Source: an uncultured Prevotella sp. (GTDB lineage: Bacteria; Bacteroidota; Bacteroidia; Bacteroidales; Bacteroidaceae). Taken from it: a DNA stretch of 64,000 nucleotides. Below, in pieces: positions 1 through 64,000 of the stretch (positions within the stretch are counted from its first letter, which is position 1; every line of letters starts with the position of its first letter). Position numbers and translations under genes: made by a program. Location of the stretch: NCBI GenBank assembly GCA_944320305.1, contig CALUGW010000003.1:45372-109371 (forward strand), in the 5' to 3' direction. The notes under the pieces are model-generated. The model made no database searches. It was given only the letters and a program-made list of their open reading frames with translations, and was not told where the DNA came from.

Positions 1-1082
1 TTTGCCTCGGAGTTCAGCTCGATCACCTTGGCCTCAATACTGTTGAGCAAACGCAGCTGGTTCATATGGCGCAGAGTCAGGTCGGCCGAGGCGTATCTGC
101 GCCATTGCTCATCGCGCGCGGCAACCGCCCTGCACAGAATGTCCACCAGTTTTTCTTCCGCAAGGCTGCATATAAGGCCGCGCTTGGGCGACCTTGCCGT
201 AGCCCAAGCGCCGGAGTCGCCCATACAGGCCTCCACCCTCTTGCCCACAATGTCGTCGCTGAATATCCCATTCTGAAGTTTTATGAAGAAGCCGCAGACG
301 CCGTTCTTCCCGTAAGCGAGGTCTGTATATTCAAGACCTCCGGCAGCAAGGGCGTCGTCGAACTCTCTGCAGAAGCCCAGCATCTTGCTTTTTGCCGACG
401 CCTTGATGCGGTTGAGACTGCCAACATAATCCTCATAAAAGCCGCTTTGGGCAAACTTTTCCGCCAGCACATCGCGCGACTCTCTGTAGAAGTCCTTGAA
501 TATTGTCGTGCCAAACGACTTGATCGCCCCTATGACATTCCAGCTTTTGTCTTCCGAGATGCTGTCATTAATGTATTTTATAATCCAGTGCAGCAGCTTG
601 TCGTTGGCTCTCAGGTCGTCAATCAGCTTGTCCACTGCCATGCTTTCCACCTGATAATCGTTAAGCTCTACCCGCAGATTGGCAGACAGGTCAAGCTCTC
701 TTGCAAGGTTCCTAAGCACGCTCTGGAAGAAGGAGTCTATTGTCTCTATGCGGAAATTGCTGTAGTTGTGAAGCAGCAGCCGCAACGCCTCGCCCGCCCG
801 CTTTGACGCAAACGCCGGCGAGACGTCAAGATCTGAGCACACCAGGGCTGCATAAGACTTCGAGTCGGGCAGCTGTTTCCATATTCCGTACAACTGGCTC
901 AGGATTCGTGTCTTCATCTCTTCCGTGGCCTTGTTGGTAAACGTGACAGCGAGAACGGCCTTGAAGTCAAGCGGATTCTGTATCAGAAGTTTTATGTATT
1001 CTGCCGTGAGGGTGAACGTCTTGCCGCTGCCGGCGCTCGCCTTGTAGACAGTCAGCGGCGTGTTGCGTGTTGTTGTGTTCAT
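1..1082 (-). CDS. UvrD/AddA-like ATP-dependent helicase, N-terminal part (runs off window)
   Basis: Manual translation from ATG at 1082 gives MNTTTRNTPLTVYKASAGSGKTFTLTAEYIKLL...LAVTFTNKATEEMKTRIL, i.e. Walker A and motif Ia of AddA/RecB-type helicases. Not in the ORF track because the stop lies outside the window. Confidence 0.9.
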   Translation of the reverse strand, partial: MNTTTRNTPLTVYKASAGSGKTFTLTAEYIKLLIQNPLDFKAVLAVTFTNKATEEMKTRILSQLYGIWKQLPDSKSYAALVCSDLDVSPAFASKRAGEALRLLLHNYSNFRIETIDSFFQSVLRNLARELDLSANLRVELNDYQVESMAVDKLIDDLRANDKLLHWIIKYINDSISEDKSWNVIGAIKSFGTTIFKDFYRESRDVLAEKFAQSGFYEDYVGSLNRIKASAKSKMLGFCREFDDALAAGGLEYTDLAYGKNGVCGFFIKLQNGIFSDDIVGKRVEACMGDSGAWATARSPKRGLICSLAEEKLVDILCRAVAARDEQWRRYASADLTLRHMNQLRLLNSIEAKVIELNSEA

Positions 1083-1122
1083 AAGCCAAAAGTTTTTTAT
1101 CAATCAGGACTATTCATGGCGG

Positions 1123-3138
1123 TCACCATTTCCTGAACAGCTCGAACGAGAACTTACTGCCAATCTCGTGGAAGTCGCCGTTGAGGAAACTGCAGAACAG
1201 CCCGACCGAGAAATAGCGGTTTGTCAGCCCGTAGCCCAGCTCGGTGTAAGGCCGCGTGTGCTCTATCTGCAGACTGCTCGCGTAGAGCCGCTCAGTCTCG
1301 ATGTATCTCCCCACAAACGGAATCCACGTGAGCAGCAGCAGCGGCGAGCTGTAGGACGCGTTCACGCGGAAGTAATAGCGGGAGGCGTTGTACCACTGGC
1401 TGTTCAGCAGCTGGAAGTCGCCCGCCATGTCGTCGTTCCAGCCGCCGGGAATGTAGTCTGCATGGAAATTGCTGAAGTCTACGAAATAGTCCGACGACTT
1501 GTTTGTGTAGAATCCGCCGCCCGCCCTGATGTTGAGCTGCCTCAGACTGGCCAGCTCTTTTTTCATCGAAGCGTCAAACTCCCACCTTTCGTATTTGATG
1601 TTTGAGCCCAACACGTCTGTCAGACTTCTCTCGTAGTTTGCCGTAAACGTGGGGCCTGACGGATAAGGGCTGACGGTCAGCTTTACAAACGGGGCGAAGC
1701 TGCTGTACTCCGTCGGCTTGCCGGCGGCGCGCATAGACGCCTTGTCCACGGCCGTGCGCCTGTGGTAATTGCAGCCAACGGCCACCTCAATGCGCTCGGT
1801 GAGCCGCAGGTTTCCCGTCAGACTGAGCTGCTCGTCGTCAAAATAGTCAAGATTGAGCGCGGTGAAATCTATCGTGTCGCGGTCCTCCTCCTTGATCATG
1901 TCGAGCACGCTTGAGTTTGTAATCCTGTTTCCGTTGGCCCACGACAGCTCCACCCAGCCGTTGCGCCTGAGACTGAACGTGTAGCGGAGCGGCACGCTGA
2001 AGAAGAACTTCTTTATCTTGAAGTTGTATCCCAACCGGGGCGCAAGGCTAAGAATCCGGTTGTTGCTGAATGTGTAACGCGCTCCGATGTCCATCTTGTA
2101 GGCCAGTCCGCGGCTGTTGCTGTAGCTCATGTACAGGGGGTTGAACAGCGGCGAGAGTGTCACTGAGGCGTTCTTCATGTCGGCCCGCTGCCTACTCAGC
2201 AGGAAATCGTCTATGGCGTTCCACGCCTTGTCGGCAATCTTGCGGCCTTTGCGCTCCGGCTTCTTTTCCGACGAGTCCGCCACTGCCGGCCGGGGCTTGT
2301 GCTCCTCATAAATGCCGGCCTCCATCCTGTCGAGCGGCACAGGCCTCAGACTGTCGGCAGACAGCTCCGCCGCTGCCGGGCCGGCAGGCAGTTTAACGCC
2401 AAAATCAACGTAGAACCTGCCCCTCAAGTCGTTGCCCATGAAACGGAACGTGGCCCTGGAGTCGCAGCGCACCGGCAACAGCGCGTGCGGCCCGTCCTGA
2501 GCGCCCATCACCACATTGACCTCGAACGACATCATGTCGTACTCGCCGTGAAAGCGCGTGCGCAGTATCCGGCCTGTCAGGCGGTCCACAAAGGCGTAGC
2601 CCTCCACCAGCTGTGTGTTGCTCAGTCTGGGAGTGAACGTCACGCACACGTCGCCGCTGCTGCTGAAACTGATGCGGTAGCGGTAGAATATGCGGTTGTC
2701 GTAGTTGAACGGCGAGAGCATATACTTGTCAAACAGCGACTTGCCGTAAAGGTTGGGTATGACGAACCGCATCATAACGTCCATGGCAAGGCGGTTGCCG
2801 GGGATGGTGCTCTTCAGCGTCCGCTGCTCGATGCTGAAGTCGTCAATGCTTCTGAACGTTATCCTGCCCACGTTCTCGCCTATATAGTTACGGCTGCCCC
2901 TGGCTATCGAATACATCGACGGAACAAAGAACAGCGTTGGATTGCGCCTGACAGTGCGGAAAGTGTATTTCAGATAAAAATCGTCTGTGAAGCCCGCCAG
3001 GCTCGGAGCCAGGTTGCGCTGGTATGAAAACAGTCTGTCGATTACCAAAGAGTCACCGGCAACTTTGGCAAAAACAATGCTGGGCATACAAAGAAATATG
3101 CCCAGCATCACCAATATCTCTGCCAGCCGATATTTCAT
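1123..3138 (-). CDS. Predicted outer-membrane beta-barrel protein (DUF5686-like)
   Basis: Signal-peptide-like N-terminus (MKYRLAEILVMLGIFLCMPSIVFA), amphipathic beta strands and an aromatic C-terminal beta-signal (FSFELFRKW). The family name is tentative. Confidence 0.55.
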   Translation of the reverse strand: MKYRLAEILVMLGIFLCMPSIVFAKVAGDSLVIDRLFSYQRNLAPSLAGFTDDFYLKYTFRTVRRNPTLFFVPSMYSIARGSRNYIGENVGRITFRSIDDFSIEQRTLKSTIPGNRLAMDVMMRFVIPNLYGKSLFDKYMLSPFNYDNRIFYRYRISFSSSGDVCVTFTPRLSNTQLVEGYAFVDRLTGRILRTRFHGEYDMMSFEVNVVMGAQDGPHALLPVRCDSRATFRFMGNDLRGRFYVDFGVKLPAGPAAAELSADSLRPVPLDRMEAGIYEEHKPRPAVADSSEKKPERKGRKIADKAWNAIDDFLLSRQRADMKNASVTLSPLFNPLYMSYSNSRGLAYKMDIGARYTFSNNRILSLAPRLGYNFKIKKFFFSVPLRYTFSLRRNGWVELSWANGNRITNSSVLDMIKEEDRDTIDFTALNLDYFDDEQLSLTGNLRLTERIEVAVGCNYHRRTAVDKASMRAAGKPTEYSSFAPFVKLTVSPYPSGPTFTANYERSLTDVLGSNIKYERWEFDASMKKELASLRQLNIRAGGGFYTNKSSDYFVDFSNFHADYIPGGWNDDMAGDFQLLNSQWYNASRYYFRVNASYSSPLLLLTWIPFVGRYIETERLYASSLQIEHTRPYTELGYGLTNRYFSVGLFCSFLNGDFHEIGSKFSFELFRKW

Positions 3139-3189
3139 GACCTCAAAATTAGCGATAAATTCCGAGGCCACAAAATATTATAACTCTTT

Positions 3190-4062
3190 TTAGCCTAAAT
3201 ATTTCATAAGAATCTTGGCATTGCCGCTGTCGCGCAGCTTGGCGATGCTCTTCTCGCGAATCTGGCGCACACGCTCACGGGTCAGGCCGAGCTGGTCGCC
3301 AATCTCCTCAAGCCCCTTCTCATGGCAGCCTATGCCGAAGCACTCGCGGATAATCGTTATCTCGCGCTCCTTGAGCACCTTGTTCAGCACAGAGTTCAAC
3401 TCCTGGGCCATCGACTCGTGGTCCACGTGGCGGTCTGTGCGGCTGTCGTCGCCGCTGGCCATCACATCGAGCATACAGTTGTCCTCGCCGTCCTGGAACG
3501 GAGCGTCTATCGACACGTGGTGGCCGTCGGCCATGAGGCTCTGGCCAATCTTCTCCTCGTCAAGATTGGTGGCCTCGCTAAGCTCCGACACCGACGGATG
3601 GCGCTGGTTCTCCTGCTCGAACTTGTTGATTTCGTGGTTTATCTTGTTGAGCGACCCCACCTGGTTGAGCGGCAGACGCACAATGCGGCTCTGCTCGGCA
3701 ATGGCCTGCAGGATGCTCTGGCGGATCCACCACACGGCGTAAGAAATGAACTTGAAGCCGCGGGTCTCGTCAAATTTCTGGGCGGCCTTTATCAAGCCGA
3801 TGTTGCCCTCGTCAATCAGGTCGGTAAGAGTAAGCCCCTGGTGCTGGTACTGCTTGGCCACCGAGACCACAAAACGCAGGTTGGCGGTGACGAGCTTGTC
3901 CTTGGCGCGCTCGCCCTCCGGGCCGCCCTTGCGGATCTTCTGGGCCAACTCGATTTCCTCATCAATAGAAATCAGCGGGGCACGGCCAATTTCAACAAGA
4001 TACTTGTCCAGTGCCTCACTCGAACGGTTGGTTATACTCTTCTGAATCTTTAATTGCCTCAT
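3190..4062 (-). CDS. rpoD: RNA polymerase sigma factor, RpoD/SigA family (Bacteroidetes short type)
   Basis: NLRFVVSVAKQY, DLIDEGNIGLIKAA, FISYAVWWIRQSI and LTRERVRQI motifs; 290 aa with no region 1.1. Confidence 0.92.
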   Translation of the reverse strand: MRQLKIQKSITNRSSEALDKYLVEIGRAPLISIDEEIELAQKIRKGGPEGERAKDKLVTANLRFVVSVAKQYQHQGLTLTDLIDEGNIGLIKAAQKFDETRGFKFISYAVWWIRQSILQAIAEQSRIVRLPLNQVGSLNKINHEINKFEQENQRHPSVSELSEATNLDEEKIGQSLMADGHHVSIDAPFQDGEDNCMLDVMASGDDSRTDRHVDHESMAQELNSVLNKVLKEREITIIRECFGIGCHEKGLEEIGDQLGLTRERVRQIREKSIAKLRDSGNAKILMKYLG

Positions 4063-4133
4063 ATTTACTTAAGCCTAAATATACCTAACTACCTGATAAT
4101 CAAAATTATAACGAATACACCTTTATAAAGCGG

Positions 4134-4143
4134 TGCAAAGTTA
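4134..4143 (-). promoter_or_regulatory. Bacteroidetes -7 promoter element for the sigma gene
   Basis: Minus-strand TAACTTTGCA matches TAnnTTTG, ~70 bp upstream of the ATG. Confidence 0.7.
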
Positions 4144-4297
4144 TGAAAAATAAGGACAAGTTGCTCGTTTTGACAATGTTTTTTATGTTAAATATTCATA
4201 ATACCATTGTTCGCTCATTCCATCCTCACTCTGGTCAAGACGCAAAAACAGGCCGGACAAAAATGTTTTCTGCCGTTCACATCACCTTAATTTATTA

Positions 4298-4350
4298 ATG
4301 AGTATCCGCAATTTGCCAAATGCACAAATATTCGCATGGCGTGTCTCGCA
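4298..4350. repeat. Dispersed repeat family C (ATCCGCAATTTGCCAA...GGCGTGTCTCGC), single arm
   Basis: Matches the arms of the hairpin at 24688-24840 and the copy at 34685-34726. Confidence 0.7.
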
Positions 4351-4451
4351 TACCATAAACGCATAAATATGCAGCACTGCGGCACTGCAAAAACACCACT
4401 GCAACCGCCTGAAAACACGCTGAAACCGGTATGATAAAACAAGGGCTGCCG

Positions 4452-4550
4452 TTTTGCTTTCCAATATGGGCCATTTCGGCCTCCAAAATGGCCTATATTG
4501 GAAGCCGAAACAGGCCATATTGGAAAGCAAAATGGCCTATCTTGCCAAGC
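4452..4550. repeat. Dispersed repeat family A core (11/22-bp periodic palindromic array)
   Basis: 18-bp inverted repeat TTTTGCTTTCCAATATGG (4452-4469) / CCATATTGGAAAGCAAAA (4515-4532) enclosing GGCC-centred units. Confidence 0.75.
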
Positions 4551-4742
4551 GCTTGACTGTCAGCACGTTACGGACAAGCCGCAAATGGCGCAAAACAAAG
4601 TGGCGCACGTCCTGCCGAAACGGCAAAACGCACGCCACAAACGTTATATTTATTCATTCCTGACGGTATATTTATGCAATGTTTTTTTACGCCGGCTTTC
4701 GCATACGCCACGAACGCCCATACCGCAAGAAACGCTCACGCA

Positions 4743-6143
4743 TTATCGCTCAAATACAACTGTTGTGACAGCCAGCAGCTGCGTTTCTTCACTAAGATAA
4801 GGAATGCGGTCGCTATTACGAAACATCACAGCACCTATTGTCTCTGAATCTTCCTGGTAAAAATGACTTCTTTCAGGATAAAAATGTTTATCGAAGCTTG
4901 AGAAATCCAGCACTATTTCACCCGTATTGCCAAAAATATAGTCACACTCTTCGGCCGTAGGCAACCGCCAGCCGGTCACGCCGTCGGTGCCGTCGGCCAT
5001 TTCTCTGATTGCGGCATCGACTGCGGCCCTCACCGACGCCTGGTCCGCCGCGTCAAATACAAGCCCGGCCTTCTCTTCGGTTGTCATCAGGGTGACAACG
5101 GTCTCAGCCCCGTCTGCCGACGGCTCTGACCTCAGCACATAATACTTGCCCTTGTAAAGCGCGCCTGCGGCCGGGGGCTCATCGTCAATCACGGGGCGTT
5201 GCACTCCGTCGCCGCCGCCGGAATTGTCTTGGCCGGCGTCTCCGCCGGAGACATAAGAGCCCGACTCGTCAAAATCAAAGGAGATGTTTTTCTCGCCATC
5301 CCACGTGGCTCCTATTATTGTTCCGGTCAGGCTCACACCGGCTTTTTCTGTGTATGTGCCGCTTATGTTGACCTTATAGTTCGCCTCAAGTTTCTCGGCG
5401 CATGTGTAAGAATAACTGTGCGTCACTCCGTCCTCGCCGGTCATGCTGACCGTTATGGTGGCCGCTTCCGCTGACGGCTCAAGGCAATAAGCCGCGTCGG
5501 CGCTCTTCCACGTCCGAGTGCCCGCCACGTTCGAAAGCTCCAACGCCACTCCGGCCTGCCCGTCGGTGTATGTGCCGTCGAGACACAGGGTCTCGTGCAG
5601 AGGCTCAATGGTCACGCTGACCGACTTTACCGACACGGGCACCTGGTCTATTTCCACATTCTGAACAAGCATCACCCTGCGCACAAGCGTCAGCGTAAGC
5701 GTGTTCTCGCCGCCGTCAACGAGCGTAACCACATTGCTTGCCGTCATCAGGTCGCCGTGAGACGCCCCGTCAAGCAGCTCTATGGGTGTGGCCGGCGTCG
5801 CTGTTTCCTTGGGTGGCAACGTGTAGCCCGAGGCGTCAGCACCCGCAACCGCACATACATTATACGAGCCTTCAAGCAGGTCTGTTGAAATTTCCGAGTC
5901 GCCCTCGTCCATTGTTTCGACACTGCTGCACTTTCCGCTTTCGTCAAAGACATAGATAAAAATGGGGTAACTGATTTTGGCCTCACCTGCCGTTCCCGCC
6001 AAATCACCGTCACCGGCTCTGGTTCTTATTGTCAATGTGCTGTTCGGTTCCGGCGTATCGTCAGTCAGCACCACTTCTTTTGAACAAGAAACAAGAAGCG
6101 CCGCAATCATGACTGTTAATAGATTATTGGACATTTTTCCCAT
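4743..6143 (-). CDS. Lipoprotein, Mfa/FimB-like fimbrial-type with C-terminal GWRLPT domain
   Basis: Lipobox LLVSC, TIRTRA maturation-type motif, IYVFD..G and GSYNVCAVAG typical of type V pilin folds; C-terminal GWRLPT motif. Confidence 0.6.
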   Translation of the reverse strand: MGKMSNNLLTVMIAALLVSCSKEVVLTDDTPEPNSTLTIRTRAGDGDLAGTAGEAKISYPIFIYVFDESGKCSSVETMDEGDSEISTDLLEGSYNVCAVAGADASGYTLPPKETATPATPIELLDGASHGDLMTASNVVTLVDGGENTLTLTLVRRVMLVQNVEIDQVPVSVKSVSVTIEPLHETLCLDGTYTDGQAGVALELSNVAGTRTWKSADAAYCLEPSAEAATITVSMTGEDGVTHSYSYTCAEKLEANYKVNISGTYTEKAGVSLTGTIIGATWDGEKNISFDFDESGSYVSGGDAGQDNSGGGDGVQRPVIDDEPPAAGALYKGKYYVLRSEPSADGAETVVTLMTTEEKAGLVFDAADQASVRAAVDAAIREMADGTDGVTGWRLPTAEECDYIFGNTGEIVLDFSSFDKHFYPERSHFYQEDSETIGAVMFRNSDRIPYLSEETQLLAVTTVVFER

Positions 6144-6395
6144 GATAGTTATGTTTGATAGATACGGCAAATTTACAAAATCGGCAACAGCATCAAGCCA
6201 TGCCGCCGCTGCTTTTATGACAGATTAACACTTGCAGGCCATAAATACAACCATCCAGCGGACATATCGGAGCTTTATCGTTTTTTATACCACATTCATA
6301 GGAAATACAGAAAAAGCAAACCCTCTGAATTTCGACTGGCAAAAAAAGCTCCAGACCTGAATTTGTGGGTTTGTGAATTTTATCGTATTGATATG

Positions 6396-6435
6396 AAAAA
6401 CTCCCGAAAATCCGTATGTTTCAGGATTTCGGGAG
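6396..6435 (-). terminator. Intrinsic terminator downstream of tRNA-Arg
   Basis: Minus strand CTCCCGAAATCC...GGATTTTCGGGAG followed by TTTTT. Confidence 0.75.
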
Positions 6436-6443
6436 CCTGCCAG

Positions 6444-6517
6444 TGATCCCGTTGGGATTCAAACCCAAGACCTTCAGAACCGGAATCTGACGCTCTATTC
6501 AGCTAAGCTACGGGACC
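6444..6517 (-). tRNA. tRNA-Arg (anticodon CCG)
   Basis: Reverse complement GGTCCCG TAGCTTAGCTGAATAGAGC G TCAGA TTCCGGT TCTGA AGGTC TTGGG TTTGAAT CCCAA CGGGATC A folds as a cloverleaf. No encoded CCA. A -7 box TACCTTTGCA lies at 6527-6536. Confidence 0.96.
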
Positions 6518-6647
6518 AAAACCGGGTGCAAAGGTAGTAAAAAAAAATCTAACGGCCTAATATTTTCACGTTTTATTGCCCCACTGGCTTTGTCAAGAGA
6601 GCTTTATTGCAGCCGGCCAAGGCCAAGGAAGATGGCGTCTGGCGCCA

Positions 6648-7628
6648 TTAATCTTCCAAATCCCAGCCGAGTGCGCTTGCCCCAAGCACGGCCGCCGTCG
6701 AGCCGTCGAGCGCGCTCACAAGGAATTTCGCCTTGCCTCGGAACACCGGCATGACGCTCTCTGCATAGGCGCGGCGTATCGGTTCCATGATAAGCTCACC
6801 GGCCTTGACGAGTCCGCCGAAGAACACGAATGCCTCCGGACTGCAGAATGTTGCGAAATCCGCACAAGCCTGGCCTAACATACGGCCTGTGAACTCAAAT
6901 ATGTCTTTAGCCATTTTGTCACCCTTTCCGGCCGCAATGCTGATGTCGAGCGATGTTATCTTTTCCGGATCAAGCTCACGCAGCAGCGACGGCCTGTCTG
7001 TCGTTGACAGCATCTCGCGCGCCGTCCGCGCCACTCCTGTGGCCGAGCAGTATGTCTCAAGGCAGCCGCGACGCCCGCATCCGCAAGAACGCCCGTTCTC
7101 ACGCACCATAATAACGTGCCCCAGCTCACCGGCAAAGCCGTCGCTCCCATACACCAGCTGGCCGTTGACAACAATGCCGGAGCCAACGCCGGTACCCAAA
7201 GTAATCATTATGAAATTCTTCATACCCTTGGCAACGCCGTATGCCATCTCGCCAAGTGCCGCAGCGTTGGCGTCGTTTGTCAGAGCCACGGGAATGCCAA
7301 GGCTCTGCGAAAACATATCAGCCAAAGGAACAATGCCTTTAGCCCAGGCAATGTTTGCAGCGCGTTCTATTGTTCCGCTGTAGAAGTTGCCGTTGGGCGC
7401 GCCAATGCCCATGCCCTTTATTTTGCCGATGCCTCCCACCTGGTCGATGATAATCTGCAACGCCTCTGTGGCGTTTTTCACAAAATCCTCCGCACTGGCG
7501 CATTCCTGCGTCTTGATGGCAGTGGTGGCTTTTATAATTCCGTGGGCGTCAATAATGCCGAAAACGGCATTTGTGCCTCCGAGATCAAGCCCGAGGACGT
7601 AAGGTTTTATGGTCTGTTCTGCTTCCAT
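6648..7628 (-). CDS. ROK family sugar kinase (glucokinase-like)
   Basis: GLDLGGT, NDANAAALGE, TLGTGVGSG, GELGH and CGCGRRGCLE motifs. Start placed at MEAEQ. Confidence 0.92.
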   Translation of the reverse strand: MEAEQTIKPYVLGLDLGGTNAVFGIIDAHGIIKATTAIKTQECASAEDFVKNATEALQIIIDQVGGIGKIKGMGIGAPNGNFYSGTIERAANIAWAKGIVPLADMFSQSLGIPVALTNDANAAALGEMAYGVAKGMKNFIMITLGTGVGSGIVVNGQLVYGSDGFAGELGHVIMVRENGRSCGCGRRGCLETYCSATGVARTAREMLSTTDRPSLLRELDPEKITSLDISIAAGKGDKMAKDIFEFTGRMLGQACADFATFCSPEAFVFFGGLVKAGELIMEPIRRAYAESVMPVFRGKAKFLVSALDGSTAAVLGASALGWDLED

Positions 7629-7750
7629 GATTGAGTTGTGTGCAATAATTATTTTGTTCTTGACAAAGGTAGCCAAAAACTGCGACAGACCAAATATTTA
7701 AGCCGAAAAACTTGCTCAATTCGTCTTTTTTTGCCAACTTTGCATTCGCT

Positions 7751-8416
7751 ATGCCGTTTCCGATACATATTGACATTCTGAGTTTCATATTCAAGGGCAT
7801 ACTCATTGGCATGATCGCATCAGCTCCAATGGGTCCGGTCGGTGTGCTCTGCGTGCAGCGCACCCTGAACAAAGGGCGGTGGTTCGGCTTTGTAACCGGC
7901 GTGGGCGCAGCATTGAGCGACATTATTTATGCCGGAATCACCGGGCTTGGCATGAGTTTCGTGATGGACATTGTGAACAACCAGCAGAACAAGTTCTACC
8001 TGCAGATTGTGGGCAGCCTGCTGCTTCTGGCCTTCGGTGTCTACACTTACCGCAGCGACCCCACGCGCAACATCCACAAATCGAAAGGCAACCGCGGGTC
8101 GCTGGTACACAACGGCGTTACGGCATTTCTCGTAACATTCTCAAATCCGCTGATCATTTTCCTTTTTCTGGCGTGCTACGCCCAGTTCGCCTTCGTCATG
8201 CCCAACCATCCGTTCGAGATGTTCGTGGGCTTCCTGAGCATATTCGGCGGCGCGCTGCTGTGGTGGTTCGGCCTGACATGGCTCATCGACAAGATACGCG
8301 GGAAGTTCGACGCCAACGGCATAAGAATCATTAACCAGGTCATCGGAGCCGTGGTGATGATTTGCTCGGCCATAATGATCTTCGGAACTGTAACCAACCT
8401 GTACAGGTTTTTCTGA
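7751..8416 (+). CDS. LysE family translocator
   Basis: IASAPMGPVGVLCVQRTL, G..AALSD and SNP motifs; hydrophobic helices. Confidence 0.85.
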   Translation: MPFPIHIDILSFIFKGILIGMIASAPMGPVGVLCVQRTLNKGRWFGFVTGVGAALSDIIYAGITGLGMSFVMDIVNNQQNKFYLQIVGSLLLLAFGVYTYRSDPTRNIHKSKGNRGSLVHNGVTAFLVTFSNPLIIFLFLACYAQFAFVMPNHPFEMFVGFLSIFGGALLWWFGLTWLIDKIRGKFDANGIRIINQVIGAVVMICSAIMIFGTVTNLYRFF

Positions 8417-8424
8417 CAAGAACA

Positions 8425-8967
8425 ATGTTTATAGCTCAAGAACTAAGAAAGAAAAACATTGCCGAATATCTGCTCTATATGTGGCAGATTGAGGACACTA
8501 TACGCGCTTTCGGCTGCTCGCTGTCAAGAATCAGGCGCGAATACATCGACCGCTTTGACTACACCGAGGAGCAGAAAGAAGAAGAGGCAGACTGGTTCGG
8601 CAACCTGATAAGGATGATGAACGAGGAGGGATGCCGCGAGAAAGGCCACCTGCAAATAAACAAGGTGACAATGCAACAGCTCGAGGAACTCCACGCGCAG
8701 CTGCTGCAAAGCTCGCGCTACCCTTTCTACAATACGGAATATTACAAGGTGCTGCCGTTTATTGTGGAGTTGCGCCAGCGTGGCGCGGCAAAAGATGAGA
8801 ATGAGATTGAAACCTGCTTCAATTCTCTTTACGGAGTGATGATGCTCCGACTGGCAAAAAAAACGATAAGCCCTGACACGGAGCACGCGGTAAAGGAAAT
8901 CTCGACTCTGGTCGGAATGCTGAACGATTATTATCTGAAAGACAGGGAAGAACCGCTTGAATTCTGA
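8425..8967 (+). CDS. DUF4924-like conserved Bacteroidales protein
   Basis: MFIAQELRKKNIAEYLLYMWQIED N-terminus recognised as a conserved Bacteroidales hypothetical. Confidence 0.7.
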   Translation: MFIAQELRKKNIAEYLLYMWQIEDTIRAFGCSLSRIRREYIDRFDYTEEQKEEEADWFGNLIRMMNEEGCREKGHLQINKVTMQQLEELHAQLLQSSRYPFYNTEYYKVLPFIVELRQRGAAKDENEIETCFNSLYGVMMLRLAKKTISPDTEHAVKEISTLVGMLNDYYLKDREEPLEF

Positions 8968-9036
8968 TTCCGGCCAGGTCTCACCTTGTTCTTTTATATT
9001 GCAAAATCACAAACGAATTAGGTATAAAAACAGCAA

Positions 9037-9903
9037 ATGAACATACTCATAACAGGCTGCAACGGGCAATTGGGAAACGAAATGCAGCTGATTGAAAAAG
9101 ACAACGGCCATCATATGTTCTTCAACACCGATGTGGCAGACCTTGACATAACAGACCAGCAGGCAGTTGACAAATTCATTGACGGCAATGCCATTGACTG
9201 CGTGATAAACTGCGCGGCCTACACCGCCGTTGACAAGGCTGAAAGCAACCGCGAGCTGTGCACTGCGCTTAACACTGTGGCTCCGGCATATCTGGCCGCT
9301 GCCGTAGAGCGGCGCGGCGGAAGCATGGTGCACATCTCGACTGACTATGTGTTCGACGGAAACGGGCACACACCTTATGCAGAAAGCGACACGCCGTCGC
9401 CCGACAGCGTCTATGGCAGCACAAAACTGGCAGGAGAACTGGGAGCAAGCAAGTTCTGCCACCGCACAATGATAGTGCGCACGGCATGGCTCTACTCCGC
9501 TTTCGGCAGCAATTTCGTCAAGACAATGCTGCGCCTCGGCAAGGAGAAAGACGAGCTGGGCGTGGTCTTCGACCAGATAGGCACGCCAACATACGCCCGC
9601 GACCTGGCCACCGCCATCATGGCAGCGGTCAACAAGGGCATTGTGCCCGGTGTCTATCATTTCTCCAACGAGGGGGTCTGCAGCTGGTACGATTTCACAA
9701 AAGCCATCCACCGTATGGCCGGCATCACCACGTGCCACGTCAGGCCGATTCACACTTCGGAGTATCCCACACCGGCCAGCCGCCCTGCCTACAGTGTGCT
9801 GGACAAGACAAAGATAAAGGAAACATACGGAATTGAGATACCGCACTGGGAGGACAGCTTGAAAGAGTGCCTCGAAAAACTGCTCAGACAAGAAAACAAC
9901 TGA
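9037..9903 (+). CDS. rfbD: dTDP-4-dehydrorhamnose reductase
   Basis: GCNGQLG, NCAAYTAVD, HISTDYVFDG, YGSTKLAGE and DQIGTPT motifs. Confidence 0.95.
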   Translation: MNILITGCNGQLGNEMQLIEKDNGHHMFFNTDVADLDITDQQAVDKFIDGNAIDCVINCAAYTAVDKAESNRELCTALNTVAPAYLAAAVERRGGSMVHISTDYVFDGNGHTPYAESDTPSPDSVYGSTKLAGELGASKFCHRTMIVRTAWLYSAFGSNFVKTMLRLGKEKDELGVVFDQIGTPTYARDLATAIMAAVNKGIVPGVYHFSNEGVCSWYDFTKAIHRMAGITTCHVRPIHTSEYPTPASRPAYSVLDKTKIKETYGIEIPHWEDSLKECLEKLLRQENN

Positions 9904-9912
9904 CACAGACGT

Positions 9913-11481
9913 ATGAACAACGAAATAGAAAGAAGACGGACCTTCGCAATCATCTCACATCCTGACGCCGGTAAAACCACACTGACAGAGAAGTTCCTCC
10001 TGTTCGGAGGACAGATACAGGTGGCCGGGGCCGTGAAAAGCAACAAGATACGCAAGACCGCCACTTCCGACTGGATGGACATCGAGAAGCAGCGCGGAAT
10101 CTCCGTGTCAACCTCGGTGATGGAGTTCGACTACGAGGGCTACAAAGTCAACATACTCGACACGCCAGGACACCAGGACTTTGCCGAAGACACCTACCGC
10201 ACGCTGACAGCTGTTGACTCGGCCATCATCGTGGTGGACAGTGCCAAGGGTGTTGAGACTCAGACACGCAAGCTTATGACAGTATGCCGTATGCGCAACA
10301 CTCCTGTCATAATCTTTGTAAACAAAATGGACCGTGAGGGCCGCGACCCGTTCGACCTTCTGGACGAACTGGAGAACGAACTGGAAATCAAGGTGCGCCC
10401 GCTGTCATGGCCAATTAACCAGGGAGCGAGGTTCAAAGGCGTCTACAACATATACGAAAGCAAGCTCGACCTGTTCACCCCCGACAAACAGCGCGTTACC
10501 GACAAGGTGGAAGTGGACATCAACAGCACCGAGCTTGACGACCGCGTTGGAGCAGACAATGCCTCGAAACTGCGTGACGACCTTGAGCTGGTGGACGGTG
10601 TTTACCCGGAGTTTAATGTTGACGACTACCGCTCAGCCACTGTGGCTCCCGTATTCTTCGGGTCGGCGCTTAATAACTTCGGCGTGCAGGAACTTCTTAA
10701 CTGCTTCGTGAAGATTGCCCCCAGCCCGCGCCCCACAAAGGCCGAAGAGCGCATGGTGCAGCCTGAAGAGCCTAAATTCACAGGTTTCATTTTCAAGATA
10801 ACGGCCAATATCGACCCCAACCACCGTTCTTGCATCGCGTTCTGCAAGGTGTGCAGCGGCAAGTTTGTGCGCAACCAGCCTTACCAGCACGTGCGCCTCA
10901 ACAAGACCGTGCGCTTCTCTTCGCCCACACAATTCATGGCACAGCGCAAAAGCACCATCGACGAGGCCTACCCAGGCGACATCGTCGGGCTGCCGGACAA
11001 CGGCATTTTCAAAATCGGCGACACACTGACAGAGGGCGAGCAGCTGCATTTCCGCGGCCTGCCAAGCTTCTCGCCAGAAATGTTCAAATACATCGAAAAC
11101 GCCGACCCCATGAAATCAAAGCAGCTGCAGAAAGGCATCGACCAGCTCATGGACGAGGGCGTGGCCCAGCTGTTTGTCAACCAGTTCAACGGCCGCAAGA
11201 TAATCGGCACCGTCGGCCAGCTTCAGTTTGAGGTCATCCAGTACCGTCTGGAAAACGAGTACAACGCCAAGTGCCGCTGGGAGCCGGTACACCTCTACAA
11301 GGCGTGCTGGATTGAAAGCGACGACGCCGGAGAGCTTGAAAAGTTCAAGCAGCGCAAGTATCAGTATATGGCGAAAGACCGCGAGGGCCGCGATGTGTTC
11401 CTGGCCGACAGCGGCTACGTGCTCAGCATGGCCCAGGAGGACTTCAAGAACATAAGATTCCACTTCACCAGTGAGTTTTAA
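9913..11481 (+). CDS. prfC: Peptide chain release factor 3
   Basis: [35 protein letters not shown] and [10 protein letters not shown] motifs. Confidence 0.97.
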
Positions 11482-11523
11482 AATCACGGTGCCGACAGCA
11501 TCATACATAAAAATTAAAAACGA

Positions 11524-12093
11524 ATGACAAGAGAAGAAGACATAAGGCGCGCCGTAGAGACAATGCGCAACGGCGGCGTGATACTTTATCCCACCGACAC
11601 TGTGTGGGGCATCGGCTGCGACGCAACCAACGCGGAAGCCGTGGCAAAAGTCTATAAAATAAAGCGGCGCGACGATTCGAAAGCCATGATCTGCCTTGTC
11701 GACAGTGACGCACGGCTGCAACGCTACGTGCGCAACGTGCCGAATGTGGCATGGGAGCTGTTGGACTGCGCCGACAAGCCCACCACTGTTATTCTTGACG
11801 GAGCCACCGGACTGGCGCACAACCTCATTGCCGAAGACGGCAGCGTGGCACTGAGGATTACCAAAGAGCCTTTTTCCAAAGAACTGTGCTACAGGTTCCA
11901 GAAGGCCGTAGTGTCCACATCGGCCAACATCTCGGGCCAGCCCGCAGCCCAGAACTACTGCGACATTGCCCCCGAGCTGCTCGATGCCGTGGACTATGTG
12001 TGCTGGAGCCGCCGCCAGGAGCACAAGCCTCACACGCCTTCAAGCATCGTGCGGCTGAGAATCAACGGCGAGGTTGAGATAATCCGCAAGTGA
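11524..12093 (+). CDS. tsaC: L-threonylcarbamoyladenylate synthase (TsaC/Sua5 family)
   Basis: YPTDTVWGIGCDA, KIKRR and STSANISG motifs. Confidence 0.9.
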   Translation: MTREEDIRRAVETMRNGGVILYPTDTVWGIGCDATNAEAVAKVYKIKRRDDSKAMICLVDSDARLQRYVRNVPNVAWELLDCADKPTTVILDGATGLAHNLIAEDGSVALRITKEPFSKELCYRFQKAVVSTSANISGQPAAQNYCDIAPELLDAVDYVCWSRRQEHKPHTPSSIVRLRINGEVEIIRK

Positions 12094-12104
12094 CCGGCAA
12101 GCCA

Positions 12105-13913
12105 ATGGCAACAGACATATTGGACAAAGAGCGGCAGGGCTGGTTTCAGAGGCTGCTTGCCTGGCGTGAGCAACACGTCAGCGAGCGGACGTTTGTGCTC
12201 TTTCTCGCATTTATCGTCGGATTGTTCTGTGCCGTAGCCGCTTTTGCCCTGCACGGAATAATCAACCAGATTGGCATGCTGCTTACAAGCTCGTTCAACG
12301 AGAAAACGGCCAACTGGCTTTATCTTGTCTATCCCGTGGTAGGCATCTATCTCACGTCTTTGTTTGTGAAATACATTGTCAAAGACAACATCAGCCACGG
12401 AATAACACGCATACTTTACGCCATCAGCAGCAAGCGCAGCCGACTGCGCGCGCACAACTGCTGGTCGTCGGTAATAGCCTCGGCCATTACCATCGGCTTC
12501 GGAGGCTCGGTGGGAGCCGAGGCTCCTATCGTTCTGACAGGCTCGGCCATCGGCTCCAACCTCGGAAAGCTGTTCAAGCTCGACAACAAGACGCTGATGC
12601 TGCTTGTGGGCTGTGGTGCGGCCGGAGCCATTGCCGGCATATTCAAGGCACCGATTGCGGGCCTGGTGTTCACGCTTGAGGTGCTGATGATCGACCTTAC
12701 GATGGCCTCTCTGCTGCCGATTCTGATTTCGTGTGTCACAGCGACGTGCTTCACATATATTTTCCGAGGCTCCACATCGTTGTTCACATTCCATCTTGAC
12801 GCACAATGGATGGTTGACCGTGTGCCGGCCAATGTGCTCCTCGGCATTACCTGTGGTCTCATCAGCCTTTACTTCATAAGGGTTATGACCGTCTGCGAGG
12901 ATATGTTCGCCCGATTCAAGGACAAGCCTTATGTAAAGCTTGCCATCGGCGGCGTCATGCTGAGCCTGCTCATATTCCTTTTCCCGTCGCTCTTCGGCGA
13001 GGGCTACCATGACATAAACCTTCTGCTCAACGGCGCCACCGAGGCCGACTGGAACGGCATCATGCACAACTCGCTGTTCTCCGGCCACGACAATATGCTC
13101 ATACTTTATGTGCTTCTGGTTGTTCTGGCCAAGGTCATCGCCACTTCGGCCACCAATGGCGGCGGCGGTTGCGGAGGAACTTTCGCGCCAAGCCTCTTTG
13201 TGGGATGCTTTGGCGGATTCCTGTTTGCCCGCTTGTGGAATTATTACCAAATCGGGGTCTATGTGCCTGAAAAGAATTTCGCCCTGCTCGGCATGGCCGG
13301 CGTGATGTCCGGCGTGATGCACGCCCCGCTCACGGGCATATTCCTCATCGCCGAGATTACCGGCGGCTACGCCCTGCTGCTACCGCTGATGATTGTCAGC
13401 GTATGCTCTTATCTGACGATAATAATCTTTGAGCCGCACAGCATTTACGGTATGCGGCTCGCACGGCAGGGCAAGCTCATAACCCACCACACTGACCATG
13501 CGGTGCTCACCCTGATGAGTCTTGACAGCGTGATTGAGCACGAGTACACATCCATCTCGCCCGACATGGAGCTGGGCAAGATCGTTCACAAAATCAGCCG
13601 CAGCCGCAACAGCTTCCTGCCGGTGCTCGACGCAGGCGGCAATATGGTGGGCGAGATTGACATAACAAAGATCAGGAACGTTGTGTTCCGCATCGAGCTG
13701 TACCACCACTTCAAGGCCCGGCAGCTGATGACACAGCCGGAGGCAACGCTCAGAGACAGCATGCCTATGACCGAAGTGATGAAGGTTTTCGACAGCACGC
13801 ACGCCGACTGGCTTCCCGTCCTTGACAGCGACGGCCACTTCAAAGGTTATATCTCGCGCCAGCGAATGTACGGAATGTACCGCAAGATGGTGGCCGACAT
13901 GAGCGAAGACTAA
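12105..13913 (+). CDS. ClC-family chloride channel/antiporter with C-terminal CBS pair
   Basis: GFGGSVGAEAP, GIFKAPIAG and GGTFAPSL motifs, followed by CBS-like domains. Confidence 0.92.
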   Translation: MATDILDKERQGWFQRLLAWREQHVSERTFVLFLAFIVGLFCAVAAFALHGIINQIGMLLTSSFNEKTANWLYLVYPVVGIYLTSLFVKYIVKDNISHGITRILYAISSKRSRLRAHNCWSSVIASAITIGFGGSVGAEAPIVLTGSAIGSNLGKLFKLDNKTLMLLVGCGAAGAIAGIFKAPIAGLVFTLEVLMIDLTMASLLPILISCVTATCFTYIFRGSTSLFTFHLDAQWMVDRVPANVLLGITCGLISLYFIRVMTVCEDMFARFKDKPYVKLAIGGVMLSLLIFLFPSLFGEGYHDINLLLNGATEADWNGIMHNSLFSGHDNMLILYVLLVVLAKVIATSATNGGGGCGGTFAPSLFVGCFGGFLFARLWNYYQIGVYVPEKNFALLGMAGVMSGVMHAPLTGIFLIAEITGGYALLLPLMIVSVCSYLTIIIFEPHSIYGMRLARQGKLITHHTDHAVLTLMSLDSVIEHEYTSISPDMELGKIVHKISRSRNSFLPVLDAGGNMVGEIDITKIRNVVFRIELYHHFKARQLMTQPEATLRDSMPMTEVMKVFDSTHADWLPVLDSDGHFKGYISRQRMYGMYRKMVADMSED

Positions 13914-13978
13914 TTTTTTTTGAGACACAGACAATGCCTGTTAAGGGATAAAGATACAAAAATCAAATCTCACTGACA

Positions 13979-14959
13979 ATGAAGAAAGAAGACCTTAGAA
14001 TAATTTTCATGGGAACGCCGGAGTTTGCCGTCGAGACATTGCGCGCGCTCCTTGACAACGGTTTCAATGTGGTTGCCGTGGTGACGCAGCCCGACAAGCC
14101 TGTCGGCCGCCACGGCAGTGTGCTTCAGCCCTCAGCCGTGAAACAGTATGCTGAGGCTCACGGCCTGCCCGTGCTGCAGCCTGTGAGGATGAAAGACGAG
14201 GCTTTCGTGAGCAAGCTGGAGTCATTCAAAGCCAACCTGCAGGTGGTCGTGGCTTTCAGAATGCTGCCAGAGGCGGTCTGGGCAATGCCCGAATACGGCA
14301 CATTCAACGTCCATGCCGCCCTGCTGCCGCAATACCGTGGCGCCGCCCCCATCAACTGGGCCGTGATAAACGGCGAGACTGTGACCGGTGTGACCACCTT
14401 CTTTCTTGACCGCGAGATCGACACCGGGCGCGTGATCATGCGCGAAGAGTTCGAAATCAAGCCTGAGTTCAACGCCGGCGACGTCTACGACGGACTGATG
14501 CGGCTCGGGGCTGAAGTGTGTCTGAAGACTCTCGACAGAATCATTGAGACCGGCGGACACCCCGAGGCCATCCCGCAGTCAGAGCTGACCGTGCCCGGAG
14601 AGGAGCTGCGCCAGGCGCCGAAAATATTCAAAGAGACCTGCCGCATTGACTGGAACAAGCCTGCCGCAGCCATCCACAACTTTGTAAGAGGGCTGAGTCC
14701 CAGCCCCGGCGCATGGACCACAATGACCGCATCCGACGGCAGGCAGGCTGTCCTGAAAATATATTCCACCGCCCTTACAGACCTCAACGTGGCGGAGCCG
14801 CAGGGAACATTCGTCACATCCGGCCGGAAAATGGGCATTGTTGCCGCCGGCGGCAGTGTGCTTGAAGTCTGTGAGCTACAGCTTTCTGGCAAAAAGCGCA
14901 TGGGCGCCGCAGACTTTCTCAACGGCCTCAAGGATCCTGACGGCTGCCGCGTGGAATAA
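13979..14959 (+). CDS. fmt: Methionyl-tRNA formyltransferase
   Basis: FMGTPEFA, VVTQPDKPVGR and NVHAALLPQYRGAAPINWA motifs. Confidence 0.96.
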   Translation: MKKEDLRIIFMGTPEFAVETLRALLDNGFNVVAVVTQPDKPVGRHGSVLQPSAVKQYAEAHGLPVLQPVRMKDEAFVSKLESFKANLQVVVAFRMLPEAVWAMPEYGTFNVHAALLPQYRGAAPINWAVINGETVTGVTTFFLDREIDTGRVIMREEFEIKPEFNAGDVYDGLMRLGAEVCLKTLDRIIETGGHPEAIPQSELTVPGEELRQAPKIFKETCRIDWNKPAAAIHNFVRGLSPSPGAWTTMTASDGRQAVLKIYSTALTDLNVAEPQGTFVTSGRKMGIVAAGGSVLEVCELQLSGKKRMGAADFLNGLKDPDGCRVE

Positions 14960-15035
14960 TTTATGCACCTTTTGATATAATAAATCAGGGCTTGCGGCGT
15001 TTGAATGATAAACAAACAATAAAAACGCACAGCCT

Positions 15036-15164
15036 ATGCCAAATTATACTCAAGAAGGTCTGAATCCAAGCGAAAGTACGATTGACTTCATAAAGAAAAT
15101 CGCATACACTTACAGAGTAATGCAACTTGCAGACGGTTCGAAAGTGACGTTCTGCCTGAACTGA
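15036..15164 (+). CDS. Small protein (42 aa), unannotated
   Basis: ATG at 15036 to TGA at 15164 gives MPNYTQEGLNPSESTIDFIKKIAYTYRVMQLADGSKVTFCLN. It has an A-rich upstream region and fills the fmt-rpe gap, ending 8 bp before rpe. Confidence 0.65.
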   Translation: MPNYTQEGLNPSESTIDFIKKIAYTYRVMQLADGSKVTFCLN

Positions 15165-15172
15165 TTAAGAAT

Positions 15173-15835
15173 ATGACTTTAGTATCACCCTCACTGCTTG
15201 CCGCAGACTTTCTCCACCTTGACAGTGAGATAGAGATGATAAACCGAAGTGAGGCCGACTGGCTTCATCTCGATGTGATGGACGGTGTGTTCGTGCCCAA
15301 CATCTCGTTTGGCTTCCCTGTTCTTGAAGCCGTCGCCAAGACGTGCCGCAAGCCGCTCGACGTTCACTTTATGATTGTCCACCCCGAGCTTTACATACGG
15401 CAGACGGCACGTCTGGGTGCGATGATGATGAACGTTCACTACGAAGCCTGCACGCATCTGCACCGCACCGTGCAGGAAATCCACGCCGCAGGAATGAAAG
15501 CCGGAGTCACCCTCAACCCCACCACTCCGGTCTGTATGCTCGAAGACATCATTGCCGACCTCGACATGGTGCTTCTCATGAGCGTCAATCCGGGATTCGG
15601 CGGACAGGACTTCATCGAGAACACCATCGGCAAGGTGGGGCGCCTGCGCGAACTGATCGACAGCAAAGGCTCTCACGCCCTTATTGAAGTGGACGGAGGT
15701 GTGCAGGCCGAGACGGCTCCGAGGCTGGCAAAGGCCGGCGTCGATGTGCTGGTCAGCGGCAGTTATGTGTTCAAGAGTCCGCGTCCCGAAGAGGCCATCC
15801 GCTCGCTGCGGAGTCTCGGCGGTGCTGAAGTGTAG
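15173..15835 (+). CDS. rpe: Ribulose-phosphate 3-epimerase
   Basis: SPSLLAADF, HLDVMDG.FVPN, LMSVNPGFGGQ and EVDGG motifs. Confidence 0.97.
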   Translation: MTLVSPSLLAADFLHLDSEIEMINRSEADWLHLDVMDGVFVPNISFGFPVLEAVAKTCRKPLDVHFMIVHPELYIRQTARLGAMMMNVHYEACTHLHRTVQEIHAAGMKAGVTLNPTTPVCMLEDIIADLDMVLLMSVNPGFGGQDFIENTIGKVGRLRELIDSKGSHALIEVDGGVQAETAPRLAKAGVDVLVSGSYVFKSPRPEEAIRSLRSLGGAEV

Positions 15836-15889
15836 GCGGTTGAGCGTAGCGTGGCAGACAACTGTAGGCCGGCAAAAGTTATAGGATTC

Positions 15890-16393
15890 ATGACAAAGGC
15901 AATACTTTTCACTGTAGCCGTGTGTGCCGCCATTCTTTCAGGATGCGAGAAATACGTTGTGGAGGAAGAAGCTGGCAACAACGACAACCAGGAGATACCT
16001 GAGAAAGACTACACAAGCGAAGACATCCCGGAAACAAATTTCCTTACAGTGGCGGAGGCGCAAGCTGCGGAAACGGGAAACGTCATATGCGTCAGAGGCT
16101 ACATTGTGGCCTCATGCACAAAAAGCATGAGCAATGCAGACTTCATGGAACCGTTCGAGGGCAGCACCGCCATAATCCTTGCGGAGGAGCCTGTTGACCT
16201 TGAAGATTTTCAGTACGACACTGACGACAACCTGTTCCCCGTCTGCCTGACAGACTATAAAGACGTCCGCGCGGCCCTGAACCTTGAGGACAACCCGGAA
16301 CTATGGAACAGACAGATATTCATCACCGGCGTGAAGTCAAGCTATCTGCGGCTTCCGGGACTCAAGAAAGTAATGCACTACCAGATTAAATAG
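15890..16393 (+). CDS. Lipoprotein with OB-fold-like domain (DUF6359-like)
   Basis: Lipobox ILSGC; VRGYIV, FPVCL and ALNL.DNP motifs. The family name is tentative. Confidence 0.6.
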   Translation: MTKAILFTVAVCAAILSGCEKYVVEEEAGNNDNQEIPEKDYTSEDIPETNFLTVAEAQAAETGNVICVRGYIVASCTKSMSNADFMEPFEGSTAIILAEEPVDLEDFQYDTDDNLFPVCLTDYKDVRAALNLEDNPELWNRQIFITGVKSSYLRLPGLKKVMHYQIK

Positions 16394-16416
16394 CCGCCAT
16401 TCAACCTGTAGCCACG

Positions 16417-16449
16417 AGCAAAGCCATCTGCTGCGGCTTTGCTTTTTTT
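16417..16449. terminator. Intrinsic terminator between convergent genes
   Basis: AGCAAAGCC / GGCTTTGCT stem followed by a T-run. Confidence 0.75.
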
Positions 16450-17137
16450 AGTCTTCCGCAACCGTCTCCGCCAGACTGTTAAGCCCCTGCAGCATTCTTT
16501 CGAGCCTCGGCAGAAACGACGCGAAGTGTGAGCCGGGCGTCAGTTCAAACATAGTCTTGGCCCCGAGCCTTTCCGCCCAGGCCACAACACGCTCTGTGTC
16601 TGTCCTTATTGTGCGGTAGCGCGGCGAGCCTCCCTGGCTCTCCTTCTCGCCCAGCGTGAAGTACGCGCAGCCGCCTGCCCTGTCGGCATCGGCCGACGAG
16701 AGCCACTCCACAAACCCGTCATACCAGAATGAGCCTGAGATGCAGCCAATATTGCGGAACCGGTCACACCGCACCCATGCCCATGCGGCAAAAAGTCCGG
16801 CCAGCGATACCCCGGTAAGTGTGCGCTCGGCGCCGCCGCCGAGTCCGAGGCGGCACTCCACGTCGGGCATCACAACATCTGTCAGCTTGCCGAGAAACGC
16901 TTCCGCCAGCCCGCCGAAAGGCTTCGACCCGCGCACAAGGCCCGGCGCCGGCCATGGCGTGAGGTCGTTGTTCCAGTCCATGCCTGTCAGCACCACCATG
17001 TTGTATTTATACTTGCTGACGGCTATGTCTATTTTCCGTTCCTCCACAGGGATGGGGGTCATCAGGTAGCACACCCGCTTTGTGTCGCATGGCTCAAACT
17101 GGCAGCTGACGCCTTCAATATTTATTGTCTCCACCAT
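16448..17137 (-). CDS. Alpha/beta hydrolase (putative esterase)
   Basis: GVSLAG nucleophile elbow, SGSFWYDGF, C-terminal GSHF catalytic His. Confidence 0.8.
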   Translation of the reverse strand: MVETINIEGVSCQFEPCDTKRVCYLMTPIPVEERKIDIAVSKYKYNMVVLTGMDWNNDLTPWPAPGLVRGSKPFGGLAEAFLGKLTDVVMPDVECRLGLGGGAERTLTGVSLAGLFAAWAWVRCDRFRNIGCISGSFWYDGFVEWLSSADADRAGGCAYFTLGEKESQGGSPRYRTIRTDTERVVAWAERLGAKTMFELTPGSHFASFLPRLERMLQGLNSLAETVAED

Positions 17138-17424
17138 AAGCTTGTTTCATTTGCTGCGGCGCATCAAGCTCCACAGTTGTTACTGATGCAAATTTACAAC
17201 AAAATCTCCATAACAAAGAATCATACGGCCTTTAATGGAATTTAATTTTTTCTAATGGCGCACGCACCAGAATGTCAATTTTTAAGGATGTGTGCAGCTT
17301 CGGACAAGCCCCTCGCAGAAAACGAAACTGAAATATCCAACCGCCTATTTTGATTCAAAACCGTATAAATAACCGCAACAACATCACTTATCGAAACTTT
17401 TTGATGAAATTTTCTGCCAAAATG

Positions 17425-17457
17425 TTTGCCGATTAAAATAAAAACCATAACTTTGCA
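17425..17457 (+). promoter_or_regulatory. trp operon promoter (-33 TTTG / -7 TAACTTTG)
   Basis: TTTG at 17425-17428, 19-nt spacer, TAACTTTGCA at 17448-17457; fits the Bacteroidetes consensus. Confidence 0.8.
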
Positions 17458-17482
17458 ACCGTAACATTAAAGCAAACGGATT

Positions 17483-17533
17483 ATGAACAGACAGAACAAC
17501 ATACTGTGGTGGCGCAACTCGAGATTCAGATAA
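17483..17533 (+). CDS. trpL: trp leader peptide (MNRQNNILWWRNSRFR)
   Basis: 16-aa ORF with tandem TGG TGG codons, between the promoter and the attenuator upstream of trpB. Confidence 0.88.
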   Translation: MNRQNNILWWRNSRFR

Positions 17534-17578
17534 TCGCGGGGAAGAGAGCCATGCACCAATCAATGATATTCAAAACAG

Positions 17579-17608
17579 AAGCTCGTCGCAACCGCGGCGG
17601 GCTTTTTT
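17579..17608 (+). terminator. trp attenuator terminator
   Basis: AAGCTCGTCGC-AACC-GCGGCGGGCTT followed by a T-run, 35 nt before trpB. Confidence 0.85.
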
Positions 17609-17643
17609 ATTTTCATTTTCAAACCACACCAAGCAACTGAATT

Positions 17644-18852
17644 ATGAAACAGTCATATCTTGTAGACAGCAACGGATACTACGGAGAGTTCGGCGGGGCA
17701 TACGTTCCTGAGATCCTTTACTCCACAGTCGAAGCTCTGAAAGAACAGTATATTGGAATCATGGAGTCTGAAGAGTTCCGCAGCGAATACACAACACTGC
17801 TGCGCGACTATGTGGGCCGCCCCTCGCCGCTATACCGCGCCGCCCGCATGAGCGCGAAATACGGCTGCGAGCTTTATCTGAAGCGCGAGGACCTGAATCA
17901 CACCGGTGCCCACAAGATCAACAATACCGTGGGCCAGATTCTCCTCGCAAAGAAGATGGGCAAGAAGCGCATCATAGCCGAGACCGGCGCTGGACAGCAC
18001 GGCGTGGCCACGGCCACGGTCTGCGCGCTGATGGATATGCCCTGCGTCGTTTACCAGGGGGCGCTCGACGTGGAGCGGCAGCACGTCAATGTGGAGCGCA
18101 TGAAGATGCTCGGCGCCGAGGTTGTGCCTGTGCACACGGGCAACGCCACGCTCAAGGACGCCACCAACGAGGCCATCCGCGACTGGTGCTGCCACCCGCA
18201 GGACACGTTCTACATCATTGGCTCCACCGTCGGCCCGCACCCCTACCCCGACATTGTGGCTCGCCTGCAGAGCATAATCTCAAAGGAAATAAAGGAGCAG
18301 CTGCTTGAGAAAATCGGGCGCGACTACCCCGACTACCTCGTGGCCTGCGTGGGCGGAGGGTCCAACGCGGCTGGAACCGTCTACCACTACATTGACGACG
18401 ACCGCGTAAAAATTGTTCTGGCCGAGGCCGGAGGACTTGGAGCCGACAGCGGCCACACCGCCGCTACCATTCATGCCGGGCGGGTGGGCATACTGCACGG
18501 CTCGCGGACGCTCGTCATGCAGACACCCGACGGACAGATCATGGAGGCCGAAAGCATTTCCGCAGGACTCGACTATCCCGGCATTGGCCCCATGCACGCC
18601 AACATGGCCGTGCGCAAGCGCGCCACCGTCTACTCCATCAACGACGACGAGGCCGTCCGCGCGGCCTACGAGCTGACACGCACCGAGGGCATAATACCAG
18701 CCTTGGAGAGCGCCCACGCCATTGCCGCGCTCGGCAAGATGAGCCTCAGGCCCTCCGACGTTGTAGTGCTCACGGTGAGCGGACGCGGCGACAAGGACGT
18801 GGAGACATATCTGGCACACAAGGAGATGGCCGGCGAATATGGAAAATTTTAG
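17644..18852 (+). CDS. trpB: Tryptophan synthase beta chain
   Basis: KREDLNHTGAHKINN, AETGAGQHG and CVGGGSNA motifs. Confidence 0.97.
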   Translation: MKQSYLVDSNGYYGEFGGAYVPEILYSTVEALKEQYIGIMESEEFRSEYTTLLRDYVGRPSPLYRAARMSAKYGCELYLKREDLNHTGAHKINNTVGQILLAKKMGKKRIIAETGAGQHGVATATVCALMDMPCVVYQGALDVERQHVNVERMKMLGAEVVPVHTGNATLKDATNEAIRDWCCHPQDTFYIIGSTVGPHPYPDIVARLQSIISKEIKEQLLEKIGRDYPDYLVACVGGGSNAAGTVYHYIDDDRVKIVLAEAGGLGADSGHTAATIHAGRVGILHGSRTLVMQTPDGQIMEAESISAGLDYPGIGPMHANMAVRKRATVYSINDDEAVRAAYELTRTEGIIPALESAHAIAALGKMSLRPSDVVVLTVSGRGDKDVETYLAHKEMAGEYGKF

Positions 18853-18875
18853 TCGAAACGACAAGGCGAAAGATT

Positions 18876-20285
18876 ATGAATGCTGACACAGAAAAGATGA
18901 AATATGAGTTAAAGACCGCCTCGCGGACTGTGCTCGCCGACCTCTACACCCCTGTGGGAGCCTATATGCGGCTGCGCGACATCTACCCGATGAGCGCGCT
19001 GATGGAATGCTCCGACTACCACGACCGCGCCAACTGCCGCTCGTTCATCGGCGTGTCGCCGGTGGCAAGCGTGTCGGTGAGCCGCGGCGTGTGCACAATG
19101 TCTTTCCCCGACGGCGCCAGGGCGGAACGGGCTGTCGGCGGCAGCTACCGCATCGAGCACGCCCTGCGCGAGTTTATCGACAGCTTCTGCATTGAGGGCG
19201 ACGGCTCCGGGCTGTGCGGACTCTACGGCTACACCTCGTTCGACGCGGTGCGCTACACCGAGGACATCGCCACAGGAGAGCCGGCTGACAGCTCCGACAG
19301 CACGCCTGAACTGATGTATGTGCTTTTCAAGAACATAGTGGCGTTCGACCATTTCGACAACACCATGACCGTGGTGACACTGGGAGACCAGGCCGACATC
19401 GACCAGCTGCTTAAGCGGCTTAACAAAGACTGCGCCGCAGACTACGGCTTCCGCGCCACAGGACCGGCCACCTCAACCCTCACCGACGAGCAGCACAAGC
19501 TGAACATAAGGCGCGGCATAGCCCACTGCAAGCGCGGCGACGTTTTCCAGATTGTGCTCTCGCGCCGCTTCACACAGCCCTACGAGGGCGACGACTTCAA
19601 GCTCTACCGCGCCCTGCGCTCGGTCAATCCGTCGCCATATCTGTTCTATTTCGACTTCGGCGGGATGCGCCTGTTCGGCTCGTCGCCCGAGACCCACTGC
19701 CGCATAGAGGGAGGCCGGGCCTACATAGACCCCATTGCCGGCACCACCCGGCGCTCCGGCAACGCCGAGACTGACAGCCGCCTTGCCGCCGAACTGCAGG
19801 CCGACCCGAAAGAGAACGCCGAGCACGTGATGCTTGTGGACCTTGCGCGCAACGACCTGAGCCGCAACTGCCACGACGTCAAGGTGGAGTTCTACAAGGA
19901 GCTGCAATACTATTCGCACGTCATACACCTCGTGTCGCGCGTCAGCGGTACGCTCAACCGCGGGGCAGACCCCATCAAGGTGTTTGTTGACACATTCCCG
20001 GCGGGCACACTCTCCGGCGCGCCCAAAGTGCGGGCCATGCAGCTCATCAGCAGCTACGAGCCCCACGCGCGCGGCGCCTACGGCGGCTGCATTGGCTGCA
20101 TCGGCCTTGACGGCAGCCTCAACCAGGCCATAACCATACGCACCTTCGTAAGCCGCAACGGCCTGCTGAGCTTCCAGGCCGGCGGAGGCATAGTGGCCCG
20201 CAGCGACGAGCAGCGCGAGCTTGAGGAGGTGAACAACAAGCTCGGAGCGCTGAGACGCGCCGTAGAGCTGGCCGGACAACTGTAG
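18876..20285 (+). CDS. trpE: Anthranilate synthase component I
   Basis: GDVFQIVLS, NPSPYLF, PIAGT, KENAEHVMLVDLARND and GTLSGAPK motifs. Confidence 0.95.
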   Translation: MNADTEKMKYELKTASRTVLADLYTPVGAYMRLRDIYPMSALMECSDYHDRANCRSFIGVSPVASVSVSRGVCTMSFPDGARAERAVGGSYRIEHALREFIDSFCIEGDGSGLCGLYGYTSFDAVRYTEDIATGEPADSSDSTPELMYVLFKNIVAFDHFDNTMTVVTLGDQADIDQLLKRLNKDCAADYGFRATGPATSTLTDEQHKLNIRRGIAHCKRGDVFQIVLSRRFTQPYEGDDFKLYRALRSVNPSPYLFYFDFGGMRLFGSSPETHCRIEGGRAYIDPIAGTTRRSGNAETDSRLAAELQADPKENAEHVMLVDLARNDLSRNCHDVKVEFYKELQYYSHVIHLVSRVSGTLNRGADPIKVFVDTFPAGTLSGAPKVRAMQLISSYEPHARGAYGGCIGCIGLDGSLNQAITIRTFVSRNGLLSFQAGGGIVARSDEQRELEEVNNKLGALRRAVELAGQL

Positions 20286-20308
20286 AAACCACTAAAAGAC
20301 CACACAAA

Positions 20309-20887
20309 ATGAAAATAGCCATAATCGACAACTACGACTCCTTTACATACAATCTTGCGCACCTCGTGCGCGAGCTGGGCGCCGAGGCGGACGTCATGCG
20401 CAACGACAAGTTCCAGATAGGCGAGCTTGAGCGGTTTGACAAGATTATCCTCAGCCCCGGTCCGGGCATACCGTCGGAGGCCGGACTGATGCCGGAGGTC
20501 ATCAGGACCTACGCCGCCAGCAAGCCCATGCTCGGCGTGTGCCTCGGCCACCAGGCGCTCGGCGAGGCTTTCGGCGCACGGCTCACCAACCTCAGCGAGG
20601 TGTTCCACGGCGTGGCCACGGAGGGCACACAGTTTGGCAACGACTATATCTTCAGCTCGCTGCCACCGCGCATAACCATGGGGCGCTACCACTCGTGGGT
20701 GGTCAGCCGCGAGGGGCTGCCCGACTGCCTCGAGATAACGGCCGTGAGCGACGAGGGGCTTATAATGGGTCTGCGCCACAAGGACTACGACCTGCACGGC
20801 ATACAGTTCCATCCCGAGAGCGTGCTCACGCCCATGGGACGGACAATAGTGGGCAACTGGCTCGGCGGCACGCCCGCGCAGGCCTGA
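20309..20887 (+). CDS. trpG: Anthranilate synthase component II
   Basis: IDNYDSFTYN, SPGPG, GVCLGHQ, RYHS and QFHPES motifs. Confidence 0.95.
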   Translation: MKIAIIDNYDSFTYNLAHLVRELGAEADVMRNDKFQIGELERFDKIILSPGPGIPSEAGLMPEVIRTYAASKPMLGVCLGHQALGEAFGARLTNLSEVFHGVATEGTQFGNDYIFSSLPPRITMGRYHSWVVSREGLPDCLEITAVSDEGLIMGLRHKDYDLHGIQFHPESVLTPMGRTIVGNWLGGTPAQA

Positions 20888-20923
20888 CACAAGCACAAAC
20901 ATCCACAGCAAAAACACCGACTT

Positions 20924-21934
20924 ATGGAATACAAGATGAAAGAGATTCTCGACCGCATGCTCAACCACGAGGAGCTTACGCGCGAGGAAACGAAAGACAT
21001 TCTTATTGGCATCACGCGGTCAGAATATCCGCCGGAGCAGATAACGGCCCTGCTTACGGGCCTGCAGATGCGCGGAGTGACCGTGGACGAGCTGCTGGGA
21101 TTCCGCGACGGCATACTTGAGACGGGAATCCCCGTGCCGCTCGACTGCGACCGCTACATCGACGTTGTGGGCACCGGCGGCGACCGCAAGAACACCTTCA
21201 ACATCTCGACCACATCGTGCTTTGTAATAGCCGGGGCCGGCTACAAGGTGGCCAAGCACGGCAACTACTCCGCCACAAGCACCAGCGGGGCGTCGAACGT
21301 GATGGCGCGCCACGGCATACGCTTCACCGACGACGTTGAGAAGCTCAACCGGAGCCTCAACGGGTGCGGCATTGTCTACCTGCACGCGCAGCTCTTCGCA
21401 AGGGCGATGAAGTTCGTGGGTCCCATACGCAAGTCGCTGAGCTTCCCCACCTGCTTCAACCTGCTCGGCCCCATTGTCAACCCCGCCAAGCCGCAGTGCC
21501 AGCTGCTCGGCGTGGCCAACCTCGACCAGATGCGCCTTTACAACAACGTGTACCGCCGCATAGGCATCGACTACGCCATAGTGAACAGCACCGACGGCTA
21601 CGACGAGATCTCGCTCACCTCCGACTTCAAAGTGACGACAAACGCCTACGAGCGTGTCTTCTCGCCCGAAGACATCGGCCTGCACCACGCCAAGCCCGAA
21701 GAACTCGTGGCCGGCGCCACGGAGGAAGAGGCCGCCCGGATATTCGACAGCGTGCTCAACAACACCGCGCTGCCCGCCCAGAAGGAGATTGTGCTGGCCA
21801 ACGCGGCCTTCGGCATCCAGGTGCTGGAGCGCGGCGGCAAGAGCATTGAGGAGTGCATCGCCATAGCCCGCGAGTCGATAGACAGCGGGCGGGCGCTGGA
21901 GACATTCAGAAAATTTGTGGAACTTAACTCCTGA
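20924..21934 (+). CDS. trpD: Anthranilate phosphoribosyltransferase
   Basis: DVVGTGGD..NTFNIST, KHGN, FNLLGP and DEIS motifs. Confidence 0.96.
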   Translation: MEYKMKEILDRMLNHEELTREETKDILIGITRSEYPPEQITALLTGLQMRGVTVDELLGFRDGILETGIPVPLDCDRYIDVVGTGGDRKNTFNISTTSCFVIAGAGYKVAKHGNYSATSTSGASNVMARHGIRFTDDVEKLNRSLNGCGIVYLHAQLFARAMKFVGPIRKSLSFPTCFNLLGPIVNPAKPQCQLLGVANLDQMRLYNNVYRRIGIDYAIVNSTDGYDEISLTSDFKVTTNAYERVFSPEDIGLHHAKPEELVAGATEEEAARIFDSVLNNTALPAQKEIVLANAAFGIQVLERGGKSIEECIAIARESIDSGRALETFRKFVELNS

Positions 21935-21942
21935 GACAGCCA

Positions 21943-22731
21943 ATGAAAGACATACTTGAGGAAATCGTGGCGTGGAAACGCCGCGAGGTGGAGCAGCTGA
22001 AGCGGGAGCAGCCCGAGGCCGGACTGCGCGCGCTGGTGGAGCGCACGTGCACCGGCCAGCCCCCGAGCATGAGCCTGGCGCTGCGCCGCTCGCCCACGGG
22101 AATAATAGCCGAGTTCAAGCGCAAGTCGCCCTCGAAAGGCTGGATCAGGGAGGACGGCCGGGCCGAGGACATTCCGGCGGACTACCAGAAGAACGGGGCG
22201 GCGGCCCTGAGCATACTCACCGACAACAGGTTCTTCGGCGGGGAGGACAGCTTTATAGCGGCGGCGAGACGGTCGGGGGTGACGCTGCCGGTGCTCTACA
22301 AGAACTTTGTCATTGACGAGTACCAGCTTTTCCGCGCCCGGCTCTGCGGCGCGTCGGCCGTGCTGCTCATAGCGGCGTGCCTCAGCAAGAGCCGGTGCGC
22401 CGCGCTGGCGCGCGCGGCGCACAGCCTGGGGCTGGAGGTGCTGCTCGAGATGCACAGCGAGCCTGAGCTTGAATACACCGCCGCCGGCCCCGATATGTGC
22501 GGCATCAACAACCGCAACCTCGGCACGTTCGTGACCGACACCGCCACGTCGTTCCGGCTGGGCAGACTGCTCCCGGCCGACAGCGTGAAGGTGAGCGAGA
22601 GCGGAATATCGTCGCCGGAAACCGTGAGGAGGCTGCGCTCGGCAGGCTTCAGCGGCTTTCTGATTGGCGAGCACTTCATGAAGGCCGACTCGCCTGGCAT
22701 GGAGCTTAACAAGTTTATAAGCGCGATATGA
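21943..22731 (+). CDS. trpC: Indole-3-glycerol phosphate synthase
   Basis: IAEFKRKSPSKG, LSILTD, GINNRNL and VSESGI motifs. Confidence 0.95.
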   Translation: MKDILEEIVAWKRREVEQLKREQPEAGLRALVERTCTGQPPSMSLALRRSPTGIIAEFKRKSPSKGWIREDGRAEDIPADYQKNGAAALSILTDNRFFGGEDSFIAAARRSGVTLPVLYKNFVIDEYQLFRARLCGASAVLLIAACLSKSRCAALARAAHSLGLEVLLEMHSEPELEYTAAGPDMCGINNRNLGTFVTDTATSFRLGRLLPADSVKVSESGISSPETVRRLRSAGFSGFLIGEHFMKADSPGMELNKFISAI

Positions 22732-23396
22732 TAATAAAGGTGTGCGGAATGAAATACGCCGACAACATCGGCGATGTTGCCGCGCTGGGTGCAGACATGG
22801 TGGGCATGGTGTTCTACAACAAGTCGCCGCGCTGTGTGGCGCAGCCGCCGGCTGGCGCCGGGCGCCCCCCCGGCACGGACGGCTGCCGCCTTGTGGGCGT
22901 GTTTGTCGACGCCTCGGTGCAGGAGATTATTGCCCGGGCGGCCGCCTTCAGGCTCGACGCGGTGCAGCTGCACGGCAGCGAGCCGCCTGTGATGCTGGAC
23001 AATCTGCGCCGCACGCTGTGCCCCGACATCTGCCCTGAGCTGAAGATAATAAAAGCCGTGGGCATAGGCTGCGCCGCCGACTTTGACAAATGCGCCGCCT
23101 ACGAGGGCAGCGCAGACTGCCTGCTCTTCGACACGCGGTGCGCGGGAGCAGGCGGCAGCGGCAGGCATTTCGACTGGAAGCTGCTCGACCGCTACACCGG
23201 CCGGCTACCGTTCATACTCAGCGGCGGCATAGGCCCGGGCGACGAGGAGGCCGTTGCGGCCCTGCGCCACCCCAAGCTGTGCGGCATCGACCTGAACTCG
23301 CGCTTCGAGACCGCGCCGGGCCTTAAGGACGTGAGCCTGCTGCGGCCGTTCATCGGGCGGCTGCGCAGCGCATGGCGGCAGCGCATGGATAATTGA
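22728..23396 (+). CDS. trpF: Phosphoribosylanthranilate isomerase
   Basis: IKVCG, VGVF, VQLHGSE, GGSG and DLNSRFE..PG motifs; ATGA overlap with trpC. Confidence 0.94.
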   Translation: MIIKVCGMKYADNIGDVAALGADMVGMVFYNKSPRCVAQPPAGAGRPPGTDGCRLVGVFVDASVQEIIARAAAFRLDAVQLHGSEPPVMLDNLRRTLCPDICPELKIIKAVGIGCAADFDKCAAYEGSADCLLFDTRCAGAGGSGRHFDWKLLDRYTGRLPFILSGGIGPGDEEAVAALRHPKLCGIDLNSRFETAPGLKDVSLLRPFIGRLRSAWRQRMDN

Positions 23397-23419
23397 CGAC
23401 AAGACAAAAACATCAGAAT

Positions 23420-24211
23420 ATGAACAAAATCAACGAACTGTTCAAGAGCGCAGGCGACAGAAAGCTGCTCTCGCTCTATTTCTGTGCCGGGTGCCCCACT
23501 GCCGAGGGCACTGCCGACACGCTCAGGGCCATGCAGAGGCGTGGCATCGACATGGTGGAGGTGGGCATTCCGTTCAGCGACCCCATGGCCGACGGGCCGG
23601 TGATACAGGACGCCGCCACGCGCGCGCTGAGAAACGGCATGACGCTGGGCCGCATATTCGCGCAGCTCAAGGCCGTGAAAGATGAGATAACAATGCCGCT
23701 CGTGCTCATGGGCTATCTCAACCCCATACTGCAGTACGGCATTGAGCCGTTCTGCCGCAGCTGCGTGGAGTGCGGGGTGTCGGGGGCTATCATACCCGAC
23801 CTGCCGTTCAAGGACTATATGGACGTGGTGAAGCCGGTGGCCGACCGCTACGACCTGAGGGTGATAATGCTGATAACCCCCGAGACAAGCGAGGAGCGCA
23901 TACGCTTTATCGACGAGCATACAGACGGGTTCATCTACATGGTGTCGTCGGCAGCCACCACCGGGGCGCAAAAGCTCTTCGACGCGCAGAAGCTCGACTA
24001 CTTCCGCCGCATAAATGCCATGGGGCTGCACAATCCCAGAATGATTGGCTTCGGAATATCCAACCGCCAGACTTTGGAAAGCTCGCAGGCCAATGCCGCG
24101 GGGGCGATTATCGGCAGCAAATTCGTGACTCTGCTGAACGAGAGCCACAATGCCGACGAGGCGCTTGACAAACTGTTCGAGGCTCTTGGCCTACAGGACG
24201 GAGACCGCTGA
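23420..24211 (+). CDS. trpA: Tryptophan synthase alpha chain
   Basis: EVGIPFSDPMADGPVIQ, LMGYLNP and GFGI motifs. Confidence 0.95.
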   Translation: MNKINELFKSAGDRKLLSLYFCAGCPTAEGTADTLRAMQRRGIDMVEVGIPFSDPMADGPVIQDAATRALRNGMTLGRIFAQLKAVKDEITMPLVLMGYLNPILQYGIEPFCRSCVECGVSGAIIPDLPFKDYMDVVKPVADRYDLRVIMLITPETSEERIRFIDEHTDGFIYMVSSAATTGAQKLFDAQKLDYFRRINAMGLHNPRMIGFGISNRQTLESSQANAAGAIIGSKFVTLLNESHNADEALDKLFEALGLQDGDR

Positions 24212-24253
24212 CGCCGCCTCTCTTTTTACCAGGAGAGACCATTGAGGAGCCGA

Positions 24254-24590
24254 AATTTTAACACTTCAAAATCAAGCGAAATAGAAGCGCGGGGGCGGTT
24301 TCGGGCATCTGAAACCACCGGAAAAGCACAACAATTTTGCAAAACGGCCTGTTTCGCATTGCGAAACAGGCCGTTTTGCATTGCGATATAGGCCATATTG
24401 CAAGCTGATATGCCCCTTTTCAGAGCCGGATTTTGACCATTTGGGGGCTGAAAAAGGCTGTTTCGAGGGCTGATTTCATTGCACAACCGGGCCAATTAGG
24501 CCAATAAGTCCAATCAAGCCAACCAGTTACGGTTGCACACTCATATTTCGCGTATTTGCGGCGAACGGCAAACGATTTTCAAATACGCGA
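24254..24590 (+). repeat. Dispersed repeat family A, full-length 337-bp copy
   Basis: Collinear with the reverse complement of 50961-51297 and with 60576-~60780. Contains a perfect palindrome with 21-bp arms at 24338-24380. Confidence 0.8.
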
Positions 24591-24687
24591 ATTTTCAGGG
24601 CTTTATTCATGGCGGAATTTAACTGTGGTAAATGCATGTTAAAGAGCCACAGGCGTCGCCGACGCGCGAGCCATGCATCGTCTTAAT

Positions 24688-24840
24688 AAATATCCACAAG
24701 CTGCCAAGTTGTGTGCTCCATAAAGGGCGTGTCTCGCTATCAGTCATTCCGCGCGCCGACGCGGAATGACAGTTGGCGAGACACGCCTTTATAGACGCCT
24801 TTATGGAGGACACAATTTGGCAAATTGCGGATATTCATTT
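24688..24840. repeat. Dispersed repeat family C, complete hairpin (MITE/REP-like)
   Basis: Imperfect long inverted arms (…GCCAAGTTGTGTGCTCCATAAAGGGCGTGTCTCGC / GCGAGACACGCC…TTATGGAGGACACAATTTGGC…) around an inner GTCATTCCGCG/CGCGGAATGAC stem. Confidence 0.75.
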
Positions 24841-24871
24841 GCATAATCCAAAACAAATAATTATCTTTGCA
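24838..24871 (+). promoter_or_regulatory. Promoter for the methyltransferase-nuclease cassette
   Basis: TTTG at 24838-24841, 20-nt spacer, TATCTTTGCA at 24862-24871. Confidence 0.7.
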
Positions 24872-25004
24872 GACGCACCCTGCAAATACCGGCGGCCAAC
24901 AATGCCGTGGCAGGAGGCAAGAACAAAAACAACAAAACGCAAACAGAAAGAAAGGAACAGACAAGAAACAGACATATCTTTTAATCACACATATTGAATA
25001 ACTA

Positions 25005-25252
25005 AGAAGCATTAGCTATTATTTCGCGTTCGGCAAAGTCTCGCAAACTAAAAAGAACCACATGAAATAATGCTAAAAGTTGTGGCGTACACAAACTCCA
25101 CAAGCACCGATATGGTTAATGCTCACGCTGAATAGCGTGGGCAACTTATCGTGCTTGTGGGGGCTATGCGAGACGCCCGCCGAACGGATAAGAAGCCCGC
25201 GCTTCTTTTATCCGGCTGTGATTGATAGTGGATGCTCGCAAACTATCAATCT
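25005..25252 (+). ncRNA. Putative structured cis-regulatory leader RNA upstream of the methyltransferase
   Basis: Nested complementary segments CGTTCGGC/GCCGAACG, GTCTCGCA/TGCGAGAC, CTCCACAAGCAC/GTGCTTGTGGGG and GCTCACGCT/AGCGTGGGC, plus two 3' hairpins. Folded by eye only. Confidence 0.6.
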
Positions 25253-25254
25253 TC

Positions 25255-26331
25255 ATGACTTATAAAAACCTACACGCAGCAAAACGCGCAAAGCAAGACG
25301 AGTTCTACACACAGCTCTCCGACATCGAGCGCGAGCTGCAACATTACTGGCCGCACTTCTGCGGCAAGACCGTGCTCTGCAACTGCGACGACCCTTATGA
25401 GAGCAACTTCTTCAAGTATTTCGCGCTCAATTTCAATATGCTTAGACTGCGTAAACTCATTTGCACCTGCTACAATGGCTCGCCCGTGCTGGGCAACGAG
25501 TTGCTGCTGCACTTCGACGGATTCGACACTGAGCCTCAAAAACAGGCATACAAGGTGGAGATAACGGAGGTGAAAGACGAAAACGGAGACGGTGCAGTCG
25601 ACCTTTCGGACGTGCGTTTGCTACTTCACAATGATAAAAATGTCCTCGCCACCTTACAAAGCGGCGATTTTCGCTCACAAGAATGTATCGAGTTGCTGAA
25701 AGAGGCAGACATTGTCGTGACCAATCCGCCGTTCTCTCTTTTCAGAGAATACATCGGACAGTTGATAGAATATGGCAAGAAATTTTTGATTATCGGCAAC
25801 CAAAATGTAATAACATATAAAGAAATTTTTCCATTAATGATGGAAAACAAGATATGGCTTGGATATAAATCAGGCGATATGGCATTCAGAGTTCCTGATG
25901 ATTATGGGCCGAGAAGTACAAGATATTGGGTAGACGAAACAGGACAAAAGTGGAGAAGCATGGGAAACATTTGCTGGTTTACTAATCTTGACCACAACAA
26001 ACGACATGAAATAATGGATTTAATTTGCCGATATTCTCCTGATGATTATCCCAAATACGACAACTATTATGCCATCGATGTAGGAAAAACCGCAAATATA
26101 CCTTATGATTACGATGGAATAATGGGAGTTCCTATTACATTTCTCGACAAGTATAATCCAGACCAATTTGAAATTGTCGGAACGACAGAAAGTCAAGGCA
26201 AAGGTTTTTCCAATGGCCTTTGGAAAGCAGAAAGCAAAGTGGCACAACCGCTAATCAACGGACACAAAGTTTACATACGCATTTTTATTAAACTTAAGAA
26301 ACTAAAGACCCCCAAAACAGTAACCACATGA
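25255..26331 (+). CDS. Adenine-specific DNA methyltransferase, EcoRI methylase family
   Basis: KQDEFYT, VLCNCDDP, SGDFRSQECIELLKEADIVVTNPPFSLFREY and MGVPITFLDKYNPDQFEI motifs characteristic of the family. Confidence 0.88.
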   Translation: MTYKNLHAAKRAKQDEFYTQLSDIERELQHYWPHFCGKTVLCNCDDPYESNFFKYFALNFNMLRLRKLICTCYNGSPVLGNELLLHFDGFDTEPQKQAYKVEITEVKDENGDGAVDLSDVRLLLHNDKNVLATLQSGDFRSQECIELLKEADIVVTNPPFSLFREYIGQLIEYGKKFLIIGNQNVITYKEIFPLMMENKIWLGYKSGDMAFRVPDDYGPRSTRYWVDETGQKWRSMGNICWFTNLDHNKRHEIMDLICRYSPDDYPKYDNYYAIDVGKTANIPYDYDGIMGVPITFLDKYNPDQFEIVGTTESQGKGFSNGLWKAESKVAQPLINGHKVYIRIFIKLKKLKTPKTVTT

Positions 26332-27452
26332 TGACCATCAAACAGATTGAAGTTTCCGTCGGCGAAGTGTGCGACGGCTACGTTAACAACGACGAGCAGG
26401 GAGTGCGCGGCTACGGCGGCAGGCTCGACATAAGGCCACCGTACCAGCGCGAGTTCATCTACGACGAAAAGGAGCAGAGGGCCGTCATCAACACCGTGCT
26501 GAACGGTTATCCGCTCAACGTGATGTACTGGGTGAGGCGGAGCGGCGACGCAGAATGCCCCTACGAGGTGATGGACGGCCAGCAGCGCACGCTCTCGCTG
26601 TGCCAGTATGTGGCGGGGAGGTTCGCCGTTGACTACAAGAACTTCGGCAACCTGACGCCCGACGTCAGGCGGCGCATTCTGGACTACCGCCTGACAGTCT
26701 ACGTCTGCGAGGGCGAGGAGTCTGAAAAATTAGAGTGGTTCCGCACGATAAACATCGCTGGCAAGCCGCTCAACGAGCAGGAGATACGCAACGCCGTATA
26801 CGCCGGGCCGTTTGTGAGCGACGCCAAGCGCCACTTCTCTAAGACCAACTGCGCCGCCAAGCGGCTCGGCGGCGACCTCGTGGGCGGATCGCCCATACGC
26901 CAGGACCTGCTGAAGAAAGCCCTGGAGTGGATGGCAGACCACGAGACGCGCCTCGGACACCGCCAGACGGCCGTGGGTTATATGGCCGACCACCAGCACG
27001 ACCCCAACGCCAACAACCTGTGGACATACTTCCAGACGGTGATAAACTGGGCGATAACAAACTTCGACCCGAGGCGGTTCAAGAAGATAATGAAAGGCGT
27101 TGACTGGGCCACCCTATACGACCGCTACGGCGGCGAGACGCTCGACACCGCCGCACTGGGCGCCCGCATCAGCGCTCTGATGCGCGACAGCGAGATTCAG
27201 CGCCCCACGGGCATCATCCCATACGCGCTGACCGGCGACGAGCGATGGCTCGACCTGCGCGCCTTTCCCGACGACATGAAACTGGCGGCGTGGGAGCGGC
27301 AGGGGCACATTTGCCCGCTGTGCGGGCGCGAGATGGACTTTGAGTTCATGGAGGGCGACCACATAACGCCGTGGCGCGAGGGCGGACGCACCGTGGCGGA
27401 GAACTGCCAGATGCTCTGCCGCGAGTGCAACAGGCGCAAAGGAGCTAAGTGA
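26328..27452 (+). CDS. DUF262 (GmrSD-like ParB/Srx fold) plus HNH endonuclease
   Basis: RPPYQRE, DGQQR and FRTINIAGKPLNEQE DUF262 motifs; C-terminal CPLC…DHITPW…GG…NCQMLCRECN HNH domain; ATGA overlap with the MTase. Confidence 0.85.
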   Translation: MMTIKQIEVSVGEVCDGYVNNDEQGVRGYGGRLDIRPPYQREFIYDEKEQRAVINTVLNGYPLNVMYWVRRSGDAECPYEVMDGQQRTLSLCQYVAGRFAVDYKNFGNLTPDVRRRILDYRLTVYVCEGEESEKLEWFRTINIAGKPLNEQEIRNAVYAGPFVSDAKRHFSKTNCAAKRLGGDLVGGSPIRQDLLKKALEWMADHETRLGHRQTAVGYMADHQHDPNANNLWTYFQTVINWAITNFDPRRFKKIMKGVDWATLYDRYGGETLDTAALGARISALMRDSEIQRPTGIIPYALTGDERWLDLRAFPDDMKLAAWERQGHICPLCGREMDFEFMEGDHITPWREGGRTVAENCQMLCRECNRRKGAK

Positions 27453-27480
27453 GCTAAGCTTATAAAATATTTAAGGCACG

Positions 27481-27520
27481 AAAAAGGCGGCGCGGAGAAG
27501 TTTCCGTGCCGCCTTTGTTG
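27481..27520. terminator. Bidirectional terminator between the nuclease and rny
   Basis: AAAGGCGGCGCGGA / TCCGTGCCGCCTTT stem with A-rich and T-rich flanks. Confidence 0.8.
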
Positions 27521-27550
27521 CGGTTATAGTCCATGGCTGTAGTGGCGCCG

Positions 27551-29086
27551 TCACTTGGCGTAAGCCACGCTGCGGGTCTCGCGGATGACGGTGATCTTCA
27601 CCTGTCCGGGATAGGTCATCTCGGTCTGGATCTTGTTGGCAATGTCGCCAGAGAGCGCCTCGGCGGCCTTGTCGTCCATCTTGTCGGCCCCGACAATGAC
27701 GCGAAGCTCGCGTCCGGCCTGTATGGCGTAGGTCTTGGTGACGCCGGGATAGCTCATGGCGATGGCCTCAAGGTCGTTGAGACGCTTGATGTAAGCCTCC
27801 ACAATCTCGCGGCGGGCGCCGGGACGGGCGCCGCTGATGGCGTCGCACACCTGCACAATCGGGGCGAGCAGCGTGTTCATCTCGCACTCGTCGTGGTGGG
27901 CGGCGATGGCGTTGCAGATGTCGGGCTTCTCCTTGTACTTCTCTGCTATCTTCGCCCCGTAGAGCGCGTGGGGCAGCTCGCTCTCCTCGTCGGGCACCTT
28001 GCCGATGTCGTGCAGAAGTCCGGCGCGCTTGGCCTTCTTGGGGTTCAGGCCCAGCTCAGAGGCCATGACGGCACAGAGATTGGCCGTCTCGCGGGCGTGC
28101 TGGAGCAGGTTCTGGCCGTAGGAGCTGCGATACTTCATCTTGCCGATGATGCGGATAAGCTCCGGGTGCAGGCCGTGGATGCCCAGGTCTATGGCAGTGC
28201 GCTTGCCGGTCTCTATCACCTCGTTGTCGAGCTGCTTCTTGACCTTCTGCACAACCTCCTCGATGCGGGCCGGATGTATGCGTCCGTCGGACACGAGCTG
28301 GTGCAGAGCCAGACGGCAGACCTCGCGGCGGATGGGGTCGAACGCGCTGATGACGATGGCCTCGGGGGTGTCGTCAACGACAATCTCCACCCCGGTGGCA
28401 GCCTCGAGGGCACGGATGTTGCGGCCCTCGCGGCCGATGATGCGGCCTTTCACCTCGTCGTTGTCAATGTGGAACACGCTCACGCTGTTCTCGATGGCGG
28501 TCTCGGTGGCCACACGCTGTATGGTCTGGATGACTATCTTGCGCGCCTGGGCGTTGGCGTTGAGCTTGGCCTCGTCCATAATCTCGTTGATGTAGCTCTG
28601 GGCGTCGGTCTTGGCCTCGTCCTTCATAGCCTCCACAAGGCGCTGCTTGGCCTCCTCGGCGCTGAGGCCCGAAAGCTCCTCGAGCTTCTCGCGCTCCTGC
28701 AGCTGCATTTTCTCAAGCTCGTCGGTGCGTATCTGGAGCAGCTTCTTCTCATTGTCGATGCGCACCTGCTGGTTGTCAAGGTCGTTCTTGCGACGGCCCA
28801 GTTCCTCCTGGCGCTGGTTGAGAGAAATCTCGCGCTGCTTGAGCTTGTTCTCGCTCTGCTGTATGTGCTGGTTGCGCACCTGCACCTCTTTCTCAAGCTC
28901 GCTCTTCTTGTTAAGGAACTTCTCCTTGACCTCAAGGAGCTTTTTCTCTTTCATTACGTCGGCCTCTTTTGCGGCGGCGTCAATCATCTCATTGTATTTT
29001 CCCTTTAAAATATATCGGAAAACGAGATAACCGCCCAGCCCTCCGACAACGAGAGCGGCCACGGCGATAATTATTGTTAGAATCAT
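27551..29086 (-). CDS. rny: Ribonuclease Y
   Basis: N-terminal TM helix, coiled coil, KH domain ([13 protein letters not shown]), HD motif (GLLHDIGK), [11 protein letters not shown]. Confidence 0.97.
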
Positions 29087-29116
29087 AAAGCTAAATTATA
29101 AAATTGTTAAATATTC

Positions 29117-29425
29117 TCATTTCTTTTCTCCTAAAGCATCTTCGATTTCGGCAGTCAGGCTCGTGAGAATATCATTATAAGGCGCGGTGTCGTTCTTTGA
29201 GCGCTCCTTCTGGTACTGGAGCGCAATGTCAATGAGCGTCATCAGCGCTATGGTGTGGTCGCCCTTACGGCCCTTGTATATCTGAGCGTAGACATTGTAG
29301 CGGTCCGTAATGAGCTTGGCTGCGGAGCGGTAGAACTCCTCGTCACTGCGGTCGATGAGCACTTCTATCTCCTCATCGTAGACATGCAGCCTGATATGTA
29401 ATTTTTCACTGTTCTGATTTGCCAT
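29117..29425 (-). CDS. zapA: Cell division protein ZapA
   Basis: EEFYRSAAKLIT…ALMTLIDIA ZapA-like pattern; conserved position upstream of rny. Confidence 0.8.
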   Translation of the reverse strand: MANQNSEKLHIRLHVYDEEIEVLIDRSDEEFYRSAAKLITDRYNVYAQIYKGRKGDHTIALMTLIDIALQYQKERSKNDTAPYNDILTSLTAEIEDALGEKK

Positions 29426-29436
29426 CAATCTCTGCC

Positions 29437-29733
29437 TTATTTCTGTTCCGACAAGATTGCTATGCACCTGTTGACATCCCGTATCAGCCCCGCGAGCCTG
29501 TCCTTGACGCGGTCTATGTCGCCGTCGGACACCTCTACCATCTTCATCATTTTCAGCGTGTCGTACTCGTATGACTTCTGCTTCAGCTGCTCGCGCAGTT
29601 CCTTAATCTCGCGCTCGCCGCTGTCAACCATGGCATACAGCTCCTCGTTCTCCTTTTTCAGCTGCCGGAGCTGAAGGATCATCTGCCGCACGCGGGTCTG
29701 GAACAATGCCAATGTCTGCTCGTCGAAAGTCAT
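29437..29733 (-). CDS. Coiled-coil protein (ZapB-like)
   Basis: Heptad pattern and C-terminal LIRDVNRCIAILS; lies upstream of zapA. Confidence 0.6.
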   Translation of the reverse strand: MTFDEQTLALFQTRVRQMILQLRQLKKENEELYAMVDSGEREIKELREQLKQKSYEYDTLKMMKMVEVSDGDIDRVKDRLAGLIRDVNRCIAILSEQK

Positions 29734-29816
29734 TGCCGACAACTTAACTTAACAATAAATGAAACCGATACGGAGCCTGCGGAACCCGCCTCGCGGGATG
29801 CCGGAAGCTGCGACTG

Positions 29817-30446
29817 TCACTTGCCGTCATCGTCTTTCGGGCGCGGCTCTTTCTTCGCGAGCATCACCACGGTGTAGACGAAGTTGGTGACCCAATGCTG
29901 GGAGAAGCCGAGGCGGCGCGAATACTCGCGCACGGCGACAACGGTCTTCATCACACCGGGTTCCTTGAAATTGTTCTTATTATAAATATTGTCAACCGTC
30001 TTCTCTGTCATTGTGTAAAGGGCCTTCTTGAAAATGCCCGGCAGGCGCAGCTTGAACTTCATCAGATTGCCCATGAGCATCATCAAATCCTGAGTGAATC
30101 CCTGAAACTGGATGAGGTAGACCTGCACGTCCTGCAGCTTGTGGCAGCGGCGGCGCACACTCTGGTCTATCTCCTTGAAAAAGTCATCCTCCAAAGAATA
30201 AATGTCCTTCAGCATCTTCTTGCAGCGCGACTTCTCGCCCACCCCAAGCCTGTTGTTTACCGTCGGGACATGAAGAGTGGTCTTGAACACGCGCAAGTCT
30301 GGAAGCATCGAGAGATTGGTGATACCAAGCTCTGAAGCGATAACAGCCTGAAAATAGACACGGATGAGGGTCATGAAGTCCTCCATGCCTCCTGTCTTCT
30401 CTGCCTCAGGCTCTTTGCGCCCAAATAGTTTTGATATTAAACTCAT
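29817..30446 (-). CDS. Conserved Bacteroidales hypothetical protein
   Basis: 209-aa ORF with host-like codon usage (MEDFMTLIRVYFQA…KLRLPGIFKK); upstream -7 box at 30546-30555. Confidence 0.7.
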   Translation of the reverse strand: MSLISKLFGRKEPEAEKTGGMEDFMTLIRVYFQAVIASELGITNLSMLPDLRVFKTTLHVPTVNNRLGVGEKSRCKKMLKDIYSLEDDFFKEIDQSVRRRCHKLQDVQVYLIQFQGFTQDLMMLMGNLMKFKLRLPGIFKKALYTMTEKTVDNIYNKNNFKEPGVMKTVVAVREYSRRLGFSQHWVTNFVYTVVMLAKKEPRPKDDDGK

Positions 30447-30545
30447 ACTTTTTAGTCTGTAGAATCACACGCGCACGGGGCTGCGAAAAAGCCGACAAAG
30501 CGCCGCAACACGTATTGACACCTGTGTCAAAATTTAATTATTGAG

Positions 30546-30629
30546 TGCAAAGTTACGTATTTTCTCTGAAAAAGTAACGAATTTCAACACAAAATCAGCT
30601 TTAATAAAAGAAAAAAACGTACCTTTGCA
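30546..30629. promoter_or_regulatory. Divergent promoter pair (rny-side operon / rfbA-wzc operon)
   Basis: Minus-strand TAACTTTGCA at 30546-30555 and plus-strand TACCTTTGCA at 30620-30629. Confidence 0.7.
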
Positions 30630-30661
30630 GAAAAATTCCTAGTAACATTTCACGAAGAAAC

Positions 30662-31528
30662 ATGAAAGGCATTGTGTTAGCCGGTGGCAGCGGCACAAGA
30701 CTTTACCCAATAACAAAGGGTGTGAGCAAGCAGCTGCTCCCCATTTTCGACAAGCCGATGATATACTATCCGATTTCGGCGCTGATGCTCGCGGGCATCA
30801 GGGACATACTGGTGATCAGCACGCCACATGACCTTCCGGGATTCAAGCGGCTGCTCGGAACAGGCGAAGAGCTTGGCGTGAGGTTCCAATACGCCGAGCA
30901 ACCGTCGCCCGACGGCCTCGCGCAGGCGTTCATCATCGGCGAGAGCTTCATCGGCAAAGACGCCGTGTGCCTTGTGCTGGGCGACAACATCTTCTATGGC
31001 AGCGGATTCACTGGAATGCTGAAAGAGAGCGTGGCAAACGCGGAAGACAAGGGGCTTGCCACGGTGTTCGGATATTATGTGAACGACCCGGAACGCTACG
31101 GAGTGGCCGAGTTCGACAAAAACGGCAACTGCCTGAGCATCGAGGAGAAGCCGGCGAAGCCAAAGTCAAACTACGCCGTGGTGGGTCTCTATTTTTATCC
31201 CAACAGTGTTGTGGACATCGCAAAGGGCATCAAGCCCAGCGCAAGGGGCGAGCTGGAGATAACGTCTGTGAACCAACGCTACCTGGAGCGGGGCGAGCTG
31301 AAAGTGCAGACCCTGCAGAGAGGTTTCGCGTGGCTTGACACAGGCACCCACGACAGCCTGAGCGAGGCGAGCACTTTCATTGAAGTGATCGAGAAGAGGC
31401 AGGGGCTCAAAGTGGCCTGTCTGGAAGAAATAGCGTTCAGCCAGGGCTGGATCACGCGGGAACAGCTGCACGAGCTGGCCAAGCCCATGATAAAGAACGC
31501 CTACGGACAGTATCTTATGAAACTGTAA
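30662..31528 (+). CDS. rfbA: Glucose-1-phosphate thymidylyltransferase
   Basis: [25 protein letters not shown] and [10 protein letters not shown] motifs. Confidence 0.97.
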
Positions 31529-31618
31529 TAGCCCCGGCAGCAAATCCCCACAAAGCAGAACAAAACAACCAACAATAAAGGCCACAAGGCTTGAAAACAG
31601 AAAAAACAAATCCCAAAG

Positions 31619-34138
31619 ATGAACAACAATATGGAAACGACAGGCAACATTGACCCCGTTGCGCAGAATGAACAAGAATCGTCTTTCGACATCAAGACGA
31701 TATTGACCATGGTCATCCTAAACTGGCAGTGGTTCGCATTGTCGGTGTTTGTTTTCCTATGCTTAGCCTTTGTCTACCTGCGCTATAAAAGCCCGGTGTA
31801 CGAGGTGTCGGCAAAAATACTTATCAAAGACGACAACAACAGCCCGCGCGGAGGGTCGCAGATGCTTGCCAACATGCAGGATTTGGGCTTCATATCGAAC
31901 AGCAACGGCATCGACAACGAGGTGGAAATCCTCTACAGCCACATCCTGGCGCGCGAGGCGGTGAAAGACCTGAAGCTCTACACGCAGTACAAGCTTGAGG
32001 GCAGAGTGAAAGACCAGCTGATATACAAGACGCAATATCTGAACGTTGACCTCGACTCGGCCGGACTGAAACGTATGGACGACATCAACAGGCTTGAGTG
32101 CATCCTCGGAATCAAAATGAGGATTGAGATTGAGGACAGCAGGTACAACGTGAAAGGAATTGTCTACACCGACGACGAGGAAGACGACGAGAAGCCTTTC
32201 GAGGCCTCGTTCAGCACTCTGCCCGCCAAGGTCAAGACCTACGCCGGCGAGCTGACATTCTCGCCGAACCTGCACGAGATTCCCGAGGAGTCGAAAGAAC
32301 GTGCGCTCATCGTGACCATCGCCCCGCCGACACTTGTAGCCTCGGGCTATATCAACTCCATGACGGTGGAGCCGACCTCAAAGATGACCACAATCGCGCT
32401 TGTGACAATCAACGACTACAACCGCCAGAGGGCCGAGGACTTCCTCAACCAGCTGATTGTGTGCTACAACAGACAGGGCAACGCCGACAAGAACGAGATT
32501 GCGCTCAAGACGGAGAAGTTCATCAACGAGCGTCTTGAAAAGATCAACGCCGAGCTGGGAACGACCGAGGGCGACCTCGAAAGCTACAAGAAGCAGCACA
32601 ACCTGACGGAGCTGAAGCTCGACGCCACAGAGACGCTCGCCCAGTCGAGCGAGTATTCCGCAAGACTCTCTGACGCAAAGTCGCAGATCGAGCTGCTCGA
32701 TTACCTGCGCGAATACATCGACGACCCGAAGAACCAATACGACATAATACCGTCGAACGTCGGTCTGCAGGACGTCTCGTCAACGGCACTTATCAATGAG
32801 TTCAACCAGACTGTGCTCGAGCGCAACAGGATGCTAAGCTCTGCGTCAGAGATCGCTCCGCAGGTGCTCACGCTCACGGGAACTCTCGACCAGCTGCAGA
32901 GCAGCCTGCGCACCGCCCTGACCCAGGCCCGCCGCAGCGCCGACATAAAGTACAACAACATCAAGAGCCAGTACGACCTCTACAAGAGCAAGATTGCAAG
33001 CACCCCCGAACAGGAGCGCATACTCACACAGATAGGACGCCAGCAGGAAGTCAAGTCGGGCCTCTACCTGATGCTGCTGCAGAAGCGTGAGGAGAACTCC
33101 ATATCGCTGGCCGCCACCGTTGACAAGGGACAGATGATAGACGACCCGATCTACGGAGGCAAGGTGAGCCCCAAGGGAAGCATCATCTTGCTCATCGCTC
33201 TCGTGCTCGGCGCCGGCCTGCCGCTGCTTGTGCTCTACGTCATGCAGCTGCTCCGCTACAAGATTGAGGGGCATGAGGATGTGGCCAAACTTACCAAGCT
33301 GCCGATTGTCGCCGACGTGGCGCTGGCGAGCGACAGCGTGAAGAGCGCCGCCGGAATTGTGGTGCATGAGAACCAGAACGACCAGATTGACGAGATTTAC
33401 CGCTCACTGCGCACGAACATACAGTTCATGCTGAGGGACGGGCAGAAAGTGATAATGTTCACATCGTCAACCTCCGGCGAGGGCAAGACGTTCAACGCGG
33501 CCAACCTCGCTGTCAGTTTCGCACTCCTCGGCAAGCGCGTCATTCTGATGGGTCTCGACATCCGCAAGCCGGCCCTGGGCAAGCTCTTCGGCCTGCACGA
33601 CCGCAACCGCGGCGTGACCCCGCTTCTCACCAAGACCACACTGAGCATGGATGAGATAAAGAGCCAGATTCAGCCGTCGGGCGTCAACGCCAACCTCGAC
33701 CTCATGCTGGCAGGCCCCACACCTCCCAACCCCACCGAGCTGCTGGCACGCGAAAACCTCGGCATCATCATCAGCAGCCTGAAAGAGGAGTATGACTACA
33801 TCATCCTCGACACCGCCCCAATCGGACTGGTGACAGACACACTGCAAATCGGCAAGCTGACCGACGTGACAGTAATCATCTGCCGCGCAGACTACACCGC
33901 CAAAGTCAGCTTTGACAACATCAACGCCCTTGCCGCAGAGAAGAAGCTGCCCAATATGTGCGTTGTGCTCAACGGTGTCGATATGTCGAAGAAGAAGTAC
34001 GGCTACTATTACGGCTACGGCAAATACGGCAAGTATGGGCACTATGGCCGCTACGGACATTACGGCCACTACGGCAATTACGGAGACTATGCAAACAGCC
34101 ATTACGGCAACAAATCTGACAATTCGATAAAGAAATGA
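31619..34138 (+). CDS. wzc: Wzc-type polysaccharide co-polymerase / BY tyrosine kinase
   Basis: Two TM segments, Walker A SSTSGEGKT, Walker A' DIRKP, Walker B IILDTAP, C-terminal Tyr cluster. Confidence 0.93.
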   Translation: MNNNMETTGNIDPVAQNEQESSFDIKTILTMVILNWQWFALSVFVFLCLAFVYLRYKSPVYEVSAKILIKDDNNSPRGGSQMLANMQDLGFISNSNGIDNEVEILYSHILAREAVKDLKLYTQYKLEGRVKDQLIYKTQYLNVDLDSAGLKRMDDINRLECILGIKMRIEIEDSRYNVKGIVYTDDEEDDEKPFEASFSTLPAKVKTYAGELTFSPNLHEIPEESKERALIVTIAPPTLVASGYINSMTVEPTSKMTTIALVTINDYNRQRAEDFLNQLIVCYNRQGNADKNEIALKTEKFINERLEKINAELGTTEGDLESYKKQHNLTELKLDATETLAQSSEYSARLSDAKSQIELLDYLREYIDDPKNQYDIIPSNVGLQDVSSTALINEFNQTVLERNRMLSSASEIAPQVLTLTGTLDQLQSSLRTALTQARRSADIKYNNIKSQYDLYKSKIASTPEQERILTQIGRQQEVKSGLYLMLLQKREENSISLAATVDKGQMIDDPIYGGKVSPKGSIILLIALVLGAGLPLLVLYVMQLLRYKIEGHEDVAKLTKLPIVADVALASDSVKSAAGIVVHENQNDQIDEIYRSLRTNIQFMLRDGQKVIMFTSSTSGEGKTFNAANLAVSFALLGKRVILMGLDIRKPALGKLFGLHDRNRGVTPLLTKTTLSMDEIKSQIQPSGVNANLDLMLAGPTPPNPTELLARENLGIIISSLKEEYDYIILDTAPIGLVTDTLQIGKLTDVTVIICRADYTAKVSFDNINALAAEKKLPNMCVVLNGVDMSKKKYGYYYGYGKYGKYGHYGRYGHYGHYGNYGDYANSHYGNKSDNSIKK

Positions 34139-34581
34139 CAATAGCTATTGACTTCGACGGAACAATCGTCGAGCACAGATACCCCGAGATTGGGCCGGAA
34201 AGACCGTTCGCCATCGACACGCTCAAGATGCTCATCAACGACCGCCACAGGCTGATTCTGTGGAGCGTCCGCGAGGGCAAGCTGCTCGACGAGGCCGTGG
34301 AGTGGTGCCGCGAGCGCGGCGTGGAGTTCTGGGCCGTGAACCGCGATTATCCAGAAGAAACCCTCCAGAACAACCAGCACTTCAGCCGAAAGCTCAAGGT
34401 GGATATGTTCATCGACGACCGCAACATAGGCGGACTGCCAGACTGGGGCACCATCTACCGCATGATCACCCAGCGCCAGTCATGGGAAGACGTGATCAGC
34501 GAGGCAGAGGCAAACGCCGCAGGCACAGGCCAGAATCACGGCGGAAGCAGCCAGAAGAAAAAGAAATGGTGGCAATTCTGA
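34135..34581 (+). CDS. HAD-type phosphatase (BT0820-like)
   Basis: IAIDFDGTIV motif I, LWSVRE and FIDDRN motifs; ATGA overlap with wzc. Confidence 0.85.
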   Translation: MTIAIDFDGTIVEHRYPEIGPERPFAIDTLKMLINDRHRLILWSVREGKLLDEAVEWCRERGVEFWAVNRDYPEETLQNNQHFSRKLKVDMFIDDRNIGGLPDWGTIYRMITQRQSWEDVISEAEANAAGTGQNHGGSSQKKKKWWQF

Positions 34582-34684
34582 ACACCACAAGACACAGCAA
34601 TCACACAAAACGCCGCGGCCGGATGTTTTTCCGCCACGGCGCTTCTGCTTTTTTGAAATCCGCAAGTTTGCGGACTCTACACTT

Positions 34685-34726
34685 GAATATCCGCAATTTG
34701 CCAAGTTGTGTGCTCCATAACGGGCG
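34685..34726. repeat. Dispersed repeat family C, single arm
   Basis: GAATATCCGCAATTTGCCAAGTTGTGTGCTCCATAACGGGCG matches the arms of 24688-24840. Confidence 0.75.
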
Positions 34727-34769
34727 TTCGCGCGTACCGCTCTCCATGTCATCCCCTGCCGATGCCCAC

Positions 34770-35342
34770 TTACGCAATGCTGTCGAGAGGCTTCAGGCCG
34801 CCTGGCCTCAGCTCCTTGAACTGCGTTGGGGTCATGCCTGTCACGGCCTTGAACTGGGTGCTCAGGTAGGCCGTGCTCGAATAGTCCAGCTCGCGGGCTA
34901 TGTCTCCGAGAGTCTTCTCACCGTAAAAAAGCAGCTCCTTCACACGCTCGACACGTTGCAGAATAAAGTAACGCTCGATGGTCATTCCCGTCGACTCGGA
35001 GAAGAGTTTGCTCAAGGCACTGTAATCAGAACCGATACGGGCAGCCAGAAAAGCCGAAAGATTTACCGAAGCGTGAGTGCCTCGATAGCGGACAAACTCA
35101 ATGACGGCGGTCTTGATGCGGTCTACAGCCTGCTGACGGCGGTCGTGGAGCAGAGAGAAGCCCAGCCCCGACAGAGCGTCAGAAAGGCCGGCACGCTGCG
35201 CGGCGGTCAAATCTCCGGCCACCGTGACAACCCCAAGCTCGACAGACAGAGGCTTAAGCCCCATGCCGCGCAAAACAGACTCGACAGCCATCTTGCAGCG
35301 GTCGCACACCATGTTCTTGATATACAATGTGGTATTTGCCAT
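34770..35342 (-). CDS. AraC-family regulator with N-terminal HMA-like metal-binding domain
   Basis: IKNMVCDRC N-terminus; C-terminal AraC HTH (LDYSSTAYLSTQFKAVTGMTPTQFK). Confidence 0.88.
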   Translation of the reverse strand: MANTTLYIKNMVCDRCKMAVESVLRGMGLKPLSVELGVVTVAGDLTAAQRAGLSDALSGLGFSLLHDRRQQAVDRIKTAVIEFVRYRGTHASVNLSAFLAARIGSDYSALSKLFSESTGMTIERYFILQRVERVKELLFYGEKTLGDIARELDYSSTAYLSTQFKAVTGMTPTQFKELRPGGLKPLDSIA

Positions 35343-35542
35343 AGTCGTAATACGGTTTGACTGGTGCAAATGTATGCTTTTTATGCAAGACCGCCAAACC
35401 ACACCGCACAAAAAGCCACTGCCGCACCGCAGAATGCGGCCGCAAGCCGGGCCAGGACGGCAAAAAAACGCTGCAGGAGCATGGCTTTTCAGGAATAAAT
35501 AAGTAAATTTGCCCTGATTATCAAACATACAAACAAAAAGAA

Positions 35543-36421
35543 ATGAACTTTTTCAAGGCACTATTCGGCGGCGAAGAGGAGACTGCCGAGCAGAAACAAC
35601 AAGCCGACACGGCACGCAAATTCGATATGTTCAAGTATGACGGAGTGCGCGCGGCCAAGATCGGACAACACGATTACGCCGTGAAATGCTACGAAGAGGC
35701 GCTCAAGCTGCGCGACGATCTGGAGGTGCGCGACTATCTGGCACAGGCTCTGATACGCACCGGACGCACCGCCGAGGCCTTCGCCCAGCTGCAGACTCTG
35801 GCCGAGGCCGAGCCAGAGAACAAGGCGATACTGCTGCAGATGGCCCACGTGGCCTACATGAACGAGGACTATGACGCCATGGACGACGCCTGCAACCGCG
35901 CCATACAAATAGACGGCGGCGACGCCGCCGCGCATTACCTCAAGGCTCAGGCCAACATCGGGCACGGCGACATGATCGGAGCCATAGCCATGCTGACAAA
36001 GGCCATAGCGCTGAAGGCCGACTATGCGGAAGCCACGCTGCTGCGCGGGCAGACGCTGCTGAGGATGGGAGACGCCGCCGGCGCCGAGACCGACGCCGAC
36101 ACACTGGCGGCCGAATACGGAGGCAACGAAGACGTGCTGCTGCTGAAAGCCCGCGTTGAAAAGGCCAAAGGCAACGCAGACGCGGCCATTGAATACTACG
36201 GAAAGGTGATTGAGGCAAATCCGTTCTGCATCGACGCATTCAAGGAGAGGGGCGCTATAAAATATGAGAAAGGCGATATGGCCGGCGCACAGGAAGACGC
36301 GCAAAAGGCCCTGGAACTAACGCCTCAGGGGATGGAGTCTGTAAACGGTGAGTATTCAGCCGAAGGCGTGGAGCAGAAGACAAGACAGGCTTACAGCAAT
36401 CTGAACCCGCTGGGCCTGTAA
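35543..36421 (+). CDS. Tetratricopeptide repeat protein
   Basis: Multiple TPR-like helical repeats. Confidence 0.85.
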   Translation: MNFFKALFGGEEETAEQKQQADTARKFDMFKYDGVRAAKIGQHDYAVKCYEEALKLRDDLEVRDYLAQALIRTGRTAEAFAQLQTLAEAEPENKAILLQMAHVAYMNEDYDAMDDACNRAIQIDGGDAAAHYLKAQANIGHGDMIGAIAMLTKAIALKADYAEATLLRGQTLLRMGDAAGAETDADTLAAEYGGNEDVLLLKARVEKAKGNADAAIEYYGKVIEANPFCIDAFKERGAIKYEKGDMAGAQEDAQKALELTPQGMESVNGEYSAEGVEQKTRQAYSNLNPLGL

Positions 36422-36609
36422 ATCCATCAACAAACTCTGAGCCGCCAGAAAAGCCGGTTGCGCCTTAGCGGCCGTTTCACCAAAACAGACGAGACGCAAT
36501 GCCTTAGCTGACGGGCAAACGGTGCGGGAGAAATTTATGCCTTTGACAGAGTGCGCCAACTTCGCAAAAAGGACAACCAAAGGCACAGAACGGCATGAAA
36601 CACGGTGCA

Positions 36610-36700
36610 AGACAAGGCATATCGCATTCTAAAACGGCCTGTTCCGCACCGCAAAATGGCCTGTTTCGCACTGCGAAACAGGCCATTTCAGTTTGAAACC
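36610..36700. repeat. Dispersed repeat family A core
   Basis: Palindrome AAATGGCCTGTTTCGCA-C-TGCGAAACAGGCCATTT at 36654-36688, flanked by further 11-bp units. Confidence 0.75.
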
Positions 36701-36880
36701 ATATGTCATCTTATAGTTGTGAATCAACAGAAAAGCAACGTCTCGACGCCAAGACTGCAATCAAAAGACGCCCGCCTGCTTACGGTTTTTTCGTGCGCCG
36801 CCGCAATGGGTGAAATCGGAACGAATCACGGTCATGTTCCGATTTCGGACATTTTTTTCAGGAGATAAGAAGACTTTTCA

Positions 36881-36994
36881 GGAGTTAAGGAGTTAAAGAA
36901 GTTAAGGAGTTAAGACGTATGCCCGGTGGAAGTGAACTCCCCATCCACGAAAGCTATCGTCTTAACTCCTTAACTTCTTTAACTCCTTAACTCC
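36881..36994. repeat. Repeat family B: REPIN-like hairpin, copy 1
   Basis: Perfect 37-bp arms (36881-36917 / 36958-36994) built of GGAGTTAA units around a 40-bp spacer. Confidence 0.9.
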
Positions 36995-37015
36995 TTCTCT
37001 TAACTCCTTGCCGCA

Positions 37016-40000
37016 TCATTTCACCACAACTTTCCTGCCGTCGATGATGTAAATGCCCTTGGCAAGACCGTCGAGCGGCTGCCCCGCCTGGCGCACCATC
37101 ACACCGCTAAGGGTGTAGACAGCGCCATTGCGGGCGCCACAATCAGAGTCGGCAGAGCTGATTCCGGTAGGGATCACATCCGGATCGCCAACCTCAATGA
37201 CATAAATGTGGCAACCTGCGGTCGTCGTGACAAGCACGTCAACCAGCCCCGCACCGGCATTAAGCGGCACAGTCCACTCGAACCCGGTTTTGGCATCGGG
37301 CACGCCGCTGCCAAATTCCTGACCGTTTACAGAGAGCTTCACGCCACGCTCACTGCCGTTTCTGTGTGACTCCACCTCCATCCTTATCTTCTGTCCGGGC
37401 TGCACGTCAGGTATTGTGAACTGCAAACCGGACCCGTTGAGCCACAGATAAGAGCCTCCGGCATAAGTGCCGATGGAGGTGCTGGGATAGTCGATTGCCA
37501 CTGCCACAGTGTTGTTCAAGGCGGTCACATTGTTGAAAAGCAGCCCCTTGGTCTCGGCAATGGTATCGCCGTTGGCCATAAGTGCGGCAGGCTCTTTTAT
37601 CATGCTGCCGAACCAATACACCTTGTAGGGGTCGCGCAGAGGCTCTGAGTCGGTGGCCCCGCCGTCTTTTTCATAGCGGCGCCAGCCTGTCTCTGTGCCT
37701 TCCGCCGGCCACGGCGCGGCAACATAGCGGCTTGCATCGGCCTCAAGATCTGCCTGGGTGGCCTCGCTCCACACTGTGAAATCCCACCTGCGATACTCCT
37801 GCGCTACAGGATCCTGCTCCTCGTCCTGACCGTCATCGGGGTTGGCCTCGCCTCCTACGACTCTCAGTATGCCGTTGGTGTAAAGCTCTGAGGTGTCCCA
37901 GGTCTGCCCCTCACCGGGAGCGGCGGGCTGTATCTCGGCGAAAGTGCCGCTGACATTCAACGCCGCTGAAGTGAACACATGATACTCTGTCTTGTCATAC
38001 GGAGCCTTTTCCATGTTGCCACCGTTGACTTGCAGAATGGCGCCCTCAGCCAGAGTGACCGTTCCGCCGGTGTAGATGGTGTTGCTCCCGACGCGGTCCG
38101 CCCGCACATTCACAATGGCGCCGCTCTCGACATTGAGCGCCCTTGACAGCGTAAGTCCAAGATAACTGTCCACAATGGTGTCGCCGCCCTGGATGACACC
38201 GCCGCTCTTCAACGTCACATCGCCGCCCACGGTGCCCTGCCCGGCAAGCACGGCGCCCTCGTTGACGGTGTATGCGCCTGTGCCGGAGTTCACGCCGTTG
38301 ACAACAAGCGTGCCATAGTCAACCGTTGTTGTTCCGTTGTAAACGTTATTTCCGGTCAGACGCCATACGCCTGAGCCCTCCTTTACTATCGAGGTGTGAG
38401 CGTCGCGGCGGTCGCAGTCTGTCTTGTTGTCAATCACGCCGTTGAAAGTCTCGTCCGTATTGGCTCCACCGACAATCCATGTCATCTTTGCGCCGGTGTC
38501 CTGCTTGCTTGACGAGCCGACCTTTGTGCCCGCCTCGCCGCTGAGTCCGCCAATGCGCATGGCGCATTCTGTCTGCCACGACACCATGCGGGTGTTGCCC
38601 TTGAGCACAACACGGCCGTTGGGAATGCCCTGGAAGCCATTGTTGAAGAGCAGCTGGCTGCCGTCCTTGTCAGAGCCATTGCCCTGGGCGACAAGCGTTC
38701 CGTAGAATTTTGTCCAGTCGCCCTCAATATACTCGCGCACGTAGGGTATGCGGTATTCAAGCGTTCCGCTGCCGGTCAGCTCATTCTTCAGATAAGCGTT
38801 GCGGTTGATGGCGAACGTTGAGTAAGTTCCCTCCCGCACCTCAATGGGGAAGCAATAGGCAAGCTCAAGCGAGTTGCCGTTCTCCACGCTGAAGTTGCCG
38901 CCGGCCATAACGAGCCTCTTGCTGCCGTCCTGAGCCTGGTCAAGGTAAACATTCTTGTCCGTGAGCTGCTTTACGTAAGTGAGGTTGAGCGTGCCGCCGT
39001 CTTTCAGGATTGTGTTTCCGGCATACTTGAAGAATGACGGCGCGGCCGGCTCAAGCGTTCCTTTGCCGCTGACGGTGACGCTGCCGTCGCCCTCGATGCT
39101 TCCAGACATCTCCACAGTGGAGGCTTTTTCGATGCAGAACTCAGTGTCTTTATACAGCATTGCGCTGCGGTTGGTGCTTGTTGACGGGCCTGTATAGTTC
39201 CACGTGCCGCCGTCCCACACCCAGTTCTGGGCGAATTCGAAAGACGCTCCGATTGCGCTGGGCTCGCCGCCGTTCTTCAGCGAGCTGAACGAGAACACTC
39301 CGTCGTGGAGCACGGTCTGCCCGGTGTAACTGTTGGCGGTCTCGACGGTGAGCCTGCCTGAGCGCGTCTTGTTGAGCGAGCCGGCGCCAGAGAGCGAGCC
39401 GGCGCCAGCGATGAGCACGTCAGCCTCGCTCCGGACCACAACCGCCTCCTTGCTTATAGCCTCCGTGAGCGTGATGGTAGAGTCGGCGGCGGGCGCTATG
39501 AGCCAATTGTTCTCATCGCCTACAAACGTCTCGCAGTCAACCATCTCGACAGGCTCTGGCTTTGTCTTTACCGTCAGCTCGGCCGCGCCGGAGGCGATGT
39601 CGCCCTTCTTCGCACGCAGACGCAGCGTGTACGACGTGGCGGGAGTGAGCTTGCCGATGGTCACGGTCTCTGTTTCCGGGTCTATTTCCCATGTGTCCAC
39701 CCATTCGTCGCCTACTTTCTGACTCAGCACAAAGCCGTCTTCGCCTTCGGTGAAGTCAAACCAACTGAGCGTGACCGATGTGGGGGTGGACTCCACGAGG
39801 GCGAAATTGACCGGCGTGCGCAGGAACCTCGGGCGGTTGTCCTGCGTGAGACTGTTCACATAGTTCTCGATGTTGGCATAGCCGTTGGCGGCGATTTTCA
39901 TCGCGTCGTCGGTATTGGGATCGGTGCCGTTGGCCTGTTCCCAAGCATCGGGCATACCGTCACCGTCGGTATCGGCAGGCTTGTCGAAGTCTGCCGTCTC

Positions 40001-41122
40001 CCACGACGATGGCACTCCAAAAGGCAACTGTTCCTCGGTGGAGAGAATAGCTCCCTCGGTGCCGAACGACCGCACCTGGTGAACCATGTAGAAATCAACG
40101 ATGTCGCGGTAAGGGAGCGATGCGCCGACAATCGGCAGCAGGCTGTCAGCAAGCTGTGACGCCTGCCAGGTGTCAAGCTGCGGATAATCGAAAGGAACAT
40201 CCATGAACGTCGGGCCGCCGCTGTATTCGCTCTGTGGTATTGAGTATGGATTGAGCGTTCCGTCGCAGTCGCGGTCCTGCAGGTTGTCTTCCGCATAGAT
40301 GTGGAAGTCTGAATTTGCCCTGGTGAAGGCGTTGCCGCCTCCCGACGGGCCGTTGATGAACAGATTGTTGGTGGCGTTTACATACGATGAGCCTTGCGAG
40401 TCGCCGCCCATGAGGTAGGCGCCGTCGCTCCAGTTGTACACAATGTTGTTGACATACTGCTGCTTTCCCTTCACCTTGTTGTTGCGGGTGGCGTTGTCGC
40501 AGTAGAGGTTTCGGTAGAGGGTGATGTTGTCGGCCTGCATAAGCCCGCCCGCAGAGTGCGACAGGAGGCCCTGCCCCATGATGCAGTTTGATATTGTTAT
40601 GTTCTGCGGCGGTGTGCCTTTGCCGTCAGGATTGATTGAGAACGTCTCGTCAAGCCCCCATGAGAACGAGCAATGGTCGAAGATCATGTTGGCGCCGTTG
40701 GCGATTCCGGCGCAGTCTTTGCCTGAGTCGCCGCCCTTGCCCATGCGGAAACGCACGTGGCGGACGATGATATTGTCGGCTCCGGAGAACGACACCCCGT
40801 TGCCATAAACCACAATACCCTCGCCCGGAGCCGTCTGTCCGGCCACGTAGAGGTTGTTTTCAAAGACCAGCCGGCTCTCGATGTTGATGACTCCCGAGAC
40901 ATCAAAGACGATGATACGGTTGGGGCGGCTGATCGCATCGCGCAATGAGCCGGTGCCGCTGTCGTTAAGATTTGTGACGTGGTAGACCGTGCCGCCGCGT
41001 CCGCCGGTGGCATGGCGCCCCCAGCCCTGCGCCCCCGGGAATGCCAGTTGCTGCGCGCTTGCCGCCACGCTGCCGCCTGCAAGCAGCAGCCCGAGCAAAA
41101 TGTTAGTTGTTTTGGTGTTCAT
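37016..41122 (-). CDS. Secreted pectate lyase (PL1-like) with Fn3, autotransporter-associated beta-strand repeats and T9SS-type C-terminus
   Basis: Signal peptide; FPGAQGWG..ATGGRGG.VYHVTNLNDSG.GSLR and FDHCSFSWGLDE; DTDGDGMPDAWE; K.GSG...LTG.N.Y.G.T repeats; C-terminal VYTLSG…GIYIIDGRKVVVK. Confidence 0.88.
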   Translation of the reverse strand: MNTKTTNILLGLLLAGGSVAASAQQLAFPGAQGWGRHATGGRGGTVYHVTNLNDSGTGSLRDAISRPNRIIVFDVSGVINIESRLVFENNLYVAGQTAPGEGIVVYGNGVSFSGADNIIVRHVRFRMGKGGDSGKDCAGIANGANMIFDHCSFSWGLDETFSINPDGKGTPPQNITISNCIMGQGLLSHSAGGLMQADNITLYRNLYCDNATRNNKVKGKQQYVNNIVYNWSDGAYLMGGDSQGSSYVNATNNLFINGPSGGGNAFTRANSDFHIYAEDNLQDRDCDGTLNPYSIPQSEYSGGPTFMDVPFDYPQLDTWQASQLADSLLPIVGASLPYRDIVDFYMVHQVRSFGTEGAILSTEEQLPFGVPSSWETADFDKPADTDGDGMPDAWEQANGTDPNTDDAMKIAANGYANIENYVNSLTQDNRPRFLRTPVNFALVESTPTSVTLSWFDFTEGEDGFVLSQKVGDEWVDTWEIDPETETVTIGKLTPATSYTLRLRAKKGDIASGAAELTVKTKPEPVEMVDCETFVGDENNWLIAPAADSTITLTEAISKEAVVVRSEADVLIAGAGSLSGAGSLNKTRSGRLTVETANSYTGQTVLHDGVFSFSSLKNGGEPSAIGASFEFAQNWVWDGGTWNYTGPSTSTNRSAMLYKDTEFCIEKASTVEMSGSIEGDGSVTVSGKGTLEPAAPSFFKYAGNTILKDGGTLNLTYVKQLTDKNVYLDQAQDGSKRLVMAGGNFSVENGNSLELAYCFPIEVREGTYSTFAINRNAYLKNELTGSGTLEYRIPYVREYIEGDWTKFYGTLVAQGNGSDKDGSQLLFNNGFQGIPNGRVVLKGNTRMVSWQTECAMRIGGLSGEAGTKVGSSSKQDTGAKMTWIVGGANTDETFNGVIDNKTDCDRRDAHTSIVKEGSGVWRLTGNNVYNGTTTVDYGTLVVNGVNSGTGAYTVNEGAVLAGQGTVGGDVTLKSGGVIQGGDTIVDSYLGLTLSRALNVESGAIVNVRADRVGSNTIYTGGTVTLAEGAILQVNGGNMEKAPYDKTEYHVFTSAALNVSGTFAEIQPAAPGEGQTWDTSELYTNGILRVVGGEANPDDGQDEEQDPVAQEYRRWDFTVWSEATQADLEADASRYVAAPWPAEGTETGWRRYEKDGGATDSEPLRDPYKVYWFGSMIKEPAALMANGDTIAETKGLLFNNVTALNNTVAVAIDYPSTSIGTYAGGSYLWLNGSGLQFTIPDVQPGQKIRMEVESHRNGSERGVKLSVNGQEFGSGVPDAKTGFEWTVPLNAGAGLVDVLVTTTAGCHIYVIEVGDPDVIPTGISSADSDCGARNGAVYTLSGVMVRQAGQPLDGLAKGIYIIDGRKVVVK

Positions 41123-41198
41123 AATATTTATTATTAAATGATGAATAGTCCTTTCCGGCTGCCCCTGACAACCGCTCTTGCACACTGTCCGGGCAGAG

Positions 41199-42110
41199 TC
41201 ATGCCCGCAGTGTGCCTATTATTTCCGCTACGGACCGGCAGCCGTGGGCGTCAAGCCAGTCGTTGATTCCGTCGCGCACCTTGACGGTGACTGCCGGATC
41301 CAGAAAGTTGGCCGTGCCAATCTCCACGGCTGTCGCGCCTGCCATAAGGAACTCAATGGCGTCGTGCGCGGTCATAATGCCTCCCAGGCCTATTACTGGT
41401 ATCCTCACGGCGCGGGCCACCTGCCACACCATCCGCAGCGCGACGGGCTTGACGGCGGGGCCGCTCAGGCCGCCGGTGCAGATGCTCAGCAGCGGGCGGC
41501 GGCGCTCAATGTCGATGGCCATGCCCATCAGCGTGTTGATGAGCGACACGCAGTCTGCTCCCTCAGCCTCGCAGGCACGGGCAATCTCGGCTATGTCGGT
41601 GACGTTTGGCGAGAGCTTCACAATGAGCGTCTTGCCGTAACGGCGGCGCACAGCCTTGACCACAGAGGCCGCCCCGGCGCACGTCACGCCAAAGGCCATG
41701 CCGCCGTCCTTGACGTTGGGGCACGAGATGTTAAGCTCGATGGCCGGTATGCGGTCGAGAGCGTCGATGCGGGCGGCGCACTCTGCATAGTCCTCTGGCG
41801 AGGAGCCGCTCACATTGACAATCATATTGGTGTCGATGTCCTTGATTTGCGGGTATATGTGCTCGCAGAAATAGTCCACGCCCTTGTTTTGCAGCCCCAC
41901 GCAGTTGAGCATCCCCGAAGCCGTCTCAGCCATGCGCGGATAGTCGTTTCCCTCGCGCGGACGGAGCGTGGTGCCCTTAACTATGATGCCGCCGAGACCG
42001 TCGAGCGGCACAAAATCGGCAAACTCGATGCCATAACCAAACGTGCCCGAAGCCGTCATCACCGGGTTCTTCAGGCTCATGTCTTTTATTCTTACACTCA
42101 GATCTGCCAT
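41199..42110 (-). CDS. pyrD: Dihydroorotate dehydrogenase B, catalytic subunit
   Basis: [27 protein letters not shown] and GGLSG motifs. Confidence 0.96.
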
Positions 42111-42874
42111 AACAATTTCTTGATATTAAATACCGGACCCTCCTTGCACACACACAAATTGCCCTCTGTGGTCTTTTCCACGCAACAGAGACAGGCTCCC
42201 AGCCCGCACGCCATCATGTTTTCCAGCGAGGCCTCGCAGTCGATGCCATGAGCCGAGGCATAGCGTGCCACGGCCACCATCATGGGCTTGGGACCGCAGG
42301 TCTGTACTCTGTCAAAGCTCTCGGAGGCCAGCACAGAGTGGTCGGTTACAAAGCCACGCTCGCCGGCAGAGCCGTCTTCGGTGGTGACAAACACACGGCC
42401 GTATCGGCCAAAGAGGTCAACCTCAAGCAGGTCGGAGGCACTGCGCGCCCCCAGCAGGAATGTTGGCTCGCATCCGGCGCGCCTCATTTCGGCCCCCATA
42501 TATAAAAGAGGTGCCACTCCTACGCCGCCGCCCACAAGCAGAACGCGCTCCGACGGTGAGACGGGCATGGTGAAGCCGTTGCCCAGCGGCAGCACGCAGT
42601 TAAGCCGGTCGCCGGCATGGAGCGAGGCCATTGCCCGCGTGCCGTCGCCTATGGCAGCCACAAGCAGCCACAGCTCGTTGGCGTCACGGTCAACAAAATT
42701 GATTGAAATGGGGCGGCGCAGAAACGTCGTTGGCGAATGGTCCACACGCACTTCTACAAACTGGCCCGGCTGCATCAGAGGCAACGCGGTGTCTGCCGTG
42801 AGCCTCAGCAGCACGTGCTTGTCACTGACACGCTCCACAGCCCTTACTGTCAGGTCTAAAACATATTTCTTCAT
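42098..42874 (-). CDS. pyrK: Dihydroorotate dehydrogenase electron transfer subunit
   Basis: [25 protein letters not shown] and [11 protein letters not shown] motifs. Confidence 0.94.
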
Positions 42875-43275
42875 AATGTATTCCACAATGCCGGCAACTG
42901 TCGCTCCGGCTTGGTTCTTAACTCAGCAAGCCTGCCGCACGGCGGTGTCAAGCGCAGAAATTGCGCAATACCTCCAGCCGGCAAGCCAGATATATCTCTT
43001 ACGTTTACAAAGATACGGAATTTTAAATACACGGCAATAACGATTGCCACGAATTTTACCCCAAACCGAATATTAGGGCACATCAGAACGCACAAGCCTG
43101 AACACGAATACGGAAACACGCCAATACTCAGGCACGCGCGGCCAAAGGAAAACTATCCGCGCATATGTGCAATCAGTCCGAATGCAGCACTCATCAAGTC
43201 AAAATCCGGCACAACGATGGCATGGAGAACACAATAGACAACTCACGCCCACCACACGACAGACCAGCGGGCGCG

Positions 43276-43767
43276 TCACTTCTTGGAAGGAACGAACGTC
43301 TCGTAAGTCAAATCATCATAATAAACCCTTATCTCCACAACCCTGCGGGCAGGTTTTTCAACATATTTTATCTCTTCGCGGATTATCTCGTGCGTGGCAT
43401 TAGGAGCCATACCGCCATGCCCGCCGGCAGCAAACAGGTCGCGGCCGGAGTCAATGGGAGTGGGGGTGGAGGCCATATCGCCCGCCCCAAAGTCAAGAGT
43501 CGGCTCCGGGCTTGTGCCGTCATGTCCGCCGCCCGTGCCGCCTGCACTATCGGCACCGCCGCCGTACATATCCCCGGTGCCGAAGATTAGCCAATCAATG
43601 TTAATGTCGGGAAGCTTCTTTTTTATGGCCTCAACAATATTCAGAGTAGGCTTTGTGCGTCCGTTGAATATGCTGCTGAGCGACGCAGGCGACATATCGA
43701 GGAACTGTGCGAACACCTGTTGGGTCATGTGTTTTGACTCCATAATCTGTCTGATTCTGTCCTTCAT
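43276..43767 (-). CDS. XRE-family helix-turn-helix transcriptional regulator
   Basis: N-terminal HTH (TQQVFAQFLDMSPASLSSIFNGRTKP…WLIFGTG), low-complexity linker, short C-terminal EIRVYYDD motif. Confidence 0.85.
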   Translation of the reverse strand: MKDRIRQIMESKHMTQQVFAQFLDMSPASLSSIFNGRTKPTLNIVEAIKKKLPDINIDWLIFGTGDMYGGGADSAGGTGGGHDGTSPEPTLDFGAGDMASTPTPIDSGRDLFAAGGHGGMAPNATHEIIREEIKYVEKPARRVVEIRVYYDDLTYETFVPSKK

Positions 43768-44515
43768 ATTGCTGTCAAGATGATTTTAGGCCCTGATTGG
43801 GCTTTTTTCTTTGCGTTTACAAAGGTAAAACATTTTTCCGTCATACACAACAAATGTAGAGGAATATTTTATTTCAAAGATTTGTATTTGTGTTTCTGAA
43901 TTTACATCACAAAAACACTACAGGGCGATTTTATAGCGTTTACAAATACAAATGTAAAGCAGTGCTTTGTTAAACGGCAAAAACCTTTGCTAAAGCAGAT
44001 TTTACCAACAAACTGACTGTAACTAAGATATTTACATACACGAATGCCTTTATACAATGTTTATGCAAGCATTTTCATCGCATTCCGCCCATATTGCACG
44101 TAATAAAGTTTAATACAAATGCGTAATAAGTTGATAAAGACGTTATTATGAGATACAAAATATGTTGCATAATAATGTATTCGGGATTCAAAACTCACAA
44201 TGTTATTTTACAAATCAATACTTTTATTTCATGAATAACAACCTGCTTGCTTTTGTATATTGTAAATATTGAACTATCACCAATACGGAAATGTGTCGGT
44301 TTTAAATTCTAAATTCACAATCACAAAGCAAAAAGAATGCTAACACTAAATTCCATCGGGCCGAAGAAACGGATTTTATCCATTTTCGAAGAATTCCGAA
44401 CCATCGGACGAAAATTTAAAAATACGCGGATTCTGGAGTATTAAAATTGAGCGTAACTCGCTGTTTTTCCGAAACTTGAGGTCAAAAAACACACTCCGCC
44501 GAGACGCTTGTTCTA
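43768..44515. other. Long AT-rich non-coding region with repeated TTTACA/TGTAAA-type motifs
   Basis: No ORF of 60 aa or more; visibly much lower GC than its flanks; several short inverted and direct repeats. Confidence 0.7.
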
Positions 44516-44546
44516 GAAAAAAACAGGGCTTTTTCAGCCCTGTTTT
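44516..44546 (-). terminator. holA terminator
   Basis: AAAACAGGGCT / AGCCCTGTTTT stem with a T-run on the minus strand, right at the holA stop. Confidence 0.75.
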
Positions 44547-45571
44547 CAGTGAAGTGTGAAATAAATTAACTCTTTCATAAGCTCTCCAGGGGGGGTATTT
44601 GGGTTGTCAAGCCCCTTACTTTTGGCGTCAATCTCCCTAATTTTGGAAATTATCTGCAACACTTTCACGCCTTTGTAGTTTCTCATTCCTGTGATGTAAT
44701 CCTTCACGGCCCACTGCGATTTCAGCTCAAGCCACTTGGCGAGAGCGTCCGAACTGCCCTTCTGCGGGCAGTAGTAAGCGATCATCAAATTCTGAAAATA
44801 ATTAAAAAGCATGGGCAGAAAGCTGTAGATGTTGCCCGCCTTTGGATTCTCGTCAAAGTACTTTATTATCTGGTTTGCCTTGAACACATTCTTGTTTACG
44901 ATGGCATCCCGAAGCTCAAAGGCGTTGAAGTCCTTGCTCACCCCTATCTGCTGCTCCACTACCGCGGGCGTAACGCGCCTGTCGCTGTCAGGCAGCGCAA
45001 GCAGAAGTTTGTCCAGCTCACCCACGAGCCGGCTCAGGTCGGCTCCGATGTGGTCTGCTATTATCTGTTGCGACTTGGGATCTGCCGACGCCCCCTTGGC
45101 CCTGAGGTAATTCTCGATGAACGCAGGCAGGTCGCGCTCGCGCAGCTTTTTGCTCTCAAAGAGCACCCCCACCCGGTCTATTGTGGCGGCAAGGCGCTTC
45201 CGCTTGTCTATCGACCCGTTTTTGTGGCACATCACGAGAACTGTCGACTTGAGCGGCTTCTGCAGGTAAAAGTCAAGCGCCTCGGTGTTCTTCAGGTTCT
45301 GCGCCTCCTTCACTATGACCACCTGGTGCTCCGACATCATGGGGTACCGTTTTGCCACATCCACGACCTGCGCCGCTGAAACTTCAGAGCCGAAGAGCAC
45401 GGTCTGGTTGAAGTCGCGCTCCTCGGGAGCCAGAACGTTTTCCGCGATGTAGTCGCAGATTTTGTCAATATAATAAGGTTCGTCGCCCATGAGATAGTAA
45501 ACCGGGGCAAACTTGCGCGCCTGCAAATCGCGCATTATGCCGGCGTAGGTTGTATTTTTGGTCTCCGCCAT
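44546..45571 (-). CDS. holA: DNA polymerase III subunit delta
   Basis: VYYLMGDEPYYID, ERDFNQTVLFG, PMMSEHQVVIVKEAQ and SKDFNAFEL motifs. Start placed at MAETK. Confidence 0.92.
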   Translation of the reverse strand: MAETKNTTYAGIMRDLQARKFAPVYYLMGDEPYYIDKICDYIAENVLAPEERDFNQTVLFGSEVSAAQVVDVAKRYPMMSEHQVVIVKEAQNLKNTEALDFYLQKPLKSTVLVMCHKNGSIDKRKRLAATIDRVGVLFESKKLRERDLPAFIENYLRAKGASADPKSQQIIADHIGADLSRLVGELDKLLLALPDSDRRVTPAVVEQQIGVSKDFNAFELRDAIVNKNVFKANQIIKYFDENPKAGNIYSFLPMLFNYFQNLMIAYYCPQKGSSDALAKWLELKSQWAVKDYITGMRNYKGVKVLQIISKIREIDAKSKGLDNPNTPPGELMKELIYFTLH

Positions 45572-45823
45572 TGCTTTTTTACTGTTTAATTTATTAATTT
45601 TGCAAGCCGCCGGGCATCGGCGCACGGTGCGGCGCCAATCCGCCTGCGGCCCAACACCGCTGCCGGTTGGCCTCGGCGTGTTGCGAAGATAGCGCAAACG
45701 AGAGGAAATAGAACATATTCTCTGTTTTCCGATTGCGGCTTATCCCCATGCAAAGATACGCCAAAATATCTGGCAAAAGAAACGCGGCAACAGATTTATT
45801 CACCGCCAGAGGCAACAAAACAC

Positions 45824-46276
45824 ATGATGTACGAGCTTAACCTTCCGCCTTTCGACATCAAGCTCAGCACCCGGGCCGGCCGGCCAATGGTGCTCGACAA
45901 TCTGCGCCGCAAATACGTGGCGCTCACTCCGGAGGAGTGGGTGCGCCAGCATTTCGTGCATTTTCTTACCGGCCACAAGGGCTACCCCAAGGCCTACTTA
46001 GCCAACGAGGTTGAGCTGAAAGTGGGCGACAAGCGGCTCAGGTGCGACAGCGTATTATATAATAATGTGTTGCGCCCGCGCATGATCATCGAATACAAGG
46101 CGCCGACGGTGAAGATAAGACAGGCCGTATTCGACCAGATCACGGCCTACAACTTCCTCCTCAAGGTTGACTATCTCGTTGTCAGCAACGGACTGCAGCA
46201 CTTCTGCTGCAAGATGGACTACTCCGGCAACCGCTATATCTTCCTCGACGGCATTCCCGACTACAGCGACCTGTGA
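45824..46276 (+). CDS. Stand-alone HsdR N-terminal-like domain protein
   Basis: LRRKYVALTPEEWVRQHF, RCDSV, IEYKAP and Q...YN motifs (PD-(D/E)XK-like); divergent from holA. Confidence 0.85.
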   Translation: MMYELNLPPFDIKLSTRAGRPMVLDNLRRKYVALTPEEWVRQHFVHFLTGHKGYPKAYLANEVELKVGDKRLRCDSVLYNNVLRPRMIIEYKAPTVKIRQAVFDQITAYNFLLKVDYLVVSNGLQHFCCKMDYSGNRYIFLDGIPDYSDL

Positions 46277-46582
46277 CATTTTGTCAGCTCCTCCGCACAC
46301 CCATCACACACAAACAAAGCCGCAGCCAGCTTTTTCCCACTTCCTTGAAACAGCTGAAACAAATTGCCTGACAGGCACAAATTAACGTAAAACTCTGAAA
46401 AACAAAACATTTGCACCACCAGCCCCACCCGCTCACCGCAACTCCTCAGCCATCCGGGAGACAGCAGACTGCCACACTGCCACATTGTCTTGACGTAGGT
46501 CAACGCCTTTGATTTAAGTCAAAAATCAGGCCGTGAACCGTCAAAAAACGCCCCATTGTGCCCGCGCACAGCCCAAAGGCAT

Positions 46583-46592
46583 TAACTTTGCA
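46583..46592 (+). promoter_or_regulatory. -7 promoter element for the small ORF
   Basis: TAACTTTGCA about 105 nt upstream of the ATG at 46696. Confidence 0.7.
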
Positions 46593-46695
46593 CTGTCAAA
46601 TAACGAAATTCAGGATAACGGATGTGAAGCTGCATCCAACACACGAGAGAACAAAAAAGATTGTAAAACGAAAAAGAAAAGAAAGGGTAACAATT

Positions 46696-46800
46696 ATGAA
46701 AAGGATGATTAAGAAGATCGCAACAAGCAGAAAGTTCAACAACTATTGCGACAACATGCTGAAAATGTACAGCTACGGCAGAATCAACATGCCGGCATAA
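46696..46800 (+). CDS. Small basic protein (34 aa)
   Basis: MKRMIKKIATSRKFNNYCDNMLKMYSYGRINMPA, with an A-rich leader, its own promoter and its own terminator. Confidence 0.65.
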   Translation: MKRMIKKIATSRKFNNYCDNMLKMYSYGRINMPA

Positions 46801-46836
46801 GCCCTCAGACAGGGCCGTCCGGCTCAGCAATACAAG

Positions 46837-46878
46837 AAGGGGTGGACACCGCACTCGGTCGGTGTCCACTCTTTTTTT
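46837..46878 (+). terminator. Intrinsic terminator after the small ORF
   Basis: GGGTGGACACCG / CGGTGTCCACTC stem followed by T7. Confidence 0.85.
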
Positions 46879-47020
46879 GTGCGTCCGGCATCCTAAAAGC
46901 CGCCCGTATTCTTTGCCATACGGCCTTTTTTGGCTAACTTTGTAGCGTGCGAGACAATGCGCACAACACTTTTCATAAGAACAAACAAATCACAAGACAA
47001 CAACAAAAAGACAGCACCCC

Positions 47021-47929
47021 ATGACCCGAAAGACCCTGAAAGCGCTCCTGCTGACCGCACTGGCCTTTGTCACAACATCCGCCTGCGACTTCAACACAGA
47101 CAAGCTGAAGCAGGCCGTAGGCCAGAAAGTGGAGGAGAAACTCACCGACTACGCCTCGCAGGCCATCGACCGGCTCGCCCAGGAGGCAGGACTCGACATT
47201 CAGGCCGAGGCCGACGGCAAGGCAGCAGCCGCCGTCGAAGCCCCCGCCGGGGTTGAGATTCCAGCCCCGCTCACCGACCGCAAGGAGCAGATACTGCGCC
47301 GCACGGCCTACACCGCGTCGTACAACAGCGACACGCGCCTGCCCAACTGGGTGGCGTGGCAGCTCACGGCAGAGCACACCTCCGGCCCCCACAAGCGCGG
47401 CGGCATAGACTTCGCCGAGGATGAGGATGTGCCGGAGCCGCGCGCCACCGACTGGGACTACTACCGCTCGGGCTACGACCGGGGCCACCTCTGCCCCTCA
47501 GCCGACAACAAGTGGAGCGAGGCGGCGCAGCGCGAGTCGTTCCTCTTCACCAACATCTGCCCGCAAAACCACTCGCTCAACGCCGGCGACTGGAACGAAA
47601 TGGAGCAGCAGTGCCGCCGCTGGGCCAAGGAGCTTGGCTCAATCTACATCGTCAGCGGCCCGATACTCTACAAAAGTAAGCACAAAACCATAGGCAAGAA
47701 CAAGGTGGTGGTGCCGGAGGCGTTCTTCAAGGTGGTGCTCTGCACCGAGGGCGAGCCAAAGGCCATAGGCTTCATCTACAAGAACCAGCCCGGCAACCGC
47801 CCCAAGGGTGACTACGTGAACAGCGTGGACGAGGTGGAACGCATCACTGGCATCGACTTCTTCCCCGCCCTGCCCGACGACGTGGAGAGCCGCGTCGAGG
47901 CGTCGGCCGACATCGCCGACTGGCTCTAA
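47021..47929 (+). CDS. DNA/RNA non-specific endonuclease (NucA/EndA family), lipoprotein
   Basis: Lipobox TSAC; PNWVAW, YDRGHLCPSAD, NICPQ..SLN.G.W and VPEAFFKV motifs. Confidence 0.93.
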   Translation: MTRKTLKALLLTALAFVTTSACDFNTDKLKQAVGQKVEEKLTDYASQAIDRLAQEAGLDIQAEADGKAAAAVEAPAGVEIPAPLTDRKEQILRRTAYTASYNSDTRLPNWVAWQLTAEHTSGPHKRGGIDFAEDEDVPEPRATDWDYYRSGYDRGHLCPSADNKWSEAAQRESFLFTNICPQNHSLNAGDWNEMEQQCRRWAKELGSIYIVSGPILYKSKHKTIGKNKVVVPEAFFKVVLCTEGEPKAIGFIYKNQPGNRPKGDYVNSVDEVERITGIDFFPALPDDVESRVEASADIADWL

Positions 47930-47969
47930 AAAACGCTTTATAGCTGCAAAAAACACATTTTCCCAACAA

Positions 47970-48008
47970 CAAACCGCGCCGTTTGAACTTGCCAAACGGC
48001 GCGGTTTG
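47970..48008. terminator. Hairpin/terminator between convergent genes
   Basis: Perfect 16-bp arms CAAACCGCGCCGTTTG / CAAACGGCGCGGTTTG. Confidence 0.65.
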
Positions 48009-48242
48009 TCTTCCGCCAAAGGCTTTGTAACGAAATGTTACCGTCTTAACCAAAATCGGTCATTAGACCGCCAAGCCAACATTTTCACTTGATTGCTGGC
48101 TCTTCAGCCGTATTCCGCACTGCTGCCGCCATCTTGCTTTCCGGTTTTTCTCGATGTAGCCCGCTACATCTTCGATAAAACCGAAAATCAATCTGCCTGC
48201 CAGCAGCACGAAATCCAACTGAAGTATAATGGCCGATTTGGA

Positions 48243-49364
48243 TTAAAGCCTTTCCTTAAGAATCTCTTCCACCTCCTCTGCCGTAGGGTCGATGGCCAGT
48301 ATCGTGCCGTCGCGGTCAACAAGAAACTTGTTTCCGCCGCCACGAATGCCGTAAAGGTTCCACAGCCCGGCGCGGTCTTTAAGCTCAATGAGGTTAAGCC
48401 ATGGGTACTTGTCGCGCCCCACGGCCTTGCGCATGGCCTCCGCGTCGCGCTCGCGGGCCACGCCTACGACGGTGAAGCCGCGGTCCTTATACTTCTCGTA
48501 CACGGGGATGATGCTGCGCGATAGCCTGCGGCACGGCCCGCACCAGCTTGCCCAGAAGTCTATCAGTGCCACCTTGCCCCCGATTTCCGCCGATAGCGTG
48601 TGGTCGGTGCCGCCGAGGTCGGGCGCGGTAAAGTCAATATAGTGCGCCCCTTCCTTCATTCCCCGCGAGGCGCGCCACGCCTTCATGTATTCCGCGAGGT
48701 GGAAATTGGGGAGACACCCAGCATACACCTCATCGTAGATGGCCATCAGTTTGCGCGTGATCACACTGTCTTCGTAAAACCGCTCTGCCATGTCGAAAAG
48801 CAAGAATAGACCCACCTGTCCGGGATTGTCGCGCATATAACCGAACAAGAAAGCCTTTACCAGCCCGTTGACCGAATCGTTCAAGGCATCGCACTCCCTG
48901 CGCTCGGCCTCTGTAAGGTGCTCATAGTCAGCAAAGCGGGCAAACTGTGCCTTGTATGAGATGTAAATGCTGTCGGCCACCCCGTTCACCCGCTGCAACT
49001 CTTTGTTCAGCGGCGATGGCGAACTCCACACCGGCGATGCGTCGGGAACGAACTTGACGCGCACCGTGTCGCCGTCGGCAAAGAACTCAACAGCCCTGCC
49101 TATCCAGTCCTTGTTATACGCGCACACATCGTAAACAACAGCCCCCTCCGTGCGTATGTCGTAAGAAAAGCGCCCGTTGGCAAAGGGGATGGTGTCATTG
49201 TAGATGTAGCTGTTATTTTGGTCTGCCTTTCTCACCCTTATCACCCTCACCGCCGTGTCGGCCACTTCGCCCTCCACGTGGGTGCAAATGCCGCCATTTT
49301 GGGCGGCCACTGTAGCTGCCAGCGACAGCGCACAGGCAGCCGCCATCAATCGCATTGCATTCAT
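48243..49364 (-). CDS. TlpA-family disulfide reductase (paralog 1)
   Basis: Signal peptide; DFTAPDL..; DFWASWCGPC; KYKDRGFTVVGV. Confidence 0.9.
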   Translation of the reverse strand: MNAMRLMAAACALSLAATVAAQNGGICTHVEGEVADTAVRVIRVRKADQNNSYIYNDTIPFANGRFSYDIRTEGAVVYDVCAYNKDWIGRAVEFFADGDTVRVKFVPDASPVWSSPSPLNKELQRVNGVADSIYISYKAQFARFADYEHLTEAERRECDALNDSVNGLVKAFLFGYMRDNPGQVGLFLLFDMAERFYEDSVITRKLMAIYDEVYAGCLPNFHLAEYMKAWRASRGMKEGAHYIDFTAPDLGGTDHTLSAEIGGKVALIDFWASWCGPCRRLSRSIIPVYEKYKDRGFTVVGVARERDAEAMRKAVGRDKYPWLNLIELKDRAGLWNLYGIRGGGNKFLVDRDGTILAIDPTAEEVEEILKERL

Positions 49365-49379
49365 TTGCTTTCTTTTGTG

Positions 49380-50609
49380 TTACAGTTCTTTCTCCAGTAT
49401 AGCCTCCACCTGCGCTGCGTCGGGGTTGATGGCCAGAATCCGCCCGTCGCGGCCAACGAGGAAGCGGGCGCCGCCGGCATTGCCAACGCCGTATTTCACC
49501 CAGAGGCCAAGGCGGTCGTTCAGCTCAATGAGGTTGAGCCAGGGATAGCCGTCGCGCTCTATCGCCTTCTTCATGGCGTGCGAATCGCGGAACTCGCGGG
49601 CCACGCCCACTACGGTGAAGCCGCGGTCTTTGTACTTATTATATACCGGGATGAGAGCCATCGAGTGGCTGCGGCACGACCCGCACCAGTTGCCCCAAAG
49701 ATCTATCAGGGCCACGCGGCCCTCGATTTCCGCCGAGAGCGTGTGGCCAGCGCCGCCGAGGTCGGGCGCGGTGAAGTCAAAATAGCGGCCTCCCACCCTC
49801 GTGTTGCACCCCGCGAGCCAGCCCTGCAGCCACCTCGTGGCGTAGGCAGCGGGATACTTCTTGGCGTAAATCTCCTCTACGGCGCGGCGCACCAAGGCCG
49901 TGTCGGCCAATCCGCTCGCAGCCGCGTCTTGCAGGAAATAAAGCCCAACGGGGCCGGGATGCTCAACGGCATAGCGGCAGCGGGCCTTGTACTCCCGCCG
50001 GAAAGCCTCGCCAATGGCCTTTTCGGCCGCCTCAAACTCGGGGGTATAAACCCTACCCTCATCGAACATACGCCTCATCCCGGCCTCTATCGCCTTGATG
50101 GAGTCGCGGTCTTTGGTACACTGGCGCAGTTCCAGTAGCCGCCGCGCAGGCTCCGCATAGTCGCGCCCTGCCCGCTCTAAAGCATCCCGCCAGCCAAAGG
50201 CGTTTTTCGTGATGGTGTCTGTGGCGGCCTTCACGCGCCTCATCTCGCTGTTGAGCGGCGTGGATGTAATGACATCGGCCACGCTGTCGGGGTGGAACTT
50301 GATATGCACAGCCCCTTCCTCGGCAAAGAAATGCGCAAATATTCCATTGCCGCCTTTTGATGCCGTGATGTCATACACAGTGCTTCCGTCGGCTTCCAGC
50401 TCGTAGCGGAAACGCCCGTCGCGAACAGGTATGGTGTCGCCATAATAGCGGCCGTCCTCACCATAGCGAACTATGTTTACAAGAGAGGCCGGGTAGCCGT
50501 TCAGTTCGCCCGTCACCACGCACACTTTCTTCCCGCCTTGCTGCGCCATGCCGGGCAGCGAGGCCGCAGCCATCATTGCGGCAATGGCCAAAAATCCAAG
50601 TCTGCTCAT
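49380..50609 (-). CDS. TlpA-family disulfide reductase (paralog 2)
   Basis: Signal peptide; DLWGNWCGSC; C-terminal domain very similar to paralog 1. Confidence 0.9.
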   Translation of the reverse strand: MSRLGFLAIAAMMAAASLPGMAQQGGKKVCVVTGELNGYPASLVNIVRYGEDGRYYGDTIPVRDGRFRYELEADGSTVYDITASKGGNGIFAHFFAEEGAVHIKFHPDSVADVITSTPLNSEMRRVKAATDTITKNAFGWRDALERAGRDYAEPARRLLELRQCTKDRDSIKAIEAGMRRMFDEGRVYTPEFEAAEKAIGEAFRREYKARCRYAVEHPGPVGLYFLQDAAASGLADTALVRRAVEEIYAKKYPAAYATRWLQGWLAGCNTRVGGRYFDFTAPDLGGAGHTLSAEIEGRVALIDLWGNWCGSCRSHSMALIPVYNKYKDRGFTVVGVAREFRDSHAMKKAIERDGYPWLNLIELNDRLGLWVKYGVGNAGGARFLVGRDGRILAINPDAAQVEAILEKEL

Positions 50610-50722
50610 AAGCCTTTATTTTGCTTGTTCATTATTTCCGTCACGCGCTTTATCATGTACTTGCCGCGCAGCCCGCGCTCCACGATGCACCCGTCAGCCA
50701 CGAAAAGGAGAGACAACGGTAC
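50606..50722 (-). pseudogene. Possible relic C-terminus of a third TlpA gene
   Basis: Frame reads VPLSLLFVADGCIVERGLRGKYMIKRVTEIMNKQNKGL*, resembling the TlpA C-terminal P-x-S-x-L-x-D-G-x-I-V-x-R-G-L-R-G pattern. Its TGA overlaps the next ATG, and there is an in-frame stop upstream. Confidence 0.4.
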
Positions 50723-50960
50723 AAAACAAGAAGAAGGAGAGCCTGCCCCCTATTTCCCACTGTGCAGCTTGCCCGATGCAAATATAAGGTTTTTTTCGTT
50801 GAATGCCATGGATTACGGGTAGATTTAACTGTATTTTTAGTAAACACAAGGCTGCCTCCACCCACCATCAGGTGGCCCTATGCAAATTTGCCCAAACGCC
50901 GTTGCCAACCGAACCACCGCCCCAAATGTTAAAAAAGTGCTGCCGAACACCCCCCATTTT

Positions 50961-51297
50961 CCGCGTATTTTAAAACAAAAACCTTTTGGCCGCAAATACG
51001 CGAGCCACGGGCGTGCAGCCGTAACCAACTGGTCTAATGAGACTTATTGGGCTAATTAGACATTGTGTGCAACTTTCTCAGTCCCCAAGGCAGCCCTTTT
51101 CAGCCACCAAACGGCCATTTTTGCCCTGCAAGAAGGGCTGTTTCGACTTCCAATATGGCCCATATCGCAATGCAATATGGCCTATATCGCAACGCGATAT
51201 GACCCTTTTTGCAAAACAGCGGGGCGTTTTCCGCCGTTTGAGAGGACAAAAACGCCCCGCTGTTTTTCTATTTCGCCACCTCTTGCCGTGTTAAATT
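50961..51297 (-). repeat. Dispersed repeat family A, full-length 337-bp copy
   Basis: The reverse complement aligns by eye with 24254-24590 from AATTTAACAC to AAATACGCG. Tandem 22-bp units at 51151-51194. Confidence 0.8.
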
Positions 51298-51476
51298 CAG
51301 AGCGCCAATCAGCCAAAAAGAGTTAAAAAGAAGTAACCGGTCGCTTACATCAAAGCAAAAATCATTATCTTTGCATAATGCAAGCTGTAGAGAGTGCGGT
51401 GTGGAGCGAGATGCCATACGCTCTTTGCCATTCCGCAGGCGGCCTGCACACATTATATTATATAAGCGTTAGAAGC

Positions 51477-52259
51477 GTGAAGATAAAGGAAGTGATGAGC
51501 GCCCTTGAACGATTCGCGCCTCTGCCCTTGCAGGAAGACTGGGACAACGCCGGCCTGCAACTGGGACTGACAGAGGCGGAAGCATCAGGGGCTTTATTGT
51601 GCCTTGACGTCAACGAGCGCATCGTGGACGAGGCCACAGCCAAGGGCTGCAACCTCATAGTGAGCCACCACCCGCTGCTGTTCCGCGGGCTGAAGCAGAT
51701 TTCAGACGCCGACTATGTGCAGCGCACGGTCATGAAGGCCATCCGCGCGGGCGTGGCCGTGGTGTCGATGCACACCAACATGGACAACACCCGGGGCGGC
51801 GTGAACTTCAAGATGGCCGAGAAGATGGGGCTCGAGGGCGTGGAGTTCTTCGCCCCGAAGGGCGGAGGAGCTGACGCCGGCAGCGGCGTGATCGGCTCGC
51901 TGCCCGAGGCCATGGCCGCCGACGACTTCGTGATAAGCCTCAAAAGGCAGTTCGACGTGGAGTGCGCACAGTGCAACGAGCTGCTGCGCCGCCCCATCAG
52001 GCGCGTGGCTCTGTGCGGCGGCGCGGGCGACTTCCTGCTGGGCGAGGCCGTCAAGGCCGGGGCCGACGCCTTCGTGACGGGCGAGATGCACTACCACGTC
52101 TACGCCGGCCACGAGCAGCAGGTGCAGATATGCGTCATAGGCCACTACCAGAGCGAGCAGTACACCAGCGAGATATTCAAATCAATAATCGGCGAGGCCT
52201 GCCCCGGCTTGCCGCTGCACATCGCCGAGACAAACACAAACCCGATAATATATTTGTAA
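51477..52259 (+). CDS. Nif3-like dinuclear metal-centre protein (YbgI family)
   Basis: QEDWDNAGLQLG, VSHHPLLF, HTNMD, ALCGGAG, TGE..YH and GHYQSE motifs. GTG start assumed. Confidence 0.9.
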   Translation: MKIKEVMSALERFAPLPLQEDWDNAGLQLGLTEAEASGALLCLDVNERIVDEATAKGCNLIVSHHPLLFRGLKQISDADYVQRTVMKAIRAGVAVVSMHTNMDNTRGGVNFKMAEKMGLEGVEFFAPKGGGADAGSGVIGSLPEAMAADDFVISLKRQFDVECAQCNELLRRPIRRVALCGGAGDFLLGEAVKAGADAFVTGEMHYHVYAGHEQQVQICVIGHYQSEQYTSEIFKSIIGEACPGLPLHIAETNTNPIIYL

Positions 52260-52261
52260 AA

Positions 52262-53122
52262 ATGGCAAAGAAAGACCCAACAGACTTGTCAGTGGAAGAG
52301 AAGCTGAAGGCTCTCTACCAGCTGCAGACCACACTGTCGGCCATCGACGAGAAGAAGGCGCTCAGAGGCGAGCTGCCCCTGGAAGTGCAGGACCTTGAGG
52401 ACGAAATCGAGGGACTGACCATAAGAGTGGACAAGATCAGGCGCGAGATCGACGAGTTCCAGAAGGCCGTGAGCCAGAAGAAGGCCGAGATAAACGAGGC
52501 GCAGGCCAGCGTGGAGCGCTACAAGATGCAGCTCGACGAGGTTAAGAACAACCGCGAGTATGACACGCTGAGCAAGGAGATAGAGTTCCAGACGCTCGAG
52601 ATTGAGCTGTGCAACAAGAAGATACGCGAGGCGCAGACAAGCATAGAGGCCAAGACCCAGGAGCTGCAGCAGAACGAGGAGACCATCAAGGAGCGCCAGA
52701 GCGACCTCGAGATAAAGAAGAACGAGCTTGACGAAATCATGGAGGAGACCCGCGCCGAGGAGGAGAAGCTCAAGCAGAAGGTGACGGAGCTTGAGGCGAA
52801 AATAGAGCCGAGGCTGCTCTCCTCGTTCATGCGCATACGCAAGAACGCCCGCAACGGCCTGGGCATCGTCTACGTGCAGCGCGACGCCTGCGGCGGATGC
52901 TTCAACAAAATACCGCCCCAGCGCCAGCTGGACATCAAGATGCACAAGAAAATCATTGTCTGCGAGTATTGCGGACGCATAATCATCGACCCCGAGCTGG
53001 CCGGCATCAAGACCGAAAAGCCAGCCACAGAGGAGAAGAAGAAGCCCGCCACACGCAAGCGCTCCATCCGCAAGACAGTGAAAAAGGAAGACGACGACAT
53101 TGTGCCCGAGGCAATGCTCTGA
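52262..53122 (+). CDS. Coiled-coil protein with C4 zinc ribbon (CT398/HP0958-like)
   Basis: Long coiled coil followed by CGGC…CEYCGRI; standard partner of Nif3. Confidence 0.9.
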   Translation: MAKKDPTDLSVEEKLKALYQLQTTLSAIDEKKALRGELPLEVQDLEDEIEGLTIRVDKIRREIDEFQKAVSQKKAEINEAQASVERYKMQLDEVKNNREYDTLSKEIEFQTLEIELCNKKIREAQTSIEAKTQELQQNEETIKERQSDLEIKKNELDEIMEETRAEEEKLKQKVTELEAKIEPRLLSSFMRIRKNARNGLGIVYVQRDACGGCFNKIPPQRQLDIKMHKKIIVCEYCGRIIIDPELAGIKTEKPATEEKKKPATRKRSIRKTVKKEDDDIVPEAML

Positions 53123-53271
53123 GGCACGACACCACCCCGAGGCGGGCCGGAAACGCGGTGTTTCCGGCCCGCCTCAGTTACCCGCCCCAACAAAATAAAG
53201 CCGCCGCGTTGCAACGTAAGGAAAAAAAACGTAACTTTGCGCCGTAAAACCAGACACAAGCAGACAAGCCG

Positions 53272-54336
53272 ATGAACAACGGAAACGCCGCTAACGGCAA
53301 ATGGAGGCTGCCGGCCGAATGGGAAGAGCAGGACTTCGTTCAGCTCACATGGCCGCACAAGGACACCGACTGGCGGCCCATTCTTGACGAGATAACAGCC
53401 ACATACGTCCGGATGGCCAAAGAGATAGCCCGCCGCGAGCGGCTGCTCATAGTGGCTCCGCAGCCCGAAGAGGCCCTGGCGGCCATCCGCCGGGCGGCGG
53501 GAGAGCACGTAATGGAGAACATCACAGCCGCAGCATGCCCCACCGACGACACCTGGGCGCGCGACCACGCCTTCATATCGCTCACCGACGGGCGCCGCCG
53601 CCGGCTGCTTGACTTCCGCTTCAACGGCTGGGGCGACAAGTTCGAGGCGGCGAAAGACAACGCCATAAACCGCCATCTGTACGACTCGGGAGCCGTAAGC
53701 GGCGAATATGCCGACCACAATGACTTCGTTCTGGAAGGCGGCGCGATAGAAAGCGACGGCCGCGGCACGGTGTTCACCACCACGGGCTGCCTGCTCGCGC
53801 CCCACCGCAACCAGCCCATGGACAGGCAAGGCATAGAGGACTATCTCAAAAAGACGCTCCACGCGGGGCGCATAGTGTGGATCGACCACGGCCAGCTGAC
53901 AGGCGACGACACCGACGGACACATTGACACCCTGGTGAGGGTTGCCCCGGACGACACGCTGCTCTACGTGGGCTGCGACGACACGGCCGACGAACAGTAC
54001 GCCGAGCTGCACGCCATGGAAGGGCAGCTGCGCTCGCTCGCCACAGCCGACGGACGGCCATACCGCCTGCTCAGGCTGCCCATGCCGCGCCCCATCGCCC
54101 GCGACGGCGAGCGGCTGCCGGCCACCTACGCCAACTTCCTTGTCGTCAACGGAGCCGTGCTCTATCCCACCTACGCCCAGCCGGAACTCGACGCCGAGGC
54201 GGCAGCCGTCATCGGCGAGGCCTTCCTCGGCAGGGAGATTGTGGGAATAGACTGCCGCAGCGTGATCGTGCAGCACGGCTCGCTGCACTGCTGCACCATG
54301 CAGTATCCCAAAATCCAACCGAGCCAATTGGCATAA
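53272..54336 (+). CDS. aguA: Agmatine deiminase family protein
   Basis: LPAEWE, WARDH, EGGAIESDG.G, DTDGHID, ATYANF and GSLHCCT motifs. Confidence 0.9.
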   Translation: MNNGNAANGKWRLPAEWEEQDFVQLTWPHKDTDWRPILDEITATYVRMAKEIARRERLLIVAPQPEEALAAIRRAAGEHVMENITAAACPTDDTWARDHAFISLTDGRRRRLLDFRFNGWGDKFEAAKDNAINRHLYDSGAVSGEYADHNDFVLEGGAIESDGRGTVFTTTGCLLAPHRNQPMDRQGIEDYLKKTLHAGRIVWIDHGQLTGDDTDGHIDTLVRVAPDDTLLYVGCDDTADEQYAELHAMEGQLRSLATADGRPYRLLRLPMPRPIARDGERLPATYANFLVVNGAVLYPTYAQPELDAEAAAVIGEAFLGREIVGIDCRSVIVQHGSLHCCTMQYPKIQPSQLA

Positions 54337-54384
54337 TTCGGCCAACCGGACCAATAAGACCAATTTTCCACCAACCAAGAAAAC

Positions 54385-55269
54385 ATGAAAGAGCTCAAGA
54401 TAGGATTCCTCCAGCAGCACAACACGGCCGACACGCGCGGCAACATCGTGCGCCTGGCCGAGGGCATAGCAGGCCTCTCGCGGCGCGGCGCACAGCTCAT
54501 CGTGCTGCAGGAACTGCACAACTCGCTGTACTTCTGCCAGACAGAGGACGTCAACAACTTCGACCTCGCCGAGCCGATACCCGGCCCGTCCACCGAGATG
54601 TTCGGCGAACTGGCCCGACAGTACGGCGTGGTCATCGTCACGTCGCTGTTCGAGCGGCGCGCGCCCGGCCTTTATCACAACACGGCCGTGGTAATAGAGA
54701 GCGACGGAACCGTAGCCGGCAAGTACCGCAAGATGCACATCCCCGACGATCCGGCCTACTACGAGAAGTTCTACTTCACGCCCGGCGACCTCGGCTTCCG
54801 GCCAATCGACACGTCTGTTGGCCGCCTCGGGGTGATGGTCTGCTGGGACCAGTGGTACCCTGAGGCCGCCCGCCTGATGGCGCTCCGGGGCGCGGAGCTG
54901 CTCATCTACCCCACCGCCATCGGCTACGCCCTGAGCGACACGCCCGACGAACAGCAGCGGCAACGACGCGCCTGGCAGACCGTGCAGCGCGGACACGCCG
55001 TGGCCAACGGCCTGCCCGTGGTCGCAGTGAACCGCGTAGGCTTCGAGCCAGACCCCTCGGGGCAGACCGAAGGCATACAGTTCTGGGGCACATCGTTCGT
55101 GGCCGGGCCGCAGGGCGAGCTGTACTACGAGGCGTCCGACGACGATGAAGAGAGCATAATCGTGAGCATTGACATGGAGCACGGCGAGCAGGTGCGCCGC
55201 TGGTGGCCGTTCCTGCGCGACCGCCGCATCGACGACTACGGCGGCATCACCCGGCGGTTCATCGACTGA
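54385..55269 (+). CDS. aguB: N-carbamoylputrescine amidase (carbon-nitrogen hydrolase)
   Basis: LQEL, YRKMHIPD, EKFYF and VCWDQWYPE nitrilase triad motifs; adjacent to aguA. Confidence 0.88.
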   Translation: MKELKIGFLQQHNTADTRGNIVRLAEGIAGLSRRGAQLIVLQELHNSLYFCQTEDVNNFDLAEPIPGPSTEMFGELARQYGVVIVTSLFERRAPGLYHNTAVVIESDGTVAGKYRKMHIPDDPAYYEKFYFTPGDLGFRPIDTSVGRLGVMVCWDQWYPEAARLMALRGAELLIYPTAIGYALSDTPDEQQRQRRAWQTVQRGHAVANGLPVVAVNRVGFEPDPSGQTEGIQFWGTSFVAGPQGELYYEASDDDEESIIVSIDMEHGEQVRRWWPFLRDRRIDDYGGITRRFID

Positions 55270-55334
55270 CGGCCGCCGCACGCCTGCAAGCAAACGCACA
55301 ATAACAACCAAGCAAACAAACAAAGATACAAGAT

Positions 55335-57527
55335 ATGTCTGCAAATTTAAGATTTCAGGTCGTAGAAGAGGCCTTTAAGAAGAAAGCCGTAGAGGTGCCG
55401 ACGCCCAAGGAGCGGCCGTCGGAATACTTCGGAAAGTACGTGTTCAACCGCGAGAAGATGTACAAGTACCTGTCGAAAGACGTCTACGAGAAACTCACAG
55501 ACGTTATCGACAACGGCACCAGACTCGACCGCTCGATAGCCGACGCCGTGGCCGCCGGCATGAAGCGGTGGGCCATGGAGATGGGCGTGACACACTACAC
55601 GCACTGGTTCCAGCCGCTGACCGAGGGCACGGCCGAGAAGCACGACGCCTTCGTTGAGCACGACGGCAAGGGCGGAATGGTGGAGAACTTCAGCGGGAAG
55701 CTGCTCGTGCAGCAGGAGCCTGACGCCAGCTCGTTCCCCAACGGCGGCATACGCAACACCTTCGAGGCCCGCGGCTACTCGGCCTGGGACCCCACATCGC
55801 CCGTCTTCATCATCGACGACACACTCTGCATACCCACAATTTTCATCTCATACACAGGCGAGGCGCTCGACTATAAGGCCCCGCTGCTGCGCGCGCTCCA
55901 CGCCGTTGACCAGGCCGCCACGGACGTTTGCCACTACTTCTACCCCGAGGTGACCCGCGTGAAGTGCAATCTCGGATGGGAGCAGGAGTACTTTCTCGTG
56001 GACGAGGGGCTTTACTCAGCCCGCCCCGACCTCATGCTCACGGGCCGCACACTGATGGGGCACGAGAGCGCGAAGAACCAACAGATGGACGACCACTACT
56101 TCGGCACCATCCCGGACCGCGTGCAGGCCTTCATGAAAGACCTCGAAATACAGGCTCTGGAGCTGGCCATCCCGTGCAAGACGAGGCACAACGAGGTGGC
56201 GCCAAACCAGTTTGAGCTTGCGCCGATATACGAGGAGTGCAACCTCGCGGTGGACCACAACATGCTGCTCATGTCGCTCATGAAGAAAGTGGCGCGCAAG
56301 CACGGCTTCCGCGTGCTGCTCCACGAAAAGCCGTTCGACGGCATAAACGGCTCGGGCAAGCACAACAACTGGAGCCTCTGCGCCGACAACGGTGTGCTGC
56401 TGCACGCTCCGGGCAAGACGCCGGAGGAGAACCTGCGCTTCGTGACATTCATCGTGGAGACGCTGATGGCCGTCTACAAGCACAACGGACTGCTCAAGGC
56501 GAGCATCATGAGCGCCACCAACGCCCACCGTCTGGGAGGCAACGAGGCGCCGCCGGCCATCATCTCGTCGTTCCTCGGCAAGCAGCTCAACGAACTGCTC
56601 GACCACATCGAGCAGAGCGACAAGGACGAGCTGTTCAACCTGAAGGCCAAGCAGGGTATGGAACTCGACATACCGCAGATACCGGAACTGATCATCGACA
56701 ACACCGACCGCAACCGCACCAGCCCCTTTGCCTTCACGGGCAACCGCTTCGAGTTCCGCGCGATAGGCTCCGAGGCCAACTGCGCCAGCGCGATGATTGC
56801 GCTCAACGCCGCCATGGCCGAGGCACTGACGAACTTCAAGACGCGCGTTGACGCCCTCATCGCAAAGGGCGAGGGCAAGATAAGCGCCATTCTCGACGTG
56901 CTGCGCGAGGACATCAAGGCCTGCAAGCCCATCCGTTTCGACGGCAACGGTTACTCCGAGGAGTGGGTAGAGGAGGCCAGGCGGCGCGGACTGGACACCG
57001 AGCGCAGCTGCCCGATTGTGTTCGAACGCTACCTCGACGAGGACAGCATACGTATGTTTGAGAGCACGAAAGTGATGAAGCGCAAGGAGCTTGAGGCCCG
57101 CAACGAGGTGAAATGGGAGACATATGTGAAGCGCGTGCAGATTGAAGCCCGCGTGATCGGCGACCTGTCGATGAACCACATTATCCCTGTCTCCACCCAC
57201 TACCAGAGCCAGCTCATACGCAACGTGCAGAGCATGAAGGCCGTGTTCCCCGCCGACAAGGCCGAACGCCTGAGCGTGCGCAACATGAAGCTCATCGAGG
57301 AGATTGCCGTCTGCACCGAGTCGATAGAGACTCTTGTGGACGAACTGGTGGAAGCCCGCCGCGTGGCCAACCGCATTGAGAGCATCCACGAGCGCGCCAT
57401 CGCTTACCACGATACGGTGGAGCCGAAGATGCAAGCCATCCGGAAGGAGATCGACAGCCTCGAGATGATTGTGGAGGACGGCCTCTGGACGCTGCCCAAG
57501 TATCGCGAGCTGCTGTTTATAAGATAA
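55335..57527 (+). CDS. glnN: Glutamine synthetase type III
   Basis: THWFQPLT, EPDASSFPNGG, HNEVAP, HEKPF.G.NGSGKH and DRNRTSPFAFTGNRFEFRA motifs; 730 aa. Confidence 0.95.
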   Translation: MSANLRFQVVEEAFKKKAVEVPTPKERPSEYFGKYVFNREKMYKYLSKDVYEKLTDVIDNGTRLDRSIADAVAAGMKRWAMEMGVTHYTHWFQPLTEGTAEKHDAFVEHDGKGGMVENFSGKLLVQQEPDASSFPNGGIRNTFEARGYSAWDPTSPVFIIDDTLCIPTIFISYTGEALDYKAPLLRALHAVDQAATDVCHYFYPEVTRVKCNLGWEQEYFLVDEGLYSARPDLMLTGRTLMGHESAKNQQMDDHYFGTIPDRVQAFMKDLEIQALELAIPCKTRHNEVAPNQFELAPIYEECNLAVDHNMLLMSLMKKVARKHGFRVLLHEKPFDGINGSGKHNNWSLCADNGVLLHAPGKTPEENLRFVTFIVETLMAVYKHNGLLKASIMSATNAHRLGGNEAPPAIISSFLGKQLNELLDHIEQSDKDELFNLKAKQGMELDIPQIPELIIDNTDRNRTSPFAFTGNRFEFRAIGSEANCASAMIALNAAMAEALTNFKTRVDALIAKGEGKISAILDVLREDIKACKPIRFDGNGYSEEWVEEARRRGLDTERSCPIVFERYLDEDSIRMFESTKVMKRKELEARNEVKWETYVKRVQIEARVIGDLSMNHIIPVSTHYQSQLIRNVQSMKAVFPADKAERLSVRNMKLIEEIAVCTESIETLVDELVEARRVANRIESIHERAIAYHDTVEPKMQAIRKEIDSLEMIVEDGLWTLPKYRELLFIR

Positions 57528-57534
57528 TTTTTCA

Positions 57535-57681
57535 GGAGTTCTTCTTTTAGGAGTTAAGGAGTTAGAGGTAGTAAAGGAGTTAAGACGTATGCTTTATTGG
57601 CGGAATCTGATAGCACCCGCAAAGCTATTGTCTTAACTCCTTTACTACCTCTAACTCCTTAACTCCTAAAAGAAGAACTCC
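57535..57681. repeat. Repeat family B: REPIN-like hairpin, copy 2
   Basis: Perfect 52-bp arms (57535-57586 / 57630-57681) around a 43-bp spacer. Confidence 0.9.
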
Positions 57682-57705
57682 TTAACTCTTTCCAACTTCT
57701 TAATC

Positions 57706-58386
57706 TCACGCCACCAAGAACCACACCACGGGAACCGCCAGCGAGGGCAGGAAGTTGAGCGTCTTGCAGTCCTTTATGCCCAGAAGCGACAGGCCGCTGG
57801 CCGTGATCATCAGTCCGCCGACAATCAGAAGCTCGGCCATGAGTGCCTCGCTCACGGCACCGCTCGACACCTCGGCCACCATATAGAACAGCCCCTGCCA
57901 GCAGAACAGCACCGGGGCGGCCAGAACCATGCCGGCGCCATAGGTCGAGGCGAACACCGTGGAGGACACAAAGTCGAGCGTGGCGTTGGTGAAAAGAAAC
58001 GTGTTGTCGCCGTTGAGCGCGCTTATCACGGGGCCGAGCATCGACAGCGGGCCGATGCAGTAGAGCAATATGGCCGTAGAAAGGCCGTCGGCCAGGCTGC
58101 GCCCGCCGCCGCGCCGCGCCCTCCGCTCCACCAGGCGGCGGAAGCGTCCGTCGATGTCGAGAGCCGTGCCCACCACCCCGCCGAGGGCTATGGCGAGGAT
58201 GAAGAGCACGGGATAGCGGCTTTTCGGCATATTGGACATGGCCGCGTTCAGCCCAATGGCAAGGCTGGCCAGGCCCAGCCCGTTGTACAGCACAGCCTTG
58301 TACTTCTCTTTTATGCCACGGTTGAGCAACGCCCCGATGAGCGTTCCGGCGATGATGGCGCACGTGTTAACTATCGTTCCAATCAT
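57706..58386 (-). CDS. DUF554 family membrane protein
   Basis: MIGTIVN..AII.G..IG, YCIGPLSMLG and K..LD-like (NATLDFVSS) motifs. Confidence 0.85.
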   Translation of the reverse strand: MIGTIVNTCAIIAGTLIGALLNRGIKEKYKAVLYNGLGLASLAIGLNAAMSNMPKSRYPVLFILAIALGGVVGTALDIDGRFRRLVERRARRGGGRSLADGLSTAILLYCIGPLSMLGPVISALNGDNTFLFTNATLDFVSSTVFASTYGAGMVLAAPVLFCWQGLFYMVAEVSSGAVSEALMAELLIVGGLMITASGLSLLGIKDCKTLNFLPSLAVPVVWFLVA

Positions 58387-58515
58387 GTTTCCTGTCAAGT
58401 TTTCACGTGCAAAATTAGTCAATAATCCGCATTCCGCCGCCAAAATCATGCTCCGGCGACAGCCGCTTTGACAAAAAAGAAGTACTTTTGCGGGCTGAAC
58501 AGAAAGAACACAGAA

Positions 58516-59430
58516 ATGGAAACAGAAACCGTGGCCATGCAGATGGCCGTCCTCTTCGCCATTGTCATTGCCGGATTTGTGTGCCACAAGTGCGGCGTGA
58601 TGGGCGGCGAGCTTGACAAGCGGCTGTCGAACCTCGTGATACAGCTCACCTGCCCGTGCCTCATCATCTCCTCAACCATGGGCGACACCATGCCCGACCG
58701 CAGCCGCATCCTGCCGCTGCTGGCCGTGGGGGCGCTCACGTATGCCGTGCTGATAGCCCTGGCCTACGTGCTGCCGCGCCTCATGCCGGTGCGCCGGGCC
58801 GACAGGGGGATGTACAGCTTCATGCTCACCTTTGCCAACGTGGGCTTCATCGGCTATCCCATCGTGGCCTCCGTCTTCGGCCAGAGCGCGGTGTTCTACG
58901 CCTGCATACTTAACGCCCCCAACACCCTCACCATCTTCATCTGGGGCATAATGTTCGTCACCGGGCGCAAGAGCGGCGGCTTCCGCTGGAGCCTGCTCTA
59001 CTCGCCGGCCATGGTGGCCACCTATCTTTCCATTGTGATTGTGGCCTCGGGGTGGCGCGCGCCCGAGGCGGTGGCGCGTCCGTTCAGCCTCGTGGGCGCT
59101 ATGACCGTGCCCGCCGCACTGCTCGTCATCGGGTCGAGCATCGGCGGAATGCCCGTGCGCCGCATGGCCGGCACGCCCGCCACCTACATCATGTGCGCCT
59201 TCCGGCTGCTCATCCTTCCCGTAGGCGTCTTCTATCTTGCCACAGCGCTCGGCGCCGACAGGCACATAGCCTCCATCAACGCCGTGCTCATAGGAATGCC
59301 GGTGGCCTCGTTCGGCACGATGTTCTGCATGAAATACGGCCGCGACGACACCGCCATGACCCAGGGCACCTTTCTTTCCACCCTGCTCTCCGTGGCCACC
59401 ATCCCGCTGCTGGCCGCCATCATATCCTGA
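58516..59430 (+). CDS. AEC (auxin efflux carrier-like) family transporter
   Basis: FANVGFIGYP, IGMPVA and STLLSVATIP motifs; about ten TM helices. Confidence 0.87.
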   Translation: METETVAMQMAVLFAIVIAGFVCHKCGVMGGELDKRLSNLVIQLTCPCLIISSTMGDTMPDRSRILPLLAVGALTYAVLIALAYVLPRLMPVRRADRGMYSFMLTFANVGFIGYPIVASVFGQSAVFYACILNAPNTLTIFIWGIMFVTGRKSGGFRWSLLYSPAMVATYLSIVIVASGWRAPEAVARPFSLVGAMTVPAALLVIGSSIGGMPVRRMAGTPATYIMCAFRLLILPVGVFYLATALGADRHIASINAVLIGMPVASFGTMFCMKYGRDDTAMTQGTFLSTLLSVATIPLLAAIIS

Positions 59431-59534
59431 CGCGCGGCCTGCCCGCTCGCCTGTTTTTGGCCGAAAGTCTTTGCCATGACGGGCCAAATGCGTATCTTTG
59501 CACAGGCTAACCAATCATCAAAACATACGCGACA

Positions 59535-60482
59535 ATGAACAGAATATGCGAACTTTTCGGAATCCGCTATCCGATAATACAAGGCGGAATGGTGTGGTGC
59601 AGCGGCTGGAGGCTGGCCGCCGCCGTGAGCGAGGCGGGCGGCCTGGGGCTGCTCGGCGCCGGGTCTATGCACCCTGAGACGCTCGTGGAGCACATCCGCA
59701 AGATGAAGTCCGCCACCGACAGGCCCTGGGGCGTCAACGTGCCGCTGATGTATCCTGAGATAGAGCGGCTCATGCAGATAATCATCGACGAGGGAGTGAA
59801 GATTGTGTTCACCTCGGCCGGCAGCCCCAAGAAGTTCACCGCGCGGCTCCACGAGGCCGGAATAAAGGTGGCCCACGTGGTGTCGAGCAGCAAGTTCGCC
59901 CGCAAGTGCGAGGAGGCGGGCGTTGACGCCGTGGTGGCCGAGGGCTTCGAGGCCGGCGGCCACAACGGCCGCGAGGAGACCACCACCATGACACTGATAC
60001 CCCAGGTGCGCCGCGCCACGAGCCTGCCGCTGCTGGCCGCAGGCGGAATAGCCGGGGGCGAGGCCATGTTCGCCGCCATGGCGCTGGGCGCCGAGGGCGT
60101 GCAGGTGGGCACGGCCTTTGCCCTGGCCGCCGAAAGCTCGGCCGCCGAGGCGTTCAAGCTGCGCTGCACCGCGCTCGAAGAGGGCGACACCATGCTCTGC
60201 CTGAAGAAGATATCGCCGAGCCGCCTGGTCAAGAACGCCCTCTACGACCGCATAGCCGAGGCCGAGAGCCGGGGCGCCGAGGCCGACGAGCTGCGCTCCA
60301 TCCTGGGCGCGGCGGCATCGAAGCGCGGCATCTTCGAGGGCGACGTTGACGGCGGCGAGCTGGAAATAGGCCAGGTGGCGGCAGCCATCAAGGAGGTGCG
60401 CACGGCCGAAGAGATTGTCAGCGGCATGGTGAGCGGATATGAGAAGACACGCCAGGCCATGGCCGGCGCCGCCATCATGTAG
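59535..60482 (+). CDS. Nitronate monooxygenase / FabK-like flavoenzyme
   Basis: PIIQGGM, AVSEAGGLG, EGFEAGGH, AAGGI and GVQVGT motifs. Confidence 0.9.
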   Translation: MNRICELFGIRYPIIQGGMVWCSGWRLAAAVSEAGGLGLLGAGSMHPETLVEHIRKMKSATDRPWGVNVPLMYPEIERLMQIIIDEGVKIVFTSAGSPKKFTARLHEAGIKVAHVVSSSKFARKCEEAGVDAVVAEGFEAGGHNGREETTTMTLIPQVRRATSLPLLAAGGIAGGEAMFAAMALGAEGVQVGTAFALAAESSAAEAFKLRCTALEEGDTMLCLKKISPSRLVKNALYDRIAEAESRGAEADELRSILGAAASKRGIFEGDVDGGELEIGQVAAAIKEVRTAEEIVSGMVSGYEKTRQAMAGAAIM

Positions 60483-60575
60483 GCCCAGCACAATGCGGCC
60501 CGCGCCCGCCGTGCGCCGCAGCAGGAGCTTGCCCGAGGCTGCCGCAGCAACAAAGTTTAACGTTTCGCCGCTTCG

Positions 60576-60780
60576 GATTTAACACGGCCGAAAGCGGCAA
60601 ACCAGAAACAAAAAGACGCCGGAACCGCACCTGCGGGGCGAAAAGACAGAGACAATTTTGCAATAAGGGCCGTTTCGGAATGCGAAACGGCCCTTATTGC
60701 ATTGCGATATGGCCTGTTTCGCAGTGCGAAACGACCATTTTCACACGGCTGTTTTTGCCAAAAGACATTAAAAACAAGAT
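60576..60780 (+). repeat. Dispersed repeat family A, 5' part
   Basis: Starts with GATTTAACAC and has ACAATTTTGCAA at the same offset as in the 24254 copy. 18-bp-arm palindrome at 60660-60700. Confidence 0.75.
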
Positions 60781-60993
60781 AGAATCCGCCTGTGGCTTTA
60801 ACACTATTTGTGCACACCTTCAGCCCCACAGCACTCAAAGCACTGAGCCGCAGCGTATTACGATTGCACGCGCAAGGCCGCGCCATACGCCGACGGGAAC
60901 GCTTTCGCGCGGAGCGCGGCCATTCTCAGAGGCGCCAGGCGACCGCTTTTTAACATTCCGCCGCCACGTCTCCGGCCACGCAGGCCTGCAGCG

Positions 60994-61884
60994 TCAGCCC
61001 AGAAACGCCTCGATGTTGGCCAGCACCTTCTCGCTCAATCGGCGCGACGCCTGCAGCGTGCGGCCTGTGGAGACGCGGGCGCAGCACACGTGCGGATGGC
61101 CGGCGAAGCGCTCGCCGCCCAGTGCGCCCACCGTGTCGCAGTAGCAAAGGTTGTCGCCGTCTATCCAGCGGGCGAACGCCTCCTCGCTCCATGCGGGCGA
61201 CAGACCCGTGTTGAACAGAATCTTGTGGCTGCCCATGCGGGCGAACTCGGCGTCGCCGAGCAACACCGTGTTCTTGTTGAGGCAGCAGAACACCACGTCG
61301 CCCCACTCCACGAGGTCGCCCAGCGGCATGAAGCGGTAGCCCTTCGCGGCTGCGGCAGGCTTCTCGCCGCGGGCGAAATAGGCCACCTCCGCGCCGAAGA
61401 AGCGCATGGCGTCGGCAATCATTCCGCCCGACTTTCCCAGCCCCACAATGCCGGCCTTAAGCCCCGTTATCTCGCTGGGAGCGCCCAGCCACGGCTCCAC
61501 GCCGAAGCCGTGGAGCCTGCGCACGAGCGCGGCCACGGCATATTCGACCACGCCCTCGTCGCCATAATCCCTGATTCCGGTCACGGTTATGCCGTGCGCC
61601 TCGGCGTAGCGTATGTCAACGTTGGCGCTCTCAGGCGAATAAAGCGAGCAGCACATACCCACATAGCGCACCGACGGGCAGCGCGACAGCACGTCGGCAG
61701 ACAGCGTGGTGGTGTAGCTGAGCAGCACCGCGTCGGCCCCGCCCACGCGCCCGGCAATCTCGCCGGCGCCCTGCGGCACGTCGTCATACATCACAACTTC
61801 GGCCGCCAGACCGCGCAGCCGCTCCACGGCCCACGGCTCCAGGCCCACTGGCTCTATGGCCACAATCTTCTTGAACTTGTCCAT
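60994..61884 (-). CDS. D-isomer 2-hydroxyacid dehydrogenase family NAD-binding protein
   Basis: GIVGLGKSG Rossmann motif; DAVLLSYTT and GIRDYGDEGV segments. Confidence 0.8.
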   Translation of the reverse strand: MDKFKKIVAIEPVGLEPWAVERLRGLAAEVVMYDDVPQGAGEIAGRVGGADAVLLSYTTTLSADVLSRCPSVRYVGMCCSLYSPESANVDIRYAEAHGITVTGIRDYGDEGVVEYAVAALVRRLHGFGVEPWLGAPSEITGLKAGIVGLGKSGGMIADAMRFFGAEVAYFARGEKPAAAAKGYRFMPLGDLVEWGDVVFCCLNKNTVLLGDAEFARMGSHKILFNTGLSPAWSEEAFARWIDGDNLCYCDTVGALGGERFAGHPHVCCARVSTGRTLQASRRLSEKVLANIEAFLG

Positions 61885-62080
61885 GTTGTTTCTGTTTTTG
61901 TTTGCTTACGGTGTGCAAAGATACCAATCCGGCGGCAGTGTCACGCCCCCGCCATGGTTAAAGAATATCAAACAAGTAATAAAGGGTGCAACAACCGTAA
62001 TTTGTTTACCGCCAAAGTCGGGCCAAAATTGTAATTTTGCATCCCGGAAACAAAGAACACAACATACAAAAATCACAGCA

Positions 62081-62929
62081 ATGATGAAAACAATAAGCAA
62101 CACCGAGTTTGGCGGCGAGCGCCCGCTGTTCGCCTCGCACGACCTCCACATCGACAACGTGACCATCCGCGAGGGCGAGTCGGCCATCAAGGAGTGCAGC
62201 AACATCGTGGCGACCAACTGCCGCTTTGAGGGCAACTACCCCTTCTGGCACGTCCACGGCTTCACCATCGACCGCTGCCACTTCGACGTTGGGGGCCGTT
62301 CGGCCCTGTGGTATTCCGACCATCTGAAGATGACAGACACGAAGATAGACGCCCCGAAGATGTTCCGCGAGATGAACGACATCTGCATTGAAAACGTTGA
62401 GATGACCGACGCCGACGAGGTGTTCTGGCGCTGCAGGCGCATCGACGCCCGCAACCTGAGGCTGCACGGCGGCACCTACCCCTTCATGTTCAGCGAGGAC
62501 ATACGCATAGACGGCCTGGAGAGCGACAGCAAGTATGTTTTCCAGTATGTCAGGAACGTCGAGCTGCACCACGCCCGCATCACCACCAAGGACGCATTCT
62601 GGGAGGTTGAGAACGTCACCGTCTACGACTCCGAGCTGAACGGCGAGTATCTGGGCTGGCACTCGCGGGGGCTGCGCCTGGTGAACTGCCACATCACAGG
62701 CGAGCAGCCGCTCTGCTACGCCCACGACCTGGTGCTGGAGAACTGCACCTTCGGCCCCGACTGCGACCGCGCCTTCGAGTACTCCACGCTGCAGGCCGAC
62801 ATACGCGGCTCCATAACCAACATCAAGAACCCCACGTCGGGGCGCATCGTGGCCGACGCGATAGGCTCTGTCACCATCGACGAGAACATCCGCCAGCCCG
62901 CCGACTGCATAATAGAGCAGCGCGGCTGA
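62081..62929 (+). CDS. DUF3737 family beta-helix protein
   Basis: GGERPLF, GNYPFWH, APKMFRE, KDAFWE, GEYLGW and GEQPLCY motifs. Confidence 0.88.
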   Translation: MMKTISNTEFGGERPLFASHDLHIDNVTIREGESAIKECSNIVATNCRFEGNYPFWHVHGFTIDRCHFDVGGRSALWYSDHLKMTDTKIDAPKMFREMNDICIENVEMTDADEVFWRCRRIDARNLRLHGGTYPFMFSEDIRIDGLESDSKYVFQYVRNVELHHARITTKDAFWEVENVTVYDSELNGEYLGWHSRGLRLVNCHITGEQPLCYAHDLVLENCTFGPDCDRAFEYSTLQADIRGSITNIKNPTSGRIVADAIGSVTIDENIRQPADCIIEQRG

Positions 62930-62947
62930 GCGGCAAGCGCAGCAGAA

Positions 62948-62995
62948 GACAAACCGGCCCGGGCGGTCATGGAGAGCCGCCCGGGCCGGTTTGTC
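62948..62995. terminator. Hairpin between convergent genes
   Basis: Perfect 19-bp arms GACAAACCGGCCCGGGCGG / CCGCCCGGGCCGGTTTGTC. Confidence 0.7.
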
Positions 62996-63013
62996 ATGTG
63001 CTCTTGCACGGTG

Positions 63014-63565
63014 TCACCGCCCAAGAGCCTTGCCGGCGGCGCCCCTTCCGGCCGGCGCTCCGCCGCTTATGCTGTCGGCGTTCATCACGTGACGCTTCGC
63101 CCAGTCGCTCCATCCTCCAATCTTCACGAGGTCGAACGAGGCCAGAGTCTCGCCCGTGTCCCAGTCGTCAAAGTAGCCGCGGAAGCGCTGTCCGCTGCCA
63201 ACGGAATAGAGTTCGTAGTTGCGGACAATCACGCGGTAGCCGTCGTAGTAGTCGATATAGATGCGCCCGTTGCGCACTTCCCAGTCAAAGTCAGCGTCAT
63301 AGACATAGCCTGTGCTCCTGTTGTAGTCAATCTCGCGGCCGTAGCCGCCGCTGCTGAAGTCGCCGTCCTGCACGAACCATATCTCCGTGTCCCAGCTGTC
63401 GTGTCCGCCGAAGCGGTCGGAGTAATAGTCGCCCTGTATGCTTCCCTGCCAGTAACCGTTCAGGTCGTAGGCCTGGTCCACGTCGTCGTCGGTGCAGCCG
63501 GTCACTGCCAGCATTGTGACAAACAGCGCGATGGCTGTCGCAATGTAGTGTCTTGTCTTGCTCAT
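63014..63565 (-). CDS. Hypothetical lipoprotein (beta-rich)
   Basis: Lipobox VTGC, acidic export-type segment TDDDVD, L.G.W.G lipocalin-like pattern. Confidence 0.65.
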   Translation of the reverse strand: MSKTRHYIATAIALFVTMLAVTGCTDDDVDQAYDLNGYWQGSIQGDYYSDRFGGHDSWDTEIWFVQDGDFSSGGYGREIDYNRSTGYVYDADFDWEVRNGRIYIDYYDGYRVIVRNYELYSVGSGQRFRGYFDDWDTGETLASFDLVKIGGWSDWAKRHVMNADSISGGAPAGRGAAGKALGR

Positions 63566-63648
63566 AAATATTGATTGTTGTTTGTTTGGCACAAAGTTAC
63601 GAAAAAGTTTTTAAATTCCCGCCTGCCGGTAACGCCAGTTCCGCATCG

Positions 63649-64000
63649 TCATTCCCTTTCGGCGCGGCAGCGGCTGCCGCCATCCTCATCAGCGGAACGC
63701 TTGCCGAAGTCGGGGTCAATCTTCAGAAACGCCGACACGACGAACGTCATCGAGCAGGCAATCACCACGATGATGAAGAACATCCTGTAGCCCACGGCCT
63801 CCTGGAGCGCGCCGGCAAAGAGTCCGGGAATCATCATCGACAGGGCCATGAAAGCCGTGCAGAGGGCATAATGGGCGGTCTTGTGCTCGCCCTGGCTGTA
63901 ATAAATAAGGTAGAGCATATAGGCCGAGAAGCCGAAACCGTAGCCGAACTGCTCGATGAACACGCAGGCATTGATAACCAGCAGGCTGTCGGGCATGGCG
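63649..64000 (-). CDS. MFS transporter (AmpG-like), C-terminal part
   Basis: EQFGYGFGFSAYM, TAHYALCTAFMALSMM.PG and G.LQE.VGY motifs. The N-terminus is outside the window. Confidence 0.85.
   Translation of the reverse strand, partial: AMPDSLLVINACVFIEQFGYGFGFSAYMLYLIYYSQGEHKTAHYALCTAFMALSMMIPGLFAGALQEAVGYRMFFIIVVIACSMTFVVSAFLKIDPDFGKRSADEDGGSRCRAERE

What the first reader, a model, noticed from the sequence alone, without database searches (positions are those of the whole stretch)
24838..27520. Top candidate: structured leader RNA + EcoRI-family MTase + DUF262-HNH nuclease cassette
A self-contained unit is inserted between trpA and rny: promoter, ~380-nt 5' UTR with a highly paired RNA, coupled MTase and DUF262-HNH genes (ATGA overlap), and a terminator. 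EcoRI-family MTases normally partner a PD-(D/E)XK endonuclease, while DUF262 plus HNH is the GmrSD-type modification-dependent architecture. Pairing the two, with no C-protein gene and an RNA element in its place, suggests a defence module controlled by RNA structure rather than a transcription factor. The nuclease could target foreign modifications, borrow specificity from the MTase, or sense NTPs through DUF262. The gene pair itself may already be in databases; the RNA-controlled arrangement is the inferred novelty.
Basis: partly seen in the sequence, partly recalled or inferred. Interest (0 to 1): 0.72.

Follow-up and report, generated by a model that had tools for sequence, protein, structure and literature searches.

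The report
RNA switch leader for restriction-modification operons
A Prevotella restriction-modification gene pair is preceded by a roughly 250-base folded RNA leader from an apparently undescribed family; the same leader sits in front of many kinds of restriction-modification operons in gut and rumen Bacteroidales and looks built to switch their translation on and off.

Summary
Window 24838-27520 contains a Bacteroidetes-type promoter, a ~380-nt leader, an EcoRI-family N6A methyltransferase gene, a DUF262-HNH nuclease gene overlapping it by ATGA, and a terminator hairpin.

The gene pair is not novel. PADLOC has full-length Type II MTase and REase models for both proteins. The pair occurs in at least 337 Bacteroidales species genomes and on plasmids of several phyla.

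The leader is the real finding. Its 3' 250 nt (25005-25254) is present at 74 of 80 homologous loci; five others are cut off by contig ends and one carries a divergent variant. It matches no Rfam 15 family, and none of the conserved motif strings I searched appears in the held literature.

Covariation supports a pseudoknotted multi-helix fold. It also supports two mutually exclusive conformations. In one, the invariant 5' motif pairs with the segment just upstream of the start codon and leaves the start region open. In the other, that segment forms a hairpin next to the AUG (class B: including it).

The same leader also precedes Type I, IIG-like, III and other methyltransferase-containing operons. 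The most likely function is a modular cis-acting translational switch for R-M operons. The trigger is unknown.

The methyltransferases carry two shuffled hypervariable modules, while the nuclease stays about 80% identical.

The parts
24838..24869 (+). Bacteroidetes-type promoter: TTTG (-33), 20-nt spacer, TATCTTTG (-7)
   Evidence: Read from the sequence. The pattern occurs 8 times in the window against 0.34 expected. A TAnnTTTG box lies within 170 nt upstream of 114 of 120 related leaders, against 9% in shuffles. The transcription start itself is inferred.
24870..25004 (+). Window-specific, A-rich 5' part of the leader; not conserved
   Evidence: blastn homology to the closest loci starts near 24947, and profile homology starts at 25006. 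Other loci have a shorter stretch here, often with a small hairpin (GGGGAGAAAUCC type in 24 of 120).
25005..25254 (+). Conserved structured leader core (class A of the family)
   Evidence: nhmmer E 3e-39 for the window, and 74 of 80 related loci hit. Covariation. No Rfam match.
25007..25028 (+). Invariant 5' motif AAGCAUUAGCUAUUAUUUCGCG; 5' strand of closing helix P1
   Evidence: Positions 3-24 of alignment A3 are invariant, apart from one variable position, in 83 sequences. Pairs with 25218-25236 in the MFE fold and in the RNAalifold consensus.
25028..25045 (+). 5' strands of helices P2 (25028-25034) and P3 (25038-25045)
   Evidence: Partners are 25179-25185 and 25167-25174. In the family, P2 is 94% paired with 5 of 10 pairs compensatory, and P3 is 99% paired with 6 of 8 compensatory.
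25096..25162 (+). P6/P7 hairpin domain. The P7 3' arm (25134-25142) can instead pair with the P8 loop (25195-25203).
   Evidence: Window coordinates. The alternative loop-loop helix is 97% paired with 7 of 9 pairs compensatory. The competing P7 helix is 85% paired.
25167..25185 (+). 3' strands of P3 and P2. In most family members the P3 3' strand lies in the loop of a GGGG/CCCC hairpin (P5), which makes a pseudoknot.
   Evidence: P5 is 99% paired with 3 of 5 pairs compensatory. In the window subclass the P5 hairpin is short and overlaps P6.
25186..25213 (+). P8 hairpin; its loop GCCCGCGCU is complementary to the P7 3' arm
25218..25236 (+). Switch segment GUGAUUGAUAGUGGAUGCU: 3' strand of P1, or 5' arm of the start-proximal hairpin Pf
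   Evidence: P1 pairing. Pf pairing (25220-25229 with 25242-25251) is 89% paired in the family. The two folds of the window differ by 1.8 kcal/mol.
25242..25251 (+). 3' arm of hairpin Pf (ACUAUCAAUC), ending 3 nt before the AUG
25255..26331 (+). EcoRI-family N6-adenine DNA methyltransferase gene (358 aa)
   Evidence: Pfam PF13651, E 2.5e-151. PADLOC MTase_II PDLC03297, E 1.7e-132.
25723..25734 (+). NPPF catalytic motif of the methyltransferase (aa 157-160)
   Evidence: Translation. The block aa 141-160 is 87% conserved.
25867..25980 (+). Hypervariable module V1 of the methyltransferase (aa ~205-242)
   Evidence: 11-42% identity across 74 homologues; about 10 sequence types.
26155..26328 (+). 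Hypervariable module V2 of the methyltransferase (aa ~301-358)
   Evidence: 17-38% identity; about 25 types, shuffled independently of V1. Lies in the 36-38% GC half of the gene.
26328..27452 (+). DUF262 (ParB/Srx-like) plus HNH nuclease gene (374 aa); its start overlaps the MTase stop (ATGA)
   Evidence: Pfam GmrSD_N E 8.4e-18 and HNH E 7.8e-14. PADLOC REase_II PDLC03418, E 2.4e-122, covering 1-371 of 372. The ATGA overlap is the commonest arrangement among 74 loci.
26574..26588 (+). DGQQR motif of the DUF262 domain (aa 83-87)
   Evidence: Translation. Invariant in alignment A5.
27357..27431 (+). HNH core (D344 H345 ... N359 ... N368, with flanking Cys pairs)
   Evidence: Pfam HNH on aa 329-373. 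These residues are invariant in A5.
27483..27516 (.). 15-bp GC-rich hairpin between the convergent nuclease and rny genes; likely a bidirectional terminator
   Evidence: Fold -33.6 kcal/mol, z -4.0. It was not listed by the consensus terminator scan; I attribute this to its short T-run.

Best explanation
The cassette is a two-gene restriction-modification operon of a widespread, already catalogued kind: an EcoRI-family N6-adenine methyltransferase followed by a DUF262-HNH nuclease.

It is transcribed from its own Bacteroidetes-type promoter through a long leader. The last ~250 nt of that leader belong to an apparently undescribed family of structured RNAs found in Bacteroidales.

The RNA folds into a closed multi-helix body. 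Closing helix P1 joins the invariant 5' motif to the segment just upstream of the start codon. Nested long-range helices P2 and P3 lie inside it, together with a pseudoknot and a possible loop-loop contact.

The P1 3' strand has a second partner. In class A, which includes the window, it forms a hairpin ending 2-6 nt before the AUG. In class B the equivalent hairpin includes the AUG. Bacteroidetes mRNAs are generally held to need an unstructured A/U-rich start region rather than a Shine-Dalgarno sequence. On that basis the P1 fold should permit translation of the methyltransferase, and through ATGA coupling the nuclease. The local hairpin should block it.

The leader therefore acts as a cis-acting translational switch that sets or gates expression of the whole operon. 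It fills the role that C proteins or other regulators play elsewhere. It is a portable module: the same promoter-leader-start unit precedes Type I, IIG-like, III and other methyltransferase-containing operons, sometimes several per genome.

Shown: the family, its structure by covariation, selection on both alternative folds, and its gene associations.

Inferred: that it is transcribed from the predicted promoter, that the switch controls translation, the direction of the switch (which fold is ON), and above all what flips it. The trigger could be a metabolite such as SAM or SAH, a host protein or RNA, or co-transcriptional folding kinetics.
For: Proteins.

Co-occurrence of the leader: 74 of 80 loci plus the window, each hit running 10-16 nt into the MTase ORF, and 0 hits in a 0.5-Mb control.

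Structure, class A:
- 84.1% paired against 37-46% for slid controls.
- 36 pairs with compensatory change against 26.8 +/- 1.9 in shuffles.
- 383 double-change cells against 164 +/- 11, 0 of 500 shuffles reaching it.
- P2, P3, P5 and P23 are 94-99% paired.

Structure, class B:
- P1-containing (proposed ON) fold: 94.3% paired against 34-49% slid; 96 double-change cells against 28 +/- 5.
- Hairpin-containing (proposed OFF) fold: 91.3% against 37-50%; 78 against 24 +/- 7.
- Alignment columns 37, 143 and 191 covary three ways, so both rival helices are maintained.

Cross-class compensation in P1: GCAU/AUGC and GCUAUUA/UGAUAGU in class A against GCGU/ACGC, UGCU/AGCA and UUCGG/CCGAA in class B.

Strand: invariant and frequent G-U pairs, for example U16-G352 in all 83 sequences, mean the fold works only on the sense strand.

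Energetics: the window's unconstrained MFE (-100.7 kcal/mol) contains P1, P2, P3, P6, P7 and P8 and leaves 25237-25273 unpaired. The hairpin-forced fold is -98.9.

Promoter box upstream of 114 of 120 leaders.

Modularity.

Other phyla: the leader is absent, and one plasmid has a MerR regulator gene upstream.

Not in Rfam 15. The motif 12- and 14-mers I searched are not printed in any held paper.
Against: - There are no expression data: the transcription start, the transcript ends and the effect on translation are all inferred.
- Helices P1b and most of Pf are invariant, so the key competing pair rests mainly on conservation, on the cross-class comparison and on energetics, not on within-class covariation.
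- Alignments were made with MAFFT and the helices were chosen by eye and by RNAalifold. No covariance-model alignment or R-scape test was run.
- Related sequences can beat column shuffles for phylogenetic reasons, although the slid controls argue against that here.
- Class B carries a 10-bp hairpin followed by a U-run that looks like an intrinsic terminator. Part of the regulation, or a separate short RNA, could therefore be transcriptional, which the model does not cover.
- A switch acting on the whole operon does not by itself solve the 'methylase before nuclease' problem.
- No ligand or partner is identified.
Confidence: 0.62

Rival explanations
1. The leader is a static structured 5' UTR. 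It is a compact fold that protects a long untranslated leader from RNases or Rho and sets a fixed low translation level, with no regulated switching.
For: The closed fold is the unconstrained MFE of the window leader. No ligand or partner was found. R-M operons generally need low, steady expression (general knowledge).
Against: Both members of two pairs of mutually exclusive helices are maintained by compensatory change: P7 against P23 in class A, and B2 against B5 in class B, the latter with three-way covariation. The start-proximal hairpin competes with P1 in both classes although their sequences differ. A pseudoknotted body of about 250 nt is more than protection would need.
Confidence: 0.17
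2. The conserved RNA is a functional RNA in its own right. It could be a small RNA ending at an internal terminator, or an RNA subunit or guide used by the nuclease or methyltransferase, rather than a cis regulator.
For: Class B contains a terminator-like hairpin with a U-run about 60 nt before the start codon. The 5' motif is invariant beyond what pairing alone requires. HNH nucleases with upstream structured RNAs exist, IscB with its omega RNA being the known case.
Against: The RNA precedes unrelated protein sets: Type I HsdM, Type III Mod, IIG-like fusions and a helicase-nuclease. Class A has no internal terminator. The element always abuts and overlaps the first start codon. There is no HEARO/omega-RNA match in Rfam, and the IscB and Cas9d NCBIfam hits are HNH-only and far below their cut-offs.
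Confidence: 0.08
3. The conservation is at the DNA level. The element would be a recombination or cassette-exchange site, or a protein-bound operator, that lets R-M modules be swapped behind a common promoter.
For: The same promoter-leader-start unit precedes many different operons, and even the first codons (AUGGCAAA) recur. The cassettes sit in different genomic contexts. The methyltransferase gene is a GC mosaic.
Against: There are compensatory changes in long-range helices up to about 230 nt apart and in a pseudoknot. G-U pairs are tolerated on the sense strand only. Orientation relative to the promoter and the gene is fixed. No recombinase gene is consistently adjacent. Modular spread by recombination is compatible with an RNA function.
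Confidence: 0.05
4. It is an ordinary Type II system with nothing special upstream, and the leader similarity merely reflects recent horizontal transfer of the whole cassette.
For: PADLOC classes both proteins as Type II. The closest loci share 80-86% identity over the leader.
Against: The leader persists where the methyltransferase has diverged to 34-45% identity. It also persists where the downstream genes are unrelated. Stems change sequence but keep pairing.
Confidence: 0.03

Closest known systems
Controller (C) protein and other protein-based regulation of Type II R-M operons (e.g. C.PvuII and C.AhdI circuits; methyltransferase autoregulation)
   Same: A dedicated regulatory module sits directly upstream of the R-M genes and travels with them. 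One homologous pair, on a Ligilactobacillus plasmid, has a MerR-family regulator gene in the position the leader occupies here.
   Different: There is no regulator ORF, and no palindromic operator was noticed by eye (not formally scanned). The conserved element is a roughly 250-nt RNA structure acting, by inference, on translation initiation.
Riboswitches and other cis-acting leader RNA switches with translational expression platforms
   Same: It lies in the 5' UTR, has a covariation-supported multi-helix sensor body closed by a P1 helix, and has an alternative pairing that occludes the start region. It is associated with a functionally coherent gene set, and some genomes carry several copies.
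   Different: No ligand is known. There is no match to any of the 4227 Rfam 15 families. It is larger than most riboswitch aptamers. The regulated genes are defence or epigenetic genes, not metabolic ones.
Antisense and small-RNA control of R-M systems (e.g. the antisense RNAs described for EcoRI; from memory)
   Same: Regulation of restriction-modification genes at the RNA level.
   Different: Those are short antisense transcripts from within the genes. This is a sense-strand structured leader (G-U asymmetry) shared across R-M types.
GmrSD / BrxU / SspE family (DUF262 NTPase domain plus a His-Me finger nuclease domain), Type IV modification-dependent enzymes
   Same: An N-terminal DUF262 domain with an invariant DGQQR motif and a C-terminal beta-beta-alpha-metal nuclease (family description from PMC4619093 and PMC12707154).
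   Different: The nuclease domain is a classical HNH (PF01844), not DUF1524. The gene is almost always coupled to a methyltransferase. PADLOC's best model is a full-length Type II REase (E 2.4e-122), against E 0.006 for the Type IV model.
Type I and Type IIG R-M systems with exchangeable target-recognition domains
   Same: The methyltransferases here carry two hypervariable modules that reassort independently, next to a conserved nuclease partner. This is the pattern seen where the methylase or specificity component dictates the target for restriction.
   Different: There is no separate S subunit and no fused nuclease-methylase. Whether V1 and V2 determine specificity, and whether the nuclease depends on the methyltransferase, is untested.
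IscB omega RNA (HEARO motif), a structured RNA encoded upstream of an HNH-containing nuclease
   Same: A large structured RNA lies upstream of an operon that encodes an HNH nuclease.
   Different: No Rfam HEARO hit. The IscB NCBIfam score is 24 bits against a 175-bit cut-off and covers the HNH domain only. No RuvC domain was reported by Pfam. The RNA also precedes operons without any HNH protein.

Membership tests
Type II restriction-modification system (separate R and M genes) | Adjacent, separately encoded DNA methyltransferase and endonuclease genes | tested here: met
   ORFs 25255-26331 and 26328-27452. Full-length PADLOC MTase_II and REase_II models. The pair is conserved in 78 of 80 loci.
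Type II restriction-modification system (separate R and M genes) | Methyltransferase with catalytic motif IV (NPPY/F) of N6-adenine enzymes | tested here: met
   TNPPF at aa 156-160, in a conserved block. Pfam PF13651.
Type II restriction-modification system (separate R and M genes) | Endonuclease that on its own recognises the same sequence as the methyltransferase and cuts it when unmethylated | tested here: inconclusive
The nuclease is uniformly about 80% conserved while the methyltransferase's V1 and V2 modules occur in about 10 and 25 reassorting types uncorrelated with nuclease divergence. That is hard to reconcile with independent matching specificities, unless V1 and V2 are not specificity determinants.
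GmrSD-type Type IV (modification-dependent) nucleases | N-terminal DUF262 domain with the DGQQR motif | tested here: met
   Pfam GmrSD_N, E 8.4e-18. DGQQR at aa 83-87 is invariant.
GmrSD-type Type IV (modification-dependent) nucleases | C-terminal DUF1524 His-Me finger domain | tested here: not met
   Pfam finds HNH (PF01844) and HNH_5, not DUF1524.
GmrSD-type Type IV (modification-dependent) nucleases | Stand-alone gene with no cognate methyltransferase; cleaves modified DNA | tested here: not met
   The genomic part was tested: a methyltransferase lies directly upstream in 78 of 80 and 53 of 55 cases. Dependence of cleavage on modification cannot be tested here.
C-protein-controlled R-M operon | Small helix-turn-helix controller gene upstream of or within the operon | tested here: not met
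   There is no conserved ORF in 24838-25254. Indels of 1-2 nt are common in the leader alignment, and no regulator gene is adjacent.
Riboswitch (metabolite-sensing leader RNA) | Conserved structured domain in a 5' UTR supported by covariation | tested here: met
   Promoter upstream in 114 of 120 leaders.
Riboswitch (metabolite-sensing leader RNA) | Expression platform with mutually exclusive pairings affecting a terminator or the start region | tested here: met
   P1 against Pf in class A, and P1c against the AUG-containing hairpin in class B. The effect on expression is inferred.
Riboswitch (metabolite-sensing leader RNA) | Direct, specific binding of a small-molecule ligand | not testable with these tools
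   Needs in-line probing, ITC or similar with candidate ligands.
Any Rfam 15 RNA family | Covariance-model match | tested here: not met
   No hit on any leader at E <= 1 in the window region or at E <= 0.1 in seven other loci. The only hits were Thr_leader matches on hairpins away from the leaders (in the window, the trpA-terminator hairpin), a sub-threshold neisseria_FSE match inside the nuclease gene, and a tRNA.
IscB / omega-RNA (HEARO) system | RuvC plus HNH IscB protein with an adjacent HEARO RNA | tested here: not met
   NCBIfam guided_IscB scores 24 bits against a 175-bit cut-off and covers the HNH domain only. No HEARO hit.

The most novel reading that the evidence does not exclude
The leader is a new class of sensor RNA that responds to one common cellular signal and thereby gates many or all restriction-modification systems of a Bacteroidales cell together, as an RNA-controlled 'restriction regulon'. 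The signal might be SAM or SAH availability, or a signal of infection, DNA damage or DNA uptake.

In addition, the DUF262-HNH nuclease of this pair may have no sequence specificity of its own and may be directed by the methyltransferase, whose two reassorting modules set the target.
Probability: 0.3. Interest if true: 0.9.

Novelty: new variant of a known kind. Interest (0 to 1): 0.78.

Why it matters
R-M systems must be expressed carefully, because too much nuclease or too little methylase kills the host. The known solutions are proteins (C proteins, autoregulating methylases) or antisense RNAs.

A conserved, pseudoknotted, bistable leader RNA shared by Type I, II, IIG-like and III operons would be a new regulatory principle for defence genes. 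It occurs in one of the most abundant bacterial orders of the human gut and the rumen.

- It gives a concrete, testable handle on how Bacteroidales coordinate restriction. That bears on gene transfer, phage susceptibility and the poor genetic tractability of Prevotella and Segatella.
- It adds a sizeable, widespread RNA class with an unknown trigger to the list of orphan structured RNAs.
- It offers a portable expression module.
- The shuffled methyltransferase modules beside a constant DUF262-HNH nuclease suggest that a very common 'Type II' pair may work by methylase-directed restriction.

Tried and rejected
- **Rfam.** The window region and seven other loci gave nothing on the leaders.
- **Literature.** Searches for DUF262-HNH Type II enzymes, for RNA motifs near R-M genes and for the motif strings themselves found nothing relevant. 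One 2026 preprint on non-coding element mining could not be opened.
- **Naming the prototype enzyme.** Cluster look-ups returned no names. RefSeq plasmid records say only 'DUF262 domain-containing protein'.
- **Nuclease structure.** PDB sequence and profile searches hit only HNH domains, and the methyltransferase hit nothing. AlphaFold2 with the available shallow alignment (all members at least 79% identical) gave mean pLDDT 45. I therefore ran no fold search and draw nothing from the model.
- **Empty site.** None of the 80 nuclease loci has trpA or rny nearby. None of 49 Prevotella trpA loci has rny or the cassette within 6 kb. So neither an insertion event nor its exact borders could be shown.
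- **Phage origin.** Three motif hits in IMG/VR were chance matches.
- **Leader in other phyla.** Upstream regions of four plasmid-borne homologous pairs, plus the region upstream of the MerR gene on pLa3_1, show no related motif.
- **Small ORF or leader peptide.** The 61-aa TTG ORF at 25080-25265 is not conserved, and frame-breaking indels are common.
- **Covariance model.** I did not build one. At about 270-300 positions the full-length model would very likely exceed the calibration limit, so I used MAFFT alignments, RNAalifold, explicit pair counts and an nhmmer profile instead.
- **Forced-fold energies across the family.** The comparison is biased by column misalignment of P3 in the window's subclass. 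Only the window's own numbers are used.

Full report
**1. What is at the coordinates**

Window 22000-30500 reads trpC, trpF, trpA (23393-24211, +), a 1-kb non-coding stretch, two + strand ORFs, and then rny on the - strand (27551-29086).

The first ORF is listed from a TTG at 25222. Its conserved start is the ATG at 25255. It is a full-length EcoRI_methylase (PF13651, E 2.5e-151, profile 1-345 of 345).

The second ORF (26328-27452) starts inside the first one's stop codon (ATGA). It carries GmrSD_N/DUF262 (E 8.4e-18) and HNH (E 7.8e-14).

A match to the Bacteroidetes promoter consensus, TTTG-N20-TATCTTTG, lies at 24838-24869. There are eight such sites in the window against 0.34 expected. That gives a leader of about 380 nt.

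Downstream, a 15-bp GC-rich hairpin (27483-27516, -33.6 kcal/mol, z -4.0) separates the nuclease gene from the convergent rny. The leader folds much better than shuffles do (z -5.9).

**2. The gene pair is common and already catalogued**

PADLOC-DB has full-length models for both proteins: MTase_II PDLC03297 (E 1.7e-132) and REase_II PDLC03418 (E 2.4e-122, positions 1-371 of 372). Its Type IV model scores only E 0.006.

- The nuclease has more than 8000 database relatives at E <= 1e-10. The best 120 clusters are 79-98% identical and none carries a name.
- A scan of one genome per species found 337 loci. The best 80 are almost all labelled Prevotella, Bacteroidaceae or other Bacteroidales, many of them rumen MAGs.
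- In 78 of the 80 loci an EcoRI-family methyltransferase lies directly upstream; the other two show no full-length match (contigs cut short).
- The ATGA overlap is the commonest junction.
- The same M-then-R pair sits on plasmids of Chryseobacterium, Mammaliicoccus, Aeromonas, Variovorax, Sulfitobacter, Gordonia, Ligilactobacillus and others at 38-50% identity. RefSeq annotates it as 'adenine-specific methyltransferase EcoRI family protein' plus 'DUF262 domain-containing protein'.

The nuclease resembles GmrSD, BrxU and SspE only in its DUF262 domain. Those families are described in PMC4619093 and PMC12707154. Here the nuclease domain is a classical HNH, and the gene is tied to a methyltransferase. 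I could not name the characterised prototype behind the PADLOC model.

**3. The leader is conserved wherever the pair occurs in Bacteroidales**

blastn found 80-86% identity over window 24947-25251 in four loci, and a conserved core in about 35 more.

Alignments of the regions upstream of the methyltransferase start showed two related classes.

- Class A (the window's class) ends in a hairpin GAUUGAUAGU...ACUAUCAAUC a few bases before the AUG.
- Class B ends in AUACGC...GCGUAUGG, where the hairpin includes the AUG.
- Both classes begin with the motif AAGCRUUNGCURUUAUUYSG.

nhmmer profiles built from the two alignments hit 74 of the 80 loci plus the window (E 1e-7 to 4e-78). Each hit runs 10-16 nt into the methyltransferase ORF. 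Five of the six misses are contigs that end before the leader, and the sixth (L056) has a visibly related divergent variant. There were no hits in 0.5 Mb of control Prevotella DNA.

A TAnnTTTG promoter box lies within 170 nt upstream of 114 of 120 leaders (median 65 nt), against 9% in shuffles.

Only the 3' 250 nt of the window's leader (25005-25254) belongs to the family. The A-rich stretch 24870-25004 is specific to the window.

**4. It is an RNA structure, and a bistable one**

RNAalifold on each class predicted a long-range closing helix between the 5' motif and the segment just upstream of the start.

The two classes compensate each other in this helix. Class A has GCAU/AUGC and GCUAUUA/UGAUAGU. 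Class B has GCGU/ACGC, UGCU/AGCA and UUCGG/CCGAA.

*Class A, 83 leaders (alignment A3).* I placed the helices by eye and then counted pairs.

| Helix | Cells paired | Pairs with compensatory change |
|---|---|---|
| P2 (10 bp) | 94% | 5 |
| P3 (8 bp) | 99% | 6 |
| P5 | 99% | 3 |
| P23 (9 bp) | 97% | 7 |

- P5 is a hairpin whose loop contains the P3 3' strand, so P3 and P5 form a pseudoknot.
- P23 joins the 3' arm of hairpin P7 to the loop of hairpin P8.
- Whole structure: 84.1% of cells paired against 37-46% when partners are slid by 1-3 columns.
- 36 pairs show compensatory change against 26.8 +/- 1.9 in shuffles.
- 383 double-change cells against 164 +/- 11, with 0 of 500 shuffles reaching the observed value.

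P23 excludes P7, which is itself 85% paired and covaries at the shared column. Hairpin Pf excludes P1.

*Class B, 37 leaders (A4).* Both complete alternative folds are supported.

- The fold with P1 is 94.3% paired against 34-49% slid, with 96 double-change cells against 28 +/- 5.
- The fold with the long central hairpin and the AUG-containing hairpin is 91.3% paired against 37-50% slid, with 78 against 24 +/- 7.
- Alignment columns 37, 143 and 191 covary three ways. Selection therefore maintains both rival helices, which is the signature of a switch.

Invariant and frequent G-U pairs show that the fold exists only on the sense strand.

In the window, the unconstrained MFE (-100.7 kcal/mol) contains these helices and leaves 25237-25273, including the AUG, unpaired:

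- P1: 25008-25027 with 25218-25236
- P2: 25028-25034 with 25179-25185
- P3: 25038-25045 with 25167-25174
- P6, P7 and P8

Forcing Pf (25220-25229 with 25242-25251) costs only 1.8 kcal/mol.

Frame-breaking indels throughout the alignment argue against a coding explanation.

**5. The leader is a portable module for R-M operons in general**

- 78 hits have an EcoRI-family methyltransferase starting 220-350 nt downstream (one at 82 nt), at identities down to 34%.
- Of the 55 with enough sequence downstream, 53 are followed by the DUF262-HNH gene.
- By rough calculation about 10 hits are chance matches in unrelated phyla.
- About 20 further hits are unmistakable leaders in front of other genes.

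The other operons behind the leader are:

| Locus | Genes behind the leader |
|---|---|
| L088 | Type I HsdM |
| L114 (Bacteroides rodentium) | Type III Mod plus Res |
| L113, L186 | a Type II methyltransferase followed by a 1058-1305-aa ORF; in L113 it has ResIII and Eco57I domains |
| L137 | HSDR_N-N6_Mtase protein plus an S subunit |
| L154 | HKD-Snf2 helicase (DrmD-like) plus an MmeI-like methyltransferase |
| L146 | PADLOC candidate PDC-S11 plus an EcoRI-family methyltransferase |
| L151 | Eco57I-type methyltransferase |
| L086, L125 | about 770-aa proteins, no Pfam or PADLOC hit, each with a central NPPF motif |
| L095, L164, L174 | about 830-aa proteins, no Pfam or PADLOC hit, each with a central NPPY motif |

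Nearly every operon examined thus contains an amino-methyltransferase. For L126 only the first ORF, an HSDR_N protein, was examined.

- The final hairpin, and even the first codons (AUGGCAAA), travel with the leader.
- Several MAGs carry two or more copies: UBA4332, RUG14378, RUG12352, RUG12181 and Sheep_1_mag_34.
- No genuine copy was found in 2.9 million viral contigs.
- The window has one copy.
- Plasmid-borne pairs outside Bacteroidales have no such leader. Ligilactobacillus pLa3_1 has a MerR-family regulator gene directly upstream instead.

**6. How it most likely works**

Shown: a promoter-proximal, sense-strand RNA of about 250 nt whose two conformations are both under selection, and which differs between them in whether the sequence abutting the start codon is free.

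Inferred from what is generally held about Bacteroidetes translation (initiation depends on an unstructured A/U-rich start region rather than a Shine-Dalgarno sequence): the P1 fold allows translation, and the local hairpin blocks it. Through ATGA coupling the nuclease would follow the methyltransferase.

What flips the switch is unknown. The association with many non-homologous R-M proteins argues against autoregulation by any one of them. It argues for a common input such as:

- a metabolite shared by all these systems; SAM or SAH is the obvious guess, since every operon encodes a SAM-dependent methyltransferase;
- a host protein or RNA that recognises the invariant 5' motif;
- co-transcriptional folding that gives each new mRNA a limited translation window.

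Class B also contains a 10-bp hairpin followed by a U-run (99.5% paired). This could add transcriptional attenuation or release a short RNA, and the model does not resolve it.

**7. A second, protein-level oddity**

Across 75 pairs the nuclease is uniformly about 80% identical. The methyltransferase has a conserved core and two hypervariable modules:

- V1, aa ~205-242, about 10 types;
- V2, aa ~301 to the end, about 25 types.

The two modules reassort independently (Spearman 0.12). They are uncorrelated with nuclease divergence (-0.09 and 0.12), whereas the methyltransferase core tracks the nuclease (0.47).

In the window the 3' half of the methyltransferase gene is 36-38% GC, against 58-69% for the nuclease gene and about 60-65% for the host. 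That fits a recent module exchange.

If V1 and V2 set target specificity, a constant nuclease cannot have a matching specificity of its own. It would have to be directed by the methyltransferase. This is an inference only. V1 and V2 could instead be neutral surface insertions.

**8. Comparison with what is known, and novelty**

The proteins are a new member of a catalogued Type II-like pair.

The leader works like a riboswitch or leader switch with a translational expression platform. However, it matches none of the 4227 Rfam 15 families. The main text of the 224-motif survey (PMC5737381) mentions no R-M-associated motif. None of its conserved 12- and 14-mers that I searched appears in any held paper.

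As far as I know, regulation of R-M operons by a structured sense-strand leader has not been described. The known modes are C proteins, methylase autoregulation and antisense RNAs. The literature tool covers only open-access text, so prior description elsewhere cannot be excluded.

**9. Limits**

- There are no expression or probing data.
- Alignments are MAFFT-based with hand-placed helices. No covariance model or R-scape test was run.
- P1b and most of Pf are invariant within each class.
- The nuclease model from AlphaFold2 was unusable (pLDDT 45).
- No empty site was found, so insertion between trpA and rny is not demonstrated.

**Verdict.** The significant finding is a widespread, apparently undescribed, bistable leader RNA for R-M operons.

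Noticed in passing
window 24685-24839: A 155-nt nested palindromic element: 42-nt arms at 86% complementarity enclosing 31-nt arms at 87%. It ends exactly where the promoter's -33 TTTG begins. It could be a MITE- or REP-like element or a strong bidirectional terminator insulating the cassette from trpA.
   Followed up: partly
window 24338-24380: A perfect 21-bp inverted repeat downstream of trpA, probably its terminator. It produced the spurious sub-threshold Rfam 'Thr_leader' hit. A related repeat unit occurs in L001, L209 and L213.
   Followed up: partly
window 25700-26330: The 3' half of the methyltransferase gene is 36-38% GC, against about 50% for its 5' half and 58-69% for the nuclease gene. 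This mosaic suggests a recent exchange of the region carrying the hypervariable modules V1 and V2.
   Followed up: partly
L086:3225-5534, L125:2946-5270(-), L164:437-2947, L174:951-3416, L095:4968-7547: Two families of large proteins (about 770 aa and about 830 aa) encoded directly behind the leader. L086, L125, L164 and L174 have no Pfam or PADLOC hit; L095 has no Pfam hit and was not scanned with PADLOC. All five have a central NPPF or NPPY motif. They are possibly undescribed fused restriction-methylase enzymes.
   Followed up: partly
L146:5797-7913: The leader precedes PADLOC 'phage defence candidate' PDC-S11 (DUF4268), followed by an EcoRI-family methyltransferase. This links the uncharacterised candidate to a methyltransferase partner.
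   Followed up: no
L017/L018 (UBA4332), L027/L029 (RUG14378), L120/L135 (RUG12352), L138/L145 (RUG12181), L013/L133 (Sheep_1_mag_34): Single MAGs carry two or more leader-headed operons, in some cases two copies of the same MTase/DUF262-HNH pair with different methyltransferase variable modules.
   Followed up: partly
L075:2976-2978: At the position of the methyltransferase start codon this locus reads ATA instead of ATG, within an otherwise intact leader and ORF. This may be a sequencing error, a non-canonical start or an inactivated copy.
   Followed up: no
L081:322-795 (Ligilactobacillus agilis pLa3_1): A MerR-family regulator gene ends 7 nt before the homologous methyltransferase gene. It is a candidate protein regulator of the same pair in Firmicutes.
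   Followed up: no
between promoter and leader motif in L086, L088, L124, L142, L164, L174 and others: A small conserved 5' hairpin lies between the predicted transcription start and the leader core. It is absent from the window. The type uucGGGGAGAAAUCCgga occurs in 24 of 120 leaders, and a second type, CCUCAGCGGAGG, in 16 of 120.
   Followed up: partly
class B leaders, e.g. L023:2624-2867, alignment A4 columns 150-190: A 10-bp hairpin followed by UUUUUUG, 99.5% paired with six compensatory pairs. It looks like an intrinsic terminator inside the leader, about 60 nt before the start codon.
   Followed up: partly
window 27533-29008 (+): The 491-aa ORF opposite rny is a shadow ORF of the high-GC rny gene, not a gene.
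   Followed up: no

Follow-up and report, generated by a model that had tools for sequence, protein, structure and literature searches.

A conserved folded RNA leader ahead of restriction-modification operons in gut Bacteroidales

The window analysed here is a 64,000-nucleotide stretch of DNA from an uncultured Prevotella sp., and all features described below lie on its + strand. Gene 1 (25255..26331) encodes an EcoRI-family N6-adenine DNA methyltransferase of 358 aa (Pfam PF13651, E 2.5e-151; PADLOC MTase_II, E 1.7e-132), and gene 2 (26328..27452) encodes a Type II restriction endonuclease of 374 aa with GmrSD_N (DUF262) and HNH domains (Pfam), which matches PADLOC REase_II over its full length (E 2.4e-122). 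The two genes overlap by 4 nt (ATGA). Judged from these family assignments, the operon is a predicted Type II restriction-modification (R-M) system, in which the methyltransferase adjoins an endonuclease of the cognate type; an endonuclease homologue follows the methyltransferase in 52 loci. The stretch ahead of gene 1 is a conserved folded RNA leader of about 250 bases, which is found ahead of R-M operons in gut Bacteroidales. The family to which it belongs is previously undescribed and is named here the class-1 Bacteroidales R-M leader. Homology between the window and its closest relative, L007, spans 24962 to 27452, and this conserved cassette ends with gene 2. The flanks of the cassette in the window are chromosomal and include the trp operon and capsule genes.

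Upstream of the leader, a Bacteroidetes-type promoter is predicted at 24838..24869, comprising a -33 element (TTTG, 24838-24841), a 20-nt spacer, and a -7 element (TATCTTTG, 24862-24869), which would place the start site near 24876-24879. The part conserved with L007 does not extend to this promoter. Across the family, 52 of 58 instances have the motif TAnnTTTG on the same strand no more than 160 nt upstream, whereas shuffles predict 5.2. The spacer between promoter and leader (24880..24990) is A/C-rich, unstructured, and non-conserved, the homology with L007 beginning only at 24962; in other family members the spacer is shorter and a small 5′ hairpin is often present. With regard to transcription, the leader of locus L211 is patchily covered by contigs from RNA runs, which end before the predicted promoter, with none over the 80-250 bases beyond. 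Where both were assembled in such contigs, leader depth was at least as high as coding-region depth, which is weak evidence, and one metatranscriptome contig holds only the 5′ part of a leader.

A first-pass annotation, made from the sequence alone, had proposed an Rfam scan, a collection of homologues with a check for covariation, a dinucleotide-shuffle control, and a listing of downstream genes. Rfam 15 (4227 models) at the gathering threshold gave a tRNA at 6444-6517 as its sole match in the window, and a search of 24200-25400 at E <= 10 returned nothing overlapping 25000-25257, riboswitch classes including SAM being among those absent. Full-text literature searches found such a leader nowhere described. 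A covariance-model search of contigs from gut, rumen, and wastewater Bacteroidales yielded 88 full-length homologous leaders, one per locus, and the 64-kb window likewise holds a single copy. DNA runs that contain the window are chicken gut metagenomes. No match to the window leader was found in plasmid records, and none to the L242 leader, used as query, in 50,697 phage records; among viral hits to the sequence pattern, the element was present in 1 of 71. An L006-type subfamily lacks one loop motif of the family, that of the candidate pseudoknot described below. In addition, a second, diverged leader class (class 2) follows the same box, anti-box, and pre-AUG logic with other sequences.

The genes downstream of these leaders form R-M operons of several unrelated types. 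The same leader stands ahead of Type II operons, operons with two D12 methyltransferases plus a FokI-like enzyme (IIS-like), Type III Mod/Res operons, and Mrr-type operons, and leaders that are nearly identical occur fused to methyltransferases of different families, the break falling inside the loop of the last hairpin (H3). A few leader copies (L243, L268, L156) are followed by non-R-M genes. The element moves with R-M cassettes in Bacteroidales-type loci, which bears out an earlier, unverified association of the leader with mobile Bacteroidales genes. Besides the methyltransferase (M) and endonuclease (R) families, no gene family recurs in more than 8 flanks, and therefore no mobility gene is linked to the element. 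Control by a C protein was considered and rejected for the same loci, as there is no C gene and only M and R families are conserved beside the leader.

The structure of the leader is supported by both energy and covariation. Its minimum free energy (MFE; RNAfold) is -100.7 kcal/mol, compared with -65.7 +/- 4.4 kcal/mol for 200 dinucleotide shuffles (z = -8.0), none of which folded as well. The covariance model was seeded on the long-form subfamily and used for the final 88-sequence alignment; MAFFT with RNAalifold on the whole set of 64 sequences misaligned the interior and so returned only P1, P2, and H3. In the 88-sequence alignment, 93.2% of cells are paired (78.8% in shuffles), and compensatory changes keep the helices, with double-sided changes in 49 of 55 pairs. 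The covariation score is 0.366, against 0.136 in shuffles (0 of 500 as high) and 0.03-0.08 in slid controls. G.U or U.G pairs outnumber A.C or C.A combinations by 281 to 95 in the family alignment, and the structure is therefore placed on the sense strand.

The central domain is closed by two helices whose long-range pairs had been noted in the first pass, and both are exact 8-bp complements. The P1 5′ strand (25027..25034) pairs with 25179-25186 (CGUUCGGC/GCCGAACG), and the P2 5′ strand (25038..25045) pairs with 25167-25174 (GUCUCGCA/UGCGAGAC), the two 3′ strands together occupying 25167..25186. P1 is 98.8% paired in the family, one of its pairs being CG in 39 sequences, UA in 22, AU in 14, and GC in 3. 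P2 is 99.7% paired, with double-sided changes in 7 of 8 pairs (e.g., AU 37, CG 37, GC 11, and UA 2). A further helix, P3, is present in long forms of the leader. Inside these helices lie the P4a hairpin (25058..25085, CCACA/UGUGG) and the long irregular stem P5 (25096..25162), which consists of 25096-25112/25147-25162 and an apical hairpin 25121-25129/25134-25142. The long stem and its capping hairpin (25121-25142) can be read in the sequence as described earlier, with one G.U each and one bulge, the latter in the long stem. P5 carries a conserved AAUGC in its 5′ arm and a conserved CUUAU on its 3′ side, and its helices (helices 4-7 of the model) are 87-92% paired, with double-sided changes in every pair.

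The hub of the pairings is a 5′ box (GCAUUAGCUAUUAUUUCGCGUU, 25009..25030), whose columns are invariant or at least 90% conserved in both the 64- and the 88-sequence sets. The box enters P1 with its 3′ end; the P4a loop contains the complement of its segment AUUAUUUC (25018-25025), and GCAUU..GCUAUUA (25009-25021) has complements both in the H3 5′ arm with its loop and in the P5 5′ arm. The P4a loop contains a conserved GAAAUAAU at 25064-25071, which is a perfect 8-nt complement of 25018-25025 and defines a candidate pseudoknot, PK1. PK1 is 94% paired over 88 sequences, and the recorded one-sided changes in the loop are all A to G, which keep G.U. A minimal open reading frame, ATG-AAA-TAA, is present at 25062-25070 as had been reported and lies in the P4a loop; its AUG is absent from the other sequences in the displayed alignments. 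Since the conserved part is the GAAAUAAU loop and not this AUG, a leader-peptide mechanism was rejected. It had also been pointed out that ATGCT recurs at 25070-25074, 25119-25123, and 25232-25236, each copy complementary to AGCAT at 25008-25012. All three copies are present and two are conserved, but not the first, which in the displayed alignments is shared by L007 only. Family-wide, the P5 stem has its copy as AAUGC and the H3 loop has its copy as RUGC, both complementary to GCAUU of the invariant box.

Three further pairings compete with the helices of the central domain. Helix X (25161..25178) joins GGGC (25161-25164) to GCCC (25175-25178) around the P2 3′ strand; its register in the window was read by eye, the model alignment being imperfect at X. 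X and P2 are mutually exclusive because no linker remains to cross X. X covaries although it was not used in fitting the alignment (GC 35, AU 34, and GU 7 in one pair; GC 60 and AU 11 in another). Downstream of P1, the H2 hairpin (25186..25213; GGAUAAGAAGC-CCGC-GCUUCUUUUAUCC, arms 25186-25196/25201-25213) has a U-rich 3′ arm, and its base and P1 are rivals for the AACG(C) strand. The core of H2 (25195-25203, GCCCGCGCU) is complementary to the 3′ arm of the P5 apical hairpin (25134-25142), which gives an alternative helix, ALT. ALT covaries in a model that was not fitted to it (CG 44/UA 17 and UA 51/GC 7/AU 7), so that both ALT and X show covariation while being incompatible with the P5 apical stem and P2, respectively. 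In the window, the energies are -14.7 kcal/mol for H2, -18.7 kcal/mol for the ALT duplex, and -17.0 kcal/mol for the P5 apical stem, and ALT equals the competing apical stem in strength. Averaged over the family, own-sequence ALT duplexes reach -15.3 kcal/mol, against -11.2 kcal/mol for cross-sequence controls.

In the first-pass annotation, hairpin 25185-25214 was described as overlapping the outer helix and as ending, in its short form, in a U-rich run. The overlap, which amounts to one base, and the U-rich 3′ arm hold, with at least 5 U in the 8 nt after the H2 core in 76 of 84 instances. The short form does not have the geometry of a canonical terminator, because the U-run sits within the 3′ arm of the longer hairpin. 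H2 is accordingly not supported as a canonical terminator in class 1, and a terminator scan did not flag it. In an attenuator, ALT would serve as antiterminator to the U-run-flanked H2 core; in class 1 the G+C part of the stem is only 2-5 bp. A two-state equilibrium whose off state consists of ALT, X, and H3 was also rejected: in the full-length RNA this fold lies about 20 kcal/mol (median) above the P1/P2/P5 fold and is therefore no simple equilibrium partner. ALT and X would need folding kinetics, an effector, or truncation of the RNA in order to matter.

The last hairpin, H3 (25220..25251, GAUUGAUAGU/ACUAUCAAUC), is a perfect 10-bp stem (25220-25229/25242-25251) separated by 3 nt from the ATG at 25255, and 3 nt is also the family median for the distance to the AUG. 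The earlier proposal that this hairpin masks the initiation region agrees with the family alignment, in which H3 (helix 10) is 97.3% paired with at least one double-sided change in 9 of 10 pairs. Bacteroidales translation initiates without Shine-Dalgarno pairing, and no Shine-Dalgarno sequence was seen ahead of the AUG in the family leaders. The H3 loop carries AUGCU (25232-25236), and the H3 5′ arm plus loop (25223-25235) is complementary to 25009-25021 of the 5′ box, forming a candidate long-range helix, P0. Depending on the pair, standard P0 pairing is retained by 58 of 62 to 85 of 85 sequences. An A-to-G change in the H3 5′ arm leaves the box partner paired as U.G; at this position the partner within H3 is U in 79 sequences, C in 3, and G.U in 2. 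P0 and PK1 have no double-sided covariation because one strand of each, the 5′ box, never varies; conservation, wobble-only substitutions, and energetics suggest that both would form.

H3 and P0 are nearly equal in energy. In the window, the fold with forced P0 has -100.7 kcal/mol and that with forced H3 has -98.9 kcal/mol, and the MFE structure leaves the initiation region open. The family median of the difference between forced P0 and forced H3 is +1.6 kcal/mol on totals near -100 kcal/mol, with 33 of 61 sequences within 3 kcal/mol; the H3 fold is the more stable in 47 of 61, and H3 is part of the MFE structure in 16 of 20 folded sequences. The original description of a multi-stem + strand RNA with switch-like exclusive pairings is upheld, the exclusive pairs being P1 and the H2 base, P2 and X, the P5 apical stem and ALT, and H3 and P0.

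We consider it somewhat more probable than otherwise that the class-1 Bacteroidales R-M leader is a cis-acting structured 5′ leader in which exchange between H3 and P0 sets translation of the methyltransferase. Transcription would begin at the upstream Bacteroidetes-type promoter, and the RNA would fold into the multi-helix domain (P1, P2, P3 in long forms, P4a, and P5) followed by H2 and H3. H3 would hide the A/U-rich region before the AUG, which is where ribosomes land in organisms that do without Shine-Dalgarno pairing; with this site buried, translation of the methyltransferase would be off, as would that of the translationally coupled endonuclease. When the 5′ box pairs instead with the H3 5′ arm and loop (P0), the initiation region would be freed and translation would therefore be on. 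Availability of the box would be set by the fold of the intervening domain, where the P4a loop (PK1) and the P5 5′ arm may act as rival partners, and where P1 and the H2 base, P2 and X, and the P5 apical stem and ALT are mutually exclusive. The choice between H3 and P0 probably rests with this domain and its exclusive covarying helices. We infer translational control; what flips the switch may be a metabolite, a protein, or the kinetics of co-transcriptional folding.

Several other readings of the same data were considered. In a true riboswitch, P1-P5 and PK1 would constitute a small-molecule aptamer whose binding fixes the 5′ box, so that H3 closes the ribosome site; this is a real but minor possibility and a more specific version of the best explanation rather than a contradiction of it. 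The leader has what such a reading calls for, namely a conserved, covarying, structured domain in the 5′ UTR, with a large junction, invariant unpaired A-rich segments, and loop-to-5′-tail complementarity, and an expression platform whose mutually exclusive helices overlap the initiation region. A leader depth at or above that of the coding region, as in the RNA-run contigs, is often seen for riboswitch leaders, which is a weak point in its favour. The only visible common denominator of the operons is a DNA methyltransferase as the first gene, and SAM is the obvious guess for a ligand because every downstream operon begins with a SAM-dependent methyltransferase. Against this, no known class, including the SAM classes, matches at E <= 10, the genes serve defence rather than a metabolic pathway, which is atypical, and the genes behind a few copies are unrelated. 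A leader governed by a protein or by folding kinetics alone appears rather unlikely. In the protein variant, the invariant box or the duplicated GCAUCACGC-type motif would be the binding site of a host or cassette protein; in the kinetic variant, metastable ALT, X, and the pairing of the box with the P5 5′ arm would time expression after entry of the cassette, as in hok mRNA. The invariance of the 22-nt box exceeds the usual demand of pairing alone, the H2 core repeats the sequence of the P5 apical 5′ arm and tracks its changes, and ALT and X covary while lying about 20 kcal/mol above the ground state, as expected of transient intermediates; it is also well established that R-M cassettes entering a new host need ordered expression. 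However, several pairing partners of the box could also explain its invariance, and no cassette protein is conserved beyond M and R, which themselves differ in family between loci. Moreover, M and R are co-transcribed with M first, so that timing by the leader alone would not set M apart from R.

Three further readings appear less likely still. It is unlikely that the leader, or its 5′ two-thirds, is released near H2, through termination or processing, as a stable small RNA that acts in trans, via AUGC/GCAUU motifs, on the mRNA it came from or on sister mRNAs. The conserved complementary repeats (GCAUU in the box, AAUGC in P5, and RUGC in the H3 loop), the frequent U-rich run after the H2 core, the contig confined to the 5′ part of a leader, the leader depth, and the strong hairpin with a U-tract in class-2 leaders would fit such a product, but one molecule can satisfy all the complementarities, there is one copy per locus, no Rfam family and hence no c4-type RNA matches the stretch, and the contigs are unable to reveal RNA ends. 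The position of the class-1 U-run inside the 3′ arm of a longer hairpin also makes efficient termination at H2 doubtful. A constitutive structural leader without switching, a portable expression module that would shield the mRNA from decay and offer the start codon to ribosomes whatever the Bacteroidales host, is quite improbable. The open initiation region of the window MFE, the portability of the module across gene families and promoters, and the stabiliser-like small 5′ hairpins that are common near the predicted start site speak for it; yet a stabiliser has no need of an occluding H3, which is so often the more stable fold, nor of two sets of covarying, mutually exclusive helices. It is highly improbable that the element acts at the DNA level, as a P1-flanked inverton, a recombination site for cassette exchange, or an Frpo-type single-strand promoter that would serve on entry by conjugation. 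The cassette is mobile, leaders have been recombined onto different genes, the opposite strand also folds well (z = -6.2), and the P1 arms form an inverted repeat with a spacing of about 150-200 nt, as known from Bacteroidales invertons. On the other hand, there is no linked mobility gene, the plasmid and phage records searched gave no match, and the G.U excess fits a sense-strand RNA and not the template strand. The inverton was rejected on account of the promoter motif outside the repeats, the nested covarying helices, which an inverton does not need, and the single internal orientation of all 88 copies, matched by the model end to end except for two at contig ends; the Frpo-type promoter was rejected given the same G.U excess, the normal double-strand Bacteroidetes promoter upstream, and the chromosomal flanks.

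In comparison with known systems, the class-1 leader shares with riboswitch and attenuator leaders (e.g., SAM riboswitches with a platform that sequesters the ribosome-binding site) a conserved covarying multi-helix 5′ UTR domain, a candidate pseudoknot with the 5′ tail, exclusive helices over the initiation region, and a hairpin with a U-rich 3′ side, but it matches no Rfam class and precedes unrelated defence enzymes instead of a metabolic pathway. In 1997, Gultyaev, Franch, and Gerdes reportedly described coupled covariations in hok mRNA (hok/sok family), with programmed folding through the tac, fbi, ucb, and dcb elements. As with hok, the mRNA that carries the leader encodes a selfish and addictive module, its translation would depend on long-range contacts of the 5′ end with the start-site region, and exclusive helices are each backed by covariation, some being metastable rather than the ground state. 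The product is a methyltransferase with an endonuclease and not a toxin peptide, the sequences are unrelated, and the antisense partner and 3′ processing of hok have no known counterpart here. In addition, 5′-3′ pairing in full-length hok mRNA closes the start site, whereas the long-range helix of the R-M leader would open it. The first-pass annotation had likened the arrangement to P4 CI and P1 c4 RNAs. The leader does have short repeats complementary to other parts of the transcript, and in principle a 5′ piece could act downstream, as in P4 CI and P1/P7 c4 RNA; the likeness proved to be an analogy only, as no Rfam family matches at E <= 10, the setting is not one of phage immunity, a single molecule can accommodate all the pairings, and the architecture is different and, at about 250 nt, much larger. 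Type II R-M systems such as PvuII, Esp1396I, EcoRI, and Eco29kI are controlled by C-protein transcription factors with C-boxes or by short antisense transcripts (PMC2997769, PMC3850674). Like these circuits, the leader is a portable regulatory module within an R-M cassette, presumably for safe establishment and maintenance, but it is a cis-acting folded leader with no C gene.

As a speculative but serious possibility, the leader may represent a new class of sensor RNA that gates R-M cassettes and related defence systems with at least four unrelated types of enzyme in gut Bacteroidales and spreads, as a plug-in, by recombination in the H3 loop. Such an RNA would respond to a signal common to all cassettes, such as SAM or an infection signal, and, being a riboswitch or another effector-driven switch, would therefore be the RNA counterpart of a C-protein controller. 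Few mechanisms are known to keep R-M systems safe for their hosts, namely controller proteins, antisense RNAs, methyltransferase autoregulation, and phase variation. To our knowledge, almost nothing is known of such control in Bacteroidales, the dominant gut order. Shared by Type II, IIS-like, Type III, and Mrr-type operons, such a leader would add a new layer, based on RNA, to the control of bacterial immunity and would also exemplify structure-based control of initiation in this phylum; should a metabolite prove to be its ligand, it would represent a new class of riboswitch, one whose regulon is unusual. The leader may also explain variable restriction barriers that hamper Prevotella and Bacteroides genetics, and it could provide a compact regulatory part for engineering these bacteria. 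From a practical point of view, it marks R-M cassettes in metagenomes.

The element at about 25005-25257 precedes a gene that begins at 25255 and encodes an EcoRI-family adenine methyltransferase (PF13651, E 2.5e-151). This gene shares an ATGA overlap with that of a 374-aa protein containing GmrSD_N and HNH domains, and PADLOC models assign the first product to Type II methyltransferases (E 1.7e-132) and the second, over its full length, to Type II restriction enzymes (E 2.4e-122). The upstream neighbour is the trp operon, which ends at 24211 and is followed by a gap of about 1 kb, and capsule-type genes are found further downstream. The flanking and downstream genes thus identify the element as the 5′ leader of a chromosome-inserted restriction-modification (R-M) operon.

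All pairings proposed for this region by the first-pass annotation are present in the sequence, with coordinates re-derived here, as are the motif repeats it had noticed (ATGCT at 25070, 25119, and 25232; AGCAT at 25008). All parts lie on the + strand. The leader starts with an invariant 5′ box (25009-25030, GCAUUAGCUAUUAUUUCGCGUU). Two exact 8-bp complements, P1 (25027-25034/25179-25186) and P2 (25038-25045/25167-25174), enclose P5 (25096-25162), which comprises a long stem (25096-25112/25147-25162) and a cap (25121-25129/25134-25142). Hairpin P4a (25058-25062/25081-25085) presents the conserved GAAAUAAU in its loop (25064-25071), and P3, found in long forms only, is absent in the window. Hairpin H2 (25186-25213) has a U-rich 3′ arm and overlaps the outer helix. 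Hairpin H3 (25220-25251) has a perfect 10-bp stem (25220-25229/25242-25251) and ends 3 nt before the methyltransferase AUG, which is also the median gap in the family. The predicted folding energy, -100.7 kcal/mol, is much better than that of 200 dinucleotide shuffles (-65.7 ± 4.4; z = -8.0), so the suggested pairing withstands comparison with shuffled controls, and the same structural plan is found in individual folds of 20 family members. Extra segments of 40-85 nt, often hairpins in their own right, interrupt some leaders, either in the H2-H3 interval (L077:3880-3965 and L154:1051-1357) or beside the P3 5′ strand (L196:2552-2885 and L199, after P2), and show where structure length is unconstrained.

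With the window methyltransferase as query, 80 loci from many phyla were identified in species-representative genomes, among which the upstream element is confined to Bacteroidales-type loci; these lack a Shine-Dalgarno sequence and carry ...CTATCAATCT ahead of the ATG. A 15-nt pattern from the invariant box added about 70 full metagenomic copies, plus a single copy on a viral contig. A covariance model (R1) seeded on 38 long-form sequences yielded 88 copies, one per locus, and matches the window exactly once (25002-25258, 122.6 bits, E 2e-25). The DNA runs containing the window sequence are chicken gut metagenomes. No Rfam 15 family matches the leader even at E <= 10, no match was detected in plasmid and phage records, and no description of such a leader was found in the full-text literature searched. 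By these comparisons, the leader belongs to no described RNA family, and the family is new to the databases and literature searched. At gathering threshold, Rfam matches the window only at a tRNA gene (6444-6517, - strand). Three element-bearing contigs (L004, L029, and L051) were binned to Firmicutes, Clostridia, and Alphaproteobacteria MAGs, yet they carry the Bacteroidetes promoter box and lack a Shine-Dalgarno sequence; they are probably mis-binned, or else reflect recent transfer.

The helices are maintained by two-sided changes among homologues, in agreement with what the first-pass annotation had anticipated. In the 88-sequence alignment, standard pairs occupy 93.2% of cells (78.8% in shuffles), both-sided changes occur in 49 of 55 pairs, and the covariation score is 0.366 vs 0.136 in shuffles, with none of 500 shuffles as high; partners slid by 1-3 columns score 0.03-0.08. 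Every Watson-Crick combination occurs within single pairs, such as one in P1 (CG 39, UA 22, AU 14, and GC 3) and one in P2 (AU 37, CG 37, GC 11, and UA 2). Since this alignment was fitted to the model, it is biased in favour of structure; covariation of P1, P2, and H3 is likewise present in a plain MAFFT alignment. G.U/U.G combinations exceed A.C/C.A by 281 to 95, which places the structure on the + strand and not on its complement. A structured RNA family on the sense strand is therefore strongly supported.

In 52 of 58 copies (5.2 expected), a Bacteroidetes -7 box (TAnnTTTG) is located no more than 160 nt upstream in the same orientation; a small hairpin often comes after it. In the window, the predicted promoter (+ strand) consists of TTTG at 24838-24841 and, after 20 nt, TATCTTTG at 24862-24869, from which the leader is predicted to be about 376 nt long and to begin with 110 nt of A/C-rich spacer without conservation. 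Direct evidence at the RNA level is thin. The leader of a relative, L211, is covered by contigs from a true metatranscriptome and from three runs that are probably RNA; these contigs stop short of its predicted promoter, none extending over the 80-250 bases beyond. Where leader and coding region were both assembled, leader depth equals or exceeds coding-region depth.

Several helices of the leader compete for the same strands. The 5′ box (GCAU..GCUAUUA) is complementary to the arm and loop on the 5′ side of H3 (UGAUAGU..RUGC), and this candidate alternative helix, P0, is nearly balanced with H3: the best folds forced to contain one or the other differ by a median of 1.6 kcal/mol in totals near -100, the difference is at most 3 kcal/mol in 33 of 61 sequences, and P0 is favoured by 1.8 kcal/mol in the window. 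A candidate pseudoknot (PK1) would join the P4a loop to its exact complement in the box, AUUAUUUC. This pairing is 94% intact across 88 sequences, and the recorded one-sided loop changes all replace A by G, so that a G.U pair remains. Because they share box nucleotides, PK1 and P0 are mutually exclusive. In addition, the H2 core is a copy of the P5 apical 5′ arm and can pair with the P5 apical 3′ arm. This helix (ALT), to which the model was not fitted, covaries (CG 44/UA 17; UA 51/GC 7/AU 7) and is as strong as the competing apical stem (-18.7 vs -17.0 kcal/mol in the window); own-sequence ALT duplexes average -15.3 kcal/mol vs -11.2 in cross-sequence controls. A short helix X, formed by the P5 3′ end and the stretch that separates the 3′ strands of P2 and P1, also covaries (GC 35, AU 34, GU 7) and, having no linker, is incompatible with P2, and the H2 base competes with P1 for the AACGC strand. 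Compared with the P1/P2/P5 fold, a global fold that combines ALT, X, and H3 loses about 20 kcal/mol in stability (median). These helices are therefore no simple equilibrium partners and suggest intermediates of folding, a state stabilised by an effector, or one adopted by truncated RNA. A U-rich run follows H2 in 76 of 84 copies, although its role as a terminator is uncertain because the class-1 U-run sits inside a longer hairpin.

From these folds, the architecture looks built to switch, and we somewhat favour a cis-acting leader that sets methyltransferase translation initiation through the choice between H3 and P0. H3 would close the initiation site and P0 would open it, the upstream multi-helix domain and competing helices would decide whether the 5′ box is free, and endonuclease expression would follow through the 4-nt overlap. 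The family, its helices and strand, the promoter and gene associations, the energy balance, and the mutually exclusive covarying helices are directly supported by the data; the formation of P0 and PK1, a translational output, and the nature of the trigger are inferred. Within this general mechanism, the trigger might be a small molecule, with SAM as the natural guess, a possibility held only tentatively; a protein-dependent or kinetic mechanism is another, doubtful variant. The mode of working would resemble that of riboswitch and attenuator leaders and the programmed folding of hok mRNA, and the role would be that of C proteins and antisense RNAs in other R-M systems.

Three further explanations are less likely. 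A released trans-acting RNA, which would fit the likeness to P4 CI or P1 c4 RNAs raised in the first-pass annotation, is unlikely; that likeness fails both the covariance-model test (Rfam) and the genomic-context test. A leader that merely stabilises the mRNA constitutively is quite improbable beside the mutually exclusive helices. The - strand also folds better than its shuffles (z = -6.2), but the G.U excess lies with the + strand, and DNA-level explanations are very improbable indeed.

A second class of leader follows a logic like that of H3 and P0. Among methyltransferase homologues that lack a class-1 leader, the four closest carry a diverged one (L001:3650-4003; L002:1266-1619; L038:3144-3497; L016:3650-4003) that was not detected by R1. 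The promoter is of the same type, the 5′ box is related (AAGCGUUUGCUGUUAUUCGG / AAGCGTTTGCTGTTATTCGG), a strong hairpin is followed by a U-tract, and an AGCAAUACGC segment can pair with the box or with AUAGCGU directly before the AUG. The same box/anti-box/pre-AUG logic in other letters provides independent support for an anti-sequestor, from only four sequences.

Most copies precede an EcoRI-type methyltransferase (39-79% identity), with a homologue of the window endonuclease behind it in 52 loci, and genes upstream of the leader are not conserved across loci. In L129 the leader instead precedes a D12 Dam-type enzyme, with another D12 enzyme and a FokI-like protein behind it; in L238, a Type III Mod and then Res; and in L217/L242 and L246/L169, a large protein that bears NPPY or NPPF methyltransferase motifs and has no Pfam match, with an Mrr-type nuclease behind it in L246. 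Such association of a leader family with bacterial immunity operons is unusual and coherent. The L129, L202, and L252 leaders are nearly identical, yet joined to different methyltransferase families (D12 vs EcoRI type). Homology between L129 (937-1231) and L202/L252 starts about 25 nt before the 5′ box and breaks inside the H3 loop; the leader core thus behaves as a recombining module, and each gene cassette supplies its own H3 3′ arm and start codon. Rare copies lie ahead of non-R-M genes, namely a sulfatase/EptA-like membrane protein (L243), a DUF2334/polysaccharide deacetylase (L268), and a small protein with an RNase_T-BRCT exonuclease behind it (L156), and may be cassette-loss remnants or reflect wider use of the leader.

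Homology between the window and its closest relative, L007, extends from 24962 to the endonuclease stop at 27452, with the methyltransferase N-terminal part and the whole endonuclease gene aligning at 76-77%. The methyltransferase C-terminal third (25866-26322) has no nucleotide homology to L007, which suggests a swapped or fast-evolving domain, possibly with a role in target recognition. Just past the cassette, a 491-aa ORF (27533-29008, + strand) with no Pfam or PADLOC match is overlapped over nearly all its length by a 511-aa ORF (27551-29086, - strand), so either strand may be the coding one; the 491-aa ORF lies outside the conserved cassette. A perfect 21-bp palindrome with A/T-run flanks (24338-24380), 130 nt after trpA, was flagged as terminator-like and is probably the trp operon terminator; it is the source of a sub-threshold Thr_leader match. 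Directly upstream of the predicted leader promoter, an imperfect inverted repeat of about 155 nt (24685-24839) has nested arms, 86% complementary over 42 nt and 87% complementary over 31 nt, and could be a terminator with an insulating role, a MITE-like element, or the scar of an insertion.
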